From sequence record PV764938.1: DNA of 64,000 nt; one strand, 5' to 3'. This document shows positions 1 through 64,000 of this stretch, in pieces. The translations under genes were made by a program, and so were the position numbers. The notes below the pieces were generated by a model. That model worked only from the letters and a program-made list of their open reading frames with translations. It did no database searches and was not told where the DNA came from. Within the stretch, counting starts at the first letter, position 1. Every line of letters starts with the position of its first letter.

Positions 1-37
1 CCTATGTTAGGATTCAGGAAATTAATGGAGATCGAAC

Positions 38-625
38 ATGGCCAAGGCAATCAAGACGCTCACTGAAACGGAACTCGAAGCTGAACTCACCAAGATCAAC
101 ACTTCGATGGAAACCATCCGTGCTGAGATGGAGCCGTTGGAACGTCGCTGGAAGACCGCGGTCGATCGCAAGTCCAACCTGCAGAAGGCCCTCGCCGAAC
201 TCCGCAAGGACGACATCGGTTATATCATCAACGACATCAACGCCTACGATCAGTGGAAGGCAATGCTTCCGAAGCAGGCCTATGAGAACGGCTACTGGGG
301 CGATGAAATGCAGCAGGGCTTCAAGCTCATGTTCACCTACAAGGATGAACCGGGCCAGGATCTCATCGATTTCATCGGTCGCTATGAGGCTGTTGCCAAG
401 CGTATGCGGATGGGAATCTTCCGTTGGGACCTTTGCCGCAACGGCAGCTGGATTGTCGAAAAGATCGACGGCGAGTGGGTGATCTACGACGTCACCTCTT
501 ATCGTTATCGGAAGACAGTCGAATTCAAGACCAAGGATCTCGTTGAAATGCTCCGCTACGTTAGCGAGCACCACTACTACAAGGGTCCGCAGGACGACCG
601 CGAGGACGACGATGATCAGTATTGA
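38..625 (+). CDS. hypothetical phage protein with N-terminal coiled coil
   Basis: 195 aa ORF; GGAGATC RBS at 27-33; -10-like TAGGAT at 8-13. Confidence 0.75.
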   Translation: MAKAIKTLTETELEAELTKINTSMETIRAEMEPLERRWKTAVDRKSNLQKALAELRKDDIGYIINDINAYDQWKAMLPKQAYENGYWGDEMQQGFKLMFTYKDEPGQDLIDFIGRYEAVAKRMRMGIFRWDLCRNGSWIVEKIDGEWVIYDVTSYRYRKTVEFKTKDLVEMLRYVSEHHYYKGPQDDREDDDDQY

Positions 626-878
626 TTACAAAGTCAGCACGTACCAATACACAACTCCGTATCAGGACAAATATTGGTACCAAATCAAATTGAAACTCGA
701 CTCCAATGGATATTGGGATCGACGTGAAAGAATCAACGAGGAAGTAGAAGAGCTTCGTGACCGCGTTGAATCGATGGTCAAGGGTGAGGTGTTCACGGAA
801 CGTGAAACCTATACGGGCTCCATCTTGTTCATGTTCACGGACAAATCCGACTTTTTCCTCACCAAACTGATGGTCTAA
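612..878 (+). CDS. FKL-motif family small protein (divergent)
   Basis: In-frame ATG at 612 overlaps upstream stop; ends FMFTDKSDFFLTKLMV. Confidence 0.65.
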   Translation: MISIDYKVSTYQYTTPYQDKYWYQIKLKLDSNGYWDRRERINEEVEELRDRVESMVKGEVFTERETYTGSILFMFTDKSDFFLTKLMV

Positions 879-944
879 AACAGGAAGGGTTTCGGTTGAC
901 GCCCTTCCTATTCGTGCTATTGTTGGGATAACAAAGGAGCACAC

Positions 945-1181
945 ATGTCGGTTTGGACTTACAACCCCATCGAAGCACAGCGCGAAGTTGTTCGTCGTCA
1001 CGAAAACGAAGCCGCAATGCACCAGAAGGGTGTTGACTTTTACGCGGCAAAGCGTGGTCATCGCAACGCTGCAACCGCTGACAAGTTCCGTGCTCTTGTA
1101 AAGGCTCATCAGGGTTTGGCGCTCGAAGCTCGTGACAAACTCGCAGATATGATCGATGCGGAGGCAATGCGCAATGACTGA
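945..1181 (+). CDS. hypothetical protein
   Basis: 78 aa; AAGGAG RBS; promoter at 896. Confidence 0.7.
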   Translation: MSVWTYNPIEAQREVVRRHENEAAMHQKGVDFYAAKRGHRNAATADKFRALVKAHQGLALEARDKLADMIDAEAMRND

Positions 1182-1479
1182 ACAAACGGTTCGTGAATGG
1201 GTTGCATCGCATTGCAGCCACGGTACCAGCGAGTTCGATGATCAGATTGCCCGTTACGCGGACAAAAAGATCGTCAAGCATTTCGACGGCACTGTATTCG
1301 CGTTTCCACAGCCGCGTTATTCTTTCCGCAACGTGATGAACTGGGTTCTCCTCGAGGATGGTACCTCCGTCGGCTGGAACGAATCCGCGCGTAGTGGTTG
1401 GTCCTTCCCACGTTCCAGCAAAAAAGTCACCGCCCTTTATTTGGAAGCATTCCGCGCCAAGGGCAAATTGAAGGACTGA
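1174..1479 (+). CDS. hypothetical protein
   Basis: ATG at 1174 with GGAGG RBS, overlapping upstream stop. Confidence 0.7.
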   Translation: MTEQTVREWVASHCSHGTSEFDDQIARYADKKIVKHFDGTVFAFPQPRYSFRNVMNWVLLEDGTSVGWNESARSGWSFPRSSKKVTALYLEAFRAKGKLKD

Positions 1480-1481
1480 AC

Positions 1482-1832
1482 ATGTTTGCGAGCATCAATC
1501 GAGTAGGATTTGCAAGTGACAAACATCCGTCGGCGATCCGAACGGATGTGGTGATCTTCCTTCTCGAAGCTGGCTCCGACTTGTTCATTGAGCAGATAAA
1601 CTATCTGAGAGACATCCAGACGCTCGTCCTCGTGCAAAAAGAGCTGGTACGGTACGCAACTAAGCCCGACTATGATTTCAACTACATGAGCGGGACATTT
1701 CGTGTATTTGTGACCGACCGCGATCAAGCCATGCTGTTCAAGCTCAAGTTGCCGGCAAAGGTTCGCGCCGACACACAGATGTGGCTGGTCCCCGAGGACG
1801 ACAAAATGCGGGATCTTCTCCTGAATAAATAA
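1482..1832 (+). CDS. FKL-motif family small protein
   Basis: ATG at 1482 after AAGGA; contains VFVTDRDQAMLFKLKL. Confidence 0.75.
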   Translation: MFASINRVGFASDKHPSAIRTDVVIFLLEAGSDLFIEQINYLRDIQTLVLVQKELVRYATKPDYDFNYMSGTFRVFVTDRDQAMLFKLKLPAKVRADTQMWLVPEDDKMRDLLLNK

Positions 1833-1871
1833 TTGACACAATCGGATATTACCTGTTAATGTCCAATTAAT

Positions 1872-1948
1872 GCGCGTATAGCTCAGTTGGTTAGAGCACT
1901 CCGCTGATAACGGAGAGGTCGAAAGTTCGAGTCTTTCTCCGCGCACCA
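1872..1948 (+). tRNA. tRNA-Ile(GAU)
   Basis: Cloverleaf; anticodon arm CTCCG-CTGATAA-CGGAG; GTTCGA T loop; encoded CCA. Confidence 0.95.
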
Positions 1949-2004
1949 TCTTCCTAAAATTCTAATTTATTGACGTTTGCAAACCAGAGTTGCTACTCTG
2001 GCTA

Positions 2005-2805
2005 ATGCTTAAAAATAATAACAATAATCAATACATTAGAGCATTTTCTCAAGCAGAAACACAACAGGCTCAAACGCTTCTCGAACAGTTGGTCCTTGCG
2101 AAACAAGGAGCCAAGATTGAAGAAGCTGACTGGTCTTCCCTGTATTGCGATGTGATTGGTGCCCCTCGACAAAAGCTCAGCAACCTTCCGTTTCGTGATT
2201 TCAACCACGATGGCGTGGGTGTAGAGTTCAAGTTCATGTCGCGTAAATCGCCGATCTCGGATGTGGGTAAATCAATCATGCACCCATCGGCAACTCGGAC
2301 AATCTCGTTCGATGAGAACGACACAGCAGAGAATGCCAAGAATATGGTTCTCTCACAGTGGGCAAAGCAGATTGAAGGATTTGCTGAACGAGTGTCTGCG
2401 GGTTCCTCTGACGGTAGTTATGATTTGCGCTGGGGTATTCTGTTGTGGGCTGCCGATCACAGTGAGTTCCTGTATTTTGAGGAACGTATCGAAGAGCCAG
2501 ATCCTTCACAATATGAAGGCAGATGGGTTCTATCGTCGAGTCGTGGTCAAACCAGCCGCAACCTTCATATCTTCGAGAAGGCTTCTGGTGAGAAGAAATT
2601 CTCCTGCACTTTGCCACGTAACGGAGCTAAACTTCAGCCGTATTTTCGTGTTCCGACTCTAGCTGAAGGGGCCATTCATTTTAAGGTTGCCCCTACGGAT
2701 TTGGTTCCCATCTACGTGAGTAAACCGATGAGCGAACGGCTTGTTCAGTTGTTTCCGAACCTCAACAGCAACGATGCAATTGATTTCTTGATAAATAGCA
2801 TGTAG
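2005..2805 (+). CDS. putative PD-(D/E)xK restriction-endonuclease-like nuclease
   Basis: 266 aa; E...D-FNHDGVGV-E-F-K spacing typical of PD-(D/E)xK catalytic motifs; own promoter at 1970-1999; no RBS; sits between two tRNAs. Confidence 0.45.
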   Translation: MLKNNNNNQYIRAFSQAETQQAQTLLEQLVLAKQGAKIEEADWSSLYCDVIGAPRQKLSNLPFRDFNHDGVGVEFKFMSRKSPISDVGKSIMHPSATRTISFDENDTAENAKNMVLSQWAKQIEGFAERVSAGSSDGSYDLRWGILLWAADHSEFLYFEERIEEPDPSQYEGRWVLSSSRGQTSRNLHIFEKASGEKKFSCTLPRNGAKLQPYFRVPTLAEGAIHFKVAPTDLVPIYVSKPMSERLVQLFPNLNSNDAIDFLINSM

Positions 2806-2820
2806 ACAAACTATGTGAAT

Positions 2821-2895
2821 GCTCCCGTAGTTTAATGGATAGATCGACTCTCTCCTAAAGAGTAGGTCCGGGTTCGATTCCCGGCTGGAGCACCA
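2821..2895 (+). tRNA. tRNA-Arg(CCU)
   Basis: Cloverleaf; ACTCT-CTCCTAA-AGAGT anticodon arm; encoded CCA. Confidence 0.93.
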
Positions 2896-3189
2896 ATGTT
2901 ACAACTCACCGATCTCCAAAAAGGTTTGATTGCTTACCACGTTGGTAAGCCGCTTCGTTACGATCATTCGATGCGAGTCCAGTGGCTTGCTAAGAATGGT
3001 ATGTACGGAAGCATCAGTGAGCTTCGTGAGAACCAAGCCCAACGCAATGATATTCTGGATTGGTGTTACCAAGAGTTCGGAAAAGTGTCCAAAGGTCGAT
3101 GGGGTTGGATCACACTGGGTGATTGGCTCTTCGATGTCGGTTTCAACAGCAAAGCCGACATGATGCTCTTTAAGCTCCGCTGGTCTTGA
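2896..3189 (+). CDS. FKL-motif family small protein
   Basis: Ends VGFNSKADMMLFKLRWS; ATG directly follows tRNA CCA. Confidence 0.75.
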   Translation: MLQLTDLQKGLIAYHVGKPLRYDHSMRVQWLAKNGMYGSISELRENQAQRNDILDWCYQEFGKVSKGRWGWITLGDWLFDVGFNSKADMMLFKLRWS

Positions 3190-3237
3190 CTCCTTGTCTG
3201 TTCCTGCTATACCAGGGCAAAATTAAGGAGAGGATCC

Positions 3238-3426
3238 ATGACACTGAAAACCACCTATTTGCTCATTGCATTTCTCGTCGTCGCCGGCTTTGCTGGTTTC
3301 GTAATGAAGCCCGCGGTTTCAACCGAAGTGAACACCCCATTTAAGGAAGTCAAACTGCTGAAGACTTCGCGTGTGGCTGTTCCGCCGATGTCCGATGAGA
3401 TGCGCAGCCGCCTGTTTGCGAACTAA
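3238..3426 (+). CDS. small membrane/secreted protein
   Basis: Hydrophobic N-terminus; AAGGAGAGG RBS; promoter at 3186. Confidence 0.7.
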   Translation: MTLKTTYLLIAFLVVAGFAGFVMKPAVSTEVNTPFKEVKLLKTSRVAVPPMSDEMRSRLFAN

Positions 3427-3701
3427 TGTCGTTCATCATTCCATCCGATGAGCTCGTTTGTATCGCCGTGTTCAAGAAGGTTCGCGGCGGTATCAACGAG
3501 ATCAAGGCATTCTACAACACTATCCTGTATCACAGTTTCACTTATACGAATCGTGTCGATCTGGAGCTTATTGCGCAGACTCACTTCTACTTTACGTACA
3601 ATCCGGAACGGCATTTTGTCATGGGATTCAGTGACATAAAGACGTTCATGGTGCTCAAACTTGCGTATCCAGAGCTTATTGTGGATGTTTGGTACAAATA
3701 A
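3426..3701 (+). CDS. FKL-motif family small protein (divergent)
   Basis: TAATG coupling; contains GFSDIKTFMVLKLAY. Confidence 0.65.
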   Translation: MSFIIPSDELVCIAVFKKVRGGINEIKAFYNTILYHSFTYTNRVDLELIAQTHFYFTYNPERHFVMGFSDIKTFMVLKLAYPELIVDVWYK

Positions 3702-3744
3702 GGTTGACTCCCAAGACAGACGTAAATAAAGTACAAATACATAT

Positions 3745-3820
3745 GGTGGTCGTAGTGTAGCGGTTAGCACACCAGACTGTGACTCTGTTAGGGCGGGTTC
3801 AAATCCCGTCGATCACCCCA
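3745..3820 (+). tRNA. tRNA-His(GUG) with encoded G-1 and C73
   Basis: 8-bp acceptor G-GTGGTCG / CGATCAC-C-CCA; anticodon loop CT-GTG-AC; GGTTCAAATCC T arm. Confidence 0.93.
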
Positions 3821-3840
3821 AAACAACGCGGAACCCTACG

Positions 3841-4029
3841 ATGGTCAAAACTATTGTCATAGTTCTCGTGTATACTCTGACTTCTCCAGAAGGGAAGACA
3901 GTTGAAAACTTGGCGCTTTACGATAATTGGGATGATTGTCGAGTAAATGAGCGTCGGGTCGAAAATACATTCAAGGTTCCCGCATCTTGTTGGGACTTTG
4001 ATGAATACTACCAAGCAAGAACCCGCTAA
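3841..4029 (+). CDS. small hypothetical protein
   Basis: 62 aa ORF between tRNA-His and HisRS-like gene. Confidence 0.55.
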   Translation: MVKTIVIVLVYTLTSPEGKTVENLALYDNWDDCRVNERRVENTFKVPASCWDFDEYYQARTR

Positions 4030-4043
4030 CCAAGGAGGCGAAT

Positions 4044-4686
4044 ATGCTACGCGGAACTCGTGTAATTTCTGGCAACGAAGCTAGAGCGTATACCAATGCA
4101 ATCGACACCCTCCGAGGTTGTCTTCATCGAAGCTGATTACGAAGAAGTAATTCTGCCGTCTATCTGGGAACAGCAGACGTTCATCGATAAAGCTGGCCCG
4201 GAAATCATCAATCAAATGTGGGCTTTTGCGGATAAGGGCGGACGCGATGTCTGCTTGATTCCCGAAGTCACTGGGCTCGTACAAGAGCTCTGGCGTAACG
4301 AATGGTCCAAGGCCAAGAAAGCACGCCGAATCTTTTATGTGAACCGTTGCTACCGATACGAACGGCCACAAGCTGGTCGTTACAGAGAGTTTACCCAGTT
4401 TGGTGTAGAACTCCTTGGTGGTGATTCGACTACAGATCGTCAAGAAGTAATCGATTTGCTCGACAATTGTTTGAAGCGTATTCCGAATCTCTCCTATGAG
4501 TTTTCGGATGGTGTAAAGCGCGGGCTGTCCTATTATACCGAAGATGGTTTTGAAGTAGAATGTTCGCAGCTTGGCGCGCAAAAGCAGATCGCTGGTGGCG
4601 GTCGTTACGCGGAGGGGATCGGTTGGGCGATCGGAGTGGATCGCCTGATTCTAGCAGCCGAATCAACTACGAGCACGAAGACATAA
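4044..4686 (+). CDS. hisS: minimal histidyl-tRNA synthetase (catalytic core only) with +1 frameshift near 4113-4120
   Basis: AAGGAGG RBS before ATG 4044; frame 1 gives MLRGTRV...DTLR, frame 2 continues VFIEADYEEVILP; motif 2 YRYERPQAGRYREFTQ, RGLSYY, GGGRY, motif 3 GWAIGVDRL; no C-terminal anticodon-binding domain. Confidence 0.85.
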
Positions 4687-5084
4687 CTGTTCAACAGCGG
4701 GTAGCCGAGAAGCTTGCGTTTCTCGGCTATTCTATTGTCTACGTGGATGTCACTGGATTTCATGAACTCTGCCGGTTTTATGAACCTTCCCATATGAGCA
4801 GCATGAATACCTACGGGTTTCTCTGCCTTGAGGAAATGGTTTGGTTTGCGCAGGATTTCGTGTCGGTACTCCGACGAAATTCCCATGAGAACGAACACTT
4901 CCTGGGAATCAAGAACGCATACGGCGAAATCCTTCACGTCGATGAGTTCGGATTAGAGTTTGCGTACTCTTCCTATTATCCGGTGGACCCGTATAGCCCT
5001 GAGCTAGAACTTTGGTTGACAGCGCATCGTAAGCTGTTAGAAGCGCAGGGAAAAGGAATCGAAGATGCAAAAACTCACCCTTAA
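4560..5084 (+). CDS. hypothetical protein (true start probably near 4683)
   Basis: Open frame fills the gap between hisS and the next gene; start unresolved. Confidence 0.5.
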   Translation: MFAAWRAKADRWWRSLRGGDRLGDRSGSPDSSSRINYEHEDITVQQRVAEKLAFLGYSIVYVDVTGFHELCRFYEPSHMSSMNTYGFLCLEEMVWFAQDFVSVLRRNSHENEHFLGIKNAYGEILHVDEFGLEFAYSSYYPVDPYSPELELWLTAHRKLLEAQGKGIEDAKTHP

Positions 5085-5310
5085 AATTGAATATTTTGAT
5101 GGCTCCCACGGGCTGCTCGAACAGTTCTTCGAACGCCAATGGGTTCTCGATCATGCACTGGCTGAACTCGCACTGTTTGGTTTTGTCAGTATCGTTGAGA
5201 TCCAGACAATCGGGCCCATCGAAGTTAAGGTCGCCGAACACGCACAGGATGTTTTGGTTGCCCTGAAGGAAGCGATCGAATCTCATATCGAAATGAGTGC
5301 AGCAGCATGA
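5065..5310 (+). CDS. hypothetical protein
   Basis: 81 aa; overlaps neighbours in operon style. Confidence 0.6.
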   Translation: MQKLTLKIEYFDGSHGLLEQFFERQWVLDHALAELALFGFVSIVEIQTIGPIEVKVAEHAQDVLVALKEAIESHIEMSAAA

Positions 5311-5600
5311 GCTTTAAGATCACTGAATTTGGACGGCGCACCGACAAGTTCCGCTTTGGTGCAGAAATTATTCTCCCAATGCGTTGGTCCGAAACTCTCA
5401 GTTTCTCCTGCATTAATGCGTTGGATTTATGGTGCGTTAAGGAATTTGGTGGTTACCAAAAGCATTGGGTCGGATTGGGAATGCGCAAAGATAAACCTAG
5501 AGGTCGTACCTGGACCGGTGCATTCACTACGTTGGAGCAACGTACAAAATTCCTATCCGAGGCCAAAAATGTCATCCTCGTGACTAGGTTGACATCCTGA
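5307..5600 (+). CDS. possible divergent FKL-family protein
   Basis: ATGA coupling; LDLWCVKEFG...GAFTTLEQRTKFL resembles the family layout. Confidence 0.6.
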   Translation: MSFKITEFGRRTDKFRFGAEIILPMRWSETLSFSCINALDLWCVKEFGGYQKHWVGLGMRKDKPRGRTWTGAFTTLEQRTKFLSEAKNVILVTRLTS

Positions 5601-5639
5601 GTTCCTGTTGTTAGTATTCAGGAAATAAAGGAGAAACAA

Positions 5640-5750
5640 ATGAACAGCATCGAATTCAGTTTTCCGTTCCCTTGGGTCGCTGGCTCGGAATTTGCCAACG
5701 CCGTCGTCTACACGGGCCTTCTGATGATCCTCGAGGTTATGGCGCGTTGA
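5640..5750 (+). CDS. 36 aa hydrophobic peptide (not in ORF track)
   Basis: AAGGAG RBS, ATG 5640, MNSIEFSFPFPWVAGSEFANAVVYTGLLMILEVMAR; promoter at 5589. Confidence 0.6.
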   Translation: MNSIEFSFPFPWVAGSEFANAVVYTGLLMILEVMAR

Positions 5751-6043
5751 TTACCGAAGCTGTCCGCTTCAACTATCAATGGCTGCTCAAGTACGAGCAC
5801 TTCCAGTTTGAAGCTGGATGCCGCGACTATACGCACCACATCATCCTGTTTGACCCCAATAATGAGATCCTCAAGATCGAGCTAAGGCGTCTCAAAGAGG
5901 ACACGGCGTCGTTCGTTCGGTTGCTTCAAAACAATGGACTCATCAAATGGGTGCGTTGGGAGGATGGTGCTCATCCGGCTTTCTCGTTCGTCGACAAAGC
6001 CGACGCAATGATGTTCAAATTGATTTACAACGCTGCTAAATAG
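5747..6043 (+). CDS. FKL-motif family small protein
   Basis: TTG start overlaps upstream stop, GAGG RBS; FSFVDKADAMMFKLIY. Confidence 0.7.
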   Translation: MITEAVRFNYQWLLKYEHFQFEAGCRDYTHHIILFDPNNEILKIELRRLKEDTASFVRLLQNNGLIKWVRWEDGAHPAFSFVDKADAMMFKLIYNAAK

Positions 6044-6068
6044 TTGAAATCATTGAAAGGTTACTACC

Positions 6069-6455
6069 ATGCGTTTGGATGAAATCAACAATCACGGCGA
6101 CGAACAGTATTACGCCGCAGTCGGTGCAAAACTTGCGGAACTCCTGGGTGTTCAGCTACAACTCGCAGACATCAAGACGGGTTCCGGAAAAAGTTCCAGC
6201 AACTACCGTAAGGTCATCTATAAGGGCCGTGCAGAAGCTGGTGAATTTCTTCTCACCATTCGTCAGCGTTGGGAGTTTGATCAGTCTCCGACAAAGCCAT
6301 ACACGGACATCAACATCACCGACAATAATGAGATCGGCAATGGTTCCATTGATTTCGGGCGCGTTGCATTCTGGAATGATGATCCGCAGGGATATGCGGA
6401 AGATCTTGCCCGCAGCCCAAGAATTATAGAAATGATCGATTATTTGTTCGAATAA
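6069..6455 (+). CDS. hypothetical protein (possibly late)
   Basis: 128 aa; GAAAGG RBS; TAAATA at 6037-6042. Confidence 0.65.
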   Translation: MRLDEINNHGDEQYYAAVGAKLAELLGVQLQLADIKTGSGKSSSNYRKVIYKGRAEAGEFLLTIRQRWEFDQSPTKPYTDINITDNNEIGNGSIDFGRVAFWNDDPQGYAEDLARSPRIIEMIDYLFE

Positions 6456-6490
6456 GGCATTCTTTTATTGCGAAGTGGGTGCCAATAAAG

Positions 6491-6498
6491 TATAAATA
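6491..6498 (+). promoter_or_regulatory. T4-like late promoter TATAAATA
   Basis: Exact T4 late consensus upstream of tRNA-Pro; also exact at 20207, 26190 and 26379. Confidence 0.7.
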
Positions 6499-6528
6499 AA
6501 AACATAACGGAACAGGAAACTGTTTCAT

Positions 6529-6605
<77 letters not shown>

Positions 6606-6607
6606 AT

Positions 6608-6632
6608 AAAGCCGTCCTTCGGGGCGGCTTTT
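6608..6632 (+). terminator. intrinsic terminator
   Basis: GCCGTCC-TTCG-GGGCGGC-TTTT. Confidence 0.9.
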
Positions 6633-6672
6633 CCATACTTGACTTCCTGGTACTCTATGTTAGAATAACGCC

Positions 6673-6957
6673 ATGGAAACCTTAAGCGTCAACTACCGTC
6701 ACGATCCCTATGTCTATAAGACCCATCCGCATGTTGTGGGGCTCGAGGTAAACTTCTACAAGATCGGAAACGAGGAAACGATTCGCACAGTTGTTCGCGG
6801 TCGAAAGTTTCTCTCCGACAAAACGGTTCAAGCGGAAGCCTGGCTAATTCGGCAGGGCTACGATTACAAGGTCGAGGTGAAAGCTAACAGCGAAATCAGA
6901 AAGTTCCTGTTCGCGAATAAGGCCGAAGCAATGCTATTCAAATTGGCGATCACATGA
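6673..6957 (+). CDS. FKL-motif family small protein
   Basis: Ends FLFANKAEAMLFKLAIT. Confidence 0.8.
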   Translation: METLSVNYRHDPYVYKTHPHVVGLEVNFYKIGNEETIRTVVRGRKFLSDKTVQAEAWLIRQGYDYKVEVKANSEIRKFLFANKAEAMLFKLAIT

Positions 6958-7241
6958 GCCCGATAGAATTCCATTTCGATTACGAAGAGGTGACCCTGGC
7001 CTATCCTAGGTTCCCCCATCGTATCACTGTCTGGTTCGATGAAGACAAATTCAGTGGCCGACACTATGAGGCAATCAAAGCACTCGAGGGGTTGCGTGAC
7101 CGGATCAGGGACTGGCTGCAAGAGCATATTCGTGAGCAAGGTTCTGATTACGTTATAAATCTGGATCGCCATGGTGCCGTTGATTGGTACTATTTTGAGA
7201 CCAAAGCCCACGCCATGCTGTTTAAGGTTGCTATGTCATGA
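6954..7241 (+). CDS. FKL-motif family small protein
   Basis: ATGA coupling; ends YYFETKAHAMLFKVAMS. Confidence 0.8.
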   Translation: MSPIEFHFDYEEVTLAYPRFPHRITVWFDEDKFSGRHYEAIKALEGLRDRIRDWLQEHIREQGSDYVINLDRHGAVDWYYFETKAHAMLFKVAMS

Positions 7242-7525
7242 GCTACAAATGCGATTACGTGTTCAAGCCAAATGGTGAACCGCCTGTTATCAACGGATAT
7301 AATCACTTCATCGAGATTGAATTCCAGCATCCGATGCTCACACAAGCCAATGTCATCATGGGCGAAGTTGAGAAGTTCGTCAAGGATACAGTGGAGTGTC
7401 AACGCCTAGCCGAGGCATATTTGAGAGAGAATAAGATCAAGTATAAATTCTTTGACGGAGTGACCTATCGCTGGGCTTTCCGCAACAAGATCGATGCAAT
7501 GCGTTTCAAGCTTATGATGTCTTAA
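7238..7525 (+). CDS. FKL-motif family small protein
   Basis: ATGA coupling; ends WAFRNKIDAMRFKLMMS. Confidence 0.8.
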   Translation: MSYKCDYVFKPNGEPPVINGYNHFIEIEFQHPMLTQANVIMGEVEKFVKDTVECQRLAEAYLRENKIKYKFFDGVTYRWAFRNKIDAMRFKLMMS

Positions 7526-7863
7526 TGGTTCCTTTTGTTGATTTTGGGGATGACATGGACTCTCCTCACGTGAGTTTCAAATACTTCGTAAACTCTCTCC
7601 GTCAGATCGGTGCGAGTTCAGTCGACCTATGGTGGAATCGTCCTCCATTCTTGTCCAAGGATCCCGCTGATCACCTGAAGGATCAGAAGAACGAGATCTA
7701 CGAATGGTTACACCAGACCTATGGCGATCATCAAGGCAATTACGTGGTCAGGGAAATCCATCCACACGAGTGGACCATTTACTTCCTAAACGACGACAAC
7801 AACGGAAAGCTCATCTTGTTCAAGCTGCAATGGGGCGACTCCTACAATTGGCCCGAAGCTTGA
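7525..7863 (+). CDS. FKL-motif family small protein
   Basis: TAATG coupling; IYFLNDDNNGKLILFKLQWG. Confidence 0.75.
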   Translation: MVPFVDFGDDMDSPHVSFKYFVNSLRQIGASSVDLWWNRPPFLSKDPADHLKDQKNEIYEWLHQTYGDHQGNYVVREIHPHEWTIYFLNDDNNGKLILFKLQWGDSYNWPEA

Positions 7864-7912
7864 CAAATTGGAAACTCCTGTTATGGTGAGGAAAACCAAC
7901 AGGAGATCGTCA

Positions 7913-8065
7913 ATGTCTAAGCTCGCCCTCGCCCGTCAGTCGGCTCGTATTTTCCGCAATGCCGGCGAAACCCAGGCACAGTCGCTGGTCCGGATCCTCA
8001 AGATCAATCGGGCTCCGGCTCACGTAATCAGGGCGGCCGAAGCCAAGGCCAAGACACCGGCGTGA
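7913..8065 (+). CDS. small basic protein
   Basis: GGAGATC RBS; promoter at 7860; Arg/Ala-rich 50 aa. Confidence 0.7.
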   Translation: MSKLALARQSARIFRNAGETQAQSLVRILKINRAPAHVIRAAEAKAKTPA

Positions 8066-8343
8066 AACCCTACACGCTCAAGTACCAACTCACATCGATG
8101 CCTTTCGGTAAAGACAGCGTTCATTCGATTGTCTTGAACTGGACTGCTGATTTCTTCTTTGATCGCAACAATGAGCTCAAAGAAGATGAAATGGTCGAGA
8201 TCCGAAAGAAGATGCTGAACTGGTGCACTGACAACATCGGTAAACATGGAACCGATTGGTTCCACGATGTTTTCAGCAGAGGCATCGTCATCCACTTCAA
8301 ACTTCGCCCCGACGCGATGATATTCAAATTGGCATGGTCGTAA
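8062..8343 (+). CDS. FKL-motif family small protein
   Basis: GTGA coupling; LNWCTDNIG...IHFKLRPDAMIFKLAWS. Confidence 0.8.
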   Translation: MKPYTLKYQLTSMPFGKDSVHSIVLNWTADFFFDRNNELKEDEMVEIRKKMLNWCTDNIGKHGTDWFHDVFSRGIVIHFKLRPDAMIFKLAWS

Positions 8344-8597
8344 AAATCGATTGCAACGAGGGTCTCGTCCACGGCATTCAACGACACCGTTGTATCGTGC
8401 AGTGGTACGACTACATGGGCCATACCTGGAACTATGAGGAAGATCGCGCTCGCGGTGTTGCTGAGATGAAGAAGTGGTGCACTGACAATTTTGGTATCAT
8501 CAGTTGGAAGTGGCACCTCGTTGAAGTCTTTAAGTTTTCCATGTTCGCGTTTGACCATAAAGGTCATGCCATGATGTTCAAGCTCCGTTTCGGTTGA
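8334..8597 (+). CDS. FKL-motif family small protein
   Basis: KKWCTDNFG...FAFDHKGHAMMFKLRFG. Confidence 0.8.
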   Translation: MVVKIDCNEGLVHGIQRHRCIVQWYDYMGHTWNYEEDRARGVAEMKKWCTDNFGIISWKWHLVEVFKFSMFAFDHKGHAMMFKLRFG

Positions 8598-8641
8598 TTT
8601 TTCTGGTATTCCCAAGTAAAAGGAAATCAAAGGAGATCACA

Positions 8642-8917
8642 ATGGCTAAAGAATATTCCCTCACTTACGTCGGCAAGAAGCTCGTAAAGATCAATCCGAG
8701 CCTGGGCATTCATAAGCCCTTCTATGTCCACGTCATTGAGTTCTACTCGGAATATTCGGACCATGCTCCGCAGCTGGATCAGATCATGAAGCTCGATGAC
8801 TGGAACGAGAAAACGTTCGGCGAACGTGCTTATTCGTTGGATCCCACCGACAACGGCGAATGGTTCAAGTTCAAATCCAAGGACCATGCCGAGCAGTTCC
8901 TCACAGCGAACCAATGA
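8642..8917 (+). CDS. divergent FKL-family protein
   Basis: GGAGATC RBS; ends WFKFKSKDHAEQFLTANQ. Confidence 0.7.
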   Translation: MAKEYSLTYVGKKLVKINPSLGIHKPFYVHVIEFYSEYSDHAPQLDQIMKLDDWNEKTFGERAYSLDPTDNGEWFKFKSKDHAEQFLTANQ

Positions 8918-9219
8918 TCTTCTATCCGGAATCGATCCTTTTGCGATCTTCCAAATATAGGGGTTCGCTTAGTAAGCTCCAGATGCGATTGGAGTACGAG
9001 ACGCTTGAGGAAGCGTATTTCTCTGTTCAATACTTGGAAGGGTTCAAGACGTACGAAGAGGGTGGGTGCAAACGCCATTACGAGGTCATGGCCACCCAAC
9101 ACTTCATTGACGAACGAACCGCCCTGGCCCATTATTTCTATCGACAGAAGATTGAGCCGTGGAAGATCGCGCACCTCGATGAAACCCTAGTCGCGCAATG
9201 GTGGCACGTTGGCCTATAA
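8914..9219 (+). CDS. hypothetical protein
   Basis: ATGA coupling, 101 aa. Confidence 0.6.
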   Translation: MIFYPESILLRSSKYRGSLSKLQMRLEYETLEEAYFSVQYLEGFKTYEEGGCKRHYEVMATQHFIDERTALAHYFYRQKIEPWKIAHLDETLVAQWWHVGL

Positions 9220-9451
9220 AAGCACCACACTTAAACCACTCGAACTCATCATCCCGCTCAGTCTCATGGACGTTGTCGATGGTATGTTCATCCTAAAACG
9301 TGATGTCTACGGTTGGTTGAATGACTTCGGCATATCAACTACTATGAGTCATGCTTGGGTTTGTGACGAGGAAGACTCATATAGTCTAGTCACGACTCAG
9401 GTTTTTGAATCGGAGAGGGACATGATGCTCTTTAAGTTGGCTTTCCTCTAA
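9209..9451 (+). CDS. FKL-motif family small protein
   Basis: Ends QVFESERDMMLFKLAFL. Confidence 0.75.
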   Translation: MAYKSTTLKPLELIIPLSLMDVVDGMFILKRDVYGWLNDFGISTTMSHAWVCDEEDSYSLVTTQVFESERDMMLFKLAFL

Positions 9452-9514
9452 AATTCTGGTTGACGTGTCTTCCTATTCTGCTAATATCAGAACATAGGAA
9501 GACAGGAGACGAAG

Positions 9515-10246
9515 ATGATTCCGACGCGCAACGAAGTAATGGCTTACGCAACTGCAAAGATCGAAGAGATCAAGGCATTCGCAAACACATATTTCGATCT
9601 GCAAATCGGAAGAATGCTCCTCGACATCAACTTCAAGGACACGAATCGTCTCGGCCTCGGCGGTCGCAAAAGTGGTCTGCCGTTCATGCGTCTGAATCTG
9701 GGTCGGCTCGTCAAGTACGAGATTCGCGGCTACAACGAATACGCAACGCTCAACTCCTACGTCGGCATCTCAAGCTTCTACACCACGGATTGGAAGCTGT
9801 GGATCGACGCACTTGTCGCCCACGAATTCGCCCACGTTGTGCAATTCGCGCTTCCGTACTCCACAAGCAACCTGCGGACCGGCGACAAATACTTCAACAA
9901 GCTGGGCCGGTACGAGAACGGTCACGGTCCTTTCTTCCGTGCAATCTACCGGGTTCTGCGTAACAAGTTCGTAAACGATCGGGTTACCGACTGCTATGGT
10001 CCGGTTCCGGTATTCGATATTCCTTCCGACGACATGCAGGAACGTATTGCGGCCAAGGTCGCAAAGCGCGCCAAGCAAATCTCGAAGGATCATCCGCTGA
10101 TGGGCTCGAAGATCCCCTACAAGGGCAAGGTCTACGTGATCAGCGAATTCAACAAGCGTGCGCCCAAGTATGCGCTTGTTGGTGTTGCAGCTTGCGGCGC
10201 TCGTCTCCGTATGCCGGAAAGCTACGCTCTCACACACCGCATCTAA
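9515..10246 (+). CDS. SprT-like zinc metalloprotease
   Basis: HEFAH zinc motif followed by HGPFF; promoter at 9460; AGGAG RBS. Confidence 0.7.
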   Translation: MIPTRNEVMAYATAKIEEIKAFANTYFDLQIGRMLLDINFKDTNRLGLGGRKSGLPFMRLNLGRLVKYEIRGYNEYATLNSYVGISSFYTTDWKLWIDALVAHEFAHVVQFALPYSTSNLRTGDKYFNKLGRYENGHGPFFRAIYRVLRNKFVNDRVTDCYGPVPVFDIPSDDMQERIAAKVAKRAKQISKDHPLMGSKIPYKGKVYVISEFNKRAPKYALVGVAACGARLRMPESYALTHRI

Positions 10247-10306
10247 TATTGACTTTGACACTCCTGGTTCCGTACAATCATCGGAGCATACCAGGAGTGT
10301 CATATC

Positions 10307-10891
10307 ATGGAAATACTTTTCGAGAACAATTTTGACGAGCTGATCGAAACCGCGTGGGCTAATTTCTTTGCCGCCTTTCCGATGGCTCCTTCCTATATGG
10401 GCACTCCTGAGGAAACCAAACCCTACGGCCTCGTCTATACAGGCGGTGGCAAGACCGAACACGGTGAAGCGGTAATCCTGTACGATCCCGAAACTAACCA
10501 TCCCTATGAGATGCTAGTTCGCAGCGTCAAGGACAACGAATCATATCGTTGGGTACATCCGGCGTACTACCGCAAGCGAACCGAGCTCGTTGGTTACCAT
10601 AATCCGTCTACGACGTTAAGCCCGCTCGATGTTGAGGAGAAGTGGCACGAGACGGAATCCATCGAGGATATCATCGACAAGATCGAGAAGATCCTGCGTG
10701 GTGAAGAACATGATCACAAAGTGGTCATCGTGCTGGATCTTGAAGAGCAGCATATTGCGTTCTACGATAAGCTGGCCGAGAAGAAAGGCATCACGCGGGA
10801 TGAGGCCATCGAGTTCACTATCCGAAAGGAACTGACGAAGCTCGACAAAAAGGCGTTTCCGAATGGCCATCCTGATTCCTTTAACCCGTAA
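10307..10891 (+). CDS. hypothetical protein with possible C-terminal ribbon-helix-helix-like segment
   Basis: AGGAG RBS; ends IVLDLEEQHIAFYDKLAEKKGITRDEAIEFTIRKEL. Confidence 0.65.
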   Translation: MEILFENNFDELIETAWANFFAAFPMAPSYMGTPEETKPYGLVYTGGGKTEHGEAVILYDPETNHPYEMLVRSVKDNESYRWVHPAYYRKRTELVGYHNPSTTLSPLDVEEKWHETESIEDIIDKIEKILRGEEHDHKVVIVLDLEEQHIAFYDKLAEKKGITRDEAIEFTIRKELTKLDKKAFPNGHPDSFNP

Positions 10892-11159
10892 GCACCTGAA
10901 ATTCTCGTTCGATTACATGGGCGGGATGAAGCTAATCGATTTCAACGGCTTCCCAGCACATCTGTCGGATGAAATCGAAGAATGGCTTACCGCGCAAGGC
11001 ATTTCCTATGGATTCGTCTATGGGAAGGCTGTGAGCCATTCGGAGAGTGAGTCCGAAGTCTTCAAGCGACCTATAAAGAAAAGTGATGTTCGTCTTCACT
11101 TCTGGCTTGAATTCGATAATTCACAACATGCCATGCTATTCAGACTTACTTGGTGTTGA
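10863..11159 (+). CDS. FKL-motif family small protein
   Basis: IEEWLTAQG...LEFDNSQHAMLFRLTWC. Confidence 0.8.
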   Translation: MAILIPLTRKHLKFSFDYMGGMKLIDFNGFPAHLSDEIEEWLTAQGISYGFVYGKAVSHSESESEVFKRPIKKSDVRLHFWLEFDNSQHAMLFRLTWC

Positions 11160-11237
11160 CAACCCGTAGGACTCTGTTATGTTGCGCTGGTAACAGGAAC
11201 AAGTCAGTTTCCCGCAACTAACACGGAAGGATCGATA

Positions 11238-11417
11238 ATGTCGAAGTTTGGTAAGGCCGCCGAAGAGATGAACACCATCAACAGCGACGGTAAGGCTTTC
11301 AACGGCAACTACGGCGCCGCCGCAATCGCGTTCGGTATCATCGGCATCGCAATTGCCATCGGCCTCTTCTCGGTCGGTTCCGGGATCGTCCAGTCGGCTC
11401 TCGCCGCGATCAAGTAA
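11238..11417 (+). CDS. 59 aa membrane protein (not in ORF track)
   Basis: GGAAGG RBS; MSKFGKAAEEMNTINSDGKAFNGNYGAAAIAFGIIGIAIAIGLFSVGSGIVQSALAAIK; promoter at 11156. Confidence 0.7.
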   Translation: MSKFGKAAEEMNTINSDGKAFNGNYGAAAIAFGIIGIAIAIGLFSVGSGIVQSALAAIK

Positions 11418-11421
11418 TCGG

Positions 11422-11468
11422 CTAGCTCGCCCGCTAACAAAGCTTTGTGCTAATTAGTGGGCGAGCTT
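11422..11468 (+). terminator. long hairpin (terminator or processing site)
   Basis: AGCTCGCCCGCTAA pairs with TTAGTGGGCGAGCT. Confidence 0.55.
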
Positions 11469-11488
11469 CACACCATCGGAGAAATGCA

Positions 11489-11776
11489 ATGAACGTGACT
11501 AGCCTTCACCCGCTCAATACGGTAAATTCCAAGTACCTGAGCTTCAAGAACAACACGTTTGTTGCCGAGATCTCCGACTTCGGCCCTGACTTCCAGTTCA
11601 AGGTCGATGACCTGGGTATTCCCAGCTTCTTCATTCAGAGCGAGAAGACCGGCGAAGTTCGCACGTTCCGCTTTATCGTGGACGCCCGCAATGCGGACAA
11701 CGAAGTGACGGAAATGATCTTCCGTTGCACGGATCCCGCGCACAAGCATTTGACGGCCAGGATCTTCAATGACTGA
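11489..11776 (+). CDS. hypothetical protein
   Basis: GGAG RBS; phage-like codon usage. Confidence 0.7.
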   Translation: MNVTSLHPLNTVNSKYLSFKNNTFVAEISDFGPDFQFKVDDLGIPSFFIQSEKTGEVRTFRFIVDARNADNEVTEMIFRCTDPAHKHLTARIFND

Positions 11777-12104
11777 TGAGACCAAACGTCCCCTGAGCCA
11801 TGCGGAAGTGAACCAACTCATCGCGGACAAAACAATCCGCGACCAGTTCACGATCATCTCCTATGGCCTCAATACGACTCGCGAGAAACGTCGTGAGATT
11901 CGTAATTGGTGCGCCAACAATGTCACGGGACGTTGGTTCTCCCACAGCAATACGGTCCAAGTTAACCAGGAAAACAATTATAAGTCTGGTCCAACATGGT
12001 TCTCATCAAGGCCAGCAGTCAAGATCACTGCCTATTATGGCTTCGATAATCGAGTCGATGCCACGCTATTCCGTTTGACATGGGGCGGCGATATCGCCGA
12101 GTGA
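11769..12104 (+). CDS. FKL-motif family small protein
   Basis: IRNWCANNVTGRW...YGFDNRVDATLFRLTWG. Confidence 0.8.
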   Translation: MTDETKRPLSHAEVNQLIADKTIRDQFTIISYGLNTTREKRREIRNWCANNVTGRWFSHSNTVQVNQENNYKSGPTWFSSRPAVKITAYYGFDNRVDATLFRLTWGGDIAE

Positions 12105-12161
12105 ATCCTGGTTGACTTGGACGTTTCCTGTGTTAGTGTGAGCTGACACAGGAGATCTTTT

Positions 12162-12938
12162 ATGAGTATGGACCCGAATATTCCGAGCATTGCATCCTAC
12201 AACGTCGAAATGCGCAAGAGCATGATCGATAAGATCGTGTTCATGGACAAAATCGATGCGCAGGTCATTGTCGACTTCGGTTGCGCGGATGGTTCTACCA
12301 TCGCATTCATGCAAGCGATCTTCCCTGAAATCATCTACGTGGGCTATGACATCTCCGAAGAGATGCTTGATCTGGCCCGCAAGAATTGCCCAGGCGTACA
12401 GTTCTTTTCCAACTGGGATGAACTCAAGGCACACACTCTTACACTCGACGGCAACAAAGCGGTTCTCCTCAACAGCCTGATCCACGAGGTCTACTCCTAC
12501 GGCTCGACACATGATGTCGAAGTTTTCTGGGATCGCGTTTACGATGCCGAGTTGTTCCACTACGTCGTCATCCGAGATATGGTCATTTCGGATTCGGTCA
12601 CCCGCAAGAGTGACCCGCTCAGCGTGATCCGTATCCGTCAGAACTATGATCAGGCCAAGCTCCGCGAGTTTGAAAACCAGTGGGGAAGCATTAACGAGAA
12701 CTGGCCGCTCGTCCACTTCCTCTTGAAGTATCGGTACGAACGCAACTGGGCGCGTGAGGTCAAGGAAAACTATCTGCCGGTATCCCTGGAGAACCTGATC
12801 GGCCGTATTCCCAAGGGTTGGGACCCTGTTGATTACAAGCATTATGTGCTACCGTTCACTCGACGGACCATCAAGCAGGATTTCAACATCGACCTGCAGG
12901 ATCCCACCCATTTGCAGTTGATTCTGGAACGGATCTAA
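12162..12938 (+). CDS. class I SAM-dependent methyltransferase
   Basis: IVDFGCADG motif I; GYDISEEML motif II. Confidence 0.8.
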   Translation: MSMDPNIPSIASYNVEMRKSMIDKIVFMDKIDAQVIVDFGCADGSTIAFMQAIFPEIIYVGYDISEEMLDLARKNCPGVQFFSNWDELKAHTLTLDGNKAVLLNSLIHEVYSYGSTHDVEVFWDRVYDAELFHYVVIRDMVISDSVTRKSDPLSVIRIRQNYDQAKLREFENQWGSINENWPLVHFLLKYRYERNWAREVKENYLPVSLENLIGRIPKGWDPVDYKHYVLPFTRRTIKQDFNIDLQDPTHLQLILERI

Positions 12939-13240
12939 TGGGGTTCACATTCAAGCATAGTGAGGTTCCATTGGGTATTCCTCGTGGAACCCCAGAGGAT
13001 CCAAATTTCGGAATGGATTGGCACCAGATCCGTGTCCGCTTTCCTCGCGAATCCAAGCGCATTGAAGAGTACCGTGACTTTTCAATTGATATGAAAATCT
13101 GGTGCTACATAAATTTGGGTCAACGCGATTTCTGGGCAAACTGGGAAATGCGTGATTGGCTTGAGTTCGATGACTTTCTCGTTGACTTCTGGTTTATCCA
13201 CAAGGCCCACGCAATGGCATTCAAATTGAGGTTCGCATGA
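12938..13240 (+). CDS. FKL-motif family small protein
   Basis: KIWCYINLG...FWFIHKAHAMAFKLRFA. Confidence 0.8.
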   Translation: MGFTFKHSEVPLGIPRGTPEDPNFGMDWHQIRVRFPRESKRIEEYRDFSIDMKIWCYINLGQRDFWANWEMRDWLEFDDFLVDFWFIHKAHAMAFKLRFA

Positions 13241-13464
13241 ACTTCTATTACACCACTGTGGATTTCAAGGGCATCGGCAATCATCGCATCACTGTATTTG
13301 CGGATGATGCCAAAGCTCTCGTCGGCAAATACAGCGAGTTCCGCGGTTGGTGCGAAGAGAATTGTTCCGGCGAATATTTGGTTCGCCAGCGTGGATCAGA
13401 TGAGATCGACATCTTTTTCCATGAAAAGACCAAAGCAATGGAATTCAAGTTGGTGTTCGGATGA
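13237..13464 (+). CDS. FKL-motif family small protein
   Basis: RGWCEENCSG...IFFHEKTKAMEFKLVFG. Confidence 0.8.
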   Translation: MNFYYTTVDFKGIGNHRITVFADDAKALVGKYSEFRGWCEENCSGEYLVRQRGSDEIDIFFHEKTKAMEFKLVFG

Positions 13465-13757
13465 AATACTTTCTCAACGAAAAAGATTGGTCCAAAACGG
13501 TCGAGCCCTGGGCCCAAGCATACCTCGGAGACTACCAACATTGTATGGTATTGAGCTGGCCCGACTGGGACGAGCACAAGTTGGCGATCGGTGAATCCAA
13601 ACAACGGCGTGCGGAAGTTATCGACGATATGATATTTTGGTGTCAGCAGAGCCTTCCAAGCGAAGCGTTTGCTGTTGTGGGTGAGCGGCGAATTGTCACG
13701 TGTTTCTTCTTCAAGCAACGCGACTATATGATGCTGTTTAAGCTTGCTCACGCATGA
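13461..13757 (+). CDS. FKL-motif family small protein
   Basis: IFWCQQSL...FFFKQRDYMMLFKLAHA. Confidence 0.8.
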   Translation: MKYFLNEKDWSKTVEPWAQAYLGDYQHCMVLSWPDWDEHKLAIGESKQRRAEVIDDMIFWCQQSLPSEAFAVVGERRIVTCFFFKQRDYMMLFKLAHA

Positions 13758-14020
13758 AGTACCGCCTCGTTGAAAATCCGCGAATGTTCTATCCGTTTGA
13801 TTTTTATCGGTACGATCATTGTCTGATACTTGACTGGCTCGATAATTCCTCTGATTACGAACGGATGCTCTTTCTGAAAGAAGTGCGTGCTTGGGTGTTT
13901 GAGAACCTTGAATGTCTCGGTGAATGCGCAGTTGATCAGAAAACTCAGTACCATCATATCACCTATTTCTATTTCATGAATCCAAAGCAGATGGTACTTT
14001 TTAAGTTAAGGTGGTCTTAA
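13754..14020 (+). CDS. FKL-motif family small protein
   Basis: RAWVFENL...FYFMNPKQMVLFKLRWS. Confidence 0.8.
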   Translation: MKYRLVENPRMFYPFDFYRYDHCLILDWLDNSSDYERMLFLKEVRAWVFENLECLGECAVDQKTQYHHITYFYFMNPKQMVLFKLRWS

Positions 14021-14068
14021 TAAATTGACTAGGGCATTCCTCCCTGTGTAAGACTCCATTACAGACAA

Positions 14069-14395
14069 ATGGAGACTTCAATGGAAAAAGACTACGAATT
14101 CGAGCAGACTGAAGAGCACAAGGCAAAAGTTGCCGAGCGTAAAGCAAAGCTGAAGGCCGAAGCTGAAGCCGCAGTCATTGCAAAGGCCAAGGCTGCAAAG
14201 CGTCGTGTCATCGACGTCGATGCTACTCTCAAGCTGCTTCGTGAACTCAAGAAGGTTTCGCCGACTTGGGGCAACGATATGACTCCAGATCGTCTCCGTT
14301 ACATGGTGAAGACTGCCTGTGTCGCACACATGGTTGACGCTATCACGCTTACGGGTGCGCGTCTGAACTGCAACACGGCTAATCGGGTGCGTTAA
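14069..14395 (+). CDS. hypothetical protein
   Basis: Lys/Ala-rich helix; promoter at 14025; start may be 14081. Confidence 0.65.
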   Translation: METSMEKDYEFEQTEEHKAKVAERKAKLKAEAEAAVIAKAKAAKRRVIDVDATLKLLRELKKVSPTWGNDMTPDRLRYMVKTACVAHMVDAITLTGARLNCNTANRVR

Positions 14396-14673
14396 TGACT
14401 GTTGGCGTTTATAAGTTCTACTGCGATTTCCGTCGCATGGGTGATCTCGAAGGTGTTTTCGTTTCCAACTCCGAAGACATCAAGGCTGCAATTGGCCAGA
14501 CCGCATACTTCGGCGAAGTCCTCGGCAAGCATTCGGATGTTTGGTGCGAACTCGACGATTCCATGTTCACGCTGGTCAGCGAAGACCCGAACGTGGTTGA
14601 TGTTATCGTCAAGCACCGACTTTCCAGCGGCTACAATCCGCTGTCCTACATAAATCAGGAAGACGACGAATAA
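14395..14673 (+). CDS. hypothetical acidic protein
   Basis: TAATG coupling; 92 aa. Confidence 0.7.
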   Translation: MTVGVYKFYCDFRRMGDLEGVFVSNSEDIKAAIGQTAYFGEVLGKHSDVWCELDDSMFTLVSEDPNVVDVIVKHRLSSGYNPLSYINQEDDE

Positions 14674-14740
14674 TCCTGGTTGACTCCTTCGATTCCTATG
14701 TTACTATATGAGTACAAGATAGGAATCGAAGGAGAAAACA

Positions 14741-14974
14741 ATGTCAGGTGGTTACGGCGCAGCACGGTCTGGTAAGATCAAGGTAAAGGCAGAGATCCGC
14801 TTCAAGGGTTTCACACGCCGCGTTCGGACACACCTGTTCATTTCCGTGTACGATGACGCAATCGCAGTTGTCGACCGTATCGAGCGCAAATTCGACGCTC
14901 CGCTCGAAGTTCTCCGCATTCGCACAATCGACGGCTACGAACTGTTTGCGGCCCCTGAGAAGAAGGCGGCCTAA
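14741..14974 (+). CDS. hypothetical protein
   Basis: AAGGAG RBS; promoter at 14680. Confidence 0.7.
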   Translation: MSGGYGAARSGKIKVKAEIRFKGFTRRVRTHLFISVYDDAIAVVDRIERKFDAPLEVLRIRTIDGYELFAAPEKKAA

Positions 14975-14975
14975 C

Positions 14976-15176
14976 ATGACCCAGCGCGTTCTCTACAAGG
15001 GTTATACGATCTATTACGATCCGAAGCCGATCCCCACCGACAAAATGGACTGGAGCTGGTATCATCAGGATTTCGATGGTGCTCCCGATAGCAACGATCG
15101 CCGCTGTGGCGCATCTGCAAGCATCGAAGCTGCCATCCTGGACATCAATGATCTGATCGAGGACATGGACGAATGA
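14976..15176 (+). CDS. hypothetical protein
   Basis: 66 aa; AAGG RBS. Confidence 0.65.
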   Translation: MTQRVLYKGYTIYYDPKPIPTDKMDWSWYHQDFDGAPDSNDRRCGASASIEAAILDINDLIEDMDE

Positions 15177-15562
15177 TCGCCAAGCTAAAATTCTGGGCAC
15201 AACGTTTCGCTTGTGTATTTGGGTATCACGACTGGCTTTCAGTTCGTGGCTCCCGCAAGGAAACCGGCTTCACAACTTCCCATTACTGGTTCATGATCCA
15301 CGAAATGCAGGAAGATGAAGTCTGCGAATGCTGCCGGCTCCATCGGACGAAGTTCGGCCTGATCCCGCCCATGTATAACTACGATCGCCAAAGGGGCAAA
15401 TACACGTTCAACAAATCGGGCTGGCCGCTCGATGCCGATGGTAAACAGCTTCCCAGCTACGTGAGCGCCGGCATCTCCAGCACGTATCAGTGGCATCCCA
15501 AGCCGAAGTATCACGGCAAGGCAGGACCGGAAGTCGAAGGTTATCGTCCGGCGTTCGGATAA
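15173..15562 (+). CDS. hypothetical protein, possible Cys/His metal site
   Basis: ATGA coupling; CxxGxHDW...CECCRLH. Confidence 0.6.
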   Translation: MIAKLKFWAQRFACVFGYHDWLSVRGSRKETGFTTSHYWFMIHEMQEDEVCECCRLHRTKFGLIPPMYNYDRQRGKYTFNKSGWPLDADGKQLPSYVSAGISSTYQWHPKPKYHGKAGPEVEGYRPAFG

Positions 15563-15572
15563 GGAGATCCTA

Positions 15573-15863
15573 ATGAAGCGCAACAAACGTGGTATTAGGG
15601 TTCCTGGAATCCGCAACCGACTCAACGGCGACGATGATCTCGGTCTCTATGCGCTGATGGATTGGTATTGCCAGCCGCAGCTCACATTCAACGATGTGAG
15701 AGGTCGGGCGATCAAGTATGCGGACCTTTATCACAAGGCTCACGACGCTTACTTCAAAGGCAGAAACAGCGACCGTCATCGCATCCAGGTCAACACGCTG
15801 GAGATCAAAGTCACAACGTTGATGCTCGTCCTTAAGGATTGGAATGCTCGAAAATTTAGTTGA
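15573..15863 (+). CDS. hypothetical protein
   Basis: AAGGAGATC RBS. Confidence 0.65.
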   Translation: MKRNKRGIRVPGIRNRLNGDDDLGLYALMDWYCQPQLTFNDVRGRAIKYADLYHKAHDAYFKGRNSDRHRIQVNTLEIKVTTLMLVLKDWNARKFS

Positions 15864-15896
15864 CACTTTGGTACAACGGTACTAAATAAGAGATAC

Positions 15897-15997
15897 GTTC
15901 TGTAGTTTAAGCCTCCAAATAGCTTTGGCGAAATTGAGTGGTGTAGAACAGCAAGCATTGCTTGGTCGGTTTGGGTGCGAATCCCGACGGAACTACA
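15897..15997 (+). ncRNA. aberrant tRNA-like RNA (D-loop insertion, collapsed anticodon loop)
   Basis: 7-bp acceptor GTTCTGT/ACGGAAC; D stem GTTT/GAAC; T arm TTGGG-TGCGAAT-CCCGA; ~30 nt extra in D loop; no CCA. Confidence 0.55.
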
Positions 15998-15998
15998 T

Positions 15999-16074
15999 GG
16001 GATGGTGTTCCGGAATGGCACGGAAGCGCCTGCAAAGCGTTCGAATGTGGGTTCGATCCCCATCCATCCCTCCA
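15999..16074 (+). tRNA. tRNA-Cys(GCA)
   Basis: GGGATGG/CCATCCC acceptor, U73, CCA; loop CT-GCA-AA. Confidence 0.88.
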
Positions 16075-16090
16075 ATTCCCCTGAGATATC

Positions 16091-16450
16091 ATGCCGTTAA
16101 TCACTTATCCAGTTTCGATTCCCATTGAGGAACGTAGACATCCGCATGATTGTCTAAGCATGTTTGTCAACTGTGGCAACGAACGGTCAGTCGAGAGATG
16201 GGCCAACGAACAGGTGTTCAACGTGTACGAGTACAAGGGATGGCATCGAACCTACTTTTTCGACGAAACTTCCCATTACATTCTCTTGATGCTCGAAGTA
16301 CCGCAACGCGGCTACCTTCTGAATAAGCCACATAACGAAAAGTTCATGCCGTTTTACGAGACATGGCGCAAAGGTTATGATGAACGGCAAGAAGCGTATA
16401 AGGCGAAGATCCGGGCCGAGCGTATTGCTCGCGGAGAGAAGGTTGACTAA
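16091..16450 (+). CDS. hypothetical protein, possible divergent FKL-family member
   Basis: VERWANEQ...YFFDETSHYILLML. Confidence 0.6.
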   Translation: MPLITYPVSIPIEERRHPHDCLSMFVNCGNERSVERWANEQVFNVYEYKGWHRTYFFDETSHYILLMLEVPQRGYLLNKPHNEKFMPFYETWRKGYDERQEAYKAKIRAERIARGEKVD

Positions 16451-16491
16451 ACCGTAGCCTATGTTAGGATTTCCTTGTATGGAGATCGAAC

Positions 16492-17538
16492 ATGACACTT
16501 TTTGCGGACAAACTACTCTACAAGAAGAATTGGCATACGAGTTCATATGCGATGTATGCTTTCGACAGTTTTGCCCCAAAGCTGTATCAGTCCAGGGTGA
16601 TCTCACTAGATGATCACGCCGCAAAACTTGCCCATGATCTCTCCCTGAAATTAGACCTCTTGGAGATCCACAACAATCTCCGTTTCCTTCGATTGCCGAG
16701 TGAGCGCATTTGGATCGAAATGTCCCGTCGTGCGTTCTTCGAAAATCCAACCCTTGAAGAAGGGCGTGTGGGATACCTTCTCGAACGCACAAGCGAGACT
16801 GGCTTCCGTATCTCGATGATCGAGGAAATGATCACCGATTTCGATGATGCAATTCTCCCAGTCGTCGTGAGTTTCCAGTTTGATTCCGACTTTGAGAAGC
16901 TTAATCACTCAAATCCGATGAAGCTTTCCCATCAACAGAAGATGAGGTATTGCTTTGGCTTCGGATATAAGCCAGACGAAGATGGTCTTGATCTTGAAGT
17001 TCGTTGGCTCACCCAGCACGCAGATGTGCAGTTCCTATCGGACTTCTATGCGGAACAATATCGTACATTGGGAGCAGAGCGGGCATTCTTTGAGACACTG
17101 AATGAGGTCTCCGGGACCGTCCGTCATATCTTGGCGATGGTGCTGCTCATGCACTTCCCGCCAGTCTCCTTTTACGCGAGGAAGCCACAGGGCGGCCGTC
17201 GGATCATTAACGGTCAAAGCCGTCCCTATTTGCGTGTCGAGGATATGCAGGTAGCATGGCCCAAGCGTAAACCCGTAAACGTGTTGCGCTGGGTCAAGAA
17301 TGAGCTACCCAAGGAACCAGTCCACAAACGCGCACACGATGTGGACGGACATTGGCGTAGACTTCGCCCACTCACCGACGACGAGCTTGATGCACTGAAC
17401 AAGCCGCGTTCGCTGCTCGCACCCCACGAGTTCTACAAACACACTTGGGTCCGTGAGCACCAACGTGGTGATGCAAAGCTGGGCTTTGTTCACAAACGCA
17501 AGCATATTGTGGCAAATGAAAACTTGAATTCCATCTAG
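16492..17538 (+). CDS. hypothetical protein with His-rich C-terminal GHWR motif
   Basis: 348 aa; HKRAHDVDGHWR...WVREHQRGDAKLG; GGAGATC RBS. Confidence 0.75.
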   Translation: MTLFADKLLYKKNWHTSSYAMYAFDSFAPKLYQSRVISLDDHAAKLAHDLSLKLDLLEIHNNLRFLRLPSERIWIEMSRRAFFENPTLEEGRVGYLLERTSETGFRISMIEEMITDFDDAILPVVVSFQFDSDFEKLNHSNPMKLSHQQKMRYCFGFGYKPDEDGLDLEVRWLTQHADVQFLSDFYAEQYRTLGAERAFFETLNEVSGTVRHILAMVLLMHFPPVSFYARKPQGGRRIINGQSRPYLRVEDMQVAWPKRKPVNVLRWVKNELPKEPVHKRAHDVDGHWRRLRPLTDDELDALNKPRSLLAPHEFYKHTWVREHQRGDAKLGFVHKRKHIVANENLNSI

Positions 17539-17576
17539 GCACTCTGTTAGCTAAACGCTAACAAAGGTGCCTTTCC

Positions 17577-17915
17577 ATGATATCCTACATTACTGAGTCC
17601 GAAATTCTTAAACTGCCTACGTATGTCTGTGCGCGAACAACTCGTCTCCAATACGAGAACGCCGTGATGATGTGGAACCTGATTCACGACGAGAAGATGG
17701 AAGTCTACGTCTATGATTCCATCTTGGATAAACGGCTGGCCAGTGCTAGGCGCTATGATAGCGAGCATCGACTAACCGTTCACAACTTGATTATTTCGGA
17801 TTATCTTGTATTCGTACATCAGTGGGAACTTATCAAGTGCCGACTCTGCGGAGATTATTCATTCGAGGTCGTGCGCAGCGACAAGGACTATAAACTGGAA
17901 GAGCAAAATGGCTGA
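17577..17915 (+). CDS. hypothetical protein
   Basis: 112 aa ORF in operon. Confidence 0.6.
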   Translation: MISYITESEILKLPTYVCARTTRLQYENAVMMWNLIHDEKMEVYVYDSILDKRLASARRYDSEHRLTVHNLIISDYLVFVHQWELIKCRLCGDYSFEVVRSDKDYKLEEQNG

Positions 17916-18324
17916 AGAAAAAGAAGAACTCAAAATGTGGCTTGTGGTTCGCGGTGATATCGTGATCCCAAAGGGAAAGCTTGCTGCTCAAGCCGGTCAC
18001 GGATTTTGCTCGGCAATGCGTGCGGCACTTGAAAACGATGCCTGGGGCAAAGCGACCGACGAGTCCGGTTACTACGAGGGTGTTGTCGATCGCTACTTCG
18101 AGCAGAACCAGCCCAAGATCACAGTCGTTGCAAAGAATCTCGCAGCCTTAGAGCGTGCCTACAAAGAATGTATGGACGAGATGCTGCCGTGTAGCTTTAT
18201 CATCGATGAGGGCCGTACGGTGTTTCCTGAGCCCACAGCGACTGTGGTTGGGATTGGTCCGTGCCTGCGTAGTGAGCTACCGAAGTTCGTACAGCGTTTT
18301 CAACTGATGAAAGACGACGAATGA
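17908..18324 (+). CDS. peptidyl-tRNA hydrolase, Pth2 type
   Basis: KGKLAAQAGHG, QPKITV, IIDEGRTVF, TVVGIGP signatures of PTH2. Confidence 0.9.
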   Translation: MAEEKEELKMWLVVRGDIVIPKGKLAAQAGHGFCSAMRAALENDAWGKATDESGYYEGVVDRYFEQNQPKITVVAKNLAALERAYKECMDEMLPCSFIIDEGRTVFPEPTATVVGIGPCLRSELPKFVQRFQLMKDDE

Positions 18325-19109
18325 CACTTTTCGTCCTCCAAAACAATCGTATGGAACGCCTGGTCTATCCCGTGCTGGACTATTGTCGTGAGCGTGGCTA
18401 CCAGTGGCTGGATCGGTCGATGACCGATGACTTTGATTTTGACGCCGTAAACTATGAAGAGTTCGGCGGTCATCATCAGCCTATGATTGTTTATGGTTCA
18501 GTCGGTTGGTGCAAGCTGGCGGCTAATTGTTTGGTCACGGGCATGTACGTTTGGAGCGGAACAAAGGTCTTTGATTCTTACTATTGGCAGCAAACGCTGG
18601 GTAATGGCTATTTGAATCATGATGGCACGCTAGTCCGCGCTGACTCCATCGAGGACCTTTTCAGTCACTATGCGTTCCACGACAAGTACCATCTTCGTCC
18701 CTCGAATGAGGACAAGGCTTTCCTTGGTGCAGTCTACGACAGAGAGTCGTGGCTCCGACATAAGGAAGAACGCAATGTTGTGGGCCATCTTCCCGTGATG
18801 ATGAGTCCGTTGAAGAAGATCAACGCGGAATATCGCAGTTGGTTCATCGACGGTAAAATCATAGAGATCAGTCAGTATCGGCTTAACGATGTGCATGATC
18901 GTCAACGTATCACGGATCCCAAGCTGTTTGCGGTTGCCGAGGGTATTGCTGAGCAACTACAGGTGGATCATCCCTATGTGTTGGATTTCGCTGACACCGA
19001 CGATGGTTTCAAACTGATCGAGACCAATCCGCTTCATGCTTCGGGTTGGTATGCCGCTAATGTCGGCAACGTGTTGGATGCTTGGATCGAATACGTGAAT
19101 AAAAAGTAA
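18321..19109 (+). CDS. ATP-grasp protein (DUF4343/R2K-like)
   Basis: LRPSNEDKAFLG, EYRSWFIDG, YVLDFAD...LIETN ATP-grasp motifs; paralog of 34859-35629. Confidence 0.75.
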   Translation: MTLFVLQNNRMERLVYPVLDYCRERGYQWLDRSMTDDFDFDAVNYEEFGGHHQPMIVYGSVGWCKLAANCLVTGMYVWSGTKVFDSYYWQQTLGNGYLNHDGTLVRADSIEDLFSHYAFHDKYHLRPSNEDKAFLGAVYDRESWLRHKEERNVVGHLPVMMSPLKKINAEYRSWFIDGKIIEISQYRLNDVHDRQRITDPKLFAVAEGIAEQLQVDHPYVLDFADTDDGFKLIETNPLHASGWYAANVGNVLDAWIEYVNKK

Positions 19110-19117
19110 AAGAGTAT

Positions 19118-19146
19118 TTGACTCCTCGGAGTCAACTCTATACAGT
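19118..19146 (+). promoter_or_regulatory. sigma70-type promoter of Y-like RNA 1
   Basis: TTGACT-N17-TACAGT, predicted start near 19153. Confidence 0.75.
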
Positions 19147-19152
19147 AGGGAA

Positions 19153-19291
19153 TGTGGGAGCCGATTTATTTGGGTTATCTCTTATTGGAAAAGACGGGGT
19201 CAGGTTCGAATCCTGAGGGCTCCACCATTCTATGGGGCTCTGGTGTAGCGGATAGCATCGAAAACAGTCCAGATATCCACTTGCTCTCACA
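19153..19291 (+). ncRNA. YrlA-type Y RNA 1 (Ro60-binding-like stem plus permuted tRNA-like domain)
   Basis: TGTGGGAGC/GCTCTCACA terminal stem; GCCGAT/CACTTGC bulged helix; TATTTGGGTT/AGTCCAGATA stem; order T arm, acceptor-like hairpin, D arm. Confidence 0.85.
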
Positions 19292-19310
19292 CTTTCCTTT
19301 CTGTTGGTTT

Positions 19311-19332
19311 AGAGCGTCCTTCGGGGCGCTCT
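19311..19332 (+). terminator. terminator-like hairpin
   Basis: AGAGCGTCC-TTCG-GGGCGCTCT; weak U tail. Confidence 0.7.
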
Positions 19333-19414
19333 AATCGTTTCAGGAAGAAAACAGGTTGACGGCCTTCCTGTTTGTGTTAAGTTCGAGGCACAAACAACAC
19401 GGAGATCGAAACAC

Positions 19415-19888
19415 ATGTCTAATTTCCTCAAGGTCGGCGACGTATTCTTCGCAAACACGACTTTCGAATTCGCCTACGCCGATCTCGGCTCCTACGGCCA
19501 CGAAAAGCAGTACAAGAAGGGCGAATCAGTTCTCCAGGTTTCGGATCGCGGCGACACTCGCGAACGTCACATGGTCACCACCGGCTATGATCCCAAGACC
19601 GGCCGTCGGCTTGAAGTCGAATCCCATGCACACGAAAAGCATTCCAAGCAGCGCGTCGGCAAAGAGTTTGTGGTCGAAACCGTCCGCAATCTCGCACCAA
19701 GCGAACGCGATGGTATCCGCTCGGAACCGGAAGTCACGGCGCGCCGGCTCAACAAGGACGGCTCCTACGATCCCAATGGCGAACTGATCAAGTTCGTTGA
19801 TCGTCCCGAAGATCAGGGCTCCAACTATTCGACGGCCGCGACGGTCAGGGTTCACCGCAAAATGAAGCGCGTGGTCAACTTCGTATGA
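19415..19888 (+). CDS. hypothetical protein
   Basis: GGAGATC RBS; promoter at 19356. Confidence 0.75.
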   Translation: MSNFLKVGDVFFANTTFEFAYADLGSYGHEKQYKKGESVLQVSDRGDTRERHMVTTGYDPKTGRRLEVESHAHEKHSKQRVGKEFVVETVRNLAPSERDGIRSEPEVTARRLNKDGSYDPNGELIKFVDRPEDQGSNYSTAATVRVHRKMKRVVNFV

Positions 19889-20187
19889 TCAGTGCTCGAG
19901 TTATTGCGAGGGAATCATCGCTCGAAGAATATCGGGCGAGTGTTCGGACCCAAAACTCCTGGATGCAACGTGGGGTGCAACTTTACGTTCTTGAGATTGA
20001 GGGTCAGCCCTACATTGGGTCATGGTATCCGAATGGTGCGGAACAAGACGCATTCAAGGCCAAATCCGACGAAGTCTATGCTTGGATTCGCAATATGGGT
20101 ATTGAATCGCAAACGACTCCCTGGCGTAATTTTTACTCGATGCCAAATAAAGCGACAGCGATGCAATTTAAGTTAACTTTTTGTTGA
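19885..20187 (+). CDS. FKL-motif family small protein
   Basis: VYAWIRNMG...YSMPNKATAMQFKLTFC. Confidence 0.75.
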   Translation: MISARVIARESSLEEYRASVRTQNSWMQRGVQLYVLEIEGQPYIGSWYPNGAEQDAFKAKSDEVYAWIRNMGIESQTTPWRNFYSMPNKATAMQFKLTFC

Positions 20188-20218
20188 CTTATTTCCGTGG
20201 TTCTCGTATAAATAGAAC

Positions 20219-20293
20219 TGCGGTGAGGACAACGGGTAAGTCACGAGCCTCATAAGCTTGGGAACCGGGTTCAACTCCCGGCACACGCAACCA
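20219..20293 (+). tRNA. tRNA with CAU anticodon (Met, fMet or Ile2 unresolved)
   Basis: CGAGC-CTCATAA-GCTTG anticodon arm; GGTTCAACTCC T arm; CCA; one bulged A in acceptor; U1-A72 and A11-U24 but no triple G-C anticodon stem. Confidence 0.85.
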
Positions 20294-20321
20294 AAAAGCC
20301 AGGACATTGTTCCTGGCTTTT
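20294..20321 (+). terminator. intrinsic terminator
   Basis: AAAAAGCCAGGA-CATTGT-TCCTGGCTTTT. Confidence 0.85.
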
Positions 20322-20422
20322 CCGTTTCTTGTATAAAGGTGAGAAAAATCACAAAAACTTCTTGCAGGAAACTCCTAATCCTATTAGTGTTTCCAAAATA
20401 AGGTGCAAACGAGGATAACACA

Positions 20423-20830
20423 TTGACTACTTGGTCCCGCTCTGGCAACGCCAACTTCGAACAGTTCAAACACCGCGTGAAGCTTTCTTCGTCCCAGTGG
20501 ACGACAATCAACAAAAACGGCGAGCGTCCCGGCTACGACCACGGCGGTCCACTGCACCTGGTCGGTGACATTTTCAAGGAAATGAAGTCCAACGAATCCT
20601 TCAAGGCTTTCTCCGTTGAGCGCCGTGCAACCCGCACAATGTTCGTTCCCGAGATCATCGTGAAGGACGAACCGCTGCCCGCGCACATGATCACGGAGCA
20701 GGGCATCGCAGCTCTTGCACAGGGCCCGCAGTACGATATGTTCATCAGCTTCGAATCCAAGGATGAAGCAGCTCTCTTCAAGCTGAGCTTCTCCGGCGGC
20801 GTTGTTGTCGGCCACGGCGGCATCAATTAA
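20423..20830 (+). CDS. FKL-motif family protein
   Basis: TTG start after GAGGA; ISFESKDEAALFKLSFS. Confidence 0.75.
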   Translation: MTTWSRSGNANFEQFKHRVKLSSSQWTTINKNGERPGYDHGGPLHLVGDIFKEMKSNESFKAFSVERRATRTMFVPEIIVKDEPLPAHMITEQGIAALAQGPQYDMFISFESKDEAALFKLSFSGGVVVGHGGIN

Positions 20831-20893
20831 ACAGCGTTTTTGCTGACACCAAACTGACGGTAAATACCTCGCAACTAACTGCGAGGTATTTCC

Positions 20894-21289
20894 ATGTTCG
20901 CGCTAAGCCAACGAAGCCTAAATGAGCTCCAGGGTGTTCACCCTGATCTAGTGCGTGTCGTACAACGCGCAATTCAAATCACACAAGTCGATTTCATGGT
21001 CACATGCGGCGTTCGTACGATCGCTGAACAGAAGGTGCTGGTTGCTGCTGGTGCTTCTAAGACTATGAACTCCCGACACATTCCCGGCAAAGATGGTTTC
21101 TCCAAGGCTGTTGATCTTGCTGCGATGATTGGTCCGAATGTCCGTTGGGATTGGCCGCTCTACGCAACGCTTGCTGTGGCTATGAAGACTGCGGCTGCCG
21201 AGCTGAAGGTTCCATTGGAATGGGGTGGTGATTGGAAGTCCTTCAAGGACGGTCCTCACTTCCAGCTTCCCGCAAAGTTTTATCCGTAA
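20894..21289 (+). CDS. endolysin, peptidase M15C (L-Ala-D-Glu endopeptidase) type
   Basis: LQGVHPDL, CGVRTIAEQ, SRH, AVDL, WGGDW...DGPHFQL; TAAATA at 20861; GAGG RBS. Confidence 0.9.
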   Translation: MFALSQRSLNELQGVHPDLVRVVQRAIQITQVDFMVTCGVRTIAEQKVLVAAGASKTMNSRHIPGKDGFSKAVDLAAMIGPNVRWDWPLYATLAVAMKTAAAELKVPLEWGGDWKSFKDGPHFQLPAKFYP

Positions 21290-21298
21290 GGTGAGCAA

Positions 21299-22261
21299 AT
21301 GGGTCTTCCGAGCATCGGTCAGTATGTTGGGGTAGTTTCGTCAAGCAGTTCGGCGAAAGCTCCCTCTGTCGACGGTAAGTTCGTAATCATTGCAAGCGGC
21401 GCATCTACCAATTCGAACCGTCTCAACTATAGTAGCGATGGTAAGACTTGGGCTGTTGGTACAATTTCGGACCGAGACTGGAGATCCATTTGTTTCGACA
21501 CCCACAACAAACGTTTCATCGTCTCAGGCGGTGGTATCGCATATTCCGCCTATTCTAGCAATGGCATAAGCTTCACGACAGTTTCTCACGGAGTTTCCTA
21601 TATCACGGCTGCCGTAAACACCACAGGAACTTCAATTCTTGTCGGAACAAACACCGCTGCATATTCAACAGATGGTGGTGCAAACTGGACAACCACAACA
21701 ATTCCTGCTGGTACCTATTACGCGGCAGAGTGGTCTCCCTACTATGGAAAATTCTATGCAATAGCCACAAATGGTTCCCGTGTCTCTTCTCCCGATGGTA
21801 TAACATGGACAGCACAAACGTCCACTTCTGCGGTATCATGGGTCAATATTGATACGAACGGATCTGGCAGAATGGTGGCGATCGCGTATTCGAACCCCAC
21901 GTATATCACGACCAGCGACGATGGTACCACATGGAGCGCCGCAACATCCGCAGGCATTGATGCAAACGGTACAGTTATGAAATGGCTTCCGGCTCCACGT
22001 TCGCATTGGGTTGCAGGTTCTCAAAGTAATCAAGGACTCTTTACGTCGACGACTGGTGCTGCCGGTTCCTTTACTCGTCAAACTGGTTTCGGTTCAAATC
22101 CATTTGGTATTGCTTATTCTCCAGAGCTCAATATCCTGGTCACTGCCAATTACAGCAGCTTGCCCCAGTATAGCACTGATAATGCGAGTGCAGTCTGGAC
22201 AAACGGTTCAAACGTTTCGAGTAACCTTTGGCAAGACATCGCTTGGGGTAATTTCGCATAA
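21299..22261 (+). CDS. Asp-box/BNR beta-propeller protein, probably virion or late
   Basis: Repeated SxDGxxW motifs (SSDGKTW, STDGGANW, SPDGITW, SDDGTTW); Ser/Thr/Gly-rich. Confidence 0.7.
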   Translation: MGLPSIGQYVGVVSSSSSAKAPSVDGKFVIIASGASTNSNRLNYSSDGKTWAVGTISDRDWRSICFDTHNKRFIVSGGGIAYSAYSSNGISFTTVSHGVSYITAAVNTTGTSILVGTNTAAYSTDGGANWTTTTIPAGTYYAAEWSPYYGKFYAIATNGSRVSSPDGITWTAQTSTSAVSWVNIDTNGSGRMVAIAYSNPTYITTSDDGTTWSAATSAGIDANGTVMKWLPAPRSHWVAGSQSNQGLFTSTTGAAGSFTRQTGFGSNPFGIAYSPELNILVTANYSSLPQYSTDNASAVWTNGSNVSSNLWQDIAWGNFA

Positions 22262-22383
22262 CCTGTGCGTCAAAATCTTTTCTTAAAAATTCAGGAATTT
22301 ATGTCGTTTTGTGGTTGACGCTCCTGTTTCCTTCCTGTTAACTGATTGCATAGACATCGGAACAGCATTGGGAACAGCAACAC

Positions 22384-24024
22384 ATGCAAGCAACAGCAAA
22401 CGCAACTACGCTGCAAAAGCGTGCTTCTGCCGCTATTAAGAATCTCTTCGACCAGGGCGAAAAAGCGGTGCTGGTGCAGGCAATGACTGGAGCCGGTAAG
22501 ACCTACATCGGCTTTGATTTCATTGTCGAATATCTGCTTGCAGATCCTTCCCACAAGGTTCAGATCGTTGTTCCGACGATCGCACTGGTTGAACAGTTTC
22601 ACGAAACTGCCCAGCGTTTTGGTTTCCTCGCTTCCGTATATCACGGCGAACTCAAGTATCGCCTCGATGACGAGGGCAAGAAGGTGAAGATGGAATATCT
22701 TCCCCAAGCTCGGATCAACATTACGCTTCCCGACACTTTCAAGACGCTGATCGTAGACGGCAAAAATCACTACGGCTTCGACATGTCCTGGAAGCCTACG
22801 CTGCTCATGATGGACGAAGCTCACAAAAACACGTCGGCTTCCTCGCAGGAATTTAAGAAGTGGGCACCGGAAGCTCTGGTTCTCGGTTTCACCGCAACTC
22901 CGCGTCGTGAACAGAACGAGCTTGGTGAATATCTCATCGATTGGTACGGCGACAACTTGCTGATCGCGGCTTCTCCTGAGGAACTGATCGAAGCCGGTCG
23001 CATTGTTCCGCCCAGCATTCACGAGTTCAAGGAATCCCACAACGAATTCGACGAATGGGAAGCACTCACAGAGGGCCATACAAACAAATCTACGATGGTT
23101 GTTGCGCGTGATACTAAAGCTGCAATTGCTTACGTGGACGGCTTCCGTAAGCGTTTTCCGCAGCTTCGTGTGGAACTCATCACTGCGGTCGGCGATATGA
23201 CTGCCGGTATTGCCCAGCAGACTCCGAAACAGCGCCAGCAACTGCAGAACGAATTCAAGCGTGGACTCATCGATGTGCTGGTTTCCGTCGATACGCTTTG
23301 CGAAGGTTTCGATGCTCCGCGCGCCAAGTTCGTAATGATCATGCGCAGCATGACAAGCGAAGCTCTCTACCATCAGGTTGTCGGTCGCGTGCTTCGTATG
23401 TTCACTTGCGCAGTCAGCGGTGAGACCAAGACGCACGGTTACGTCATGGACTTCGGTGGCAACCACAAGCGTTACGGCAGCATTGTCGAACGGGAATGGA
23501 CCCCTAAGGACTACGCTCCGTTGGTTTCGATTGTGGCAAACGACAACAGTGTTCCACGGAAGCAGTTCAACAAGGCAACGACGCTGATGATTTCCTGCTT
23601 CGGCTGCCAGAAGGTGTTCGACGTTAAGTCGCGCAGCACTTGCCCTGCTTGTAAGCGTTCGACGAAGGCATTCATCGACATTACGGTGAAGGATTATCTT
23701 CAGGACGTCTACAACATCCAGGCTTCCGAATACATCCAGAGCCACCACCGGGGCATGATGAAGAACTTGTTCTTGAGCCAGGCTGAATCAAAGTTCATCA
23801 AGAACGAACGCACCGGGAAGTTCGAGCCGGACATGTCACACACTATCACTATGCTCCGCACGATGATGAACGATCTGATGGGCCACAAGGTGTTCCTGGA
23901 TACTGGTCTTTTCGACAAGGATCACCAGGTACTCGCTGACATCTTCCTGAACGATAAGAAGCTCGGCGAAAAGCTTAATATTTCGTTTATGGACAAAGTT
24001 ACGCTTGCACTCGTAGCAGCGTGA
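22384..24024 (+). CDS. superfamily 2 (DEAH) helicase with C-terminal Zn finger
   Basis: AMTGAGKT, DEAH, TATP, GFDAP, QVVGRVLR; CFGC...CPAC. Confidence 0.9.
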   Translation: MQATANATTLQKRASAAIKNLFDQGEKAVLVQAMTGAGKTYIGFDFIVEYLLADPSHKVQIVVPTIALVEQFHETAQRFGFLASVYHGELKYRLDDEGKKVKMEYLPQARINITLPDTFKTLIVDGKNHYGFDMSWKPTLLMMDEAHKNTSASSQEFKKWAPEALVLGFTATPRREQNELGEYLIDWYGDNLLIAASPEELIEAGRIVPPSIHEFKESHNEFDEWEALTEGHTNKSTMVVARDTKAAIAYVDGFRKRFPQLRVELITAVGDMTAGIAQQTPKQRQQLQNEFKRGLIDVLVSVDTLCEGFDAPRAKFVMIMRSMTSEALYHQVVGRVLRMFTCAVSGETKTHGYVMDFGGNHKRYGSIVEREWTPKDYAPLVSIVANDNSVPRKQFNKATTLMISCFGCQKVFDVKSRSTCPACKRSTKAFIDITVKDYLQDVYNIQASEYIQSHHRGMMKNLFLSQAESKFIKNERTGKFEPDMSHTITMLRTMMNDLMGHKVFLDTGLFDKDHQVLADIFLNDKKLGEKLNISFMDKVTLALVAA

Positions 24025-24038
24025 GCGCATAGTACGCG

Positions 24039-24141
24039 AACACACACAGTAATGCTTTCGGGCAACGCGGTGTGTTAGTTGAGACGCTTTCGAGTGATTC
24101 AACGGAAGGGTGGCCCGGGCTTCGGCTAGGGTCACTCTTTT
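24039..24141 (+). ncRNA. structured 3' element with three UUCG-capped hairpins ending in a terminator
   Basis: AACACAC/GTGTGTT, GTTGA/TCAAC and GGGTGGCCC/GGGTCACTC stems, each enclosing a TTCG loop; TTTT tail. Confidence 0.55.
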
Positions 24142-24186
24142 AAATTCAACAGTTGACTACTGGCTCCAAAACAGTTAGATCAACAA

Positions 24187-24322
24187 TTGCAGGCCGATGG
24201 TGTAAGGTTATCGCATCTCAAGCCGGAAACAGAGGTTCGAATCCTCTACCCCGCACCAACTGAGTGGGGTTCGTCTAGTGGTTAGGACAACGTAAATGGT
24301 CTTATCCGACACTTGCCTGCAA
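24187..24322 (+). ncRNA. YrlA-type Y RNA 2
   Basis: TTGCAGGC/GCCTGCAA terminal stem; GCCGATG/CACTTGC; T arm AGAGG-TTCGAAT-CCTCT; acceptor-like ACCCCGC/GTGGGGT; D arm with AGTGGTTA loop; promoter at 24153. Confidence 0.85.
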
Positions 24323-24360
24323 CCCGAGTTTCTCCTTCGGGGTCGCTGTTGAAGACAAAA

Positions 24361-24386
24361 AAAGCCGCTCGAAAGGGCGGCTTTTT
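24361..24386 (+). terminator. intrinsic terminator
   Basis: AAAGCCGCTC-GAAA-GGGCGGCTTTTT. Confidence 0.9.
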
Positions 24387-24424
24387 ATTCTTGACTTACC
24401 AGGGCTCGTACACTAATTTGTTGC

Positions 24425-24560
24425 TGTGAGCCGATGATATAGGGTTATCTCAAAAACAGCCTTACGTGGGTTCGAATCCCTCCACAGGATTCTTTGGATC
24501 TTGTGTAGCCGAGTGGTTAGGCAGCCGTCTCAAAGGTCCTACATCTAACACTTGCTCACA
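24425..24560 (+). ncRNA. YrlA-type Y RNA 3
   Basis: TGTGAGC/GCTCACA terminal stem; GCCGATG/CACTTGC; T arm GTGGG-TTCGAAT-CCCTC; acceptor-like CACAGGA/TCTTGTG; D arm GCC-GAGTGGTTA-GGC; promoter TTGACT-N17-TAATTT at 24391. Confidence 0.85.
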
Positions 24561-24571
24561 CTGTATTGCGT

Positions 24572-24599
24572 AAAAAAGGCGGCCTTCGGGTCGCTTTTT
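24572..24599 (+). terminator. intrinsic terminator
   Basis: AAAAAAGGCGGCC-TTCG-GGTCGCTTTTT. Confidence 0.9.
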
Positions 24600-24669
24600 C
24601 CGTATCTGCCGGTTGACTTCCTTCCTATTTCTGTTAAATTCAGAACATAGGAACAACGGAGAGATCGAA

Positions 24670-25131
24670 ATGTCCGACGCACATATGTTTGAGGATGCTG
24701 CAACTGCCCTGAACTACATCATGTCGGGCAAGGCAATTTTCACGATCGTCTCCAAGAAGACCGGTCAGCGGTTCACCTACTTGGTTGAACGCTCCTCGCA
24801 GGACCGGAAGGATAAGCGTACTGACATCGGCTTCCGTTTCGTCAAGCTTCTCAACGGTCCCGACAACACGCGGAGCTTCCAGTACATGGGCATCATCCGC
24901 GGCCAGACTTATGAACACGGTCGTAAGAGCAAGCTTACGGAAACTGCTCCGAGCGTGATCGCCCTGAACTGGGTCATGCAGTCGCTGGTTCGCGGTGAGA
25001 TCCGTGCAGATCAGCTGGAAATTTGGCACGAGGGTCGCTGCGGTAAGTGCGGTAAAAGATTGACTGTCCCGGCCAGCATTGCTACGGGTCTGGGCCCGGA
25101 ATGCGTAAAGTCGGCATTCCGTTGCGTTTAA
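24670..25131 (+). CDS. DUF6011-like protein with C-terminal Zn-binding motif
   Basis: Ends WHEGRCGKCGKRLTVPASIATGLGPEC, matching the recalled DUF6011 pattern. Confidence 0.7.
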   Translation: MSDAHMFEDAATALNYIMSGKAIFTIVSKKTGQRFTYLVERSSQDRKDKRTDIGFRFVKLLNGPDNTRSFQYMGIIRGQTYEHGRKSKLTETAPSVIALNWVMQSLVRGEIRADQLEIWHEGRCGKCGKRLTVPASIATGLGPECVKSAFRCV

Positions 25132-25141
25132 GGAAAACATA

Positions 25142-25567
25142 ATGAATTGGAAGTTTTGGCAGAGACCGGTTCAAACGGAGCCGGTCAAGGTTTATCCGAT
25201 TGAAATTCCGGATGCTCCGATCGTGGTGAATCCACTTGAAGGCGCAACGATCAAAAACGGCCGTGAGGATATGCCGAAGCTCAATCGGACCTACACGAAA
25301 CAGTTGACGGCGGTTGCCGAAATCAAGCTGTCGTTTTCGTCGTCTGGCTATTGGGGGCGGCAGGCTGCTGGTACACTTACTCAGCCCAACTACAATTACA
25401 TTTTCTTCGATCCACATAAAATCGCCGACAAGATTCTGGACCCCAAGCTGGTTCCACTTGTCGAGGCATTCTGTGCGGCTGCCATTCAAGAGGATGCTCG
25501 CTGGCTGAAGGAAAACGCCAACGAATACGTCGATGAAAAAGGCCAGCGTTGGGTTAAGGCGTCATAA
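25142..25567 (+). CDS. hypothetical protein
   Basis: AAGGA RBS; 141 aa. Confidence 0.7.
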   Translation: MNWKFWQRPVQTEPVKVYPIEIPDAPIVVNPLEGATIKNGREDMPKLNRTYTKQLTAVAEIKLSFSSSGYWGRQAAGTLTQPNYNYIFFDPHKIADKILDPKLVPLVEAFCAAAIQEDARWLKENANEYVDEKGQRWVKAS

Positions 25568-25643
25568 AAATATTGCGGAACAAGGTCTTCCTTTGCTAGA
25601 TTACGATTGTGGTAAACACAAAGACGTAATTGAAAGGCATAAA

Positions 25644-26162
25644 ATGAAGAAGACTCTTGTTGCTGCGTTCGCAGCTCTTATGATTGCTGGCGCTGCACAG
25701 GCTGCTGATGCTGTTGATCTTCCCGGCGTTGTAGTTCCTGACTACGCTCCTGTAGCGCAGAACTACGTTGGTGTTTCTGTTGGCCAGTCCACAGGTGATG
25801 ACCGTCACAATTCGGTTGGCTTCACCGCAGGCCGTCAGCTCAACGAAAACGTCGCTGTTGAAGGCCAGTACGAACGCGCTTTCAACCGTAAGGGTTCCGA
25901 TTCGACGACAGACCGCGTTTCCGGTAATGTCCTCGTCGGCAAGCGTTTCGGCTCAGTAACTCCATACGCCCTGGGTGGTGTTGGTTACGAATGGCGTGAT
26001 GCAGCGGAAGACCGTGCAGTCTACGCACTCGGCGGTGGTGCAAAGCTCCACGTTTCCGAGAAGGTCGATCTGGATGCCCGCTACCGTTATATCAACTCGT
26101 TTGATTCCGACAAGCGCGGCGAAGATAACGTCTTTACTCTTGGCGTAAACGTTAAGTTCTAA
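25644..26162 (+). CDS. outer-membrane beta-barrel protein, RopB/Omp25-like
   Basis: Signal peptide MKKTLVAAFAALMIAGAAQA, mature N-terminus ADAV, alternating strands, PYALGG, EYRY-like ARYRY, terminal Phe. Confidence 0.85.
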   Translation: MKKTLVAAFAALMIAGAAQAADAVDLPGVVVPDYAPVAQNYVGVSVGQSTGDDRHNSVGFTAGRQLNENVAVEGQYERAFNRKGSDSTTDRVSGNVLVGKRFGSVTPYALGGVGYEWRDAAEDRAVYALGGGAKLHVSEKVDLDARYRYINSFDSDKRGEDNVFTLGVNVKF

Positions 26163-26208
26163 GACTTATTGACATGGCGTGTCCACATGTATAAATAAAG
26201 GACACTAT

Positions 26209-26283
26209 GCGGGTATAGTATAGTGGTTATTACTACAGCCTTCCAAGCTGAAGACGCGGGTTCGATTCCCGCTACCCGCTCCA
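26209..26283 (+). tRNA. tRNA-Gly(UCC)
   Basis: GCGGGTA/TACCCGC acceptor, U73, CCA; loop CT-TCC-AA. Confidence 0.96.
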
Positions 26284-26390
26284 AGTGCTACAAGCAGATG
26301 CGAGATTGACCACGCCACGTGAGTAGCGACCCCCAGGGCTAAATGAATGGTCAACTGACGCCACTGGGCAAGTCTTTCTATAAATAATCA

Positions 26391-26431
26391 GTGCGGTTAA
26401 TGGTTTCACCCGTTGACCGCACTTTCCTTTT
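26391..26431 (+). terminator. hairpin with U-rich tail upstream of ODC
   Basis: GTGCGGTTAA/TTGACCGCAC stem followed by TTTCCTTTTT. Confidence 0.6.
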
Positions 26432-26461
26432 TCGTTTCTGTTTGTGGAGTTTGTATGACAA

Positions 26462-27598
26462 ATGGTTACCCAAAATATTTTGAACTTTCTCGCTGATTAC
26501 CGAGAGGACGGACCAGTCCTAGTTGTTGATCTTAATACTGTTCGTGAGAACTTTGAATCATTTAGGGTATCCCTCCCGGATAGTAAAGTCTACTATGCCG
26601 TCAAGGCCAACCCTGACCCAAAAATCCTCCAGATGCTCGCGGACAACGGTTCTTCCTTTGACTGCGCCAGTGTACCAGAAATCATGATGGCGCTTAATGC
26701 GGGTGCTTCTGCGGATCGGATTTCCTACGGCAACACCATTAAAAAGGAACGTGATATCGCCAAGGCATTTTCCCTGGGCATCCGTTTGTTTGCTGTGGAC
26801 TCAACAGAGGAAGTCACAAAGGTAGCTAAAGCTGCCCCTGGCTCTAAGGTGTTTTGTCGCATTCTAACAAGCGGAGCAGGTGCTGATTGGCCACTATCCC
26901 GTAAATTCGGATGCACCACAGCAATGGCCGTCGACGTTCTTGTTGACGCCAATAAGCAGGGTTTGATCGCCTACGGTGTATCATTCCATGTGGGTTCTCA
27001 GATGACAAATCCCGATGGTTGGAACGAAGCAATTGGCGAGGCCAAGGACATTTTCGATGAGACCGCGAAGCACGGTATCGAGTTGAAACTCGTAAATCTT
27101 GGCGGTGGTTTCCCTACACGTTACCTCAAGGATGTTCCAAGCAGCGCCGACTATGGCCACGCAATTCGTGCATCGCTTGCGCATCACTTTGGGAATAACA
27201 TTCCGGAAACCATCATTGAGCCAGGTCGTGGTATGGTCGGCAACGCTGGTGTTCTACGTTCGGAAGTCGTGTTGATCTCTCGCAAGTCCGATGCTGATGC
27301 GCACCGTTGGGTGTTCTTGGATATCGGCAAGTTCGGTGGTCTAGCTGAGACGATGGAAGAAGCAATTCGTTATCCGATCTTCTCGATTCGTGACGAAGCC
27401 GCAAAGGGTCCATGTGTTCTTGCGGGTCCAACTTGCGATTCCGCAGACGTGCTTTATGAGAAGCAGATGTACGCGCTGCCAGAGACTCTGGAGATCGGCG
27501 ATTACCTCTACTTTGATTCCGCTGGCGTTTATACGACAACCTACAGTGCGGTTGCATTCAACGGCTTTGAGCCTTTGCGCAGCTTTGTAATTGACTAG
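26462..27598 (+). CDS. PLP-dependent ornithine/lysine decarboxylase (type III fold, eukaryote-like ODC family)
   Basis: YYAVKANP (PLP Lys), FDCAS, SFHVGSQ, NLGGGF, EPGR, GPTCDSAD, GVYT. Confidence 0.93.
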   Translation: MVTQNILNFLADYREDGPVLVVDLNTVRENFESFRVSLPDSKVYYAVKANPDPKILQMLADNGSSFDCASVPEIMMALNAGASADRISYGNTIKKERDIAKAFSLGIRLFAVDSTEEVTKVAKAAPGSKVFCRILTSGAGADWPLSRKFGCTTAMAVDVLVDANKQGLIAYGVSFHVGSQMTNPDGWNEAIGEAKDIFDETAKHGIELKLVNLGGGFPTRYLKDVPSSADYGHAIRASLAHHFGNNIPETIIEPGRGMVGNAGVLRSEVVLISRKSDADAHRWVFLDIGKFGGLAETMEEAIRYPIFSIRDEAAKGPCVLAGPTCDSADVLYEKQMYALPETLEIGDYLYFDSAGVYTTTYSAVAFNGFEPLRSFVID

Positions 27599-27644
27599 GT
27601 GATTCTATCCAATTATAGTCGGAACAAAATTATTGGAGTCCGAC

Positions 27645-28109
27645 ATGAAAATTGGATTTAGCTTCGGTCGTTGCATCGATGATATCCTGAATAAACGAGT
27701 CGAGTACAGCGACGTTCTTTTGATCGTCGCTCGTACCCTCATGCGCACCAACGACGACATTCGAGACGTTGTGATCGCCTACATCAACGAAGGCTATATC
27801 CGCGGCGATCTTCAAGAAGCCGTCGATATTGGCCAGCGTCTGTTCAAAGATGGCAAGCTCCATCAACCTCGCGCTTTCGGTGCTCGTGTTCCGCAAGTCG
27901 GAAATGGTGAGATCTGGATGGACTTGGCGCCAACCATCGATTCTCCGAGCGAAACAATTCAGAAGGCCTGGAAGCAATATCAGATGCTGTTGCGTCTGAC
28001 GGAAGAAGCCAAGCCCGAAGAGCCATACCACATCCAAGTGGTAAAGAATCTCCACAAGGAGAAGAAGATCGATGAAACCCCAAGACCCCCGATTGATGAC
28101 AATTTCTGA
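27645..28109 (+). CDS. hypothetical protein
   Basis: GGAG RBS; promoter at 27591. Confidence 0.7.
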   Translation: MKIGFSFGRCIDDILNKRVEYSDVLLIVARTLMRTNDDIRDVVIAYINEGYIRGDLQEAVDIGQRLFKDGKLHQPRAFGARVPQVGNGEIWMDLAPTIDSPSETIQKAWKQYQMLLRLTEEAKPEEPYHIQVVKNLHKEKKIDETPRPPIDDNF

Positions 28110-28488
28110 GCTGAAGGAAGCACGGCTTTCTTTAGACAGAGGTGTCACCGAATCGTTAACCGGTTATGCACTTCTCGGACTACCTCCGGGAAGCTTTGGT
28201 CTTGCCTGTCTTTTGGGCGATTATGACCTTGCGGTGAATCGTGCTCATTTCAAACTACGGGAAACCGTAGGTACTGATGACGATATTATCGCAAACATGA
28301 TCGCAATTGCTTCGAGCTTACCTCGGAGCATTACTGGCGACATCGAAGTCATCAACAATTGGTGCAACCAGGGCGGTCTATATGAGGCAACTCCTGCTCA
28401 ACAGGTGTTGCTGAAACTGGAATGGGCTAAAGAAATCTGGGGCCCATTCCCCACAAATCGAGAAGAAATATGGAGTCGCATAAGGTAA
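28072..28488 (+). CDS. hypothetical protein
   Basis: 138 aa; start may be 28096. Confidence 0.6.
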   Translation: MKPQDPRLMTISELKEARLSLDRGVTESLTGYALLGLPPGSFGLACLLGDYDLAVNRAHFKLRETVGTDDDIIANMIAIASSLPRSITGDIEVINNWCNQGGLYEATPAQQVLLKLEWAKEIWGPFPTNREEIWSRIR

Positions 28489-28853
28489 CTGGCGCCGCGT
28501 TTTTCGTGAACATGTTCGTAACGATCTACAACGTGTTCATCGTTATTGGTGCCCTTGCTGCAAATGATTATCTGATCATCCCGCAGTTCTCTTCGCTGCC
28601 ATCGGTTATTTGGTGGCTGGCATTCGCTAACTCTGCAATCACCGCATTGGTTGTTGCTGTTGTTGGCTATCACTTCCAGCAGAAGAATTTCGAAGACGTA
28701 AAGAAGATGATTCCAGTGAGCCCATTCGTGGTCACGGCTGTCATCATCAACGTTCTACTGTTGATCGCCAACGGCTTCTTCCCCTTTGCAATCTTCATCT
28801 GCTTGGCCTACCTGGTCCTGTTCTATGTGAGATTCAATAAGATTCCCGAATAA
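28470..28853 (+). CDS. multi-pass membrane protein
   Basis: About four hydrophobic segments in 127 aa. Confidence 0.7.
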   Translation: MESHKVTGAAFFVNMFVTIYNVFIVIGALAANDYLIIPQFSSLPSVIWWLAFANSAITALVVAVVGYHFQQKNFEDVKKMIPVSPFVVTAVIINVLLLIANGFFPFAIFICLAYLVLFYVRFNKIPE

Positions 28854-28863
28854 GGGGATCCGA

Positions 28864-29493
28864 ATGAAAATTACGAAGACGGCAGCAGAAACGAAGCTTC
28901 GCCACATTCACAAGAGTGCGACACGACGCGGTTACACTTGCACGTTGAGCGTGGCGAATGTTCGGTTGTTGATGGCAGAAACCCACTGCATTTACACGGG
29001 CAAACCATTCGACAACGAAGCCAACAACATGAGCTTTGACCGCGTTGACAATACCAAGGGTTATGAACCCGGTAACGTCATTCCGGTCACAGCGCACGCC
29101 AATCACTTGAAATCCAATTACGGAGTAGTCGAGCTTCGTAAGCTGGGCGAGGACAATCACAAACGGCACCTCGGTTACATCAACAGTGTGACCACGCAAA
29201 TAGCCAAAAAAGATCAAAAGATTCAAGCACGCCGTAAGCATATCGAGGAACTTGAGAAGCTCCTCGAAAAGGATATTGCGGAACTTGAACTATTGTCGAC
29301 GGAAAAGGCAAAGGCAGAAAGTCTTGTAGCGACTGATATTCGTGACGGAGAAATCTACACGAACATGGCTAAGGTCTTGGAAACACATAGGGATCTGGGT
29401 GCCAAATACTTAACGTTCTGGCAGAAAGTTAAGAAACTGATACATCGCATTACTGGTAGTAACACTTTATTAACTAAGGGCGTCGCAAATTAG
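28864..29493 (+). CDS. T4 Srd-like protein (HNH-like domain plus coiled coil)
   Basis: CIYTGKPFD...SFDRVDNTKGYEPGNVIPV...N resembles the recalled T4 Srd core; C-terminal coiled coil. Confidence 0.6.
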   Translation: MKITKTAAETKLRHIHKSATRRGYTCTLSVANVRLLMAETHCIYTGKPFDNEANNMSFDRVDNTKGYEPGNVIPVTAHANHLKSNYGVVELRKLGEDNHKRHLGYINSVTTQIAKKDQKIQARRKHIEELEKLLEKDIAELELLSTEKAKAESLVATDIRDGEIYTNMAKVLETHRDLGAKYLTFWQKVKKLIHRITGSNTLLTKGVAN

Positions 29494-29567
29494 CACAGAT
29501 TACGATGCCACGTAAAATATTGTTAGCTTTCCGCAATGTGATTTGTTATATGTGAGAAGTGAGCAGA

Positions 29568-29660
29568 GCAGTCACGTATGTGCCCAAATCCATGCGTGCG
29601 AGGGGAGACTGAAATCTCACGCCAGGTTTGACTGCCCTTTCCTGGCACACTGAGAGGGAA
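29568..29660 (+). ncRNA. candidate pseudoknotted ncRNA
   Basis: GCAGTCA/TGACTGC closes a multiloop; GCCAGG/CCTGGC crossing pair; own terminator at 29683. Confidence 0.45.
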
Positions 29661-29682
29661 ATAATCTACTGTGCGGCGATCC

Positions 29683-29710
29683 AAAAGCGGCCCCTAAAAA
29701 GGTCGCTTTT
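29683..29710 (+). terminator. intrinsic terminator
   Basis: AAAAGCGGCC-CCTAAAAA-GGTCGCTTTT. Confidence 0.75.
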
Positions 29711-29777
29711 GTCATGACTATCGGTTGACTTCCTGATTTCCTATGTTAGAAACGGAATAGTTAAACGGAGTCAACAT

Positions 29778-29954
29778 ATGTCCTGGGTCGGATTAATTCT
29801 AACTGTTTTGTTCTTCTGGTTCTTCGGAAGAGCCATCCTCGGGCTCATTGTTGGCTCCATTATCGGACTGGGCTTTCTCACGGTGAAAGTCTACAAGACG
29901 TCAAAGGTCGGCCTTCGCGGGCTCTTTTCAAACATCGACACGGAGAAGAAATAA
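29778..29954 (+). CDS. 58 aa membrane protein (not in ORF track)
   Basis: GGAG RBS; promoter at 29725; MSWVGLILTVLFFWFFGRAILGLIVGSIIGLGFLTVKVY... Confidence 0.7.
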   Translation: MSWVGLILTVLFFWFFGRAILGLIVGSIIGLGFLTVKVYKTSKVGLRGLFSNIDTEKK

Positions 29955-30124
29955 TGGCTCGCACCAAAGTCAAAAGCGTTCGTCAGATCCAGAACGAAAT
30001 CTTCGATCGCCTCAAGTTCTCCAAGGAACAGCGCGATGAAGCCCGCACGAAGGTCGATTACGAAGACACCAAGGTCTTCGTGGCCAATCCCAAGGTCGAA
30101 CTCACCGACGTGACCTTCCACTGA
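29954..30124 (+). CDS. 56 aa protein (not in ORF track)
   Basis: TAATG coupling, GGAG RBS; MARTKVKSVRQIQNEIFDRLKF... Confidence 0.7.
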   Translation: MARTKVKSVRQIQNEIFDRLKFSKEQRDEARTKVDYEDTKVFVANPKVELTDVTFH

Positions 30125-30199
30125 ATTCCTGATTTTTGCAATTGACATGCCTTGCCTGCTCCAATAGTTTGGACAGGCAACAAACAAACGAGGAAATAA

Positions 30200-30814
30200 A
30201 TGAATCCTACCGCTCTCGTGCCGATGGTCGTCGAACAGACACACCGTGGCGAACGTTCCTACGACATCTACTCGCGTCTTCTCAAGGAACGCATTGTCTT
30301 CCTGACCGCGCAGGTCGAAGACCACATGGCAACGCTCATTTGCGCTCAGCTGCTCTTCCTCGAAGCTGAAGATCCGAAGAAGCCAATCGCCATGTACATC
30401 AATTCACCGGGCGGCGTCGTAACCGCTGGTATGTCGATCTACGACACGATGCAGTTCATTTCGGCTCCGGTTCACACCATCGTTATGGGCCAGGCTTGCT
30501 CGATGGGTTCGTTCCTCGCAAATGCCGGCGCTCCTGGTCACCGTTACATGCTGTCCAACGCACGTCACATGATCCACCAGCCCTCTGGCGGCGCCCGCGG
30601 CCAGGCCACCGACATCAAGATTCAGTACGAAGAAATTCAGAAGATGAAGGTGTCGCTGACCCAGACCTACGTCAAGCACAACTCGAAGGGTAAGACCTTC
30701 GAAGAAATGCTCGCCGACATGGAACGCGACTACTTCATGAGCGCAGAAGAAGCTCTCGCTTATGGTCTTTGCGACCGCGTGATCAGCTCGCGTTCGGAAG
30801 TCGAATCCGAATAA
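30200..30814 (+). CDS. clpP: ATP-dependent Clp protease proteolytic subunit
   Basis: [39 protein letters not shown] (Ser), MIHQP (His), ERD (Asp). Confidence 0.96.
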
Positions 30815-30819
30815 CAAAC

Positions 30820-30851
30820 GGATAGGGGATGGTTCAGTCCATCCCCTATTT
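30820..30851 (+). terminator. intrinsic terminator
   Basis: GATAGGGGATGG-TTCAGT-CCATCCCCTATTT. Confidence 0.8.
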
Positions 30852-30894
30852 CCATGAGCTCGCTAAATAACCAACAACTAGCGAGCTCGAGGTT

Positions 30895-31842
30895 ATGAGA
30901 CGGAACACCTTTCACTATTACCGTGGTATCATCCACCCCTATAAGTCCAATACTGGAAACAACAGTGTCAAGCTTATCACTGCGGGTGGTTATTACAGTA
31001 GTGCGACCCAAATATCGGTAGACGGTATCAATTGGCAACCAACAACCACTGGAGCCAATGGCGCATATAATGCTGTGTATTGCGGCAAATACAAAACTTT
31101 CGTTGTTTGTGGTCCTGGATTCATTCGTGTCTATAATGCGGAGAATCTAGCAGCGGCACCAACCGTGGTAACACTTCCATCCGGTTATGCAAATGGTGCG
31201 TCCATTGCATACCATCCTCCCACGGGCAATGTGGCAATCGCTAATTTTGGTGGTGGCAACTCACACTATTCGACAAATGGTGGCTATACCTGGACCTCAA
31301 CCACTGCAATTGGTTCGTCAGATATGATGACCTACAACTACGACAATGGTGACCTAGTTCAAGTTACCCGAGACGGTAGCATGGGTCGTAGTTCAAACGG
31401 CGGGGTAAGTTGGGTCACTATGACTGGACCCGCTGCATCCACCCGCTTGGGAGTTGCTTATGCGTTTGGGAAATATTGGGTCACAAGTCTTGGCTCATCC
31501 AGCATTTATTGGACCAACAATAACGGAGCATCGTGGACACCAGTAGATGTAGGCAATGCAACCTCGCGTATTCACTTTGCTAAAGAAGCGAACATCCTGT
31601 TTGCTGCTTATGGTGCCGGTGTAACTTACACGAACAATGGTACTACTTGGCAAAATTCATCGTTGCCTCCGGGTTCTGCAGGTTCTAGAAGCCTTGGATA
31701 TTCCCCAACGGTCGGTCGCTTCTACGTGGGCACAACAGGCGAAGCCTATATGAGCAGTGACATGTTAACGTGGTCCGCGATGGCTGGCACCGCAAGTTTC
31801 GACCACTATGCGTTCGCGGTAGCTGATCCCCTTTTTGTTTGA
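30895..31842 (+). CDS. Asp-box/BNR beta-propeller protein, paralog of 21299-22261
   Basis: SVDGINW, STNGGYTW, SSNGGVSW, TNNGTTW repeats; TAAATA at 30864. Confidence 0.7.
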   Translation: MRRNTFHYYRGIIHPYKSNTGNNSVKLITAGGYYSSATQISVDGINWQPTTTGANGAYNAVYCGKYKTFVVCGPGFIRVYNAENLAAAPTVVTLPSGYANGASIAYHPPTGNVAIANFGGGNSHYSTNGGYTWTSTTAIGSSDMMTYNYDNGDLVQVTRDGSMGRSSNGGVSWVTMTGPAASTRLGVAYAFGKYWVTSLGSSSIYWTNNNGASWTPVDVGNATSRIHFAKEANILFAAYGAGVTYTNNGTTWQNSSLPPGSAGSRSLGYSPTVGRFYVGTTGEAYMSSDMLTWSAMAGTASFDHYAFAVADPLFV

Positions 31843-31883
31843 CGTATTCCGATTCTGTGTTAGAGTGCGACAAAGGAGATCCT

Positions 31884-32642
31884 ATGAGAATCAAGATTGT
31901 CGCATCGCCCGCACCACTGGCACGTGAAGCCCATGCTGAGGTTTGTGGCCGGTACAAATGTGTGGAAGACATCAAGGACGCTGACGTTCTCGTAGTGCTC
32001 GGCGGTGATGGTACAATGCTCCATGCAATCCACACCTATATGGAATACGGGCTGCCCATCTACGGGATGAACCGAGGCCACGTTGGCTTTCTCCTCAACG
32101 AATACGACCCCAATCATCTGGATGAGAAGCTTGAAGCTGCCGTCGATACGATCGTGCATCCGCTTCGCACTCGGATCCAAACGACTGGCGGCATTTGGGA
32201 TCCATTGGCGATCAACGATGTCTCGATCACTCGCCAGTCGGGCCAAGCTGCCAAGCTCAAGATCAGTGTTGCTGGACAGGTTCGCATTGAGGAACTCATC
32301 GGCGATGGTCTAATTGTTTCGACACCAGTCGGTTCCACCGCTTACAACCGATCGGCTGGCGGGCCAATCCTTCCGCTTGAAGCACCACTGCTCGCGGTTA
32401 CTCCGATTTGTGCGTTCCGTCCTCGGCATTGGAAGGGAGCAATCATCCCGGACAATCTGCAAGTGGACGTCGAAGTGCTTGAGCGAGAAAGTCGCGGCGT
32501 GATGGTTGCGGCGGACTCCTTTGAAGTCAAAGATGTTATAAGTGTATCGGTGGCTCCGGACCATTCCAAGAAGGTTCATATTTTGAGTGATCCGGGTCGC
32601 TCGTGGTCCGATAAACTTTTGAGCGAGCAATTCTATGGCTAA
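31884..32642 (+). CDS. nadK: NAD kinase
   Basis: VLGGDGTML, GHVGFL, AINDV, GDGLIVSTPVGSTAYNRSAGGPI. Confidence 0.95.
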   Translation: MRIKIVASPAPLAREAHAEVCGRYKCVEDIKDADVLVVLGGDGTMLHAIHTYMEYGLPIYGMNRGHVGFLLNEYDPNHLDEKLEAAVDTIVHPLRTRIQTTGGIWDPLAINDVSITRQSGQAAKLKISVAGQVRIEELIGDGLIVSTPVGSTAYNRSAGGPILPLEAPLLAVTPICAFRPRHWKGAIIPDNLQVDVEVLERESRGVMVAADSFEVKDVISVSVAPDHSKKVHILSDPGRSWSDKLLSEQFYG

Positions 32643-33003
32643 GCGCAAGAAGAAGCCCAGAGACATGACACCGCACCAGTTCCCCGCGGACGAAATGTGG
32701 TATATTAGCAAGAGCGTGTGGAAGCTCAAGGAATACCGAGAATCTCGTTGGGACACCACAACGAAGATCAAGGCTCGGCTGTTCTATCAGGACGACGACA
32801 TTCCGGAAACCGTGTGGTGCCTACCGGTACCCGGCGATCTCGATACGCTGTTCTCTTGGACTGAGCAACTCGTCGGGCAAACTCACAATGCGCGTGTCGG
32901 CGCAATCGATACGCACGATGAGGATATCGAGGACACCTATCACAGCTTCATATTCGAGGACAAGAACGACATGCTCTTGTTCAAACTCTCGGTAAAGCTG
33001 TAA
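32635..33003 (+). CDS. FKL-motif family protein
   Basis: LFSWTEQLVG...FIFEDKNDMLLFKLSVKL. Confidence 0.75.
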   Translation: MAKRKKKPRDMTPHQFPADEMWYISKSVWKLKEYRESRWDTTTKIKARLFYQDDDIPETVWCLPVPGDLDTLFSWTEQLVGQTHNARVGAIDTHDEDIEDTYHSFIFEDKNDMLLFKLSVKL

Positions 33004-33059
33004 TAACCCAATAAAAACAAACAGGTATAACTTTTTTTGAAAAAAGTTGAAAAAAGTTA

Positions 33060-33088
33060 TTGCAAAGTCCTGGTGCTTATCGTATAAC
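33060..33088 (+). promoter_or_regulatory. sigma70-type promoter of large ncRNA
   Basis: TTGCAA-N17-TATAAC. Confidence 0.7.
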
Positions 33089-33094
33089 AAGAAC

Positions 33095-34010
33095 ATGACG
33101 CAAACGGAAACGTTTGCAGCACAATTCGGAATGAAACACTTCCAAACAGTTTGGCCGCTTAGGGCCGTTAAAGGGGCAGCATCCGCGAGGGTGTTAAAGC
33201 AAGGTTTCCCAGAAACTTGCGCCATAGCAATATGGTTCCACTAAGCAAGCACGGGCCTTCCGCGCAGGAGGTATCGTCCAAAAGGCGGTGCTAAGCGGGA
33301 AGACAAGGAGTAAGTTTGCGTCCGAAAGACGCGCTCATCGAGGCCTTACGGTGTAGATGAGTAACCCGCAAGGTATACTGCTCATGCAAAACTTGTCGAC
33401 CGCCGATGGCTAACGTGTAGTTGATTAGTTCGATGCTTAGCGGCAAAGAGCGGTCAGCAATTTGATACGGAAACGGATTGCAACGTCCGAGTTCGTAGAA
33501 AATGATTGAGTACCTCGCAAGGGGAAAGATACGCGGCGTGTAGTATTTTGTTTGGCGAAAGTCAGATGAAGCTACAGAGACAGCACGTCGTAATGGGTTT
33601 GCGATAGCATAGTGGTTATGCAACGGCCTTCTAAGCCGTCGAACGTAGGTTCAAATCCTGCTCGACATAAAAACGCAAAGACTGTCTCGGTAGTGTGTGA
33701 AAGGTGCTTAATGCTCAGGGCGAAAGCTAACTGAGTCACTCAAAGGCCGCAAGCTGGAGAGTGTTTATAGAAGAAAGTTCATAATCGGGTAGCTCCGATG
33801 AGCGGCATGCGAGTGTCGGTGGGCCGGAAACTGTAGAATAGCATACTATGACGTGTCTAATGCCTGACACTAAAAACGGCAGCATTGGTTGATACGTGTT
33901 TAGGTGAAAGCCAAGCGCGTGGATGTTAGAGGGAACCCTCCGGGTAGCACTGGAACGGGATAATCCTCAAAGGCAACTACTGGAAGCTATAATCTCAGGC
34001 TTCCCGAAAA
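33095..34010 (+). ncRNA. large ornate ncRNA, GOLLD-like
   Basis: ~915 nt without a credible ORF between a promoter and a terminator; many GNRA-capped hairpins; embedded tRNA domain. Confidence 0.65.
33598..33669 (+). tRNA. tRNA-Arg(UCU)-like domain embedded in the large ncRNA
   Basis: D arm GCAT-AGTGGTT-ATGC; anticodon arm ACGGC-CTTCTAA-GCCGT; T arm GTAGG-TTCAAAT-CCTGC; acceptor only 3 bp, no CCA. Confidence 0.75.
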
Positions 34011-34011
34011 C

Positions 34012-34031
34012 AGCCCCGCAAGGGGCTTTTT
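34012..34031 (+). terminator. intrinsic terminator
   Basis: AGCCCC-GCAA-GGGGCTTTTT. Confidence 0.9.
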
Positions 34032-34049
34032 CCATATCAGGAATATCAA

Positions 34050-34310
34050 ATGTCTCAAGAAGTTAACCGATATTTCGTCAAAAGCGATCACTTTGCATTT
34101 ACGTGGTATGCCCGAGTTGACACCGACGATGGTCACGCCAATATCACTCCCAACCTTTACAGTGAATTCTACGCGGACATTCGCCGCTTCTGTAGCGAGC
34201 AATGGCCCGATGGTGAAGGCTGGGACTGGACTCTCGATCTCCGCGATGGCTCCATTTATATACCTGACCCCAAGCATTTCATGCTGCTGAAGCTGGCACT
34301 ATCTGCTTGA
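34050..34310 (+). CDS. FKL-motif family small protein
   Basis: IRRFCSEQW...IYIPDPKHFMLLKLALSA. Confidence 0.7.
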   Translation: MSQEVNRYFVKSDHFAFTWYARVDTDDGHANITPNLYSEFYADIRRFCSEQWPDGEGWDWTLDLRDGSIYIPDPKHFMLLKLALSA

Positions 34311-34352
34311 CTCTTTTGGTGTCCATGTTAAGTTCCAGTAAAGGAGATCACT

Positions 34353-34859
34353 ATGAGAGCCATTGCTAAAGTTTTGTCGGGCATTTTCGGCAATCCGTCC
34401 CCGCTTAAGGTGGTGGAACCAGTCGAAGCACCAAAGCCGACACCTCCGCGGGAAGTGACACTGGGCTCTCTGATCAATGCTAAGGAACGCGCCGAAAGGG
34501 CTGCTGAACAGGCTCGAATAGATGCCGAGCATGAAGCATACAAAAAGCGGATCGCCATCGAGCGCGTAGAAGTTGTCAGGTTCCTAGAAGCCGTAAAAGT
34601 TTCCTTCACCCATGATATCAAGCAGGGGCGGCGACCACATTCGGTGATGATTCCCGATACACCTGAATTCAACACAGCAAGTTGGCGGTTTGACAAGATG
34701 CTCCATCGTTTTGAAATGGACAAGCATCCGCATAAACGAGCTTTCGACAACTTCTTCATATGGGTCAAATCGCAACGTCTGTATGTGGGACTCTTCCGTC
34801 GCGAAGATGGTCGCTATTACATTAACAACTGGGCGGCACAGTCCGAGGATAAGTTTTAA
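34353..34859 (+). CDS. hypothetical protein
   Basis: AAGGAGATC RBS; promoter at 34307. Confidence 0.7.
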   Translation: MRAIAKVLSGIFGNPSPLKVVEPVEAPKPTPPREVTLGSLINAKERAERAAEQARIDAEHEAYKKRIAIERVEVVRFLEAVKVSFTHDIKQGRRPHSVMIPDTPEFNTASWRFDKMLHRFEMDKHPHKRAFDNFFIWVKSQRLYVGLFRREDGRYYINNWAAQSEDKF

Positions 34860-35629
34860 TGCAGTGGATTCTCCAGGACTACGAAGACACCAATAAGCTC
34901 GGAGAAATCCTTGAGCGTGTTGGGATTGCTCATAGTTTTCATAAGGTTATCCCGTTTATCGGCCAGCTCGATCCGGTCCCGCCAATCGATGATCCCAATA
35001 GCGTGATCATGTTCGGCTCCTATAGCTTGCGCCACTATGCGCGTGAGCACGGATTGAAACCCGGTGTGTTCGAGCTTCGTCCATTCATTCACGAACACAA
35101 CTGGCAGCCCCATCTGTTGAATGGTATCGACAGCAAGATCATTGCTGCTCGCAACTTGGGTTCGCTTGATCCTGAGCGTCTGTATTTCGTCCGTCCCGTC
35201 GAGGACAGCAAGGAAATTGCCGGTGCTGTTATGTCGGGCACTGAGCTTGAATACCTCATCAAGACCGTCAATAATTTGGATCCATCCGAATACATCAAGG
35301 GGTCGCTGACTCCGGAAACCCTGTTGATGATTTCCGAACCCGTGAACATCCAGAAGGAATGGCGCACGTGGGTGGTCAAGGATCGGGTAGTCACATATTC
35401 GCTCTACAAAATGGGTTCACGAGTCCTGTATCGTCCTGAAATCGACGATGACGCGCTCGAATTCACAAAACGTATGGTCGCATTGAATCCTGGCTACGCG
35501 GATGCGTATGTGTTGGACGTCTGTAAGTGCGACCTAGGCTTAAAAATTCTAGAAACCAATTGCTTGAACGCCGCAGGCTTTTATGCTGCGGACTTGTTCA
35601 AGCTCATCGAAGCATTTGAGGAACTCTAA
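34859..35629 (+). CDS. ATP-grasp protein (DUF4343/R2K-like)
   Basis: FVRPVEDSKEIAG, KEWRTWVVKD, YVLDVC...ILETNCLNAAGFY. Confidence 0.8.
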   Translation: MQWILQDYEDTNKLGEILERVGIAHSFHKVIPFIGQLDPVPPIDDPNSVIMFGSYSLRHYAREHGLKPGVFELRPFIHEHNWQPHLLNGIDSKIIAARNLGSLDPERLYFVRPVEDSKEIAGAVMSGTELEYLIKTVNNLDPSEYIKGSLTPETLLMISEPVNIQKEWRTWVVKDRVVTYSLYKMGSRVLYRPEIDDDALEFTKRMVALNPGYADAYVLDVCKCDLGLKILETNCLNAAGFYAADLFKLIEAFEEL

Positions 35630-36201
35630 TGTACCGCAGCACTGACACGCACGTCTACTTCCTGGGCGGATATTTCTCCCAATGGGCTCGCACTCCATTT
35701 ACGGGCTCTGTTCCGATTCTCAGGGCAACCTCAAGCGGAGCAATCCTGCGTCCGGCGGGTTCACTCCGTTTCAATTGCTGCGAGCAATTTATGATGGCCG
35801 GCAAGGCTATGGTCTTCAACGATCAGGACGCAATGCTGGCGATCATGGATGCTGAACATCCAGCGGAACAGAAAAAGCTCGGCCGCACGGTCAAGAATTT
35901 CGACCAGGCCATCTGGGAATCTGTTGCACGGGATATCGTCTATATCGGCAACTATTACAAATTCACCCAGCACACGGCGTCGAAGGAATTCCTCGATGAA
36001 TCCGAAAATCGCACAATCGTTGAAGGTGCAGATTACGATCCCGTTTGGGGCGTGAAAATCGATTGGGCTGATCCGGCCATCGAAGATGAAGCAAACTGGA
36101 AGGGCACCAACTGGCTCGGACAGTGCATCATGCGTGTTCGTGAAGACATTGGTGTGCATGGCACCAGCGCGGATCCGTGGAAGCTGCGGAGACCCTGGTA
36201 A
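35629..36201 (+). CDS. NADAR (YbiA-like) ADP-ribosyl glycohydrolase
   Basis: GYFSQW, CEQFMMAGKA, KKLGR, YKFTQH, VEGADYDPVWG, GTNWLGQCIMRVR. Confidence 0.9.
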   Translation: MYRSTDTHVYFLGGYFSQWARTPFTGSVPILRATSSGAILRPAGSLRFNCCEQFMMAGKAMVFNDQDAMLAIMDAEHPAEQKKLGRTVKNFDQAIWESVARDIVYIGNYYKFTQHTASKEFLDESENRTIVEGADYDPVWGVKIDWADPAIEDEANWKGTNWLGQCIMRVREDIGVHGTSADPWKLRRPW

Positions 36202-36701
36202 TGCACGGATTCCAAAAGCGTGCCGTCGATATGATGCGGCAGTGGGATTCCATTGCCAAATCTATCATTGCTTCACCGCGTCATAACTCGTTCATCGACA
36301 GAGCTATCTGGCCGAACATCAGCTTCAAAACCCGCTACAATTGGTGGTTCGGTTTCGATGCCTGTCATAGCATCGACCTCCGTTACAGTGAGGTTCAATA
36401 CCGAACTCATCGGCCCTATGCGATTGAAGTCGTAGGGGTGAATTCCGACAATACTGGTGTTCAGGTCCCCCACAACCATCCATTGATCAAACATTTGGAT
36501 AAATGGTGCTTCTCCCATTATGGGCGGCCCTATAAGAAGCCAGGTGCTCGTTGGAAACGTGGTCGCAACCATAACACCAACGCACACGGAACCTATTACT
36601 TCCGTAACCGTTCGGATGCCGCTGCATTCAAATTCCACTTTCATCAAGCAACGCTGGCAGGGAGTGGCAATATCCTCAACGGCGAAGCTCTGGAATATTG
36701 A
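36201..36701 (+). CDS. FKL-motif family protein (extended)
   Basis: LDKWCFSHYG...YYFRNRSDAAAFKFHF. Confidence 0.7.
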   Translation: MHGFQKRAVDMMRQWDSIAKSIIASPRHNSFIDRAIWPNISFKTRYNWWFGFDACHSIDLRYSEVQYRTHRPYAIEVVGVNSDNTGVQVPHNHPLIKHLDKWCFSHYGRPYKKPGARWKRGRNHNTNAHGTYYFRNRSDAAAFKFHFHQATLAGSGNILNGEALEY

Positions 36702-36732
36702 TAAAGTCGGTGTGCTCTGTTAGATTCTAATT

Positions 36733-37224
36733 ATGGCTCACGGACTTTATTACCACTCTGCTATTCAGCACGACACGATCATCGACTTCCGCGTTAACAT
36801 GGGAATGTCGAGTTCGCGTTATGCTCGATTCAAGAAAAACTACGAGTTTGTTTGGGATATCTACAACGATGTCGCAAAGAAGCACGGCATTAAACTCCCA
36901 CGTCATTGGGTAGCCGTCGATAAACTCAAAAAGGCTGACCGCTATCGTCGGTTCAAGGATGACTATTATATCCTGGAGCCTTTGGGCCCAGTAGTTCACG
37001 TTGACATGAACTTCAGTATGAACAACAATCTGAGTACATCAGCGAGCCGTGGTTCAGTTGCTTATGCGTTCAATTGGTACCAACTGGCCGAACAGTTCTT
37101 CATGGTTAATGGAACTGCGAAACAAGCTCTGTCCAAAGAGTACCGCGTGCGTCCTGGCTTCCTATGCGAGCGTTGGCGCGCAAAGTCGATGAGACAGGTT
37201 TATAATTTGACACGCAGGACCTAA
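36733..37224 (+). CDS. hypothetical protein
   Basis: 163 aa; promoter TTGATA-N17-TAGATT at 36698; apparently leaderless. Confidence 0.65.
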   Translation: MAHGLYYHSAIQHDTIIDFRVNMGMSSSRYARFKKNYEFVWDIYNDVAKKHGIKLPRHWVAVDKLKKADRYRRFKDDYYILEPLGPVVHVDMNFSMNNNLSTSASRGSVAYAFNWYQLAEQFFMVNGTAKQALSKEYRVRPGFLCERWRAKSMRQVYNLTRRT

Positions 37225-37256
37225 CCTGTTAATTGGGCGTTAAAGGAGCCCAATTA

Positions 37257-37949
37257 ATGTCTCAGAGCAAACAGATTTTCCTCCAGTCCCTCGGGCTGGC
37301 ACTAATCCTCACATCTTTCACATACCTGGTAAGTGTTTTGGTCGGCTGGACTCATCCGAGTCAGCTGAACTGGCTCGAATTTTTCGCAGTCTTCACAAGC
37401 TATTCCTGCACTTATATGTGTGTGCGCCAGTCGCGCTGGAACTATCCAATGGGCGTCCTGACAACGTTCATCTACAGCTGGTTCTATTGGACCGCTCAGC
37501 CTGAGCCGGCAACTGCACTGGCTATCTTCAATCTCTACCTGGTCTTTTCGTTGATGTTCGGCTACTGGCGCTGGGGCCCGGATGGTAACCCGCGTACGGT
37601 ATCACGTGTTGAATCCAAGTGGTGGGTCGGCTATGTGAGTCTCGGACTTGTGATCGCCGCTCTCATGTGGATCGCTTTGCAATTCGGTGCAAAGATCTCC
37701 AACTTGGAAATCGGAATCGTGATCCTTTCGGGTGTTGCCCAGTTCCTCTTAGACAACAAAAAGATTGAGACTTGGGCCGTTTGGATTGTAGTTAATATTC
37801 TAAGTATCTACTTCTACTGGACAGTCGGCTGGTACCTCGTTATGTTCCAATACGTGTTCTTCCTGGCCAATGCTTTCTGGGGCCGATACGAATGGCTGAA
37901 GTCGATGAAGGAAGCACCACAAGCATTCGGACGACAGGTAACAGCATAA
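37257..37949 (+). CDS. pnuC: nicotinamide riboside transporter
   Basis: Multi-pass membrane protein; QSRWNYPMG, GYWRW, AQFLLDNKKIETWAVWIVVN, GRYEW; upstream of nadR. Confidence 0.88.
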   Translation: MSQSKQIFLQSLGLALILTSFTYLVSVLVGWTHPSQLNWLEFFAVFTSYSCTYMCVRQSRWNYPMGVLTTFIYSWFYWTAQPEPATALAIFNLYLVFSLMFGYWRWGPDGNPRTVSRVESKWWVGYVSLGLVIAALMWIALQFGAKISNLEIGIVILSGVAQFLLDNKKIETWAVWIVVNILSIYFYWTVGWYLVMFQYVFFLANAFWGRYEWLKSMKEAPQAFGRQVTA

Positions 37950-38158
37950 TGGGATTGAAACGGCAATATCGCATCGAACGACACAGTCACAATCGTTGGT
38001 TCATTCAATGGTCGTGGATGGGTATGTTCTGGTCCTATCTGATGGACTCCCGCTATTACAACAGCAAGCACGAGTTTAGATCCGAACGCGAAGCCGAAGT
38101 CTTCATCAACGATATGATCAAGGCTCGCACCTCGGACATCAAGAAAGTCTACAAGTAA
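37949..38158 (+). CDS. hypothetical protein
   Basis: 69 aa; TAATG coupling. Confidence 0.6.
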   Translation: MGLKRQYRIERHSHNRWFIQWSWMGMFWSYLMDSRYYNSKHEFRSEREAEVFINDMIKARTSDIKKVYK

Positions 38159-38159
38159 A

Positions 38160-39212
38160 ATGCCAAGAGATATGAACGGTCTGATCATCATGACCGCCCT
38201 AGTGCCTACCATTGGCCACCGATTTCTCATCGAAACTGCCGCAGAGGTAATGGATCAGAATTTCGGACTATTGCATGTCATCGTGTTTGACCGTTCATTT
38301 GAGCCTATCAAAGGAAGCCTCAGAGCTTCTGCGATAAAAGAACAGTTCGCACACATGCCCTGGGTGCGCGTATACCATCACGTCGATGATGGGGCTCCAC
38401 AGAACGACGATGGTACCCAGGAGTTCTGGGACTATTGGTGTGAACTGGCCCGAGATATCACTGGAGAGGAAACTTTCCAATATGTGTTTGCGAGTGAGGC
38501 CTACGGCAACACCTACGCAAATCAACTCGGTGCAAAATTCATTCCCGTTGACATCGATCGCGAAGTCTACGCGGTCAAGGGCACCAACGTTCGCCGCAAT
38601 CTTAATTATGGTTTCGGCGATGTAATGCCGGCGTTCAAGAAGCACTTGGCTCGTCGCATCGTATTTTTCGGTGCTGAGTCCACCGGTAAGACCACACTCT
38701 CGAAAATGTTCGCCACCGACAACCGATATGGTGGAAAGTTCCTTCCGGAATGGGCGCGACCCTACTTGGAGCGTTTCGGTCCAGACGTGACTGATGAGCG
38801 GATGGAAAATATCACGCTTACTCAGTATGCGACACAGAAGTCGGTTATTGCTTCGCTGGATCGTCCCTGGATTTTCCAGGACACTGACCTGTTGAGCACC
38901 ATCGGTTACTATCGCATTTATGGTGGCAAGCATGATGGCCACATCGAAAACCTCTACAGGGAAACCAAGGGTCATCTCTACATCGTGATGAACTCGGGCA
39001 TCAAGTTTGCTCCTGATCCACTTCGTTATGGTGGCAATGTTCGTGAATCCACTGATCAGTTTTGGATTGATCTCCTTGAGGAATACGGCTGCAACTATTA
39101 CGTCGTGAAGGACAAAGGTTCAGCAATGTCTCAGTTCCATGAGATTGCTGAAGTGGTTGCGGATTTTCAAAGTTCCACATATAAGGAACTAGCTAATTTT
39201 GAGAGGGATTGA
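38160..39212 (+). CDS. nadR: NadR-like NMN adenylyltransferase / ribosylnicotinamide kinase (no HTH)
   Basis: PTIGH nucleotidyltransferase motif; FASEAYG; P-loop GAESTGKTTL; PEWARPY; DTDLLST. Confidence 0.9.
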   Translation: MPRDMNGLIIMTALVPTIGHRFLIETAAEVMDQNFGLLHVIVFDRSFEPIKGSLRASAIKEQFAHMPWVRVYHHVDDGAPQNDDGTQEFWDYWCELARDITGEETFQYVFASEAYGNTYANQLGAKFIPVDIDREVYAVKGTNVRRNLNYGFGDVMPAFKKHLARRIVFFGAESTGKTTLSKMFATDNRYGGKFLPEWARPYLERFGPDVTDERMENITLTQYATQKSVIASLDRPWIFQDTDLLSTIGYYRIYGGKHDGHIENLYRETKGHLYIVMNSGIKFAPDPLRYGGNVRESTDQFWIDLLEEYGCNYYVVKDKGSAMSQFHEIAEVVADFQSSTYKELANFERD

Positions 39213-39213
39213 A

Positions 39214-39489
39214 ATGAAAGAAATTCTCCTATCAATTGCCGGCATCATCGGCGCTATCGCACTTCTGGTCGTGATCATCGAATGGTTCAATCAGCCATCG
39301 GCGGCTGAAATCAACACGATTCGCCAGAACTTGCCCGAGGGTTGTGAATTCCGTGATCTGGGTTCCTACGGGGATATCAACCATGTCGTTGCTGTGATCT
39401 GTGAGGGTCGCAAGGTATCCACTCTGAGCCATCGCGAACAGCACGGCAAGTACAGCCGTTATGGACTGTCGGTTACGATCGATGGCTAA
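39214..39489 (+). CDS. membrane-anchored hypothetical protein
   Basis: N-terminal TM; GAGG RBS. Confidence 0.7.
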   Translation: MKEILLSIAGIIGAIALLVVIIEWFNQPSAAEINTIRQNLPEGCEFRDLGSYGDINHVVAVICEGRKVSTLSHREQHGKYSRYGLSVTIDG

Positions 39490-39673
39490 AAGGAAGAAGA
39501 CTCCTCGCAACACGGATTTTGCGTTGATGGAGGAGTTCAAACGGCGGGCCATTCAGTTTCAGGAAGCTTCCCGTAGTGGTGACCCGGAAACTCGCCGTTT
39601 GAATGCAGTGGTGGCACGGAAGTATTTGTTTCACGTCATTGACGAAATGGGAGACTACTATGCCTCGCTATGA
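39482..39673 (+). CDS. hypothetical protein
   Basis: 63 aa; overlapping coupling. Confidence 0.6.
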   Translation: MAKRKKTPRNTDFALMEEFKRRAIQFQEASRSGDPETRRLNAVVARKYLFHVIDEMGDYYASL

Positions 39674-40007
39674 TGACAAGCAAGCTCTCGAGCTGTTCAA
39701 GAGCAAAGCTGTGGAATCAATGGCCGATCTTGCAAAAATCCGCAAAGGGATTGAAGCGTCTGTTCCGTCATGGGCCAACGAATTCCCCATGGATGTCATC
39801 GACAAGATGGAGAAAATCGACAACGCGATCAAGGTTATGTCGATTCTAGTCGACGCATTGGGGCAGGCCGAAAAGATCTTTGATCCCGATGCGAAGGCAA
39901 AACAGAAATTCCTGGATCATCGTGAGAAATTCGGTGGTCTTTGCGAATCGGTAACCTGGGAAGATCTGTCCGCAGGCATCAAGCATTATTATCGCAATTT
40001 AGGTTGA
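39660..40007 (+). CDS. hypothetical protein
   Basis: GGAG RBS; 115 aa. Confidence 0.65.
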   Translation: MPRYDDKQALELFKSKAVESMADLAKIRKGIEASVPSWANEFPMDVIDKMEKIDNAIKVMSILVDALGQAEKIFDPDAKAKQKFLDHREKFGGLCESVTWEDLSAGIKHYYRNLG

Positions 40008-40055
40008 TTTCCTGGCTACCTAAGTTATACGTGGCCGGAACAACCGGAGATCCCT

Positions 40056-41240
40056 ATGGATATCATTCTTTTCATTGCCCTAGCTGCGCCCATCGTGGTC
40101 GCGCTGATTTCGATATTCGTACTGAAACAGTCCATCACTATTACCGAAGGCATTACACAGGCGCTACTCGTCGCGTTGATCGTTTCGGGTCTCTGGGCTG
40201 CTGGTCGCTATTCCGACACACATGATGTGGAGCTTTGGAACGGTGAAGTCACCAACAAGCAAATCCAACGCGAACAGTGCCCCTGGGGCTGGCGGGATTG
40301 GCAGGATGACTTCTGCACCGAGTACAATACTCGCCGCGTGAAGGATGGTCCTCCGCGTAAGGTCTGCTCGACTGATTCGAATGGCAAAAAGAGCTGCCAC
40401 ACGGTTCAGGACTACAAGACCCAGTACAAGTATATCTATCCGTGGGAACAGAAGTTCTACGTCTTCTCCAACGTGCAGGAGACCTACTACATTCCACGTG
40501 TTGACGCACAGGGCGCTAGGATTCCTCCCTTCTACTTGAAGGCATACATCGGCGAACCGGTTGCTGCTCGCAAGTCCTATACGAACTGGGTACGTGCGGC
40601 TTCCACAAGCATCTTCCATGAGGATGGTGCAGTTGAGGAAAAGTACAAGGACGTTATTCCGCAGTATCCGAATGATGTCTACGACTTTTACAACGTGAAT
40701 CGCGTGGTGAAGGTCGGCAACGTAACGGTTCCAAACTTCCTCAACGAAGCACTTCGTATGGAGCTCAAACAGCTTGGTCCGCAGCGGCAAATGAATGCGA
40801 TCTTCGTTATTGCTGATGCCAAGGTTGTCGGTCAGGACTTCCCATATGCGGTTCGCCGTGCATGGATGGGCTTCAAGAAAAACGATGCGGTCATCTTCCT
40901 GGGTGTCGATGGTGACACTTTGAAGTGGGCTGATGTGATGAGCTGGTCGAAGAAGTCCATCTTCGATATCACGCTCCGCAACGAGCTCTACACGATGGAG
41001 GGTAAGACTGTTGATTATATGTTTGCCCTCAACAAGTTGACAAACACTGCTATGGCGCATTACGAACGCCGCAGCATGAAGGAATTTGAATACCTAAAGT
41101 CGCAGATCCCGGTACCAACCTGGTTGACAATTATGGTATTCCTGCTAAGTTTCGGTGGAAGCGCGGGGTTGACCTTCCTCTTCCATCGCGTAGATTTTGA
41201 CCCAATTGGTGCATTCACCAACACAAGGAGATTCAGGTGA
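40056..41240 (+). CDS. membrane protein with large extracytoplasmic domain (possibly TPM-like)
   Basis: Two N-terminal TMs, one C-terminal TM; AWMGFKKNDAVIFLGV; GGAGATC RBS. Confidence 0.7.
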   Translation: MDIILFIALAAPIVVALISIFVLKQSITITEGITQALLVALIVSGLWAAGRYSDTHDVELWNGEVTNKQIQREQCPWGWRDWQDDFCTEYNTRRVKDGPPRKVCSTDSNGKKSCHTVQDYKTQYKYIYPWEQKFYVFSNVQETYYIPRVDAQGARIPPFYLKAYIGEPVAARKSYTNWVRAASTSIFHEDGAVEEKYKDVIPQYPNDVYDFYNVNRVVKVGNVTVPNFLNEALRMELKQLGPQRQMNAIFVIADAKVVGQDFPYAVRRAWMGFKKNDAVIFLGVDGDTLKWADVMSWSKKSIFDITLRNELYTMEGKTVDYMFALNKLTNTAMAHYERRSMKEFEYLKSQIPVPTWLTIMVFLLSFGGSAGLTFLFHRVDFDPIGAFTNTRRFR

Positions 41241-41788
41241 AAGTTTTCGGTGCAATTCTCGGTGGCGTAGCCATCCTACTGGTCGGTTTCTTTGCGATCA
41301 CGTACTTCAACTATTCGAACTGGGCGGTTGACCAGGAAGAACTCATCGACGCGCAGGTTCGTCAGAATCAGAACGCATACTCGACTTTCACGCAGACGGC
41401 GGTCGAATCCATGGGCGTCACCAAGGAATACCAGAAGGCGGTCAAGGACGTGATCACCGCTGGCATCGAAGGTCGTTACGGTGAAGGCGGCGCCAAGCCC
41501 CTCGCGCTCGCTGTTCGTGAAGCTTATCCGAACATCGATCCCGCAATGTTCCGCAACGTTCAGCTGACCATCGAATCCGGCCGCCGCGACTTCTCCGCGG
41601 AACAGAAGCTGCTGATCTCCAAGGTCCAGGGCTACCGCGCTTCGATCCGCAAGCCGTGGTCCGGCATGTGGCTGAAGTCCGCCGGCTATCCGACGATCAA
41701 TCTCGAGGAAGCCAAGTACAATCCGGTCGTGTCGGAAGGTACCAAGGAAACGTTCTCGACAGGCACGGACAAGGGCATCAAGTTCTAA
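41237..41788 (+). CDS. LemA-like membrane-anchored helical protein
   Basis: GTGA coupling; single N-terminal TM then amphipathic helices, AYPNID, IESGRRDF. Confidence 0.6.
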   Translation: MKVFGAILGGVAILLVGFFAITYFNYSNWAVDQEELIDAQVRQNQNAYSTFTQTAVESMGVTKEYQKAVKDVITAGIEGRYGEGGAKPLALAVREAYPNIDPAMFRNVQLTIESGRRDFSAEQKLLISKVQGYRASIRKPWSGMWLKSAGYPTINLEEAKYNPVVSEGTKETFSTGTDKGIKF

Positions 41789-41875
41789 AAACTTATGCAC
41801 AGGGCGGGAAGAAATTCCCACCCTATTATCTTGACTTCGGTAGTAGAATTTTGCAGATTCCGATTATGGAAGTTT

Positions 41876-42049
41876 GTTAGGAACTCGAGTTAACGTCAAC
41901 GGGTCAGAGAGTCCTAACTCCAAAATTTTCCTACAAAGGGCGATGGTCTACATTGCCCTGGTTGCGGCAGGATGCAATACTTCTGAGCTTACGTTACGCT
42001 TAGGACTATTGGTGCGGTGTTGGGGATCGGGGAAACCCAACTTGTAGGA
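41876..42049 (+). ncRNA. candidate structured leader or ncRNA
   Basis: GTTAGGA/TCCTAAC; TCCTACAA/TTGTAGGA closes a multiloop and sequesters the downstream RBS. Confidence 0.45.
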
Positions 42050-42056
42050 GTTTAAA

Positions 42057-42245
42057 ATGCACGAACTATTTCGAGAGTTTCTCGTTAACTTTTTCGGATG
42101 GACAATCCTTGCGGGGCTCTGTCTTGGCTTGCTCTATACGGGCTATCGGTTTCTCGTATGGGGTGCAAACGCGCTGCGTCAGCGGATTCTCAAACAGATC
42201 CGTTTGAAAGAGTTCAAGTCCCACTTCCCACAGCAGGTAAAATAA
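42057..42245 (+). CDS. small membrane protein
   Basis: AGGAG RBS; one TM. Confidence 0.65.
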   Translation: MHELFREFLVNFFGWTILAGLCLGLLYTGYRFLVWGANALRQRILKQIRLKEFKSHFPQQVK

Positions 42246-42472
42246 TGCGGGTAGCTCTGGTAACCATTGCACTCGTGTTGACGCTCACCGCTGCTTCCGC
42301 TGCGGTCTCACCGGAAGAGCAATCACGTATAGAGGAAATCCTGGGGCATCGTGTAGAGCTTGTGGATAAGCCTACGACATCTCCGTATCGGGCACTTGTT
42401 ATGCTGGGCATCGGTTTTTGTCTCGGAGCCGCCGGCAATGCTCTGTATTCACGTTTCCGCAAAAATAATTGA
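42245..42472 (+). CDS. small membrane protein
   Basis: TAATG coupling; signal-like N-terminus and C-terminal TM. Confidence 0.6.
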   Translation: MRVALVTIALVLTLTAASAAVSPEEQSRIEEILGHRVELVDKPTTSPYRALVMLGIGFCLGAAGNALYSRFRKNN

Positions 42473-42525
42473 CACCGAGTTTACTGCCTGTTAACGCAGG
42501 TCATCAGACTCTAAAGGAGAACCAT

Positions 42526-43206
42526 ATGTCTCGCAGATACTACCGCGGCGTTCTCGTCGCAGCACTTTTGGCAATTGCGGGTGTTGTCGGTACGCCGGTA
42601 ACTTCGCTTGCACAGGCTCAGGAGCAGAAGGCAAGCGTCGTTGATACGACTGGTCTGTCTGCGGAAAAGCTCAAGCAGATCCAGGACATCGTCGAGTCCG
42701 GCAAGTCCACAACTCAGACCATCGCCGATGCTGTTTCGCCGGAAGCACTGGGCTCCTATGCGGAGATCGGCAAGGCAATCGGTAGCTCGGTTGCAGAAGC
42801 TGCGAAGGCAATCGGCGTTGCTGCCAAGGACTTCTCCGATACGTGGGTCGGTAAGGTCGCAATCTTCATGATCGCCTGGAAGCTCATGCTCGGCGATATC
42901 GTCTCCGGCGCTGTGGATATTCTTATCGGCGGTGTATGGATGGTCGCGCTGTTTGCGTTCTGGTCCCGCTACTTCAAGAAGATCTGCTTGGTCGAATCTA
43001 CGACCACTGAAACTGTCGACCGTCGCATTACTGACGCCAGCGGCAACTACGTGAAGAACGAGGCCGGCGAATACGAGACCGAGAAGGTCACGACTGTGGT
43101 CGTGAAGGGCCAGGACATTCAGGACGGTTCGGTCGCAGGTTACCGCATCATCATGATCATTGCGCTGGTCATTGGTACGGTCCCCGGCTGGATCTTCCTT
43201 TCCTAA
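42526..43206 (+). CDS. secreted/membrane protein
   Basis: Signal peptide, then several TMs; AAAGGAG RBS; promoter at 42469. Confidence 0.75.
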   Translation: MSRRYYRGVLVAALLAIAGVVGTPVTSLAQAQEQKASVVDTTGLSAEKLKQIQDIVESGKSTTQTIADAVSPEALGSYAEIGKAIGSSVAEAAKAIGVAAKDFSDTWVGKVAIFMIAWKLMLGDIVSGAVDILIGGVWMVALFAFWSRYFKKICLVESTTTETVDRRITDASGNYVKNEAGEYETEKVTTVVVKGQDIQDGSVAGYRIIMIIALVIGTVPGWIFLS

Positions 43207-43392
43207 CAGACGGTATTGGCTGGGTTCACGCCCAGCCAAAGCCTTGACTAAATCTTGCTTTTTGCTAATATTTGCGCGGATTTAGCCACATTTTTGTGCG
43301 CTTTAGAGCAGAAACTTGGTCACCCAGGCTTGACAGAAACAGGTTATCTGTTTAGTATTGGACACAGTGCTAAACACAAGGAGAAGATCGTA

Positions 43393-43716
43393 ATGGCAGA
43401 CCTCAAGCTCGCTGACTTCATCGAAAAGACCGAAGGCGGCAAGATTTTCACCGTCGAATTCTACAAGCGTGGCAACGGCGAACTTCGCAAGATGAACTGC
43501 CGGCGCGGTGTCCAGAAGGGTGTCAAGGGTGTCGGCCTTGCGTTCGACCCCAAGGCCAAGAACCTCCTGGTCGTCTACGACATGCAGAAGATCAACGAAG
43601 GCTCCGACGAAAAGGGCGCGTTCCGCATGATCAATCTCTCCGACCTGAAGACGCTGAAGATGGACGGCGCTTCGTACGACTGGGACCACGCTTCCCAGAT
43701 GTTTGTGGAAGCATAA
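43393..43716 (+). CDS. conserved phage protein, possible SH3/WYL-like beta-barrel
   Basis: IFTVEFYKRGNGELRKMNCRRGV...VVYDMQK...GAFRMI pattern. Confidence 0.6.
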   Translation: MADLKLADFIEKTEGGKIFTVEFYKRGNGELRKMNCRRGVQKGVKGVGLAFDPKAKNLLVVYDMQKINEGSDEKGAFRMINLSDLKTLKMDGASYDWDHASQMFVEA

Positions 43717-43748
43717 ATATCAGAGGGTTATCCCCTCATAAGCACCCC

Positions 43749-43778
43749 AAAGGGCTGGATTCGTCGTCCAGCCCTTTT
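43749..43778 (+). terminator. intrinsic terminator
   Basis: AAAGGGCTGGA-TTCGTCG-TCCAGCCCTTTT. Confidence 0.85.
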
Positions 43779-43799
43779 CTGTTATCGAAAGGATGAATA

Positions 43800-44198
43800 T
43801 TGAATTGTAAAAAGGGCCTATGCGCGTTGTTTGTTGTGCTTGCACTTTCAAACACTCCGGCACACGGTACTGAAGTTACAAGCGGAACTAAAATCGTAGC
43901 TCAAACCAAAAGTGTCAATTACGGATGCTTCCCATTGAAACTAATGGGCGTCCTAACTTTCATACAAAAGGAAACAAGAAGAAGGATCATAATAACAAGC
44001 GGCCATCGTGGTCATGGTCGACGTAAGTCCTTGCATCGCTCTTGCAAGGCAGCTGATATTCGTGTGCCGGGATACTCTACGAGTAGACTCAGGCAAATAG
44101 CTAGAAGAGCGCCAGGCATTGGTGGCATTGGAACCTATCGGAAACAACCGGGACTTTTGCACGTAGATGTCGGGTCAAGAAGAGAATGGACCCATTAA
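43800..44198 (+). CDS. peptidase M15A (YcbK-like) cell-wall hydrolase
   Basis: Signal-like N-terminus; ITSGHR, KSLH, AADI, LHVDVG zinc ligands. Confidence 0.8.
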   Translation: MNCKKGLCALFVVLALSNTPAHGTEVTSGTKIVAQTKSVNYGCFPLKLMGVLTFIQKETRRRIIITSGHRGHGRRKSLHRSCKAADIRVPGYSTSRLRQIARRAPGIGGIGTYRKQPGLLHVDVGSRREWTH

Positions 44199-44226
44199 TG
44201 GGGCCCAAACAAAAGAAAGATACTAT

Positions 44227-44634
44227 ATGAAGAAAACTCTAGCAATGATGCTCGTAGGCCTTATGGTCGCAAGCTGCACAACGGTCAAACCGACCGAAGT
44301 TGCCGCAAAACCCACAACAGCCAAGGAAATCATCCTAGCGTCTGCGGACGCACATGGCGTCCCTCGTAACGTAATCATGTATGTGGCGAAAAAGGAGAGC
44401 GGGTTCCGATGCTCTACCAACAGCCGATACAAAGGTCCCCTACAGATAAGCCCTGGTAGTGCTCGCGCACTCGGATATCGAGGCAAGGGTGGACTAGACA
44501 ATTGTGGCGCAGGTCTTACCTACGGTATGCGCCATCTCAAGCTCTGCGTGAATAAAGTTGGAGCAAACCCAAAGAAGGCAGCTCGCTGTCACGCTTCCCC
44601 CGGATCATACGGGGTAAGACTGGCTTGGAAATAA
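44227..44634 (+). CDS. lytic transglycosylase (SLT) lipoprotein
   Basis: Lipobox VASC; KESGF catalytic Glu; GPLQI; GMRHL. Confidence 0.8.
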   Translation: MKKTLAMMLVGLMVASCTTVKPTEVAAKPTTAKEIILASADAHGVPRNVIMYVAKKESGFRCSTNSRYKGPLQISPGSARALGYRGKGGLDNCGAGLTYGMRHLKLCVNKVGANPKKAARCHASPGSYGVRLAWK

Positions 44635-44698
44635 CCAGGTTGACAAATTCCTGTTTCCCGCTTAGATAGTGGGAAACAGGAAGATATGGAGATCGAAG

Positions 44699-45055
44699 AT
44701 GAGTGTTGCAGATAACATCAAGAACGACAAATACAAAGTGAAGATCGAGTATCCGGTTCGTCCGTCGAAGCCGATCCTCAAGAAGAATGCAACGTCGGCA
44801 GAAGCGCGTGAATACGCTGATTTGCTCGCCGCATATGAATCCGCCGGCGACAACTTCAACGCTTCGCGCGAAGCGTTCCGCGCAGAAGAAAATCGCCTCT
44901 ACGCGCTTTTCCGTGAGGACGTTGAATCCGAATACGGAATGCGCGAACATCCGAAGCGCGAAAAGCTTTGGAGCAAGGCCTGGGAACGCGGTCACTCCGA
45001 AGGTCTTTCGCAGGTTCTCTGGTGGTACGACGATCTCTACGAGCTTGTCGCTTAA
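44699..45055 (+). CDS. hypothetical protein
   Basis: GGAGATC RBS; promoter at 44640. Confidence 0.75.
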   Translation: MSVADNIKNDKYKVKIEYPVRPSKPILKKNATSAEAREYADLLAAYESAGDNFNASREAFRAEENRLYALFREDVESEYGMREHPKREKLWSKAWERGHSEGLSQVLWWYDDLYELVA

Positions 45056-45073
45056 CACCAGGCATTGACAAGG

Positions 45074-45104
45074 ACCGCTCCGCGTTTTACGTAGGGGCGG
45101 TTTT
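45074..45104 (+). terminator. intrinsic terminator
   Basis: ACCGCTCC...GGGGCGGTTTT. Confidence 0.7.
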
Positions 45105-45222
45105 CTACGATTACTGCTTGACACAAGCTTTAATTGCAAAACGCTAATGTAAGGGTGTACGGAGCCGCAACGAATTGCGTACGGACACAGCACACTTAAA
45201 ACTTGTATGTGAGTATTCGCAC

Positions 45223-45705
45223 ATGGACCAGCACGATTTAGCAACGAAACAAGCACAAACCGAAAACTGGTTCCATGGCCGTGGCAAGCTTGTCTACGAC
45301 CCCGTTCGGCCCGGCTTGAAATCCAAGAACAAATGGTGGGTTGTCGTCGAGTTGGATCGCGGCATTACCGATTACTACCGTTGGTGGGTCAACAAGGAGA
45401 TCCTCAATCCTCTGGGGTTCGAACGCAAAGGTCTTCAAATGCCAGCGTGGGGCGCGCACATGAGCATTGTCCGTGGTGAACAGCCACGTCCTGACAAGCT
45501 GCATCTGTGGAACAAATACAACGGCGAGATCGTTGACTTCCGTTACCATTATGTGGTGCGTCAGTCCGGTGATACCACAGGCGGCGATCGCCCTGATGTG
45601 TTTTGGTTCGTGGATTCCATTTGCGCCAAGGGCAAAGCTCTGCGTGATGAGCTTGGTTTCCGTAGCAATTGGAAATTCCACATCACTGTTGGAAGAACCT
45701 ATTGA
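45223..45705 (+). CDS. 2H phosphoesterase
   Basis: Two HxS/T motifs: GAHMSIV and KFHITVG. Confidence 0.7.
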   Translation: MDQHDLATKQAQTENWFHGRGKLVYDPVRPGLKSKNKWWVVVELDRGITDYYRWWVNKEILNPLGFERKGLQMPAWGAHMSIVRGEQPRPDKLHLWNKYNGEIVDFRYHYVVRQSGDTTGGDRPDVFWFVDSICAKGKALRDELGFRSNWKFHITVGRTY

Positions 45706-45750
45706 CGTGGCTCCAGTGTGCTCGTATATTGGAGCCAAAGGAACAAAGAC

Positions 45751-46179
45751 ATGAAGACCAAACGTGGCACCTACTATTACATTCAAGTCGGTCCTAGCTT
45801 TTACGCTGGGACGCGCCCCGTTATGGTCGAAGTAAAACGGACCTCAGTGGATGCTGAACGGCTAAAGGAGAAGCGCAAGAATCTCCCTAAGTACCAGCTC
45901 AACAAAGTGGGTTCCGGCTATGGACGGTTTGTGATGCGCGGGGATGGTTCACGGCGTGTCAAGTCCTCAAAGGCAATGCACACGAGCATTCCGATGAAGG
46001 ACGAATACATTGAGGTACCGTCGAACCAATTTGTGAATGATTGGACTTCAGACGCCACGAAAGCGAAGAAGTTTAGGATTCACAGTAAAGCACTTGCAAA
46101 AGCCGACGAACTAGCTAACTCTCTCGGCTTGGACAAAGTAAAACCGAAAGTCATACTTTTTGAAGGAGATCGGACATGA
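45751..46179 (+). CDS. basic hypothetical protein
   Basis: AAGGA RBS; promoter at 45702. Confidence 0.7.
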   Translation: MKTKRGTYYYIQVGPSFYAGTRPVMVEVKRTSVDAERLKEKRKNLPKYQLNKVGSGYGRFVMRGDGSRRVKSSKAMHTSIPMKDEYIEVPSNQFVNDWTSDATKAKKFRIHSKALAKADELANSLGLDKVKPKVILFEGDRT

Positions 46180-46631
46180 TCGCAGAAGCACTGAAAAACA
46201 AAACTCTGGAACTCCGCAAGGCACGTGACCCGATGGCGACCTTCTTGATCGCTGTTGGCTCCAAGGCCAAGGATCTCGCGAAGGCTGAAAATCCGGCCGC
46301 AGAGACCTACAACGATGAACAGGCGCTTCGTGCCATCAACAGCTATGTCAAGGGCGCCGAAGACAACCTGGCTCTCCTGGCGGCTAATCCGGAATCTCCG
46401 ACCTACGTTCGTGCGGCTGCTGAGCGTGAAATGCTCAAGTCGTTCCTTCCGCAGGAAGCATCCGCTGACGAAGTCCGCAAGGAAGTCGAGCTGTTCGTCG
46501 AAAATGCCGAGGGCATGGTCGACCGCAAGAAGCTGATGGGCCCGATCATGAAGCACATCAACGACAAATTCGGTGCTGCCCTGAACAAAAAGGAAGCATC
46601 CGCAATCGTACAGTCGGTGCTGAACAGCTGA
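46176..46631 (+). CDS. GatB/YqeY domain protein
   Basis: DEQALRAINSYVK...AEREMLKSFLPQEASADEVRKEV...MGPIMK pattern. Confidence 0.8.
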   Translation: MIAEALKNKTLELRKARDPMATFLIAVGSKAKDLAKAENPAAETYNDEQALRAINSYVKGAEDNLALLAANPESPTYVRAAAEREMLKSFLPQEASADEVRKEVELFVENAEGMVDRKKLMGPIMKHINDKFGAALNKKEASAIVQSVLNS

Positions 46632-47065
46632 TGCCATTTCTCAAGCGCAGACGTTTGGGTAGGAGTTACCGTCGGAAGCGTCTTCCGACGGATCTCCATA
46701 TCATTGTAAATGGTATGCCCGTCTCCCTAAAAGAGCTGAACAATGTGGTCCCTGGGATCACACGCATGGGCATCATCGACGCCATTAAGTGGATTCCCGT
46801 CGCAATGGGATATTCCAAAGAGCCGATGGAACTCACTGACCTCCAGCCGGAATTCAGTGTTATGCGGACGGATACGAATGAACCGTTTTCCGATGCGTAC
46901 TCGAAAGCTTGCGATGACCTCGTAAAAACGCGTCACGCCTACTATCGGATTCCTGAGGAAAATACTGCTGAACGTGAAGCAGCCCTGCAGGAAATTGCGA
47001 AAAAGACTGCGGAGACCGAGGACGCTTACAAAAAGATGTCAATGATATCAAAGCTTTCCTCCTAA
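46631..47065 (+). CDS. hypothetical protein
   Basis: TGATG coupling; 144 aa. Confidence 0.6.
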   Translation: MPFLKRRRLGRSYRRKRLPTDLHIIVNGMPVSLKELNNVVPGITRMGIIDAIKWIPVAMGYSKEPMELTDLQPEFSVMRTDTNEPFSDAYSKACDDLVKTRHAYYRIPEENTAEREAALQEIAKKTAETEDAYKKMSMISKLSS

Positions 47066-47204
47066 ACAGAACTTTTTTCAAAAGAATAGAAAAAACCTGG
47101 TTGACTATTCCTCTTCCTATGTTACTTTACTGACATAAGCGCAGAACAAGGCGCTGGAGAAAACGGCGAATGGTTCGCTGTAGATCGGAAAGGAAGAAAT
47201 TCAA

Positions 47205-47546
47205 ATGGCTAAGGTTCTCAATCTCAACGTTGCTGCTCTCGCTCTCATCGCCGACAACACCCAGGTTCGCGTTCGCGAAAAGGAAATCGACGGCGTGAAC
47301 GTTCTGCAGATTCGCCCGTCGGCTCGCGTACTGGCCACCAATCTCCCGGCCGGCGAAACGATGCGCAAGCTGAGCTTCAAGACCGAAGCTGGCAAGGTTC
47401 GCGGCGCAGTCCTCAACATGAAGGATCTCGGCGGCGAAGCAGGCCAGGCTTTCGAACTGGTCCCCGGCAAGTACGGTTGGGTCAACCTGGCCCCGGTTGC
47501 AGAAGTCGCCAAGGGCGCTGCATTCGGTCGCGTTGCTGTAAAGTAA
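47205..47546 (+). CDS. highly expressed small beta-rich protein, paralog A
   Basis: Strongly biased codons; LQIRPSAR...KYGWVNL; promoter at 47101. Confidence 0.75.
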   Translation: MAKVLNLNVAALALIADNTQVRVREKEIDGVNVLQIRPSARVLATNLPAGETMRKLSFKTEAGKVRGAVLNMKDLGGEAGQAFELVPGKYGWVNLAPVAEVAKGAAFGRVAVK

Positions 47547-47572
47547 CGCACACAAGCTTCCGATACTACGGC

Positions 47573-47598
47573 AAAAGGGCGCTTTCGGGCGCCCTTTT
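47573..47598 (+). terminator. intrinsic terminator
   Basis: AAAAGGGCGCT-TTCG-GGCGCCCTTTT. Confidence 0.9.
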
Positions 47599-47907
47599 CC
47601 GCGTCAAAACAAGGCAAACACAGTCGCACATTTTTAACATAATTCCTACGCGCATTAGTAGTTTTCGCGCTTGACGCCTACAAAATTATGATACCTTTGA
47701 TTAAGTTACGGTTTGTAACCTATTGAAGGAATTGACTTCTTTGAAAATGTGTTGTCAGGACTATTCCTTTTTCAGCTATTTGGTTGACTATAACCATACC
47801 AAGCGTACATTGGCTACATGAACAGCAAGGCACAAAACGAAACGCCAAACTGTTTAACTGGAAAGTCGGAGCAATGGTGCAACCGACAAACACGGAGATC
47901 GAAAATC

Positions 47908-48279
47908 ATGAACACTGAAGCAAACACCGTTTCCCGCGCAGTTGGAATCTCGTTCAACCCGGCAGCAGTTTCCGCATTCATCGCCAAGATGGCCGCCGGC
48001 ACCCGCTTCCGTATGGCAGTCAAGGATGGCACGCTGTTCATCCGGCCGACCGACCGCGCAAAGGGCCCGCACGTTTTCGCCGACTACATGCAGACGCCGT
48101 CCGCCGGCAGCTCCCTGAAGGTGCAGCTCTCGGACGAACAGCTGGAAAAGCTCGGCCTCAATCTCGAGCAGGGCACGAAGTTCGGCGTCCAGGAAGATCG
48201 CTACGGCTGGTTCTTCCTCACAACGGACGACACGGGAATCGAAGGCGCCAAGGCAACGGTCACCAAGTCCGCTGCTTAA
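47908..48279 (+). CDS. highly expressed small beta-rich protein, paralog B
   Basis: GGAGATC RBS; LFIRPTDR...RYGWFFL. Confidence 0.75.
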   Translation: MNTEANTVSRAVGISFNPAAVSAFIAKMAAGTRFRMAVKDGTLFIRPTDRAKGPHVFADYMQTPSAGSSLKVQLSDEQLEKLGLNLEQGTKFGVQEDRYGWFFLTTDDTGIEGAKATVTKSAA

Positions 48280-48297
48280 TCGGATCGCCCGATATGG

Positions 48298-48330
48298 AAA
48301 AAGTGCGCTGGGGCAGTCCAGCGCACTTTT
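48298..48330. terminator. bidirectional terminator at the convergent early/late boundary
   Basis: AAAAAGTGCGCTGG-GGCAGT-CCAGCGCACTTTT. Confidence 0.9.
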
Positions 48331-48337
48331 CGTTTGA

Positions 48338-51300
48338 TTAGTTGATTTTCTTGATGAATACTGCGCCAGCTTCCTGAACAAGGTTTGCACCAAGTGCATC
48401 GTAATCCTGGCCAGGAGCGCCCACAATAAGCGCACCCTTTGCATCCAAAGCAACTGCATGACCGAACAAGTCCTCTGGGTGACGACCGTTTGTCATTTCA
48501 GTACCAGCTTCGTCGGAGAAGCCTGCAATCTTCTCCTTGAGAGCCCATGTAGCATTCGAAGCATCCAACGCAAAGACGTAAGTTGCACCAGCGTTGGTCA
48601 TTGGGTTCTCACCATCTGCATCTGTGGACGCCATAGCGGAGCCTACCGCAATGTATCCGCCAGCCACAGCCAGTGTTTTACCAAATACTTCACCAGCATC
48701 TGGAGTCACTGTGAGCGTCTGTGTGAGTGTTAGGGTTTCGCCGTCGAATGCAAAGATGTGAACCGCGTTTGCGCCGGGTTCGCCAACAACCACTGTGTTG
48801 GTCTTTTCATCAATACCAACGGTTTCACCGAAACGACCATCCACAATACGCGATGGGCTTGTGAACTTGGCAACCATTGGGAACTGTGTGTTCTTCAGGT
48901 AGATCCAAATTGCACCAGCGTTCGAGAGTTCCAGGTCACCCGTAACGTCGAAGTCGTATTGCGGAGAACCGATGACCACGAAGTTCTTGTTTGCGGATAC
49001 CGAGTAACCGAACCAATCACCAGCGTTACGACCACGTGCCAAGCCCTGTGCGGAGAATGTACCACGGACGAACCAGTCTTCACCAACACGCTCGTAAGCC
49101 TGGACAATACCAGAGTTTGCGACCTGTGGAGCACCTGGAACGTTGTTTGCATCCGGAACACCAACAACGAACTTGTTCGTGTCAGCAGCCGCAACCGCAG
49201 CACCGAAGCGGCCATTGGTTGCACCGTTGCCGGTGTAGTCCTTCCGAGCTACCCAGTTACCTTCAGCTACGCGCTGGAATACACGGGCAAGACCTGTATC
49301 GTTGGTGTAATTGCCTGTGATGATCCAACCGTTTCGGCCAGACAATGTGCGACCGAAACCAATCGGAGCCGTTGCATCTGGAACGATTTTAGATTCTGTG
49401 TTCCACTTGTCGCCGGTCTTATTGTAGACGAACAGCGCACCACTCTTGCTCGTTGCGTTACCATAGAGGTCATAGCTGTGGAACGGAGAACCGACAACCA
49501 CGAAGTCGTGATTCGCGTAAACGGAGTAGCCGAACTGATCGCCAGCAGCACGACCATTTGAGCGACCGGGAACCGAATAATCCGCGTTTGCGTCTGTGAG
49601 CGAACCATTCGAGTTGATCGTGAAGGTCTTTGCACGACCAGCACCCGAAAGCGCAGGCTGTGGACCAACACCCTGGGAAGCACCACTGTCGAGTTCGATA
49701 AGTCGTGTACCGCTTACGATCTCTGCGACCTTACCTGCACCAGCCTCGATGTGACGGGCAATTGTCCAAGCACCGTTTGTTGCTGTGAGTTCGACCATCT
49801 TCGCTGCATCGTTAGTACCGGCATAGAGCTTGTCACCGATTAGCTTCAATGTCTTACCGTAGCCGAGCAATTCCGAGTTTGTTTCCAAGTTGAGTTTTTC
49901 ACGGAATGTATAGGTTGCGCCCTTCTTGTCGAATACGAAGATTGCACCCTGACCATCACGGAAGTTGACACCGTTGTTGCCGTAATCGTGACCAGGAGCA
50001 CCAACCAGGATCTGTGTTGGTGTAACTTCAACAGCCGAACCGAAGAGATCCGATGCAAAGCGACCGTGGGAAACACCATCACCAACAATAGAACCCGCGC
50101 TTGTGAGCGTTGGAACCGTGATGTCGAATGTTGTGAAACCACCCGAGTTGGAGACTGTTGGCTTGACACCATCTGTATTACGACGTGTCTGACCCAGTAC
50201 AATCTTATCACCGACCAATGTAAGCGAGATACCCAAATCAACAGTCGCTGTAAGCGTTGTCTTTGCTTGGCTTACGAAGTTGCTGCCGTCGAACGCGAAC
50301 AATTCCACAGCATTTTTGTCTGGGCTACCAGCGAATGTCGGAACCTCAAGCGTTGCAATCGAGGAGTACGGCTGCGAACCGAGAACCAACAGGTTGTTGT
50401 CGTTGACTTCCAGAGCAAAGCCGAAGTAATCGGCATTTGTTGCCTTGGACGATGTGATCTTCTGGATAAGCTGCCACTTACCGTTGATGCGCTTGTATTC
50501 AAATACCGCACCCGAGTTAGCTGGAAGTGGATCGCCGCTGGAGTCATATTCGTGACCAGGAGCACCAACGTAAATCTGATTCTCATCCTTGATACCAACG
50601 GCATGACCGAAGAAGTCTGTAGCCGAACGGGAGTTGATGATACCAGGAGCCACAACAGCATCGGAATCCAAGAGTGTTTCGAGAGTCGTTGCAACGTCCT
50701 TGATGACTTCGTAACCACCCGGACGACCGTCCAGCGTAAATGTCGCAGTACGTGTCGAACCGCCACCACCACCACCGGCAATTGCTAGGAAGTCGTTGCC
50801 ACGAGCAATACCCGCGAGACCACCACCACAACCAGCGCCATCAATAGCCGTGTTCAGCGAGCGGCCGCCTAGACCACCAAGACCATACTTGCGGTTCTGA
50901 TTTCGGTTAGAGAGGTCCGTACCGATTTGTCCACCAGCACCACCACCGCCGACTACGATCTTGAGCTCTTCGCCTTCTGTGACGCTAAGAGTACCTGTTA
51001 CGAATGCACCTGCACCGCCGCGACCACTACGACGTGTTGCCCAACCCGAAGCATGGTTTGCAGCACCACCACCAGCGCCCCAAAGCGCAACTGTGATTTC
51101 AGTTACACCAGCTGGGACTGTGAAGGTCTGGTCAAAGCCCGTGTAGTTGAATACCACGTCTGTTGTACCGTGTGTGATTACGACACGAGCGTCTTCACCG
51201 ATTGCACCAACAGTATTACCGCCAGCGCCAGTTGCGTTTGCATTTGCCGAGTTTGCACGAGCTGCACCCAAGCTGAGGATCTGCGAGCCACCGTTTGGAA

Positions 51301-54300
51301 CCAAGTTAGAACCACCCTGGCCACCTGCACCGAAGTTGGTGTTGAATGCACCACCAGCGCCACCACCGATGTAACCGGCACCACCACCGCCACCGGCGGA
51401 TGTTGCCGCGGAGTAAGCTTCAGCATCAGCACCTGCATTGATACCGCGCGAACCACCCCATACGTTTCCGTTCAGGACTCGTGTACGGATTGCACCGCTC
51501 TGAGTAACACTTGGGTAACCGTTTGCTGTTGGCTTTGCCATGACCAATGCGTTGCCGTCCAGTGTCAGAATAGCATTCGTCAGGGTGTTTTCCATCGTTG
51601 CGGATGTGTCGATCTTCCAGAAACGGTCATCTACGAGCTTGTAAACGAACACGCGATCAACGTTTGGAATTGCAACAGCGAGCTTACCATCGACCCAGCT
51701 CAGGTTCATCGCGGATTGCGAAGCTCCCGAAACAGGATTTACAAAGTGGCTGTGATACTCGAACATACTCTTTGGTGTATTCCAACGATAGACGAATACC
51801 TTACCCCAAGTGTTCTGACCAGCGACTTGGAATGTGGTTGCGCTGTGCATGAACTGAACGTCGTTATGCGAACCAATTGCAAGCATCGAACCATCTGGAG
51901 AAAGTGCAAGTCCAGTCTGACCGAAACCAGCGTTTGAGCTCATGTAAACGTGAGAAAGCTCGTTTACGCCATTCGAGTTGACAGTCTGTGTTACCACACC
52001 AACGTTGCTAACCGCGAATGAATCAGTACCCTCGGTGTAGTTGATCGGGATAGCAGCACCAAAAGCGTTAGCCGTTCCCGTATTAAAGTTACCGTTAGTC
52101 GCACCGAGCATACCCTGCAAAGTTTCCTTATCCCAAGCTGCACGGGTCTGTGATACTTGAGCTGTAGCGGTGAGAGTAGCAGCCGCAGTCGATGTCAACG
52201 GAGTACCAAATTTGCCAGCACCATCACGCTTGAATACAACTGGTGTTTCACGGTTGCTGTTAACGTAGAGATAATCATCATTCAAACCAACGAACAGACC
52301 GTAGTTTGTAACTGCTGGTGCGTTTTCGAATGTGATCTTCTGATCGTAATAGAAACGTTCGTCTTCGGCCAACTTATATGTGTAGACTGCACCGCGGTTT
52401 GTTGTGAATGATACACCAGTAGTGTTCCAATCGTAACCAGGAACACCAACTGCCAATGCGCCATTGTGAATTGCCACGGAGTAACCGAAGTTATCACCAG
52501 CATTACGATTGTTGATGTTGCCTTCGTTCGTGTAAACTGTACGGGCGCGAGTGCTTGCCAACACCGTCTCGAAAATACCCGAAGCGATGGAGTTTACCGT
52601 GCGCAAAGGCGAACCCGAGTAGTACATGTCACGAACTGAATCATAAGCTAGACCAGTGCCAAAAGCCTGAGTACTCGTCGTGCCATTCATTGTAAACGTG
52701 TCAGTCCACGTCGAAGTAATGCCGATGTTGCCCTGAGCAAAACGTGTAAATGCACCGTTATTGCCATTGTTATACGCGCTGGTGATAAAGAAATCGTTGT
52801 TATACTCATTGAGGACACGTCCGAAGAACGCATTCGAAGTGGACAAGGTTTCGATAACCTTGGTGTTCAGACGCCACTTGTTTGTATCAGTGTCCAGGTA
52901 ATAGACAAACACTGCACCCATATTTGACGATGTATTTGCAGTCGAATCAACACGATATACGTGAGTCGGAGCACCAATCATCAGGATGTTCTTATTGCTA
53001 TTCAGCTTGACAGCGGTACCAAATGCGTCGTTGGCATTACGACCGTATGCGATGTTTGCATTCGAACCATAAACGATTGTGCCCTTCTCATAAGCACCAT
53101 TCGTGTGCAGGGGAACAGCGTTATCTGTTCCCTTTGTCCAAGTAGAACCAGAACGATTGAAGTCTGCGAAGCTACCAGCAGCCAACTGAACGTTTGTGCT
53201 TGGCGACCATGTGGTGCTACCACCAACAAACTTGTCATCAGAGAACAATGCACCAGAGTACATGTTTCGGCCACCAGCAGAGTTGTTGATGCGCGACTCG
53301 AATGTTGCGGTTGTTCCATCGAACGTGTATGTCGCAGCCTGCGATACTGCATTGCTCGAATGCAGAAGAATACGGTTTCCACGCATACCAACTCGAGAAC
53401 CCCAGAATTGGCTTGAGGAATCGGTCGCTGGGTTTGTCAATAGTGTCTTGAAAGTCCAAACGCCTTGTTCGTTCTTTTCGAAGATTGTACCAGCACCCAT
53501 GTTTGTGCGTGTTGCGGAGCCACCGTCAATCTTGTTGTACTGTGGGATACCAATAACGACACGACCATCCTTGACGACCAACGATGTAGCGAAGAAGCCA
53601 TTGCCAACACGGTCATCTACCGCAATATTGGTTGGTTTGTAGCTGACACTATCCACGTTATATGTGCCATCGACATCCTGAGTGTAGTGACGGGCGTAAC
53701 CAACTCCGGTCTTAGCACCATCAACAGCATCTGGCGAACCCGTAATAAAGTTGGCCTCAGTGCTGAAGAAACGAGCACTATTGTAGACGAATGGATCGTT
53801 GGTGTTGCTTTCGCTGAAACGCTCCAGGAATACATAACCGTTTTCGCCCTTCTTGAACACTTCAACGCCAGCATTTGTTGTCGTTGTCTTAGAAATCAAG
53901 TAGTCGCCCTTGATGTCGAAGGACAGACCGAACGCCTGCGATCCTCCAAGAACCGACGGCAAGATGAGTTCCTTTTCATCCCAACCCTGCAGAAGCGCAT
54001 TGTATTCGTAACGGTGAATACCACCCATGTTGACATGAACGTTATTGTTGTTTGGTGTCTGTCGGTTACCATAAGCGCCTACAAATACCGAAGTTCCATC
54101 AGTTTTCACATCATAGCCAAAGTAATCGTTGGCGATTTTGTTGTTGCTCGCCGAACCCGGATATGTGAATGTCTGAGTGTATGTGTATTCGTTTGTGCCG
54201 TTCCATACAAGCGGAGCAATATAACCGCTTGATGTGTTGTCCCAATCCGGATTTACGCGGACACCATTGGAGATCGAGTAATAGAGTTGATCTCCCAAAT

Positions 54301-57300
54301 ACTTGAGTGGCAAAATCAAAATTGGGAATTGTGTTCCTCCACTTGGAACACTGTAAGTTGCACCAGTAAACGCCGTATAAGGGACCGCAACACCCGGCCA
54401 AGCTGCATTGTAAATCTTTGTAGTTTTCAGGACTGTAGTCTTACGTGCCAACAAATCAGTACCAGCAATAGACAGATCTGTCATGCGACCTGTGCTCTCA
54501 ACTTGCCATACCTTTTTAGCGTTGGCTGGGACAAAGTTGAGACCCGAGCCGTACATGATGTTGAAGTAAACGTTTTCGCGAGTACCGAAGTTGTAATCGG
54601 TGAGTGCAGTCTTAGTCGCCGTGTCGATGCCGTGGATACCAAACTGACGGCTACCAAAATCAATGCTGTTGTTGGAACGCTGAACGATCTTCGTTTTGTA
54701 ACGGAAGTTTTCGTTAGTATCAAAGATATAACCGGAACCTGTAGCCGATGGATTATACTCACCAGAGTGACCAGTGTATCGGCTTGCAGGAGCACCAACA
54801 ACAAGGCGATCCTTATTGATACTTACGAAGCGACCAAAATTACTGCTATCATTACGACGCTGTTGGTGACCAGGGACAACAACTGGATTGTCGATCTTCA
54901 TCCATTCATCACCAACTCGTGTTGTGATTTCGAGCTGACCAGCACCGGATACAGATTGCTCAATGTGTTGGAAACTATTGATGTTCTTCTTATCGAGTTC
55001 GTTTTTAACGACTTCGTTCGAGTAAGCGTTTGGAAGACCAGAAAGGATTGTATGGGCATCCCAAATATATGTGGAACTTCCACGACCTTGTGCGCTTGGT
55101 GTTGGAATTGCCGCAGCAAAGTTTTCACCACCCAAGTTTGGTGTGAATGGGTTGTGGTATGCAGCAACCGAGCGAACCTTGAAATCACGAAAGTTCATCA
55201 TTGGAGGTTGAATCGTCGACTGTGCGCTGTCGTAACCCCAGACAATATTTGTGTCAGCATCGATGAATGTTAGACCAGTGACATCGTACGTATTGCGGAG
55301 TTCACCGTTGACGTAAGTACGAATCTGATTACCATCACGCACCATCGCCAAATGTGTCCAAGTCTTGCGCTGAACTGTTCCAAACTCATAACGCTTCTTA
55401 ACGGCGCCATCAGTTGTGAGTTCAAATACACACTGACCTCCGTTTGCTTCACTCTCACCAACAACGTTGTAGAGGCCCCATTGACCGGAACGACGCATCA
55501 TTGGCAGCATAATTCCTGGATTTTCGTTCCCTGGAACAGAACGTGGCTCAGCAATCCAATACCACTGCTCGAATGTGAAGTTTGGTAGGTTTGCAAATGC
55601 TTTACCAGACAAACGAATGAACGCAGCCTGCGCCGGTATAGTCGAAAGACTTACTGAGAAATTTGAGCGGTCGTTGCTGTATGCGTTTTCCCAGTAATTG
55701 CCGGAACTACGATTGACAAATGTCATGTTCGTACCGTTGATACCAGTCAAATAGTTACCGTCCAATGGAATCATACGCGAATACATGACAACGTCAGAAA
55801 CTGCTGAGTCACTCAGGTTCGTATTAAGAGTCCAAACGCCTCCAACCTTCTCGAACACATACTTCGTAGAGTTTCCGGAGGCTTCAATCGAAATTAGCGA
55901 ATCCTTAACATTGACTGCGGATCCGAAGTTAGAAGCAGCAACTGGGAGGCCAGTTAGACGTGCTGTTTGACCCCAGGAGCCTGTGTTCTCGAATACGAAA
56001 ACAGTGCCGGCACCAGTTGTCAAAGTTGTACCAGTGTCGTCGTAGCCATTCTTGCTGCTGATAGCAATCGTGTTATTGAAAGCAGAGAATTTGTAACCGA
56101 AATTGTCCGAAGCAATACGCGAGTTAACACCATTTGCGGAGAGCTTTGCCGAGTTTTCCCAAGTCGAAACATTCAAGTCGTAAACGAATACCGCGCCAGC
56201 CGCCGTAACACTGTTGACGCCAGTAGCGTCGTAGGAGTTTCCAGGAGCACCAACAAACAGACGACCACCAGCAAAAGCAACAGCAGTACCGAAGCCATCG
56301 CCTGCGTTGCGGCCACCAGTACCAGTTGCTACGAGCTTCTGTACTTGGTTCCAAACACCAGCAGTACGCTTAAAGATGAATACCGCACCAGCGCCAGTCA
56401 ACAGGTTTGCACCGGATGCGTCGTAGGACTGTCCAGGCGCTCCTACAGCAGCCCAATCCTCAAACACAGCAACGCTAGTACCGAACAGGTCCTGCGCTAG
56501 ACGAGCGTTTGTGCCCGTCGGAACAAGCTTCTTGGACTGGGTCCAAGACCAAACTTCATCAGCGTCTAGATCTTCACTCAGTTCAACTTCATCCCACTCG
56601 ATGACAACGATACCGTTACCGCCAGGTGTTGTGGAATCACCACCGATACCGTAACCGTCGAATTCGGAGCTAACCTTGAGCTTACCACCATCGTAGGCAA
56701 CTACATCGTAGATCATCTGTTCATCAGTGATCATCGGAGCGAATGCTGGGGTTGGATCAACCATCGAAGAACCGCCCGAACCCGAACCACCAACCTTATA
56801 GTTTGTTGTGGCGACGTTGTAGGCACTGCGGTAACCATAACCATCAGGACCAGCAGCACCACCAGAGAAGCCACCGCCACCAGCGCCGTTCGAGAATACG
56901 TTTCCGGGAATCACAGACGCAGGGCTTGCGTTACCGCCCGCAAGGCGAGTAGTCCAGTAGGTGTCATCGGCGATCGCGAAACGAATATCAAATGTGGAAC
57001 CAAACAGAACGTAGTTTGGGTAACGAGCTACAGCTTCGTTGTAACCGTAGATGTAGCCCTTTGCGCCCTTCATGTTCAACGAGTATTCAATTGGATGAGT
57101 CACAGTTCTAATAGTGACACCATCACCAGCTACGATACCACCGTAACCACCAGGACCATCAACACCTGCACCACCACCGGCGCCAGCTGTGATAAGGTCA
57201 CCGAGGAGTGGATGATTGATAGCAGAACGACCGCCACCAGAACCACCGATACCACCAGCTACTGTGAGATAACCACCACCGCCGAAAGCTGCGGTTGTGC

Positions 57301-57826
57301 CAGCTGCAACACCACCTTGACCAACGATAACGTTGTAGGTCTGTCCTGGGTTCACGAGGATTGTCGCCTTAACATAAGCGCCATCACCGCCGCGATGAGT
57401 ACCCGTAGTGTTTCCGCCACCGCCACCAGCGATCATCTGGACTGTGATGCGATCGACATTTTCGGGAACTGTAAATGTTTGATTTGCACCAGTGCTGGAG
57501 AATGTCTGCTTGTGATGTGTCTTCAGCTTAGAGTTGCGAGCCACATACTTGACAGTCTTCTCGAACATCCAAGCTGCACCGGCATTGGCCAAGTTGTTTG
57601 CACCAGTTGCATCATACGTGTGATTTGCTGTTCCGACCAACAAACTGTTGGAATGTGTATCGAGAACTGAGCCAAAACGGTCACCTGCGCGAATCGCGTT
57701 GGTTCCAGTTGGGCGAATCTGGTTCTTGAAGGTAACCTTCTTCTCTTGAACTCCGGCAGCTTCTTTCGAATTGCCCTTCAGTACAAGATCATTACCATAT
57801 GAAGAATTGTCGGAAATAGAGGTCAT
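48338..57826 (-). CDS. giant FG-GAP repeat beta-propeller protein with two glycine-rich domains and a LamG-like domain (probable virion fibre/adhesin)
   Basis: 3162 aa; many GDxFGxSV...VGAPxxxYDxxGxN...GAVxxF repeats; GGGGAG-rich segments; WTHLAMVRDG LamG-like segment; GGAG RBS. Confidence 0.85.
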   Translation of the reverse strand: MTSISDNSSYGNDLVLKGNSKEAAGVQEKKVTFKNQIRPTGTNAIRAGDRFGSVLDTHSNSLLVGTANHTYDATGANNLANAGAAWMFEKTVKYVARNSKLKTHHKQTFSSTGANQTFTVPENVDRITVQMIAGGGGGNTTGTHRGGDGAYVKATILVNPGQTYNVIVGQGGVAAGTTAAFGGGGYLTVAGGIGGSGGGRSAINHPLLGDLITAGAGGGAGVDGPGGYGGIVAGDGVTIRTVTHPIEYSLNMKGAKGYIYGYNEAVARYPNYVLFGSTFDIRFAIADDTYWTTRLAGGNASPASVIPGNVFSNGAGGGGFSGGAAGPDGYGYRSAYNVATTNYKVGGSGSGGSSMVDPTPAFAPMITDEQMIYDVVAYDGGKLKVSSEFDGYGIGGDSTTPGGNGIVVIEWDEVELSEDLDADEVWSWTQSKKLVPTGTNARLAQDLFGTSVAVFEDWAAVGAPGQSYDASGANLLTGAGAVFIFKRTAGVWNQVQKLVATGTGGRNAGDGFGTAVAFAGGRLFVGAPGNSYDATGVNSVTAAGAVFVYDLNVSTWENSAKLSANGVNSRIASDNFGYKFSAFNNTIAISSKNGYDDTGTTLTTGAGTVFVFENTGSWGQTARLTGLPVAASNFGSAVNVKDSLISIEASGNSTKYVFEKVGGVWTLNTNLSDSAVSDVVMYSRMIPLDGNYLTGINGTNMTFVNRSSGNYWENAYSNDRSNFSVSLSTIPAQAAFIRLSGKAFANLPNFTFEQWYWIAEPRSVPGNENPGIMLPMMRRSGQWGLYNVVGESEANGGQCVFELTTDGAVKKRYEFGTVQRKTWTHLAMVRDGNQIRTYVNGELRNTYDVTGLTFIDADTNIVWGYDSAQSTIQPPMMNFRDFKVRSVAAYHNPFTPNLGGENFAAAIPTPSAQGRGSSTYIWDAHTILSGLPNAYSNEVVKNELDKKNINSFQHIEQSVSGAGQLEITTRVGDEWMKIDNPVVVPGHQQRRNDSSNFGRFVSINKDRLVVGAPASRYTGHSGEYNPSATGSGYIFDTNENFRYKTKIVQRSNNSIDFGSRQFGIHGIDTATKTALTDYNFGTRENVYFNIMYGSGLNFVPANAKKVWQVESTGRMTDLSIAGTDLLARKTTVLKTTKIYNAAWPGVAVPYTAFTGATYSVPSGGTQFPILILPLKYLGDQLYYSISNGVRVNPDWDNTSSGYIAPLVWNGTNEYTYTQTFTYPGSASNNKIANDYFGYDVKTDGTSVFVGAYGNRQTPNNNNVHVNMGGIHRYEYNALLQGWDEKELILPSVLGGSQAFGLSFDIKGDYLISKTTTTNAGVEVFKKGENGYVFLERFSESNTNDPFVYNSARFFSTEANFITGSPDAVDGAKTGVGYARHYTQDVDGTYNVDSVSYKPTNIAVDDRVGNGFFATSLVVKDGRVVIGIPQYNKIDGGSATRTNMGAGTIFEKNEQGVWTFKTLLTNPATDSSSQFWGSRVGMRGNRILLHSSNAVSQAATYTFDGTTATFESRINNSAGGRNMYSGALFSDDKFVGGSTTWSPSTNVQLAAGSFADFNRSGSTWTKGTDNAVPLHTNGAYEKGTIVYGSNANIAYGRNANDAFGTAVKLNSNKNILMIGAPTHVYRVDSTANTSSNMGAVFVYYLDTDTNKWRLNTKVIETLSTSNAFFGRVLNEYNNDFFITSAYNNGNNGAFTRFAQGNIGITSTWTDTFTMNGTTSTQAFGTGLAYDSVRDMYYSGSPLRTVNSIASGIFETVLASTRARTVYTNEGNINNRNAGDNFGYSVAIHNGALAVGVPGYDWNTTGVSFTTNRGAVYTYKLAEDERFYYDQKITFENAPAVTNYGLFVGLNDDYLYVNSNRETPVVFKRDGAGKFGTPLTSTAAATLTATAQVSQTRAAWDKETLQGMLGATNGNFNTGTANAFGAAIPINYTEGTDSFAVSNVGVVTQTVNSNGVNELSHVYMSSNAGFGQTGLALSPDGSMLAIGSHNDVQFMHSATTFQVAGQNTWGKVFVYRWNTPKSMFEYHSHFVNPVSGASQSAMNLSWVDGKLAVAIPNVDRVFVYKLVDDRFWKIDTSATMENTLTNAILTLDGNALVMAKPTANGYPSVTQSGAIRTRVLNGNVWGGSRGINAGADAEAYSAATSAGGGGGAGYIGGGAGGAFNTNFGAGGQGGSNLVPNGGSQILSLGAARANSANANATGAGGNTVGAIGEDARVVITHGTTDVVFNYTGFDQTFTVPAGVTEITVALWGAGGGAANHASGWATRRSGRGGAGAFVTGTLSVTEGEELKIVVGGGGAGGQIGTDLSNRNQNRKYGLGGLGGRSLNTAIDGAGCGGGLAGIARGNDFLAIAGGGGGGSTRTATFTLDGRPGGYEVIKDVATTLETLLDSDAVVAPGIINSRSATDFFGHAVGIKDENQIYVGAPGHEYDSSGDPLPANSGAVFEYKRINGKWQLIQKITSSKATNADYFGFALEVNDNNLLVLGSQPYSSIATLEVPTFAGSPDKNAVELFAFDGSNFVSQAKTTLTATVDLGISLTLVGDKIVLGQTRRNTDGVKPTVSNSGGFTTFDITVPTLTSAGSIVGDGVSHGRFASDLFGSAVEVTPTQILVGAPGHDYGNNGVNFRDGQGAIFVFDKKGATYTFREKLNLETNSELLGYGKTLKLIGDKLYAGTNDAAKMVELTATNGAWTIARHIEAGAGKVAEIVSGTRLIELDSGASQGVGPQPALSGAGRAKTFTINSNGSLTDANADYSVPGRSNGRAAGDQFGYSVYANHDFVVVGSPFHSYDLYGNATSKSGALFVYNKTGDKWNTESKIVPDATAPIGFGRTLSGRNGWIITGNYTNDTGLARVFQRVAEGNWVARKDYTGNGATNGRFGAAVAAADTNKFVVGVPDANNVPGAPQVANSGIVQAYERVGEDWFVRGTFSAQGLARGRNAGDWFGYSVSANKNFVVIGSPQYDFDVTGDLELSNAGAIWIYLKNTQFPMVAKFTSPSRIVDGRFGETVGIDEKTNTVVVGEPGANAVHIFAFDGETLTLTQTLTVTPDAGEVFGKTLAVAGGYIAVGSAMASTDADGENPMTNAGATYVFALDASNATWALKEKIAGFSDEAGTEMTNGRHPEDLFGHAVALDAKGALIVGAPGQDYDALGANLVQEAGAVFIKKIN

Positions 57827-57864
57827 TATGGTCTCCAGGATGCAACTCGCATTTGATTCACGAG

Positions 57865-57870
57865 TATTTA
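57865..57870 (-). promoter_or_regulatory. late promoter TAAATA
   Basis: CATAAATAC on the - strand upstream of the 3162 aa gene. Confidence 0.6.
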
Positions 57871-57899
57871 TGCACCCCAGAGACTGTTAAGCCACAATG

Positions 57900-60800
57900 T
57901 TAATTCGGAATCCAGTTTGCTCGGACGTTAGACGCCTTTACACTTGTGGACGAATCCGTCTGAAGCGCATCAACATCTGTTTGATCCAAAGCTGCATTCC
58001 AAATTGTGATGTCGCTCATGTAACCGATAAAGCCGTTTTCGGTTGCATCGTCCAAGTTGTGGTTGTCAAAAGCTGCACCAATCGAGAACAGCGAGTTTGC
58101 TGTGATTGTTGCATCGGTCTGTTTGGTACCAGCCAATACACCGTTCACATAAACCGAGATCACACCAGCATTGCACGTATAGACCACATTGTTCCATTCG
58201 TGAATTACGAAGTTCGAAGTGTTAAAGCCAATTACTTCGCTTTCAGCAGTTACGCGAATCTGACCGGCGTTATCCAGAACTAGCATGTGCGGGTTGGCAA
58301 CACCCAGATCCAATGGCGAACCATCTTCAACAGCAGAGTAACCAGGACGATCTGTACCATTTGTGATAGCGAAGATTGTGCCGCCGGACAAGTTCTGATG
58401 ACGCTGGTTGCTACGGATCCAAACACTGAATGAGAAAGTGTTTCCGATGTTATTGATGACCGTCGAAGCATCGAGCCAACCATCAACCAGAACCTTGTTC
58501 AAGCGATCTTCCTTAGCCGAAACCTCATATACGATAACAGAGCCGCTGGACGAACGCACTGTACTCGTGGCCGATGTCAGAGCATCTGTTGGTGCGCCGA
58601 CGGCCAGGATATTTTCGTGACCAGCGATCGCAACACCGAAGTTCTGAGCTTCACGACGCATGTTTGTGGGTTCAGCCAAACGACGCAGCATGTTAACGCG
58701 ACCCTGAATCGTAAGCGTCGGATCCGTTGCTGTCGTAACAACCGAGTTCACTGTTGTCGGAGCAAGCTCGATGGACGCGGAGAAGCCCGACTCAGAGAAT
58801 ACCAATTTCGGTGTACGAGTGTAACCGGAACCAGCCGATACCAACTGAATACCACTTATGATGCCTTCGGAAACTTCCGCAGTCGCTGTTGCTGGACGAG
58901 TATTTGTACCAGTAAAGATGATCTGCGTGCTCTGCGACAAGTTGTTACCCGCCGACAGAATGTTAACGGCTTCAACGCTTGTCGGAGCAATCGTCGCTGT
59001 CGCTGTTGCCGCGGTTGCAAACGAGCCACCGAAGCTGACAGCAGGAACTCGACGATAGCCCGAACCTGGGTTGTCCAAGATGAAATCCGAGATCTTAGCT
59101 GTTAGGCTCAGCGTCATTGTAGAAGCTGTGATTGGACCATACGAGATTGTTTCCAATACTGTGTCATCAACACTACCGTAGGAAACCGCATTGTTGGAAA
59201 CCTGATAGTCTTCGCTGCTTGTGATACCTTCAGTTACGAGACCATAGTCTTCAGAACCCGTAACACCTTCGGTTACGAGACCGTAATCCTCAGAAGTATC
59301 ACCACCAGCAATCGGATCAATTACCGCACCAAATGTCTGTGTTTCGATAACACGAACCGCTGGACGATTCGCAAAGTTCGGAAGTGCGCTGAACTGACCC
59401 GCAACATCAATTGCGATGCTTGTCGAATTGTAGTTGGCGTCTACAGTCAACGTCTTAACACGGAGGTTTGCAGTATCTAGGCTTACTGTGAAGGACTCGC
59501 CAACATAGGACTTTGTCGAAGCCTGCATCAACACGCCGTCAGTTTCCATAACAACGTGAGCCTGTGCAGTCGTACCACCGGAGTCTGGGCTGTCGATGAG
59601 GATCGTTGGGAATGCTGTGAAGCCCGAACCCGAATTTGTCAACGACAATGTTGCGACTTCAGTTGGTTCCAAGACCGCCTGCAGAACGACACCAACACCA
59701 GAGTTTGCTGTGACTGTTGGGATATTCGTGTAGCCTTCACCGCCATCTGTGAGCGTTACGTTGAGTAGCGTTGCGCCCGAACGTGTCAACACAACCGAAG
59801 CACCCGTACCAGTTGTATCGTACTGATCACGGACAACTGTGATTGTTGGATCAACCGCAGTTGCTGGAGCCGAAAGCAACTTCGGATTTGCAACACCAAC
59901 TGGGTTCATCATTGCATGACCCTTGAACGCATCAATCGAGTAAACTGCTTCTGGGTGACCCTTATAGGAAATACCTGCGAATGGAACCGCAACACTTTCG
60001 AATGTTCCGTCTTCGCTGTCGAAGACGATCTGGGTGGTCGCTGGTTGTGCAGGCTTACCACCGATCAGGTTAACGTTGAGGCCGTCTAGGGATTCGACCT
60101 TGTAAGTCCAAACCGAACCAGCATTCGAGATTGCGTCTTCATCGAACTCATTCTTCGAAGCTGCTGGTGTTCCGATAGCCAAGTAGCCATCGTTGAAGCT
60201 CATATAGCGACCAAACTCAAGACTGCTTTCACGAGCACTGAGCGGAGTCGGAGCAAGCTTTTGTACGAAGTGCCATACATTGTCGATGCGCTTGTAAACC
60301 ATCGCCGATCCAACATTGAGGTATCCACCACCGTTATCAGCTGCACTCACGCCATAAACGGAGCCAGGGGCACCAACTACGAGAACATTATCATTCAGGA
60401 TCAATGAAGTACCAAACAAGTTGGATTCATTTGAGCCATAACCCTGTGGAGAGATCTTTGTCTGATTCTTGAAGTAACCATCGACATCCAGCTCAAACGC
60501 AAATACTGCACCATAGTTGACCGCAATGGCTGCACCAGCAACGTCGTACATGTGGTTAGGAGCACCAACTACGAGTAAGCCATTCTGTAGACCAATAGAT
60601 GTACCAAAACGGTCACCACTATTGTGCTGATTTGTGCCAATCGGCGTGACCTTCTGCTTATAGGTCCAATTTCCACCTACAAGTTCGAACACAAATACTG
60701 CACCACCGTCGGTGACTGTACGATTCAATCGGTTGTAGTCGTGTGCCGGTGCACCAATAGCCAAATAGTTACCATCGGCTGCCCAAGTTGAACCAAACGC

Positions 60801-63800
60801 CATACCGGATTCAGCAACAGGACGCTGAGGATAAACCTTGTCCTCAAATGTCCAAACCCCATCAACACGACGGAAGATAGCAGCCGCGCCACCATTTGAA
60901 ACATAAATGGATTCGTATGGAGCACCAGCAACACACAGGTCACCTACAATGCTAATGGACGCGCCAACACTACCACCGTTGGCATTGTTTGGCGCAGTTG
61001 GATCGTAGATGCTCTGAACGAAATTAAACTGTCCAGTTCCGCTATCACGTTCGAAGAAGTTGACCTTACCAACGCCAAATGAACTTGCTGGAAGTACCGA
61101 GTTTCTAGAACCAATAGCAAGAGTTTCACCATCGTAATCAATAGACGAACCGAACTGAGAGTTCTTGTAAGGAAGTGCAGAGTTATCAATGGACAGCACT
61201 TGGATTTCTTCGAAGAATCCATCCACAAGCTCATAAACAAACACGACTCCCTGATTTAGGTTTCCACCGAATGTAGTACCTGGAGCACCGATGAACAACA
61301 AATCGCCATACATCTTTGCCGAAGCACCGTAGAGTCCACTTGCGTTTCGGATGGAGCCAGAAAGCTTCTGATGGTATGTCCAATTTACACCATCGTTGAA
61401 CCAAACATATGCGGAACCACTTGCAGCCACGTAATAGTCTTCGTTGGCGTCATAGGAGTTTCCGATAGCACCGACCACGAAGTAATCGCCATCACCGGAC
61501 ACCGCAGTACCAAGACGATCACCAGCAACAACGGTGTTGGACTTAGCTGTGATAACCTGAACCTGTGCCCAGTTTTCTGTGTCGTCGGCGCGTGAAAATG
61601 CAATCGCAGCACCTGCGTTACCGACGACAACACCACGACCATCAGAATCACGATATGGTGTACCAACGATCAAATCGTTACCACTTGTTGATACCGTTAG
61701 ACCAAACCAATCCGAAACACCACGAGCCGGGACAGTTGGAGTACCCAAGTGGTTTGTACCGAGAACCAACTTCTGCGCCATCGACCAAATCGCCGACTTC
61801 TTGAACACATAAGCGGAACCAGCTTCGATGACATTGTTTGCGCCGTTTACGTCGTAGCCGTTAAGCGATGTAACAATGACTTCGTTGTCCGAGTTGATCG
61901 CGACAGCAAGACCATAACGATCGCCATTGTTGTAGGCGTTCGTACCAACTGGCGTCAGTTCAGTACCTGCGTTCCAGCAGTTGATTGCAGTATCTCCGGG
62001 AGTCTTCTCAAACACAAATGCCTTACCCGGCTTTGTATTGTCGTCGTAGGATGGAGCACCGACAACCATGCGAGATTCAGTCAGGGCAATTGCACGACCG
62101 AAGAGCGCATTTGCGACACGATTCGGAGCAACAACCTTCTGTTCGAGAATCCAACGGGAGCCAGCGGAATCCCAACGCCATACATAGACAGCACCTGCAC
62201 CAACCACGTAGTTGTTACCGTTTGCATCATATGCGTGGTACGGGCTACCAACAGCAACGATTGTATCAGCCGCTGCAATTTCGTAGCCGGTCCAATCGCT
62301 GGCGTTTGTATCGTGACCCCAAGCAACAACCTTCTGTTGCTGAGTCCATGTACCTTCGATGTTCTGGAAGAAGAACGAAGCACCAGCACCAGTCTTTGCA
62401 AGATTGCCATCTTGGTCGTAACGGTGTGCAGGAGAACCAACAATCAGGAAGTCATCAACGAGTGTCAGCGACGAACCAAAGTTATCGCCAGCCGCATATG
62501 CGTTGGTACCAGTCGGAGATACCGTCGAGTCGTATTCCCATGTTTCGCCATTGCGATTGAACATGTGAACAACACCGCCGAGATTCGTCGTGTTTGCCTT
62601 ACCCGGAACAAAAGTCAAATCCGAACTGTTCGAAGCCAAACCCGTATAGTTACCGGTTAGGTCGTCATAGCCATTGTTGACGAATTCACTGTAGTTGACA
62701 AAGAATACCGAGCTAGGACGAGCACCAATTTCTTCACCCTGATTCAAGGTTAGATCAATGCTTTCGTTGTTGATTCGAATGAAGTCAACGATCTTGTTGA
62801 TGTTATGAACGGATCGACCAAACGTAAGACCATTTCGAAGATCAAGTGGTACGTTGGAAGAAGTAACCGCAGCAGAACCTGAAAGTACACCATCAACGTA
62901 GAGCTGATAAGTATTTCCTGTTCGACGAACACCCAAAATGTGCCAACCGATACCAACAGGTGTTGTCAAACGTGTAATTACTGTCGTACTGTTTGTGAAG
63001 TCAGCAAACATGCCGCCTGCACTTAGGTAAATGCTGAAACCACCGTTGGTTCCAGCTGTGAAATAGTTGAGCGAGCTAACAATGTCGAACGTATTGGCGT
63101 TGTCGGCCTTGTAGAACCCAACCTCAATCGACCAATCCTTTGTCGGATCTACGATTGTGCTGAATGGCGCTGGGCGATAAGAGATTATCGAGTTTGTGTT
63201 AATTCGAATTGCCGACGCATCAGGAGCAGTCGAGCCAATAGCCAGTGTATCACCGTGACGGTCAACGGCTGCGCCGAATACCAATGTCTGATTAACACCT
63301 GTTGGCGGAACGATTTCCTGCTTGACTTCCCAAGTATCACCGATCAACTCGTAAACGTAGACAATACCACGATACAGAGCATCGCTACCGCCAGTCGTTT
63401 GACCAGGCGCAGCAATGAGCAATTCACCGTTTTCGAAGTGGATAGCAGAGCCGAAGAACGCATTTGAGAGACGATTTTCAGTTGGAGCAATAATCTTCTG
63501 CTTGTTTGTGAGAACGCCTGCATCCCACTTCCACATGAACACTGCACCGGAGTTTGCAACCTTGTTGCTGACGTTTGTGTCGAAATCATGCTGTGGTGCA
63601 CCAACTGCAATCCAGTCGTTACTATAAGCAACCTGCGAGCCAATAAGGTCACCAGCATTACGAACGTTACCTGGAGGACCCACACGCTGAACCTTAGTCC
63701 AAAGACCATTTTCCTTGCGATACACGAATACAAGACCAGCACCTGACAAACCGTCTTCACCGGCTTCGTCAAACTGTTGGTTGTAAGATCCAACAGCGAT

Positions 63801-64000
63801 GTAATCCTCGAATACGCTTACGTAGGAACCAAATTCAGAGTTCAGAGTCGTGTTAAGTCCGAACGGATACAAAGCACCGGACTGTTCCCATTCGAAGCCG
63901 TTGAACTCGTATGCGAATGTAGCACCGAAGCCCGAACCACGAACTGTCGTGTCTTCGTTGAATGTGTTACCAGGCGCACCAACTACGAGAGTTGCACCGT
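57900..64000 (-). CDS. giant FG-GAP repeat protein with LamG-like domains, 5' end outside the window
   Basis: Frame stays open from 63872 to the window edge (GATLVVGAPGNTF...); FG-GAP repeats; WHILGVRRTG and WNNVVYT LamG-like segments; GxGYT repeats. Confidence 0.85.
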   Translation of the reverse strand, partial: GATLVVGAPGNTFNEDTTVRGSGFGATFAYEFNGFEWEQSGALYPFGLNTTLNSEFGSYVSVFEDYIAVGSYNQQFDEAGEDGLSGAGLVFVYRKENGLWTKVQRVGPPGNVRNAGDLIGSQVAYSNDWIAVGAPQHDFDTNVSNKVANSGAVFMWKWDAGVLTNKQKIIAPTENRLSNAFFGSAIHFENGELLIAAPGQTTGGSDALYRGIVYVYELIGDTWEVKQEIVPPTGVNQTLVFGAAVDRHGDTLAIGSTAPDASAIRINTNSIISYRPAPFSTIVDPTKDWSIEVGFYKADNANTFDIVSSLNYFTAGTNGGFSIYLSAGGMFADFTNSTTVITRLTTPVGIGWHILGVRRTGNTYQLYVDGVLSGSAAVTSSNVPLDLRNGLTFGRSVHNINKIVDFIRINNESIDLTLNQGEEIGARPSSVFFVNYSEFVNNGYDDLTGNYTGLASNSSDLTFVPGKANTTNLGGVVHMFNRNGETWEYDSTVSPTGTNAYAAGDNFGSSLTLVDDFLIVGSPAHRYDQDGNLAKTGAGASFFFQNIEGTWTQQQKVVAWGHDTNASDWTGYEIAAADTIVAVGSPYHAYDANGNNYVVGAGAVYVWRWDSAGSRWILEQKVVAPNRVANALFGRAIALTESRMVVGAPSYDDNTKPGKAFVFEKTPGDTAINCWNAGTELTPVGTNAYNNGDRYGLAVAINSDNEVIVTSLNGYDVNGANNVIEAGSAYVFKKSAIWSMAQKLVLGTNHLGTPTVPARGVSDWFGLTVSTSGNDLIVGTPYRDSDGRGVVVGNAGAAIAFSRADDTENWAQVQVITAKSNTVVAGDRLGTAVSGDGDYFVVGAIGNSYDANEDYYVAASGSAYVWFNDGVNWTYHQKLSGSIRNASGLYGASAKMYGDLLFIGAPGTTFGGNLNQGVVFVYELVDGFFEEIQVLSIDNSALPYKNSQFGSSIDYDGETLAIGSRNSVLPASSFGVGKVNFFERDSGTGQFNFVQSIYDPTAPNNANGGSVGASISIVGDLCVAGAPYESIYVSNGGAAAIFRRVDGVWTFEDKVYPQRPVAESGMAFGSTWAADGNYLAIGAPAHDYNRLNRTVTDGGAVFVFELVGGNWTYKQKVTPIGTNQHNSGDRFGTSIGLQNGLLVVGAPNHMYDVAGAAIAVNYGAVFAFELDVDGYFKNQTKISPQGYGSNESNLFGTSLILNDNVLVVGAPGSVYGVSAADNGGGYLNVGSAMVYKRIDNVWHFVQKLAPTPLSARESSLEFGRYMSFNDGYLAIGTPAASKNEFDEDAISNAGSVWTYKVESLDGLNVNLIGGKPAQPATTQIVFDSEDGTFESVAVPFAGISYKGHPEAVYSIDAFKGHAMMNPVGVANPKLLSAPATAVDPTITVVRDQYDTTGTGASVVLTRSGATLLNVTLTDGGEGYTNIPTVTANSGVGVVLQAVLEPTEVATLSLTNSGSGFTAFPTILIDSPDSGGTTAQAHVVMETDGVLMQASTKSYVGESFTVSLDTANLRVKTLTVDANYNSTSIAIDVAGQFSALPNFANRPAVRVIETQTFGAVIDPIAGGDTSEDYGLVTEGVTGSEDYGLVTEGITSSEDYQVSNNAVSYGSVDDTVLETISYGPITASTMTLSLTAKISDFILDNPGSGYRRVPAVSFGGSFATAATATATIAPTSVEAVNILSAGNNLSQSTQIIFTGTNTRPATATAEVSEGIISGIQLVSAGSGYTRTPKLVFSESGFSASIELAPTTVNSVVTTATDPTLTIQGRVNMLRRLAEPTNMRREAQNFGVAIAGHENILAVGAPTDALTSATSTVRSSSGSVIVYEVSAKEDRLNKVLVDGWLDASTVINNIGNTFSFSVWIRSNQRHQNLSGGTIFAITNGTDRPGYSAVEDGSPLDLGVANPHMLVLDNAGQIRVTAESEVIGFNTSNFVIHEWNNVVYTCNAGVISVYVNGVLAGTKQTDATITANSLFSIGAAFDNHNLDDATENGFIGYMSDITIWNAALDQTDVDALQTDSSTSVKASNVRANWIPN
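59203..59296 (-). repeat. in-frame 36-nt tandem repeat, about 2.5 copies
   Basis: TSEDYGLVTEGV-TGSEDYGLVTEGI-TSSEDYQVS. Confidence 0.8.

What the first reader, a model, noticed from the sequence alone, without database searches (positions are those of the whole stretch)
19217..19240. Y-like RNA 1 has an alanine-identity acceptor with internal CCA
Seen: GGGCTCC-A-CCA (19217-19227), a 6-nt linker, then GGGGCTC (19234-19240) give G1-C72, G2-C71, G3.U70 and A73. Y-like RNA 2 also keeps ACCA (24255-24258) but has G3-C70; RNA 3 has no CCA. Established: G3.U70 with A73 is the AlaRS identity of tRNA-Ala and tmRNA, and alphaproteobacterial permuted tmRNA precursors lose a similar linker through RNase P and 3' trimming. 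Inference: this RNA may mature into a two-piece, alanylatable Y RNA, a form I do not know to be described.
Basis: partly seen in the sequence, partly recalled or inferred. Interest (0 to 1): 0.75.

Follow-up and report, generated by a model that had tools for sequence, protein, structure and literature searches.

The report
Phage Y RNA with alanine-tRNA end
A giant Sinorhizobium phage encodes a Ro60-partner "Y RNA" whose built-in tRNA look-alike has every acceptor-stem feature that the alanine-charging enzyme reads in tRNA-Ala, followed by an internal CCA, so it may be cut into two pieces and loaded with alanine; the two-piece form is already known from one bacterium, the alanine signature is not.

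Summary
The window is the first 64 kb of Sinorhizobium jumbo phage Phosso. RNA 1 (19153-19291) is one of three paralogous YrlA-class Y RNAs. Each has a Ro60-binding stem and a tRNA-like domain in the order T arm, acceptor hairpin, D arm. The phage encodes Ro60 and a CCA-adding-type enzyme.

In 68 non-redundant relatives the acceptor end comes in two designs. One is closed, often by a GNRA or UUCG tetraloop. The other is open: a 7-bp stem, N73, CCA and a variable linker (20/68; about 1 expected), usually with U at -1, the base bacterial RNase P prefers. RNA 1 is of the open design.

RNA 1 also carries G1-C72, G2-C71, G3.U70, G4-C69 and A73. A distant orthologue keeps these despite compensatory changes elsewhere in the stem. 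The same set recurs in 8 of 72 family members.

Against: the closest relative has a closed GCAA hairpin in the syntenic RNA, so the trait is dispensable. No ends or charging data exist.

Prior art: M. smegmatis YrlA is cut by RNase P, CCA-tailed and Ro60-bound as two pieces (Chen 2014). So only the alanine identity and the encoded CCA are new. Verdict: partly supported; new variant of a known kind.

The parts
19118..19146 (+). sigma-70-like promoter of RNA 1 (TTGACT, 17 nt, TACAGT); the predicted start is about 19153
   Evidence: RNA 2 and RNA 3 also have a TTGACT -35 box at matching distance, read.
19153..19291 (+). Y-like RNA 1, a YrlA-class Y RNA (whole molecule as modelled)
   Evidence: Own covariance model R1: 105.9 bits, E 6e-24, full length. 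MFE fold z = -2.99.
19153..19164 (+). Ro60-binding stem, 5' strand, with bulged C19162 followed by G19163 and A19164
   Evidence: Pairs with 19281-19291. The 9 outer pairs covary in 29 sequences. The motif NNGC-C-GA / UU-GCNN matches the Y RNA consensus (my knowledge; Chen 2014).
19173..19179 (+). GGUUAUC, invariant in all 29 aligned family members; its first two G belong to helix H2 (19170-19174 pairs with 19268-19272)
19200..19216 (+). T arm (5-bp stem, loop UUCGAAU)
19217..19223 (+). acceptor stem 3' strand (positions 66-72), with U70 = 19221
19224..19227 (+). A73 and the internal CCA (74-76); predicted mature 3' end of the 5' piece at 19227
   Evidence: CCA at this position in 20/68 relatives.
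19228..19233 (+). 6-nt linker UUCUAU, predicted to be removed; U19233 is position -1
   Evidence: The linker differs in length and sequence in the orthologue L012 (AUCACGUAU). U at -1 in 14/20 CCA-class against 9/48 closed-class RNAs.
19234..19240 (+). acceptor stem 5' strand (positions 1-7), with G3 = 19236; predicted RNase P site between 19233 and 19234
   Evidence: Precedent: M. smegmatis YrlA.
19241..19258 (+). U8, G9 and the D arm (stem 19243-46 / 19255-58, loop AGCGGAUA)
19278..19291 (+). CACUUGC motif and the Ro60-binding stem 3' strand
19309..19334 (+). terminator-like hairpin (11 bp, UUCG loop) with a weak U tail
   Evidence: Not listed by the terminator scan.
24186..24323 (+). Y-like RNA 2, a paralogue of the open design (ACCA 24255-24258, linker ACUGA, G3-C70)
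   Evidence: 106.3 bits. CCA is invariant in 7 orthologues while N73, the stem and the linker vary.
24423..24562 (+). Y-like RNA 3, a paralogue of the closed design (no CCA)
   Evidence: 91.4 bits

Best explanation
RNA 1 is a phage-encoded YrlA-class Y RNA. It is transcribed from its own promoter. Its paired 5' and 3' ends bind the phage Ro60 protein, and its middle folds as a tRNA without an anticodon arm.

It belongs to an 'open' subclass in which the acceptor stem is exactly tRNA-like: 7 bp, a discriminator base and an encoded CCA. The two strands are joined only by a short, unconstrained linker.

Inferred steps:
1. Host RNase P cuts 5' of G19234.
2. 3' exonucleases trim the six linker bases back to CCA19227. 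The CCA-adding enzyme of host or phage keeps that end repaired.
3. The two pieces (about 75 and 58 nt or more) stay together through the acceptor stem, helix H2 and the Ro stem.
4. The freed end carries G1-C72, G2-C71, G3.U70, G4-C69 and A73. AlaRS needs only the acceptor helix, so host AlaRS is expected to alanylate it.

What the alanyl end is for is unknown. It may protect against exonucleases, capture EF-Tu, or do something else.

Shown: the sequence features, family membership, the Ro60 gene, and the comparative signatures. Inferred: cleavage, trimming and charging.

My estimates: processing about 0.55; charging, given processing, about 0.7.
For: Family and partner:
- Covariation in all five helices, 25 of 30 pairs with compensatory changes.
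- Model R1 finds only these three full-length copies in 463 kb of the phage.
- R1 also finds the RNA just upstream of the Ro gene in mycobacteriophage Cali at 80 bits.
- The phage Ro protein has TROVE plus vWA_Ro60 domains. A PolyA_pol/tRNA_NucTran2_2 nucleotidyltransferase is also encoded.

Open design:
- NCCA in 20/68 relatives, p 3e-20, and only at positions 74-76.
- In seven RNA 2 orthologues CCA is invariant, while N73 is A, U or G, the linker is 4-10 nt with different sequences, and the stems covary.
- U at -1 in 14/20 open against 9/48 closed RNAs, p 9e-5.
- None of the open class ends in a tetraloop. 25 of 52 closed ones do, mostly GCAA or UUCG.
- The encoded CCA follows the genome's tRNA-gene convention. 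Phosso has it in 54/56 tRNA genes. The actinophages Forza and Gilson have it in 1/11 and 0/5, and their Ala-type Y RNAs read ACU....

Alanine set:
- Kept in orthologue L012, with compensatory changes at 6-67 and 7-66.
- Present in 8 of 72 members with positions 4-7 free to vary.
- Found in further phage contigs: L361 and L337 match the whole model; L307 and L328 match only its tRNA-like core.

Stability: the two pieces cofold at -44.4 kcal/mol, against -18.2 and -10.3 alone.

Precedent: M. smegmatis YrlA is cleaved by RNase P, CCA-tailed and Ro60-bound in two halves (PMC4201824; bioRxiv 312249).

Established knowledge: a G3.U70 minihelix suffices for AlaRS (Francklyn and Schimmel 1989; Hou and Schimmel 1988).
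Against: - There are no RNA-end or charging data for this or any phage Y RNA.
- The closest relative (RCUH01001110.1; neighbouring proteins 75-95% identical) has a syntenic RNA with the same D arm and Ro stem. Its acceptor is a closed 8-bp hairpin capped by GCAA, with no CCA and no G3.U70. The trait is therefore dispensable and the T/acceptor module is exchangeable.
- Other RNA 1-type RNAs have G3-C70 or closed ends.
- A 6-nt tether between CCA and position -1 may hinder RNase P docking. Permuted tmRNA linkers are longer (Rfam consensus).
- If acceptor modules are simply captured from tRNA genes, about 5% would be Ala-type by descent. On that null, 8/72 is only mildly enriched.
- An encoded CCA is equally expected from such descent.
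- Bound Ro60 or a missing elbow contact could block AlaRS.
Confidence: 0.42

Rival explanations
1. One-piece Y RNA. The acceptor loop is never opened. CCA, A73 and G3.U70 are leftovers of a tRNA-derived module, or serve as a static mimic of a tRNA-Ala end that binds some protein. The RNA works like the closed YrlA of Salmonella, as a Ro60 tether or gate.
For: - Most YrlA RNAs are closed and are not cut by RNase P.
- The closest relative has a closed GCAA hairpin at the same place.
- The acceptor/T module is only 51% identical to that relative while the flanks are 83-92% identical, which points to module exchange.
- The encoded CCA mirrors the genome's tRNA genes, as descent would predict.
- A73 can pair with U(-1), extending the helix to 8 bp.
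Against: - A relic CCA should decay as the adjacent linker and N73 have. Instead it is invariant in seven RNA 2 orthologues and 20-fold enriched at one exact position.
- U(-1) is enriched even where it cannot pair with N73, as in the U73/U-1 cases.
- The open class avoids tetraloops.
- M. smegmatis shows that a 7-bp YrlA acceptor is cut in vivo.
Confidence: 0.33
2. The RNA is processed but not functionally charged. RNase P opens the loop and the CCA end merely stabilises the two-piece RNA against exonucleases such as PNPase. The alanine-like stem is incidental.
For: - Chen et al. proposed that the CCA end protects the cleaved RNA.
- N73 and the stem identity vary freely in RNA 2-type RNAs, which keep CCA but show no consistent identity set.
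- Only 3 of the 20 CCA-class RNAs in the unbiased sample carry the alanine set.
Against: - A free ACCA end on a G1-C72/G2-C71/G3.U70/G4-C69 helix is a textbook AlaRS substrate. Avoiding charge would need active shielding.
- The alanine set is kept in L012 and recurs with A73.
Confidence: 0.18
3. It is not a Y RNA. It is a permuted tRNA gene, a small two-piece tmRNA, or the junction of two decayed tandem tRNA genes.
For: - The T arm / 3' strand / ACCA / linker / 5' strand order is that of permuted tmRNA. This is the best Rfam hit.
- True permuted tmRNA genes occur in phage contigs (L341, L297, L314).
- Y-like RNAs of related phages sit inside tRNA arrays.
Against: - The Rfam hit is 19.5 bits against a gathering score of 47 and covers only 41 nt.
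- ARAGORN finds no tmRNA in 463 kb of the phage.
- There is no tag frame and there are no pseudoknots.
- There is no anticodon arm. ARAGORN calls no tRNA here, and the only Rfam tRNA-clan match is tRNA-Sec at 12.8 bits, far below threshold.
- The closing stem carries the conserved Ro-binding motif and covaries.
- The RNA has its own promoter and terminator.
Confidence: 0.04

Closest known systems
Mycobacterium smegmatis YrlA (Chen et al. 2014, RNA 20:1715)
   Same: [quoted passage not shown]
- Cut by RNase P at the tRNA 5' site.
- The 5' half ends in CCA.
- Both halves remain in the RNP.
- The authors suggested aminoacylation.
   Different: - In M. smegmatis only part of the CCA is encoded and CA is added after nibbling. 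Here the whole CCA is encoded.
- An alanine identity set has not been reported for it, and I could not retrieve its sequence to check.
- The Ro gene is adjacent there. Here it lies roughly 200-270 kb away.
- That RNA is bacterial. This one belongs to a jumbo phage of an alphaproteobacterium.
Salmonella Typhimurium YrlA (structure: Wang et al. 2018; Rfam RF02553)
   Same: The same module order (Ro stem, T arm, acceptor hairpin, D arm), the tRNA L-shape, and conserved T and D loops.
   Different: - The Salmonella acceptor is a closed 6-bp hairpin with no CCA, and it is not an RNase P substrate.
- The Rfam model does not detect the Phosso RNAs even at E = 10.
Two-piece (permuted) tmRNA of alphaproteobacteria (Keiler, Shapiro and Williams 2000; Rfam RF04321)
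   Same: - The gene order is T arm, acceptor 3' strand, ACCA, intervening segment, acceptor 5' strand starting GGGG.
- G3.U70 and A73 are present, and U precedes G1 in the consensus.
- The intervening segment is excised to give two base-paired pieces, one of them alanylated.
   Different: - There is no tag reading frame and there are no pseudoknots.
- A real D arm is present.
- The outer helix is a Ro60-binding stem.
- The linker is 6 nt rather than tens of nt.
tRNA-Ala acceptor minihelix and microhelix substrates of AlaRS
   Same: G1-C72, G2-C71, G3.U70, G4-C69, C5-G68, A73 and CCA. The first five pairs are those I recall for E. coli tRNA-Ala. The acceptor/T stack is 12 bp.
   Different: The 3' end is not free in the primary transcript. 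The body is a Y RNA bound by a 60-kDa protein ring.
Circularly permuted tRNA genes of Cyanidioschyzon merolae (Soma et al. 2007)
   Same: The 3' half precedes the 5' half. The acceptor is closed by a linker that RNase P and a 3' nuclease open.
   Different: Those transcripts are circularised to create an anticodon loop and become working tRNAs. Here no anticodon arm can form.

Membership tests
YrlA-class Y RNA | The 5' and 3' ends pair into a Ro60-binding helix with a bulged C and conserved flanking bases | tested here: met
   GUGGGAGC-C-GA / UU-GCUCUCAC. The helix covaries in 29 sequences.
YrlA-class Y RNA | The effector domain mimics tRNA in the order T arm, acceptor stem-loop, D arm | tested here: met
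   The T-loop is UUCGAAU and the D-loop carries GG.
YrlA-class Y RNA | A Ro60 (TROVE) protein is encoded in the same genome, usually next to the RNA | tested here: met
   TROVE 1.4e-47 and vWA_Ro60 5.5e-47 at record 290301-291965. The gene is not adjacent; it lies roughly 200-270 kb away.
YrlA-class Y RNA | Match to the curated Rfam model RF02553 | tested here: not met
   No hit at E up to 10 on 19130-19320. Known phage YrlAs reach only 27-36 bits against a gathering score of 69. My own model R1 bridges the Phosso RNAs to the Ro-adjacent RNA of phage Cali at 80 bits.
YrlA-class Y RNA | Physical binding to Ro60 | not testable with these tools
   Needs co-immunoprecipitation or EMSA.
RNase P-processed two-piece YrlA (M. 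smegmatis type) | Seven-base-pair acceptor stem stacked on a five-base-pair T stem | tested here: met
   19217-23 pairs with 19234-40, and the T stem is 19200-04 / 19212-16. An eighth A73-U(-1) pair is possible.
RNase P-processed two-piece YrlA (M. smegmatis type) | Cleavage 5' of position 1 and a CCA 3' end on the 5' half, in vivo | not testable with these tools
   Only indirect evidence: conserved CCA, U(-1), variable linkers, and no tetraloops.
AlaRS substrate (tRNA-Ala / tmRNA identity) | G3.U70 wobble pair in the acceptor helix | tested here: met
   G19236.U19221. Kept in orthologue L012.
AlaRS substrate (tRNA-Ala / tmRNA identity) | A73, with G1-C72, G2-C71 and G4-C69 | tested here: met
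   Both Phosso tRNA-Ala genes carry G1-C72, G2-C71, G3.U70, A73 and CCA; pair 4-69 is G-C in one and C-G in the other.
AlaRS substrate (tRNA-Ala / tmRNA identity) | A free 3'-terminal CCA | not testable with these tools
   The CCA is internal in the gene. A free end depends on processing.
Permuted two-piece tmRNA | Permuted acceptor junction | tested here: inconclusive
   RF04321 scores 19.5 bits against a gathering score of 47, over model positions 36-93 only.
Permuted two-piece tmRNA | Tag-peptide reading frame and pseudoknots | tested here: not met
   ARAGORN finds no tmRNA in the window or in 463 kb of the genome. The remainder of the RNA is a Ro stem.
Permuted tRNA gene | An anticodon arm that can be recovered after joining the ends | tested here: not met
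   ARAGORN calls no tRNA here and the Rfam tRNA-clan match (tRNA-Sec, 12.8 bits) is far below threshold. The closing helices are the Ro stem and H2.

The most novel reading that the evidence does not exclude
A recurrent subclass of Ro60-bound Y RNAs, in jumbo phages, actinophages and some bacteria, matures into two-piece molecules with a genuine tRNA-Ala acceptor end and is alanylated in the cell. This would create a charged tRNA mimic without an anticodon, carried on a Ro60 ring. It could dock EF-Tu or the ribosome, or feed or sequester enzymes that use Ala-tRNA. It would be a third kind of natural alanyl-RNA beside tRNA-Ala and tmRNA.
Probability: 0.3. Interest if true: 0.85.

Novelty: new variant of a known kind. 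Interest (0 to 1): 0.62.

Why it matters
What the tRNA-like domain of bacterial and phage Y RNAs does has been open since 2014. Chen et al. [quoted passage not shown]

This work gives a concrete, testable candidate. The RNA has a fully encoded CCA and the complete alanine identity set, and its phage and host can both be cultured. It also gives a sequence rule that separates 'open' from 'closed' Y RNAs in many genomes: a 7-bp stem, N73, CCA, a loose linker and U at -1.

If charging is real, Ro60 RNPs would be linked directly to the translation apparatus, and tmRNA would no longer be the only non-tRNA that AlaRS charges in bacteria. If it is not real, the conserved internal CCA still needs an explanation.

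Tried and rejected
- Rfam at gathering and at permissive thresholds: no YrlA hit on the Phosso RNAs. There is only a weak partial match to permuted tmRNA, so Rfam could neither assign nor exclude the family. I built my own model instead.
- blastn of RNA 1 against 50,697 phage records: only the phage itself. The RNA is too short and too diverged for blastn.
- The search for related loci with the upstream ATP-grasp protein: no relatives.
- The pattern scans of metagenomes and genomes returned mostly archaeal tRNA-Gly genes that happen to fit the pattern. I removed these by requiring a paired closing stem and an acceptor hairpin.
- Single-linkage clustering of backbones, meant to count independent lineages, chained 39 RNAs into one cluster and was uninformative. 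I therefore give no phylogeny-corrected statistic.
- tRNA-dimer reading: rejected. ARAGORN calls no tRNA over the Y-like RNAs of Phosso, L012, L307 or L337.
- Alternative pairing of the 5' Ro strand GGAGCC with the 3' acceptor strand GGCUCC, which would make a tRNA-sized fold ending in CCA. It is possible in RNA 1 but not in RNA 2, so I treated it as coincidence.
- Retrieving M. smegmatis YrlA to inspect its 3:70 pair.
- Literature: no held paper contains both 'YrlA' and 'alanyl-tRNA synthetase', and the top-ranked papers of a YrlA / RNase P / CCA / aminoacylated search reported no alanine identity. The 2020 Annual Review on bacterial Ro60 was not held.

Full report
**Context.** The window is bases 1-64000 of Sinorhizobium phage Phosso (PV764938.1), a circular 469,473-bp jumbo phage of S. 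meliloti; the match is 100% identical. The finding lies in an unannotated 305-bp gap. Upstream is an R2K-clade ATP-grasp gene (18321-19109), itself preceded by a PTH2 peptidyl-tRNA hydrolase. Downstream is a hypothetical gene (19415-19888).

Read from the sequence:
- GGGCTCC 19217-19223
- A 19224
- CCA 19225-19227
- TTCTAT 19228-19233
- GGGGCTC 19234-19240

These give G1-C72, G2-C71, G3.U70, G4-C69, C5-G68, U6.G67, C7-G66, then A73 and CCA. A canonical T arm (19200-19216) abuts position 66. U8, G9 and a D arm (19241-19258) follow position 7.

**What the RNA is.**
- Three paralogues lie at 19153-19291, 24186-24323 and 24423-24562. Each follows a TTGACT-type promoter and precedes a hairpin.
- All three share the motif NNGC-C-GAU ... 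GGUUAUC ... CACUU-GCNN. This is the Ro60-binding helix with a bulged C.
- Pattern scans of viral, metagenome and genome collections recovered many relatives, chiefly in uncultured phages of 375-480 kb.
- An alignment of 29 of them gives a consensus of 30 pairs, 25 with compensatory changes. The helices are the Ro stem (9 bp), an inner helix (5 bp), the T stem (5), the acceptor (7) and the D stem (4).
- A covariance model built from that alignment (R1) finds exactly these three full-length RNAs in 463 kb of the phage. It also finds two short copies that lack the tRNA-like domain.
- R1 finds an RNA immediately upstream of the Ro gene of mycobacteriophage Cali (80 bits), and others near the Ro genes of Gordonia phage Forza and Streptomyces phage Gilson.
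- Rfam's YrlA model touches the Cali RNA and two of the Gilson RNAs below threshold. It misses the Phosso RNAs entirely.
- Phosso encodes a Ro60 protein (TROVE plus vWA_Ro60) at 290301-291965 and a CCA-adding-type nucleotidyltransferase.
- ARAGORN and Rfam call neither a tRNA nor a tmRNA here above threshold.

So 'Y-like RNA' is right. These are YrlA-class Y RNAs as defined by Chen et al. 2014.

**Two designs of acceptor end.** I compared 68 non-redundant family members with a perfect 7-bp acceptor.
- Twenty have N73 followed exactly by CCA, where about one is expected (p 3e-20). CCA occurs at no later loop offset.
- These 'open' RNAs have loose loops, 3-12 nt in 18 of 20 once any extra closing pair is counted, and never a tetraloop. 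Twenty-five of 52 'closed' RNAs end in tetraloops, mostly GCAA or UUCG.
- The base before G1 is U in 14 of 20 open RNAs against 9 of 48 closed ones (p 9e-5). U at -1 is the base bacterial RNase P prefers (established knowledge). It is enriched even where it cannot pair with N73.
- In seven orthologues of RNA 2, CCA is invariant. N73 is A, U or G. The linker is ACUGA, AACUAU, ACUAU, UUGU, AUCUAU, AAACUUAU or UCUAAACUAU. The stems covary.

That pattern points to selection on CCA and none on the linker, which is what a removed spacer predicts.

The encoded CCA also follows each genome's tRNA convention. Phosso tRNA genes encode CCA in 54 of 56 cases; Forza does in 1 of 11 and Gilson in 0 of 5. 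The Ala-type Y RNAs of those two phages read ACU... instead. This fits tRNA-like maturation. It fits descent from tRNA genes equally well.

**The alanine set.**
- RNA 1's orthologue in a 480-kb uncultured phage (L012) is syntenic, with Pth2 upstream. It reads AGGCUCC-A-CCA-AUCACGUAU-GGGGCCU.
- In that orthologue pairs 1-5, A73 and CCA are unchanged. Pair 6-67 went from U.G to C-G, pair 7-66 went from C-G to U-A, and the linker differs.
- The combination G1-C72, G2-C71, G3.U70, A73 occurs in 8 of 72 members, with positions 4-7 varying. The eight are Phosso RNA 1, L012, L058:713-846, L017:2618-2748, a Fimbriimonas MAG, a Sericytochromatia MAG, Forza and Gilson.
- A deliberately biased scan adds phage contigs L361 and L337, which match the whole model. 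It also adds L307 and L328, which match only the tRNA-like core.
- With independent columns I estimate that fewer than one of 72 would carry the set. If acceptor modules are sampled from tRNA genes, roughly 5% would be Ala-type, so 8 of 72 is only mildly high.
- I could not correct for shared ancestry.

**Counter-evidence.**
- Contig RCUH01001110.1 is Phosso's nearest relative. Its neighbouring proteins are 75-95% identical.
- Its syntenic RNA 1 has an identical D arm and near-identical ends (83% and 92%). Its T/acceptor module is only 51% identical and is closed: UCAUGUUG-GCAA-CAACGUGG.
- The same contig keeps the UCCA of RNA 2.
- The open alanine-type end is therefore exchangeable and not essential to the RNA's core role.
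- The 6-nt tether is also much shorter than the intervening segment of permuted tmRNA.

**Prior art.**
- Chen et al. 2014 showed that M. smegmatis YrlA has a 7-bp acceptor. It is cut by RNase P in vivo and by M1 RNA in vitro.
- The products are an 82-nt 5' half, which gains CA to complete a CCA tail, and a 65-nt 3' half. Both immunoprecipitate with Ro60, and the authors noted possible aminoacylation.
- Wang et al. 2018 restate this and note that most YrlAs are closed.
- No held paper contains both 'YrlA' and 'alanyl-tRNA synthetase', and the top-ranked papers of a related search report no alanine identity.

So the two-piece CCA-ended Y RNA is known. The alanine identity set, the fully encoded CCA and the open/closed dichotomy appear to be new.

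**Mechanism proposed.**
1. The RNA is transcribed from about 19153.
2. It folds, and Ro60 binds the closing stem.
3. RNase P cleaves between U19233 and G19234.
4. Exonucleases trim back to CCA19227.
5. The two pieces stay paired (cofold -44.4 kcal/mol against -18.2 and -10.3 apart).
6. Host AlaRS charges the end. No phage AlaRS is annotated; the phage does encode CysRS, ThrRS and a short SerRS.

Steps 3-6 are inferred. I put processing at about 0.55 and charging, given processing, at about 0.7.

**Rivals.**
- A never-opened loop: 0.33.
- Opening without meaningful charging: 0.18.
- Not a Y RNA at all: 0.04.

**Verdict.** The finding is a new variant of a known kind. It is directly testable with a cultured phage and host.

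Noticed in passing
window 33533-34001 (+), with a tRNA at 33598-33669: A full-length GOLLD RNA (Rfam RF02032, 186.6 bits, E 6e-51) with a tRNA nested inside it. It lies in an unannotated gap of the phage record.
   Followed up: no
L009:6435-6501 and L009:6663-6736 (record 420435-420501 and 420663-420736; outside the window): Two unannotated miniature Y RNAs between tRNA genes of the large tRNA array. They have the Ro-binding stem and the GGUUAUC motif but no tRNA-like domain. R1 scores them at 41 and 34 bits. The phage therefore has five Y-like RNAs.
   Followed up: partly
window 17908-19109: A PTH2-type peptidyl-tRNA hydrolase and an R2K-clade ATP-grasp enzyme sit directly upstream of RNA 1. 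The Pth2-RNA 1 adjacency is kept in the 480-kb uncultured phage (L012). A second R2K ATP-grasp gene sits beside an Rnl1-type RNA ligase at record 167468-169529.
   Followed up: partly
L074:4488-4620 and L112:2185-2323 (contig RCUH01001110.1): This is the closest relative of Phosso. Its RNA 1 orthologue has the T/acceptor module replaced by a closed hairpin capped by GCAA, while the rest of the RNA is 83-92% identical. Its RNA 2 orthologue keeps CCA. This is evidence that the minihelix module is swapped between Y RNAs.
   Followed up: yes
L363:5004-5132 (Gordonia phage Forza): A YrlA-like RNA with the alanine set (CCGCUCC-ACUAU-GGGGCGG) overlaps a feature annotated as tRNA-Gln (5007-5074). This is probably a mis-annotation of the 5' half of a Y RNA. 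A tmRNA gene lies 150 nt upstream.
   Followed up: partly
L018:7965-8106, L019:4194-4331, L011:11309-11472: Y-like 5' halves (Ro strand, GGUUAUC, T arm, 7-nt strand, ACCA) with no complementary 5' acceptor strand downstream. Their partner strand, if any, is unknown.
   Followed up: no
L341, L297, L314 (viral contigs): Phage-encoded permuted (two-piece) tmRNA genes. They turned up in the scan for TCC-ACCA-linker-GGGG and are recognisable by the tmRNA-type 5' sequence after the acceptor strand.
   Followed up: no
L290, L307, L323, L328 (viral contigs): RNAs that match only the tRNA-like core of the model (T arm, acceptor with ACCA and linker, D arm). They are closed by outer stems without the Ro motif. 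Some sit between tRNA genes. They may be a related class of permuted tRNA mimics that does not depend on Ro60.
   Followed up: partly
window 16001-16069 and 20220-20289: Two tRNA genes (annotated Cys-GCA and Met-CAT) score unusually low on the Rfam tRNA model (32 and 38 bits) and have acceptor-stem mismatches. ARAGORN does not call the second one.
   Followed up: no
window 48338-57826 (-) and 57900 onward (-): Two very large reading frames on the minus strand. One is 3162 aa. The other runs out of the window and is annotated 57900-68978. Both are labelled hypothetical.
   Followed up: no

Follow-up and report, generated by a model that had tools for sequence, protein, structure and literature searches.

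Locus and transcription unit

The DNA analysed here (the window, 64 kb) comprises nt 1-64000 of the genome of Sinorhizobium phage Phosso, a jumbo phage of 469 kb; an earlier note on this DNA had rightly assigned it to an alphaproteobacterial phage. In the GenBank record of Phosso no feature of any kind, CDS included, is entered at 33004-34049 (between 33003 and 34050). The gene upstream but one encodes an NAD kinase (CDS 78, 31839-32642), and a hypothetical gene (CDS 79) lies between it and the RNA described below. Genes for NADAR, an NMN transporter and an NMN adenylyltransferase were found on the 3′ side of the RNA, confirming its placement within an NAD cluster, as the earlier note had it. 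The nearest tRNA detected with ARAGORN was located at 26209, and no tRNA array adjoins the locus. The features recognized are compiled in Table 1.

Table 1. Features of the Phosso locus (positions refer to the window)
Feature	Position	Strand	Description and basis
AT-rich perfect inverted repeat with tandem TTGAAAAAAG x2	33027-33060	+	11-nt arms; abuts the -35 hexamer, upstream; repeat search
Sigma-70-like promoter candidate	33060-33088	+	-35 TTGCAA 33060-33065, 17-nt spacer, -10 TATAAC 33083-33088
Lineage-specific 5′ leader	33096-33147	+	Hairpin of 7 bp with GAAA loop at 33100-33117, second hairpin of 4 bp at 33128-33143; MFE fold
GOLLD 5′ domain, conserved and structured	33148-33532	+	About 13 covariation-supported helices
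First Rfam GOLLD element (model 1-62)	33533-33593	+	Long hairpin, GAAA loop 33557-33560, 'internal loop' 33576-33584; cmscan, clade alifold
Rfam outer helix of first element	33533-33539 with 33585-33591	+	cmscan alignment
Pseudoknot helix	33577-33583 with 33682-33688	+	Extends to 12 bp, 33572-33583 with 33682-33693; inverted repeat
tRNA-like domain	33598-33669	+	Rfam tRNA, 54.1 bits
Conserved single-stranded joiner AAAACGCAAAGA	33670-33681	+	Between tRNA-like domain and pseudoknot strand
GOLLD 3′ domain core	33689-34001	+	Multi-helix junctions, terminal hairpin 33985-34001 with conserved loop AUAAUCUCA; RF02032 to model position 416
Intrinsic terminator	34012-34032	+	6-bp stem (5 G-C pairs), GCAA loop, TTTTT; stem to T run 34012-34027; terminator scan

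A strict promoter scan found no plus-strand promoter at the Phosso locus. The scan requires a T at the end of the -10 hexamer and therefore misses TATAAC, which ends in C; since the site was strictly undetected and its -10 is non-canonical, TTGCAA-17-TATAAC was kept as a candidate only. The pattern occurs a single time in the 64 kb window, and the predicted transcription start lies at ~33095-33097. In one relative (L103) a promoter matching the consensus at 12/12 positions could be observed at the equivalent place, directly 5′ of its 5′ domain. Within the window, the upstream AT-rich repeat does not recur as a phage motif; it is possibly an UP-like or regulatory element, or else the end of the transcript of the upstream gene. 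From the position of the terminator, the RNA probably ends at ~34032. Of the promoter-to-terminator unit described in the earlier note, the candidate promoter and the terminator were recovered, but the 3′ end lies ~20 nt beyond the position 34010 given there. The signals thus probably delimit an RNA of ~937 nt (start ~33096, end ~34032) with its own promoter and terminator, and no internal promoter or terminator was predicted on the plus strand between these ends.

The longest ORFs in the region comprised 65 aa (plus strand) and 110 aa (minus strand), both with a TTG start. Comparison of five ORFs with PHROGs yielded no meaningful match; the sole hit (E = 0.0055) was antisense to the tRNA-like region and meaningless, and a protein-coding reading was rejected. 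The view that the unit holds no credible ORF was thus upheld by ORF length, by the PHROG comparison and by the lack of a GenBank CDS.

Family assignment and domain structure

GOLLD RNAs are among the largest and most elaborate RNAs of bacteria and phages, and their cage structure was solved in 2025. The family was reportedly described by Weinberg and colleagues in 2009. The Rfam GOLLD model (RF02032) matched 33533-34001 on the plus strand with 186.6 bits (E 6.1e-51) over model positions 1-416 of 416, exceeding the gathering score of 150 bits over the whole model, and few non-canonical pairs occurred in the cmscan alignment of Phosso to the model. The GOLLD-like character proposed in the earlier note was thereby borne out, and the comparison of GOLLD and ROOL covariance models that it had suggested gave a clear answer: ROOL (RF03087) had no match in 32900-34150 at E <= 5, nor in the window at gathering score, and neither other large RNA families nor any other Rfam family matched in 32900-34150 at E <= 5. 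The Phosso locus is almost certainly a GOLLD RNA, an added member of a known giant phage RNA family. That it might instead be a ROOL RNA, a large RNA of some other or novel class, or a coding region is a negligible possibility; its size and its phage and tRNA setting are common to ROOL, and nothing further speaks for these readings, while the missing Rfam matches tell against another RNA class and the ORFs, none of which exceeds 110 aa and each of which starts with TTG and lacks a family match, against coding. ROOL resembles GOLLD in being a large phage-associated RNA, found near tRNAs, whose cages consist of RNA only and enclose a disordered linker, but the two are unrelated in sequence and secondary structure.

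The 3′ half corresponds to a GOLLD 3′ domain in full. In the clade alifold of 36 sequences, the whole 3′ region from 33520 comprised 116 pairs, 91 of them compensatory, and nearly all of these consensus pairs are formed by Phosso. The pseudoknot helix, which is absent from the nested Rfam structure, closes the variable linker; all 7 of its pairs were canonical throughout the 36 sequences, 3 of them showed compensatory changes, and the Rfam consensus letters at the two strands are complementary too. The joiner AAAACGCAAAGA was kept in all clade members and served as a search pattern, with which 50 viral contigs were retrieved.

Only the 3′ domain (3′ half) is covered by the Rfam model and by published alignments. 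Upstream of it, 33148-33532 could be aligned with the equivalent region of 15 related phage GOLLDs. RNAalifold of these 16 sequences gave 62 pairs; compensatory changes were seen in 48, a number also expressed as 48/57 predicted pairs, and 91.8% of the cells were canonical, compared with 37-41% for slid partners and 66% for permuted columns. The fold of the 5′ half had a z of -4.9 versus shuffles. Helices of this domain include 33180-33184/33189-33193, 33249-33257/33408-33418, 33428-33436/33443-33451, 33460-33470/33492-33503 and 33513-33515/33521-33523; its middle (~33258-33407) is variable. Judged by this covariation, the 5′ half is a real structured domain common to the GOLLDs of other phages. 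The leader at 33096-33147 was alignable to the nearest relatives only.

It could be argued that only 33533-34001 is functional and that the upstream 440 nt, as an unrelated leader or a small-RNA region of its own, do not belong to the same molecule. This would agree with the Rfam model and published alignments being confined to the 3′ domain, and with the 5′ end being a predicted one. The upstream region is, however, homologous and covarying in 16 phage GOLLDs and always abuts the 3′ domain, promoters lie 5′ of the 5′ domain with no plus-strand promoter or terminator predicted between the halves, and both domains occur in one chain in the solved full-length GOLLDs, which makes such a division very unlikely.

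Some further pairings were not retained. A pairing of 33238-33247 with 33434-43, joining a loop to a joiner of the 5′ domain, varied in register among relatives and was not accepted. Two long-range helices given by RNAalifold (33173-33178/33539-33544 and 33538-33544/33879-33885) each had one compensatory pair only and clashed with an Rfam helix; both were regarded as artefacts.

GNRA loops directly closed by at least 3 bp were counted in 33095-34010. Eight were found, compared with 2.2 +/- 1.4 in dinucleotide shuffles (maximum 7 in 500) and a mean of 1.6 (maximum 5) in 134 other tiles of the window; for loops closed by at least 4 bp the numbers were 6 versus 0.8. The GNRA hairpins reported in the earlier note were therefore confirmed as an overall excess and in the case of GCAAACG-GAAA-CGTTTGC at 33100-33117, but the loops at ~33325, 33370 and 33750 had 1-2 flanking pairs or were 5-nt loops.

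The Phosso GOLLD might also be a decaying relic that is no longer functional. It lies on a long branch of the 3′-domain tree (0.66 substitutions per site), is solitary and outside a tRNA array, and its acceptor stem is among the weakest in the clade. Decay is nevertheless scarcely probable, in view of the match over the whole model with a score exceeding the gathering threshold, the canonical pairs kept by Phosso in nearly all clade-consensus helices of both domains, and the intact promoter-like site and terminator.

The tRNA-like module in the linker

All elements listed in the earlier note were present at or near the positions it gave, but the embedded 'tRNA' is not a normal tRNA gene: the internal tRNA domain was recognized by the Rfam tRNA model, whereas its acceptor end proved to be defective. 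The module of Phosso consists of a D arm (33607-33621, 4 bp), an anticodon arm (33623-33639, 5 bp) and a T arm (33645-33661, 5 bp), with the anticodon UCU at 33630-33632 in a 7-nt loop, CUUCUAA, that contains U33 and A37. No tRNA was called by ARAGORN for 33598-33669, and the acceptor stem was therefore analysed. It showed 4/7 pairs, 3 of them contiguous, followed by an A-rich tail, and CCA was absent; in the MFE fold the acceptor stem was not formed.

The same combination could be observed in relatives. Among the relatives (38 after dereplication), every D, anticodon and T stem was fully paired, apart from one T stem with 4/5 pairs; the D-loop GG was present in all 38, U33 in 36 and a purine at position 37 in 35, and the three arms covaried in the clade alifold. 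In the acceptor, pairs 4-69 to 7-66 alone were conserved and covarying, while 1-72 to 3-70 were unpaired throughout the clade. A 7-bp acceptor was found in 4/38 linker modules and an encoded CCA in 2/38, compared with 127/152 and 144/152 (95%), respectively, of the free-standing tRNAs of the fetched loci. The relatives L065, L165 and L168 showed a fully paired 7-bp acceptor (including three G-U pairs in L168), and L165 and L168 also CCA, indicating that real tRNAs do occur at the linker position. Of the 8 loci that have 20 or more free-standing tRNAs, 7 also contain a canonical tRNA of the same anticodon as the module.

An acceptor of ~4 bp without CCA, together with intact arms, makes a tethered tRNA mimic more likely than a tRNA gene. 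From these sequence features, the Phosso module is quite likely not matured into a working tRNA; processing by RNase P and RNase Z followed by CCA addition may still be conceivable with the short acceptor and missing CCA. For a mycobacterial GOLLD, a 'pseudo tRNA' without a detected separate transcript has been described (Behra et al. 2019, PMC6582537).

Two other functions of the module were considered. In the first, the GOLLD would be a carrier or precursor of a genuine tRNA-Arg(UCU), which the cage would store until RNase P and 3′ processing set it free for late decoding of AGA ('inhibited storage'). The Rfam tRNA score of 54 bits and the canonical 7-nt anticodon loop with U33 and A37 are compatible with it, as are the proposals made for linker tRNAs (PMC12286853, PMC12990946) and the complete acceptors of L065, L165 and L168, two of them with CCA. 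On the other hand, the Phosso element was rejected by ARAGORN, has 4/7 acceptor pairs and no CCA and forms no acceptor in the MFE fold; pairs 1-72 to 3-70 are open clade-wide, and CCA is missing from 36/38 modules but encoded in 95% of the ordinary tRNAs of the same phages. Canonical tRNAs of the same anticodon coexist in 7/8 large arrays, and the pseudo-tRNA of Mycobacterium was not seen as a separate transcript (PMC6582537). Storage of a tRNA therefore seems unlikely.

In the second, the module would be an acceptor-less tRNA elbow with an anticodon arm under diversifying selection. Inside the cage it would work as a decoy or sponge, drawing off tRNA-targeting immunity of the host (such as anticodon nucleases like AriB of PARIS or PrrC) or some other factor that binds tRNA. 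Among the anticodons of the 38 dereplicated modules UUU (11), GUU (9), UCU (4) and UGU (3) dominated, counts that are inflated by shared ancestry, and AriB cleaves three tRNA species in E. coli (UUU, GUU and UGU; PMC12409363). Between phiCbK and Magneto 17/1151 nt differed, 5 of them within the 7-nt anticodon loop, and in two further near-identical GOLLD pairs the whole module had been exchanged. The anticodon bias, the changes in the anticodon loop, the exchange of modules and the coexisting tRNAs of the same anticodon would all fit a decoy, which we regard as a tentative and rather improbable explanation. The anticodon of Phosso, UCU, is outside the set cleaved by AriB in E. coli, and a position in the lumen would limit the access of a nuclease.

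Relation to known GOLLD RNAs and proposed working

GOLLD RNAs are characterized by a homo-oligomeric, protein-free cage with conserved kissing loops between subunits and A-minor contacts, and their expression rises in phage lytic growth. We know of no structure for any GOLLD that carries a tRNA in its linker. Stoichiometry varies among the solved GOLLDs: cryo-EM revealed a 14-mer for env-38, with the linker unresolved but placed inside (PMC12286853; PDB 9MEE), and 10- and 12-mers for S. agalactiae (PMC12990946; 12-mer 9L0R). With this family (RF02032; env-38, S. agalactiae) the Phosso RNA shares the full 3′ domain match, a length of >800 nt, the phage origin and the many GNRA loops, and with the solved GOLLDs the two domains and a variable linker after the first hairpin of the 3′ domain. 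The likeness to env-38 rests on the 3′ domain, while homology of the 5′ domain is within the Phosso clade; the linker of Phosso is a tRNA-like domain, that of env-38 ~42 disordered nt. A search by eye of Phosso for complementarity corresponding to the published inter-subunit contacts (L20 with J13/15, and the self-complementary loops L21a and L21b) gave no consistent register.

GOLLDs in alphaproteobacterial phages, tRNAs in GOLLD linkers and the pseudo-tRNA of a mycobacterial GOLLD are all previously published. The GOLLDs of Caulobacter phiCbK-like phages, Mesorhizobium phage Cp1R7A-A1 and DSS3_MAL1 are contained in Supplementary File 3 of Kretsch et al. 2025. They fall into the same clade of the 3′-domain tree as Phosso and have a homologous 5′ domain, a module with a truncated acceptor at the same linker position and the same joiner. 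Identity to Phosso, which stands on a long branch, is ~70% over ~300 nt at best, and the anticodons of their modules differ (Gly-like, Lys, Leu, Arg). Unlike GOLLDs in tRNA islands, and unlike these relatives, whose GOLLDs lie in tRNA arrays beside a phage tmRNA, the Phosso gene is solitary, with its own predicted promoter and terminator, among genes of NAD metabolism. The mycobacterial GOLLD (Behra et al. 2019, PMC6582537), compared here by description, likewise has a tRNA-shaped element in the same linker, but belongs to another bacterial phylum and GOLLD subgroup, and its gene is located within a tRNA cluster of a chromosome or prophage. PMC12990946 cites Morgado et al. 2020 for a mycobacterial GOLLD with tRNA-Phe in J13/15.

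As a whole, the locus is best explained as one GOLLD gene whose RNA would form a cage with a lumen-facing linker carrying a tRNA mimic, a reading to which we assign a probability of roughly 0.8. A single non-coding gene of ~937 nt would be transcribed rightward from its own sigma-70-like promoter to the intrinsic terminator. By analogy with the solved GOLLD structures, ~10-14 copies of the RNA would self-assemble, with no need of protein, to give a closed cage of two layers, with the 3′ domains as rings, the 5′ domains as caps and the linker with its tRNA-like module facing the lumen; that the Phosso RNA itself assembles into a cage can be expected with fair confidence. The comparative data suggest that the module would act as a tethered tRNA mimic, not as a source of decoding tRNA, and would engage some tRNA-binding factor in lytic growth.

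The Phosso locus, at present unannotated, should enter the GenBank annotation as an ncRNA. It represents no new class, but a GOLLD of a culturable jumbo phage with a genetically tractable and non-pathogenic host, Sinorhizobium meliloti (isolation host of Phosso, NRRL L-50), and as a stand-alone promoter-to-terminator gene it could be cleanly deleted. A close architectural relative is carried by the well-studied Caulobacter phage phiCbK, and both phages are culturable systems for the study of GOLLD function. Clade-wide, the elbow and anticodon arm of the module are kept, the acceptor end is systematically lost and the anticodon loop changes fast, a pattern which argues against a simple 'tRNA storage' idea and provides a testable constraint on the function of the module.

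Identity and predicted transcription unit of the Phosso GOLLD locus

When the whole window was searched with cmscan against Rfam 15, the GOLLD model (RF02032, gathering score 150) matched 33533-34001 (+) with 186.6 bits (E 6e-51), over model positions 1-416 of 416, and an Rfam tRNA match of 54.1 bits was located within it at 33598-33669. A permissive Rfam scan of 32900-34150 gave no further family and no ROOL. The locus is thus a member of the GOLLD family and not a new class, in agreement with the earlier note, which had proposed a probably GOLLD-like noncoding RNA of about 915 nt at 33095-34010, inside an NAD cluster. By blastn against phage records, 33000-34050 was 100% identical over the full query to Sinorhizobium phage Phosso (PV764938.1), at the same coordinates, so that the window corresponds to nt 1-64000 of this phage; the closest DNA match besides Phosso was about 70% over 300 nt. 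Phosso is a jumbo phage of 469,473 bp, with S. meliloti NRRL L-50 as host. In its deposited annotation, CDS '79' ends at 33003 and CDS '81' begins at 34050, the gap 33004-34049 is featureless and the number 80 is missing. The GOLLD gene should be entered in this record as an ncRNA.

The description of the region as a noncoding unit with GNRA-capped stems, running from promoter to terminator, was also borne out. The hairpin GCAAACG-GAAA-CGTTTGC is present at 33100-33117, together with numerous other GNRA-capped stems. Eight GNRA loops directly closed by at least 3 bp were counted in 33095-34010, against 2.2 ± 1.4 in dinucleotide shuffles and a mean of 1.6 (maximum 5) for tiles of 916 nt taken from both strands elsewhere in the window; six were closed by at least 4 bp, against 0.8. 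The longest ORFs of the region, 65 aa (+) and 110 aa (-), both start with TTG, and neither gave a family match. The unit bounded by the candidate promoter and the terminator is about 937 nt long, with its start placed near 33096 and its T run near 34032. A strict promoter scan did not report the promoter site because its -10 element ends in C. In one related locus (L103), a 12/12 consensus sigma-70 promoter lies directly upstream of the GOLLD 5' domain, a position which supports the view that each GOLLD gene of this clade is a separate unit beginning with the 5' domain. On its upstream side, the Phosso candidate promoter is abutted at 33027-33060 by a tandem TTGAAAAAAG (x2) and an AT-rich inverted repeat with perfectly matching 11-nt arms; this motif is not recurrent within the window, one further exact copy being found at 47070-47080 (-).

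Coordinates of features at the Phosso GOLLD locus and of tmRNAs beside related GOLLDs (L-numbers, fetched relative loci)
Feature	Coordinates	Strand	Remark
Candidate promoter TTGCAA-17-TATAAC	33060-33088	+	sole such site in the window
Intrinsic terminator	34012-34027	+	6-bp stem (5 G-C pairs), GCAA loop, T run
R2K-clade ATP-grasp protein	34859-35629		
NADAR-domain protein	35629-36201		
Phage (permuted) tmRNA beside GOLLD	L002:2199-2517	-	phiCbK
Phage (permuted) tmRNA beside GOLLD	L003:1698-2017	-	Magneto
Phage (permuted) tmRNA beside GOLLD	L004:3041-3457	+	immediately adjoining
Phage (permuted) tmRNA beside GOLLD	L150:2259-2440	+	immediately adjoining

Conserved structure of the two domains

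Because only the conserved 3' domain is covered by the Rfam model, and likewise by published alignments based on that model, the 5' 440 nt needed evidence of their own. The 5' half folded with -154.9 kcal/mol (z = -4.9 against shuffles). It could be aligned with the sequence that immediately precedes the 3' domain in the Caulobacter phages phiCbK and Magneto, Mesorhizobium phage Cp1R7A-A1 and DSS3_MAL1, and also in many uncultured phage contigs. RNAalifold analysis of 16 sequences yielded 62 pairs in the 5' domain, 48 of them with compensatory double changes. After removal of one dubious long-range helix, 91.8% of the cells were canonical and 48/57 pairs were compensatory, values that are somewhat favoured because the structure was derived from the alignment on which it was scored, but that exceeded by a large margin those obtained with partners slid by 1-3 columns (37-41% canonical, 24-28 compensatory pairs) or with permuted columns (66%, maximum 69%; 38 pairs, maximum 44). 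The conserved 5' core begins near 33148, and the initial 50 nt, comprising two hairpins, are lineage-specific. In a Hyphomicrobiales MAG contig (L166), a 264-nt MITE-like insertion (L166:2592-2855), whose ends carry inverted repeats of 32 nt (91% complementary), splits the GOLLD 5' domain; the 3' domain of this contig still scored 166.9 bits despite the insertion.

Aligned across the clade, 36 dereplicated 3' domains yielded a consensus of 116 pairs, with compensatory changes at 91, and almost the full set can form in Phosso; both domains are structured and conserved. In addition to the Rfam helices, a 7-bp helix between 33577-33583 and 33682-33688 was canonical at all seven pairs in 36/36 sequences, with compensatory changes at three, and can be extended to 12 bp in Phosso. 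Since the 5' strand of this helix coincides with the 'internal loop' of the first hairpin in the Rfam model, the helix makes a pseudoknot, which is invisible to a nested model and which closes the variable linker (33584-33681) as a loop of about 98 nt. The Rfam GOLLD consensus letters are complementary at both strands; the pseudoknot is therefore probably a general GOLLD feature that had already been drawn.

The tRNA-like module of the linker

In the Phosso module (33598-33669), a D stem of 4 bp whose loop contains GG, a 5-bp anticodon stem with the canonical loop CUUCUAA (U33, anticodon UCU, A37) and a 5-bp T arm with a TTCAAAT loop could be parsed. The elbow and anticodon arm are intact and the acceptor is defective: its strands TTTGCGA and TCGACAT form 4/7 pairs, three of them contiguous, and the A-rich 3' tail is without CCA. 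ARAGORN gave no tRNA call for the module, and its MFE fold had no acceptor stem, in contrast to the phage tRNA-Gly at 26209. Two low Rfam tRNA matches elsewhere, at 20220-20289 (38.4 bits, no ARAGORN call) and 16001-16069 (32.1 bits, tRNA-Cys(GCA) by ARAGORN), may be further degenerate or unusual phage tRNAs.

Such a module is not peculiar to Phosso. A search pattern of the T arm joined to the joiner, the conserved single-stranded stretch that follows the tRNA-like domain, matched 50 viral contigs, of which seven exceed 200 kb, and only three MAG contigs among 185,579 species genomes; the Rfam GOLLD threshold was passed by 17/17 relatives tested. A clean parse was obtained for 38 dereplicated modules. 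Their D, anticodon and T stems were fully paired, save one T stem (4/5 pairs), and GG, U33 and R37 were present in 38/38, 36/38 and 35/38, respectively. Of the 38, four had a 7-bp acceptor and two encoded CCA, as against 127/152 with seven paired acceptor positions and 144/152 with CCA among the free-standing tRNAs of the fetched loci. According to column statistics, acceptor pairs 4-69 to 7-66 are conserved and covarying (31-36 canonical of 33-36), while positions 1-72 to 3-70 are unpaired clade-wide. A canonical tRNA of the same anticodon was co-present in 7/8 loci with at least 20 free-standing tRNAs captured. Intact arms, stub acceptor, rare CCA and coexisting tRNAs of the same anticodon argue that the module is a selected tRNA-shaped domain and not an ordinary tRNA gene; the internal tRNA domain of the earlier note thus stands as to its shape, but not as an ordinary gene. 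Exceptions with a fully paired 7-bp acceptor were L065, L165 and L168 (the last with three G-U pairs). Those of L165 and L168 also encode CCA, and the linker tRNA of L165 is seemingly genuine. The tRNA array holding the GOLLD of L165 also contains a manA RNA motif (RF01745, 59.3 bits; L165:5770-5941).

The GOLLD loci of phiCbK and Magneto (compared at L002:3026-3512 and L003:2526-3012) showed 17 differences in 1151 aligned nt, of which five were consecutive within the 7-nt anticodon loop and six others clustered near the 5' end. Due to the anticodon-loop changes, the same element is a 'tRNA-Gly' in one phage and a 'tRNA-Lys' in the other in databases. In two pairs with 3' domains at least 90% identical (L009/L152 and L101/L145), the module differed at 24-26 of about 65 positions, with only 8-21 differences in some 450 nt outside it. 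This confined divergence points to module exchange and suggests a cassette-like swap between GOLLDs.

Genomic context and possible role

In the 3'-domain tree, Phosso was placed on a long branch (0.66), grouped with phiCbK, Cp1R7A-A1, DSS3_MAL1 and a Hyphomicrobiales MAG. The GOLLDs of the relatives lie in tRNA arrays and several adjoin a phage tmRNA (in phiCbK-like phages, DSS3_MAL1 and one uncultured contig), whereas the Phosso GOLLD gene is solitary, and the window yielded no tmRNA. Its position inside an NAD cluster was confirmed: a Pfam-confirmed NAD kinase gene and one hypothetical gene lie upstream, and the downstream run includes the R2K ATP-grasp and NADAR-domain proteins, an NMN transporter and an NMN adenylyltransferase. 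The NAD-related cluster spans 31839-39212 and might serve the phage in NAD salvage or counter-defence; there is no sign that the placement of GOLLD in it is functional rather than incidental.

GOLLD in alphaproteobacterial phages was already known from Supplementary File 3 of Kretsch et al. (2025, PMC12286853), which holds 3' domains of Caulobacter phiCbK-like phages, Cp1R7A-A1 and DSS3_MAL1 as well as Roseobacter, Ruegeria, Phaeobacter and Erythrobacter phage GOLLDs; Phosso and Sinorhizobium are absent from it. A tRNA in the GOLLD linker is likewise already known. A 'pseudo tRNA gene' was described within mycobacterial GOLLD, a separate transcript not being detected (Behra et al. 2019, PMC6582537), and 'inhibited storage' of the linker tRNA-Phe was proposed for Mycolicibacterium GOLLD (2026 review, PMC12990946). 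The env-38 GOLLD is a D7 14-mer cage of 380 Å with 5' domains as caps and 3' domains as rings (Kretsch et al. 2025, PMC12286853), and that of S. agalactiae forms 10- and 12-mers (2026 review, PMC12990946). By analogy with these solved homologues, 10-14 copies of the Phosso RNA would assemble without protein into a cage whose lumen holds the module.

The comparative data suggest that the module is not matured to a decoding tRNA and most likely acts as a tethered tRNA mimic. The main anticodons of the 38 modules were UUU (11), GUU (9), UCU (4), UGU (3) and CUU (2), and the PARIS nuclease AriB cleaves the E. coli tRNA species UUU, UGU and GUU (PMC12409363). This overlap is a lead only, confounded by shared ancestry, and the Phosso anticodon is UCU. 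Of the options compatible with the data, a module serving as decoy for an anticodon nuclease is the most interesting; it is also improbable.

This analysis adds a GOLLD member in Phosso, covariation support for the clade's 5' domain, and the systematic and quantified loss of the acceptor end with rapid turnover of anticodon loop or module. Phosso offers an experimentally accessible GOLLD, and the functional constraint obtained is that the linker 'tRNA' would be an acceptor-less mimic.
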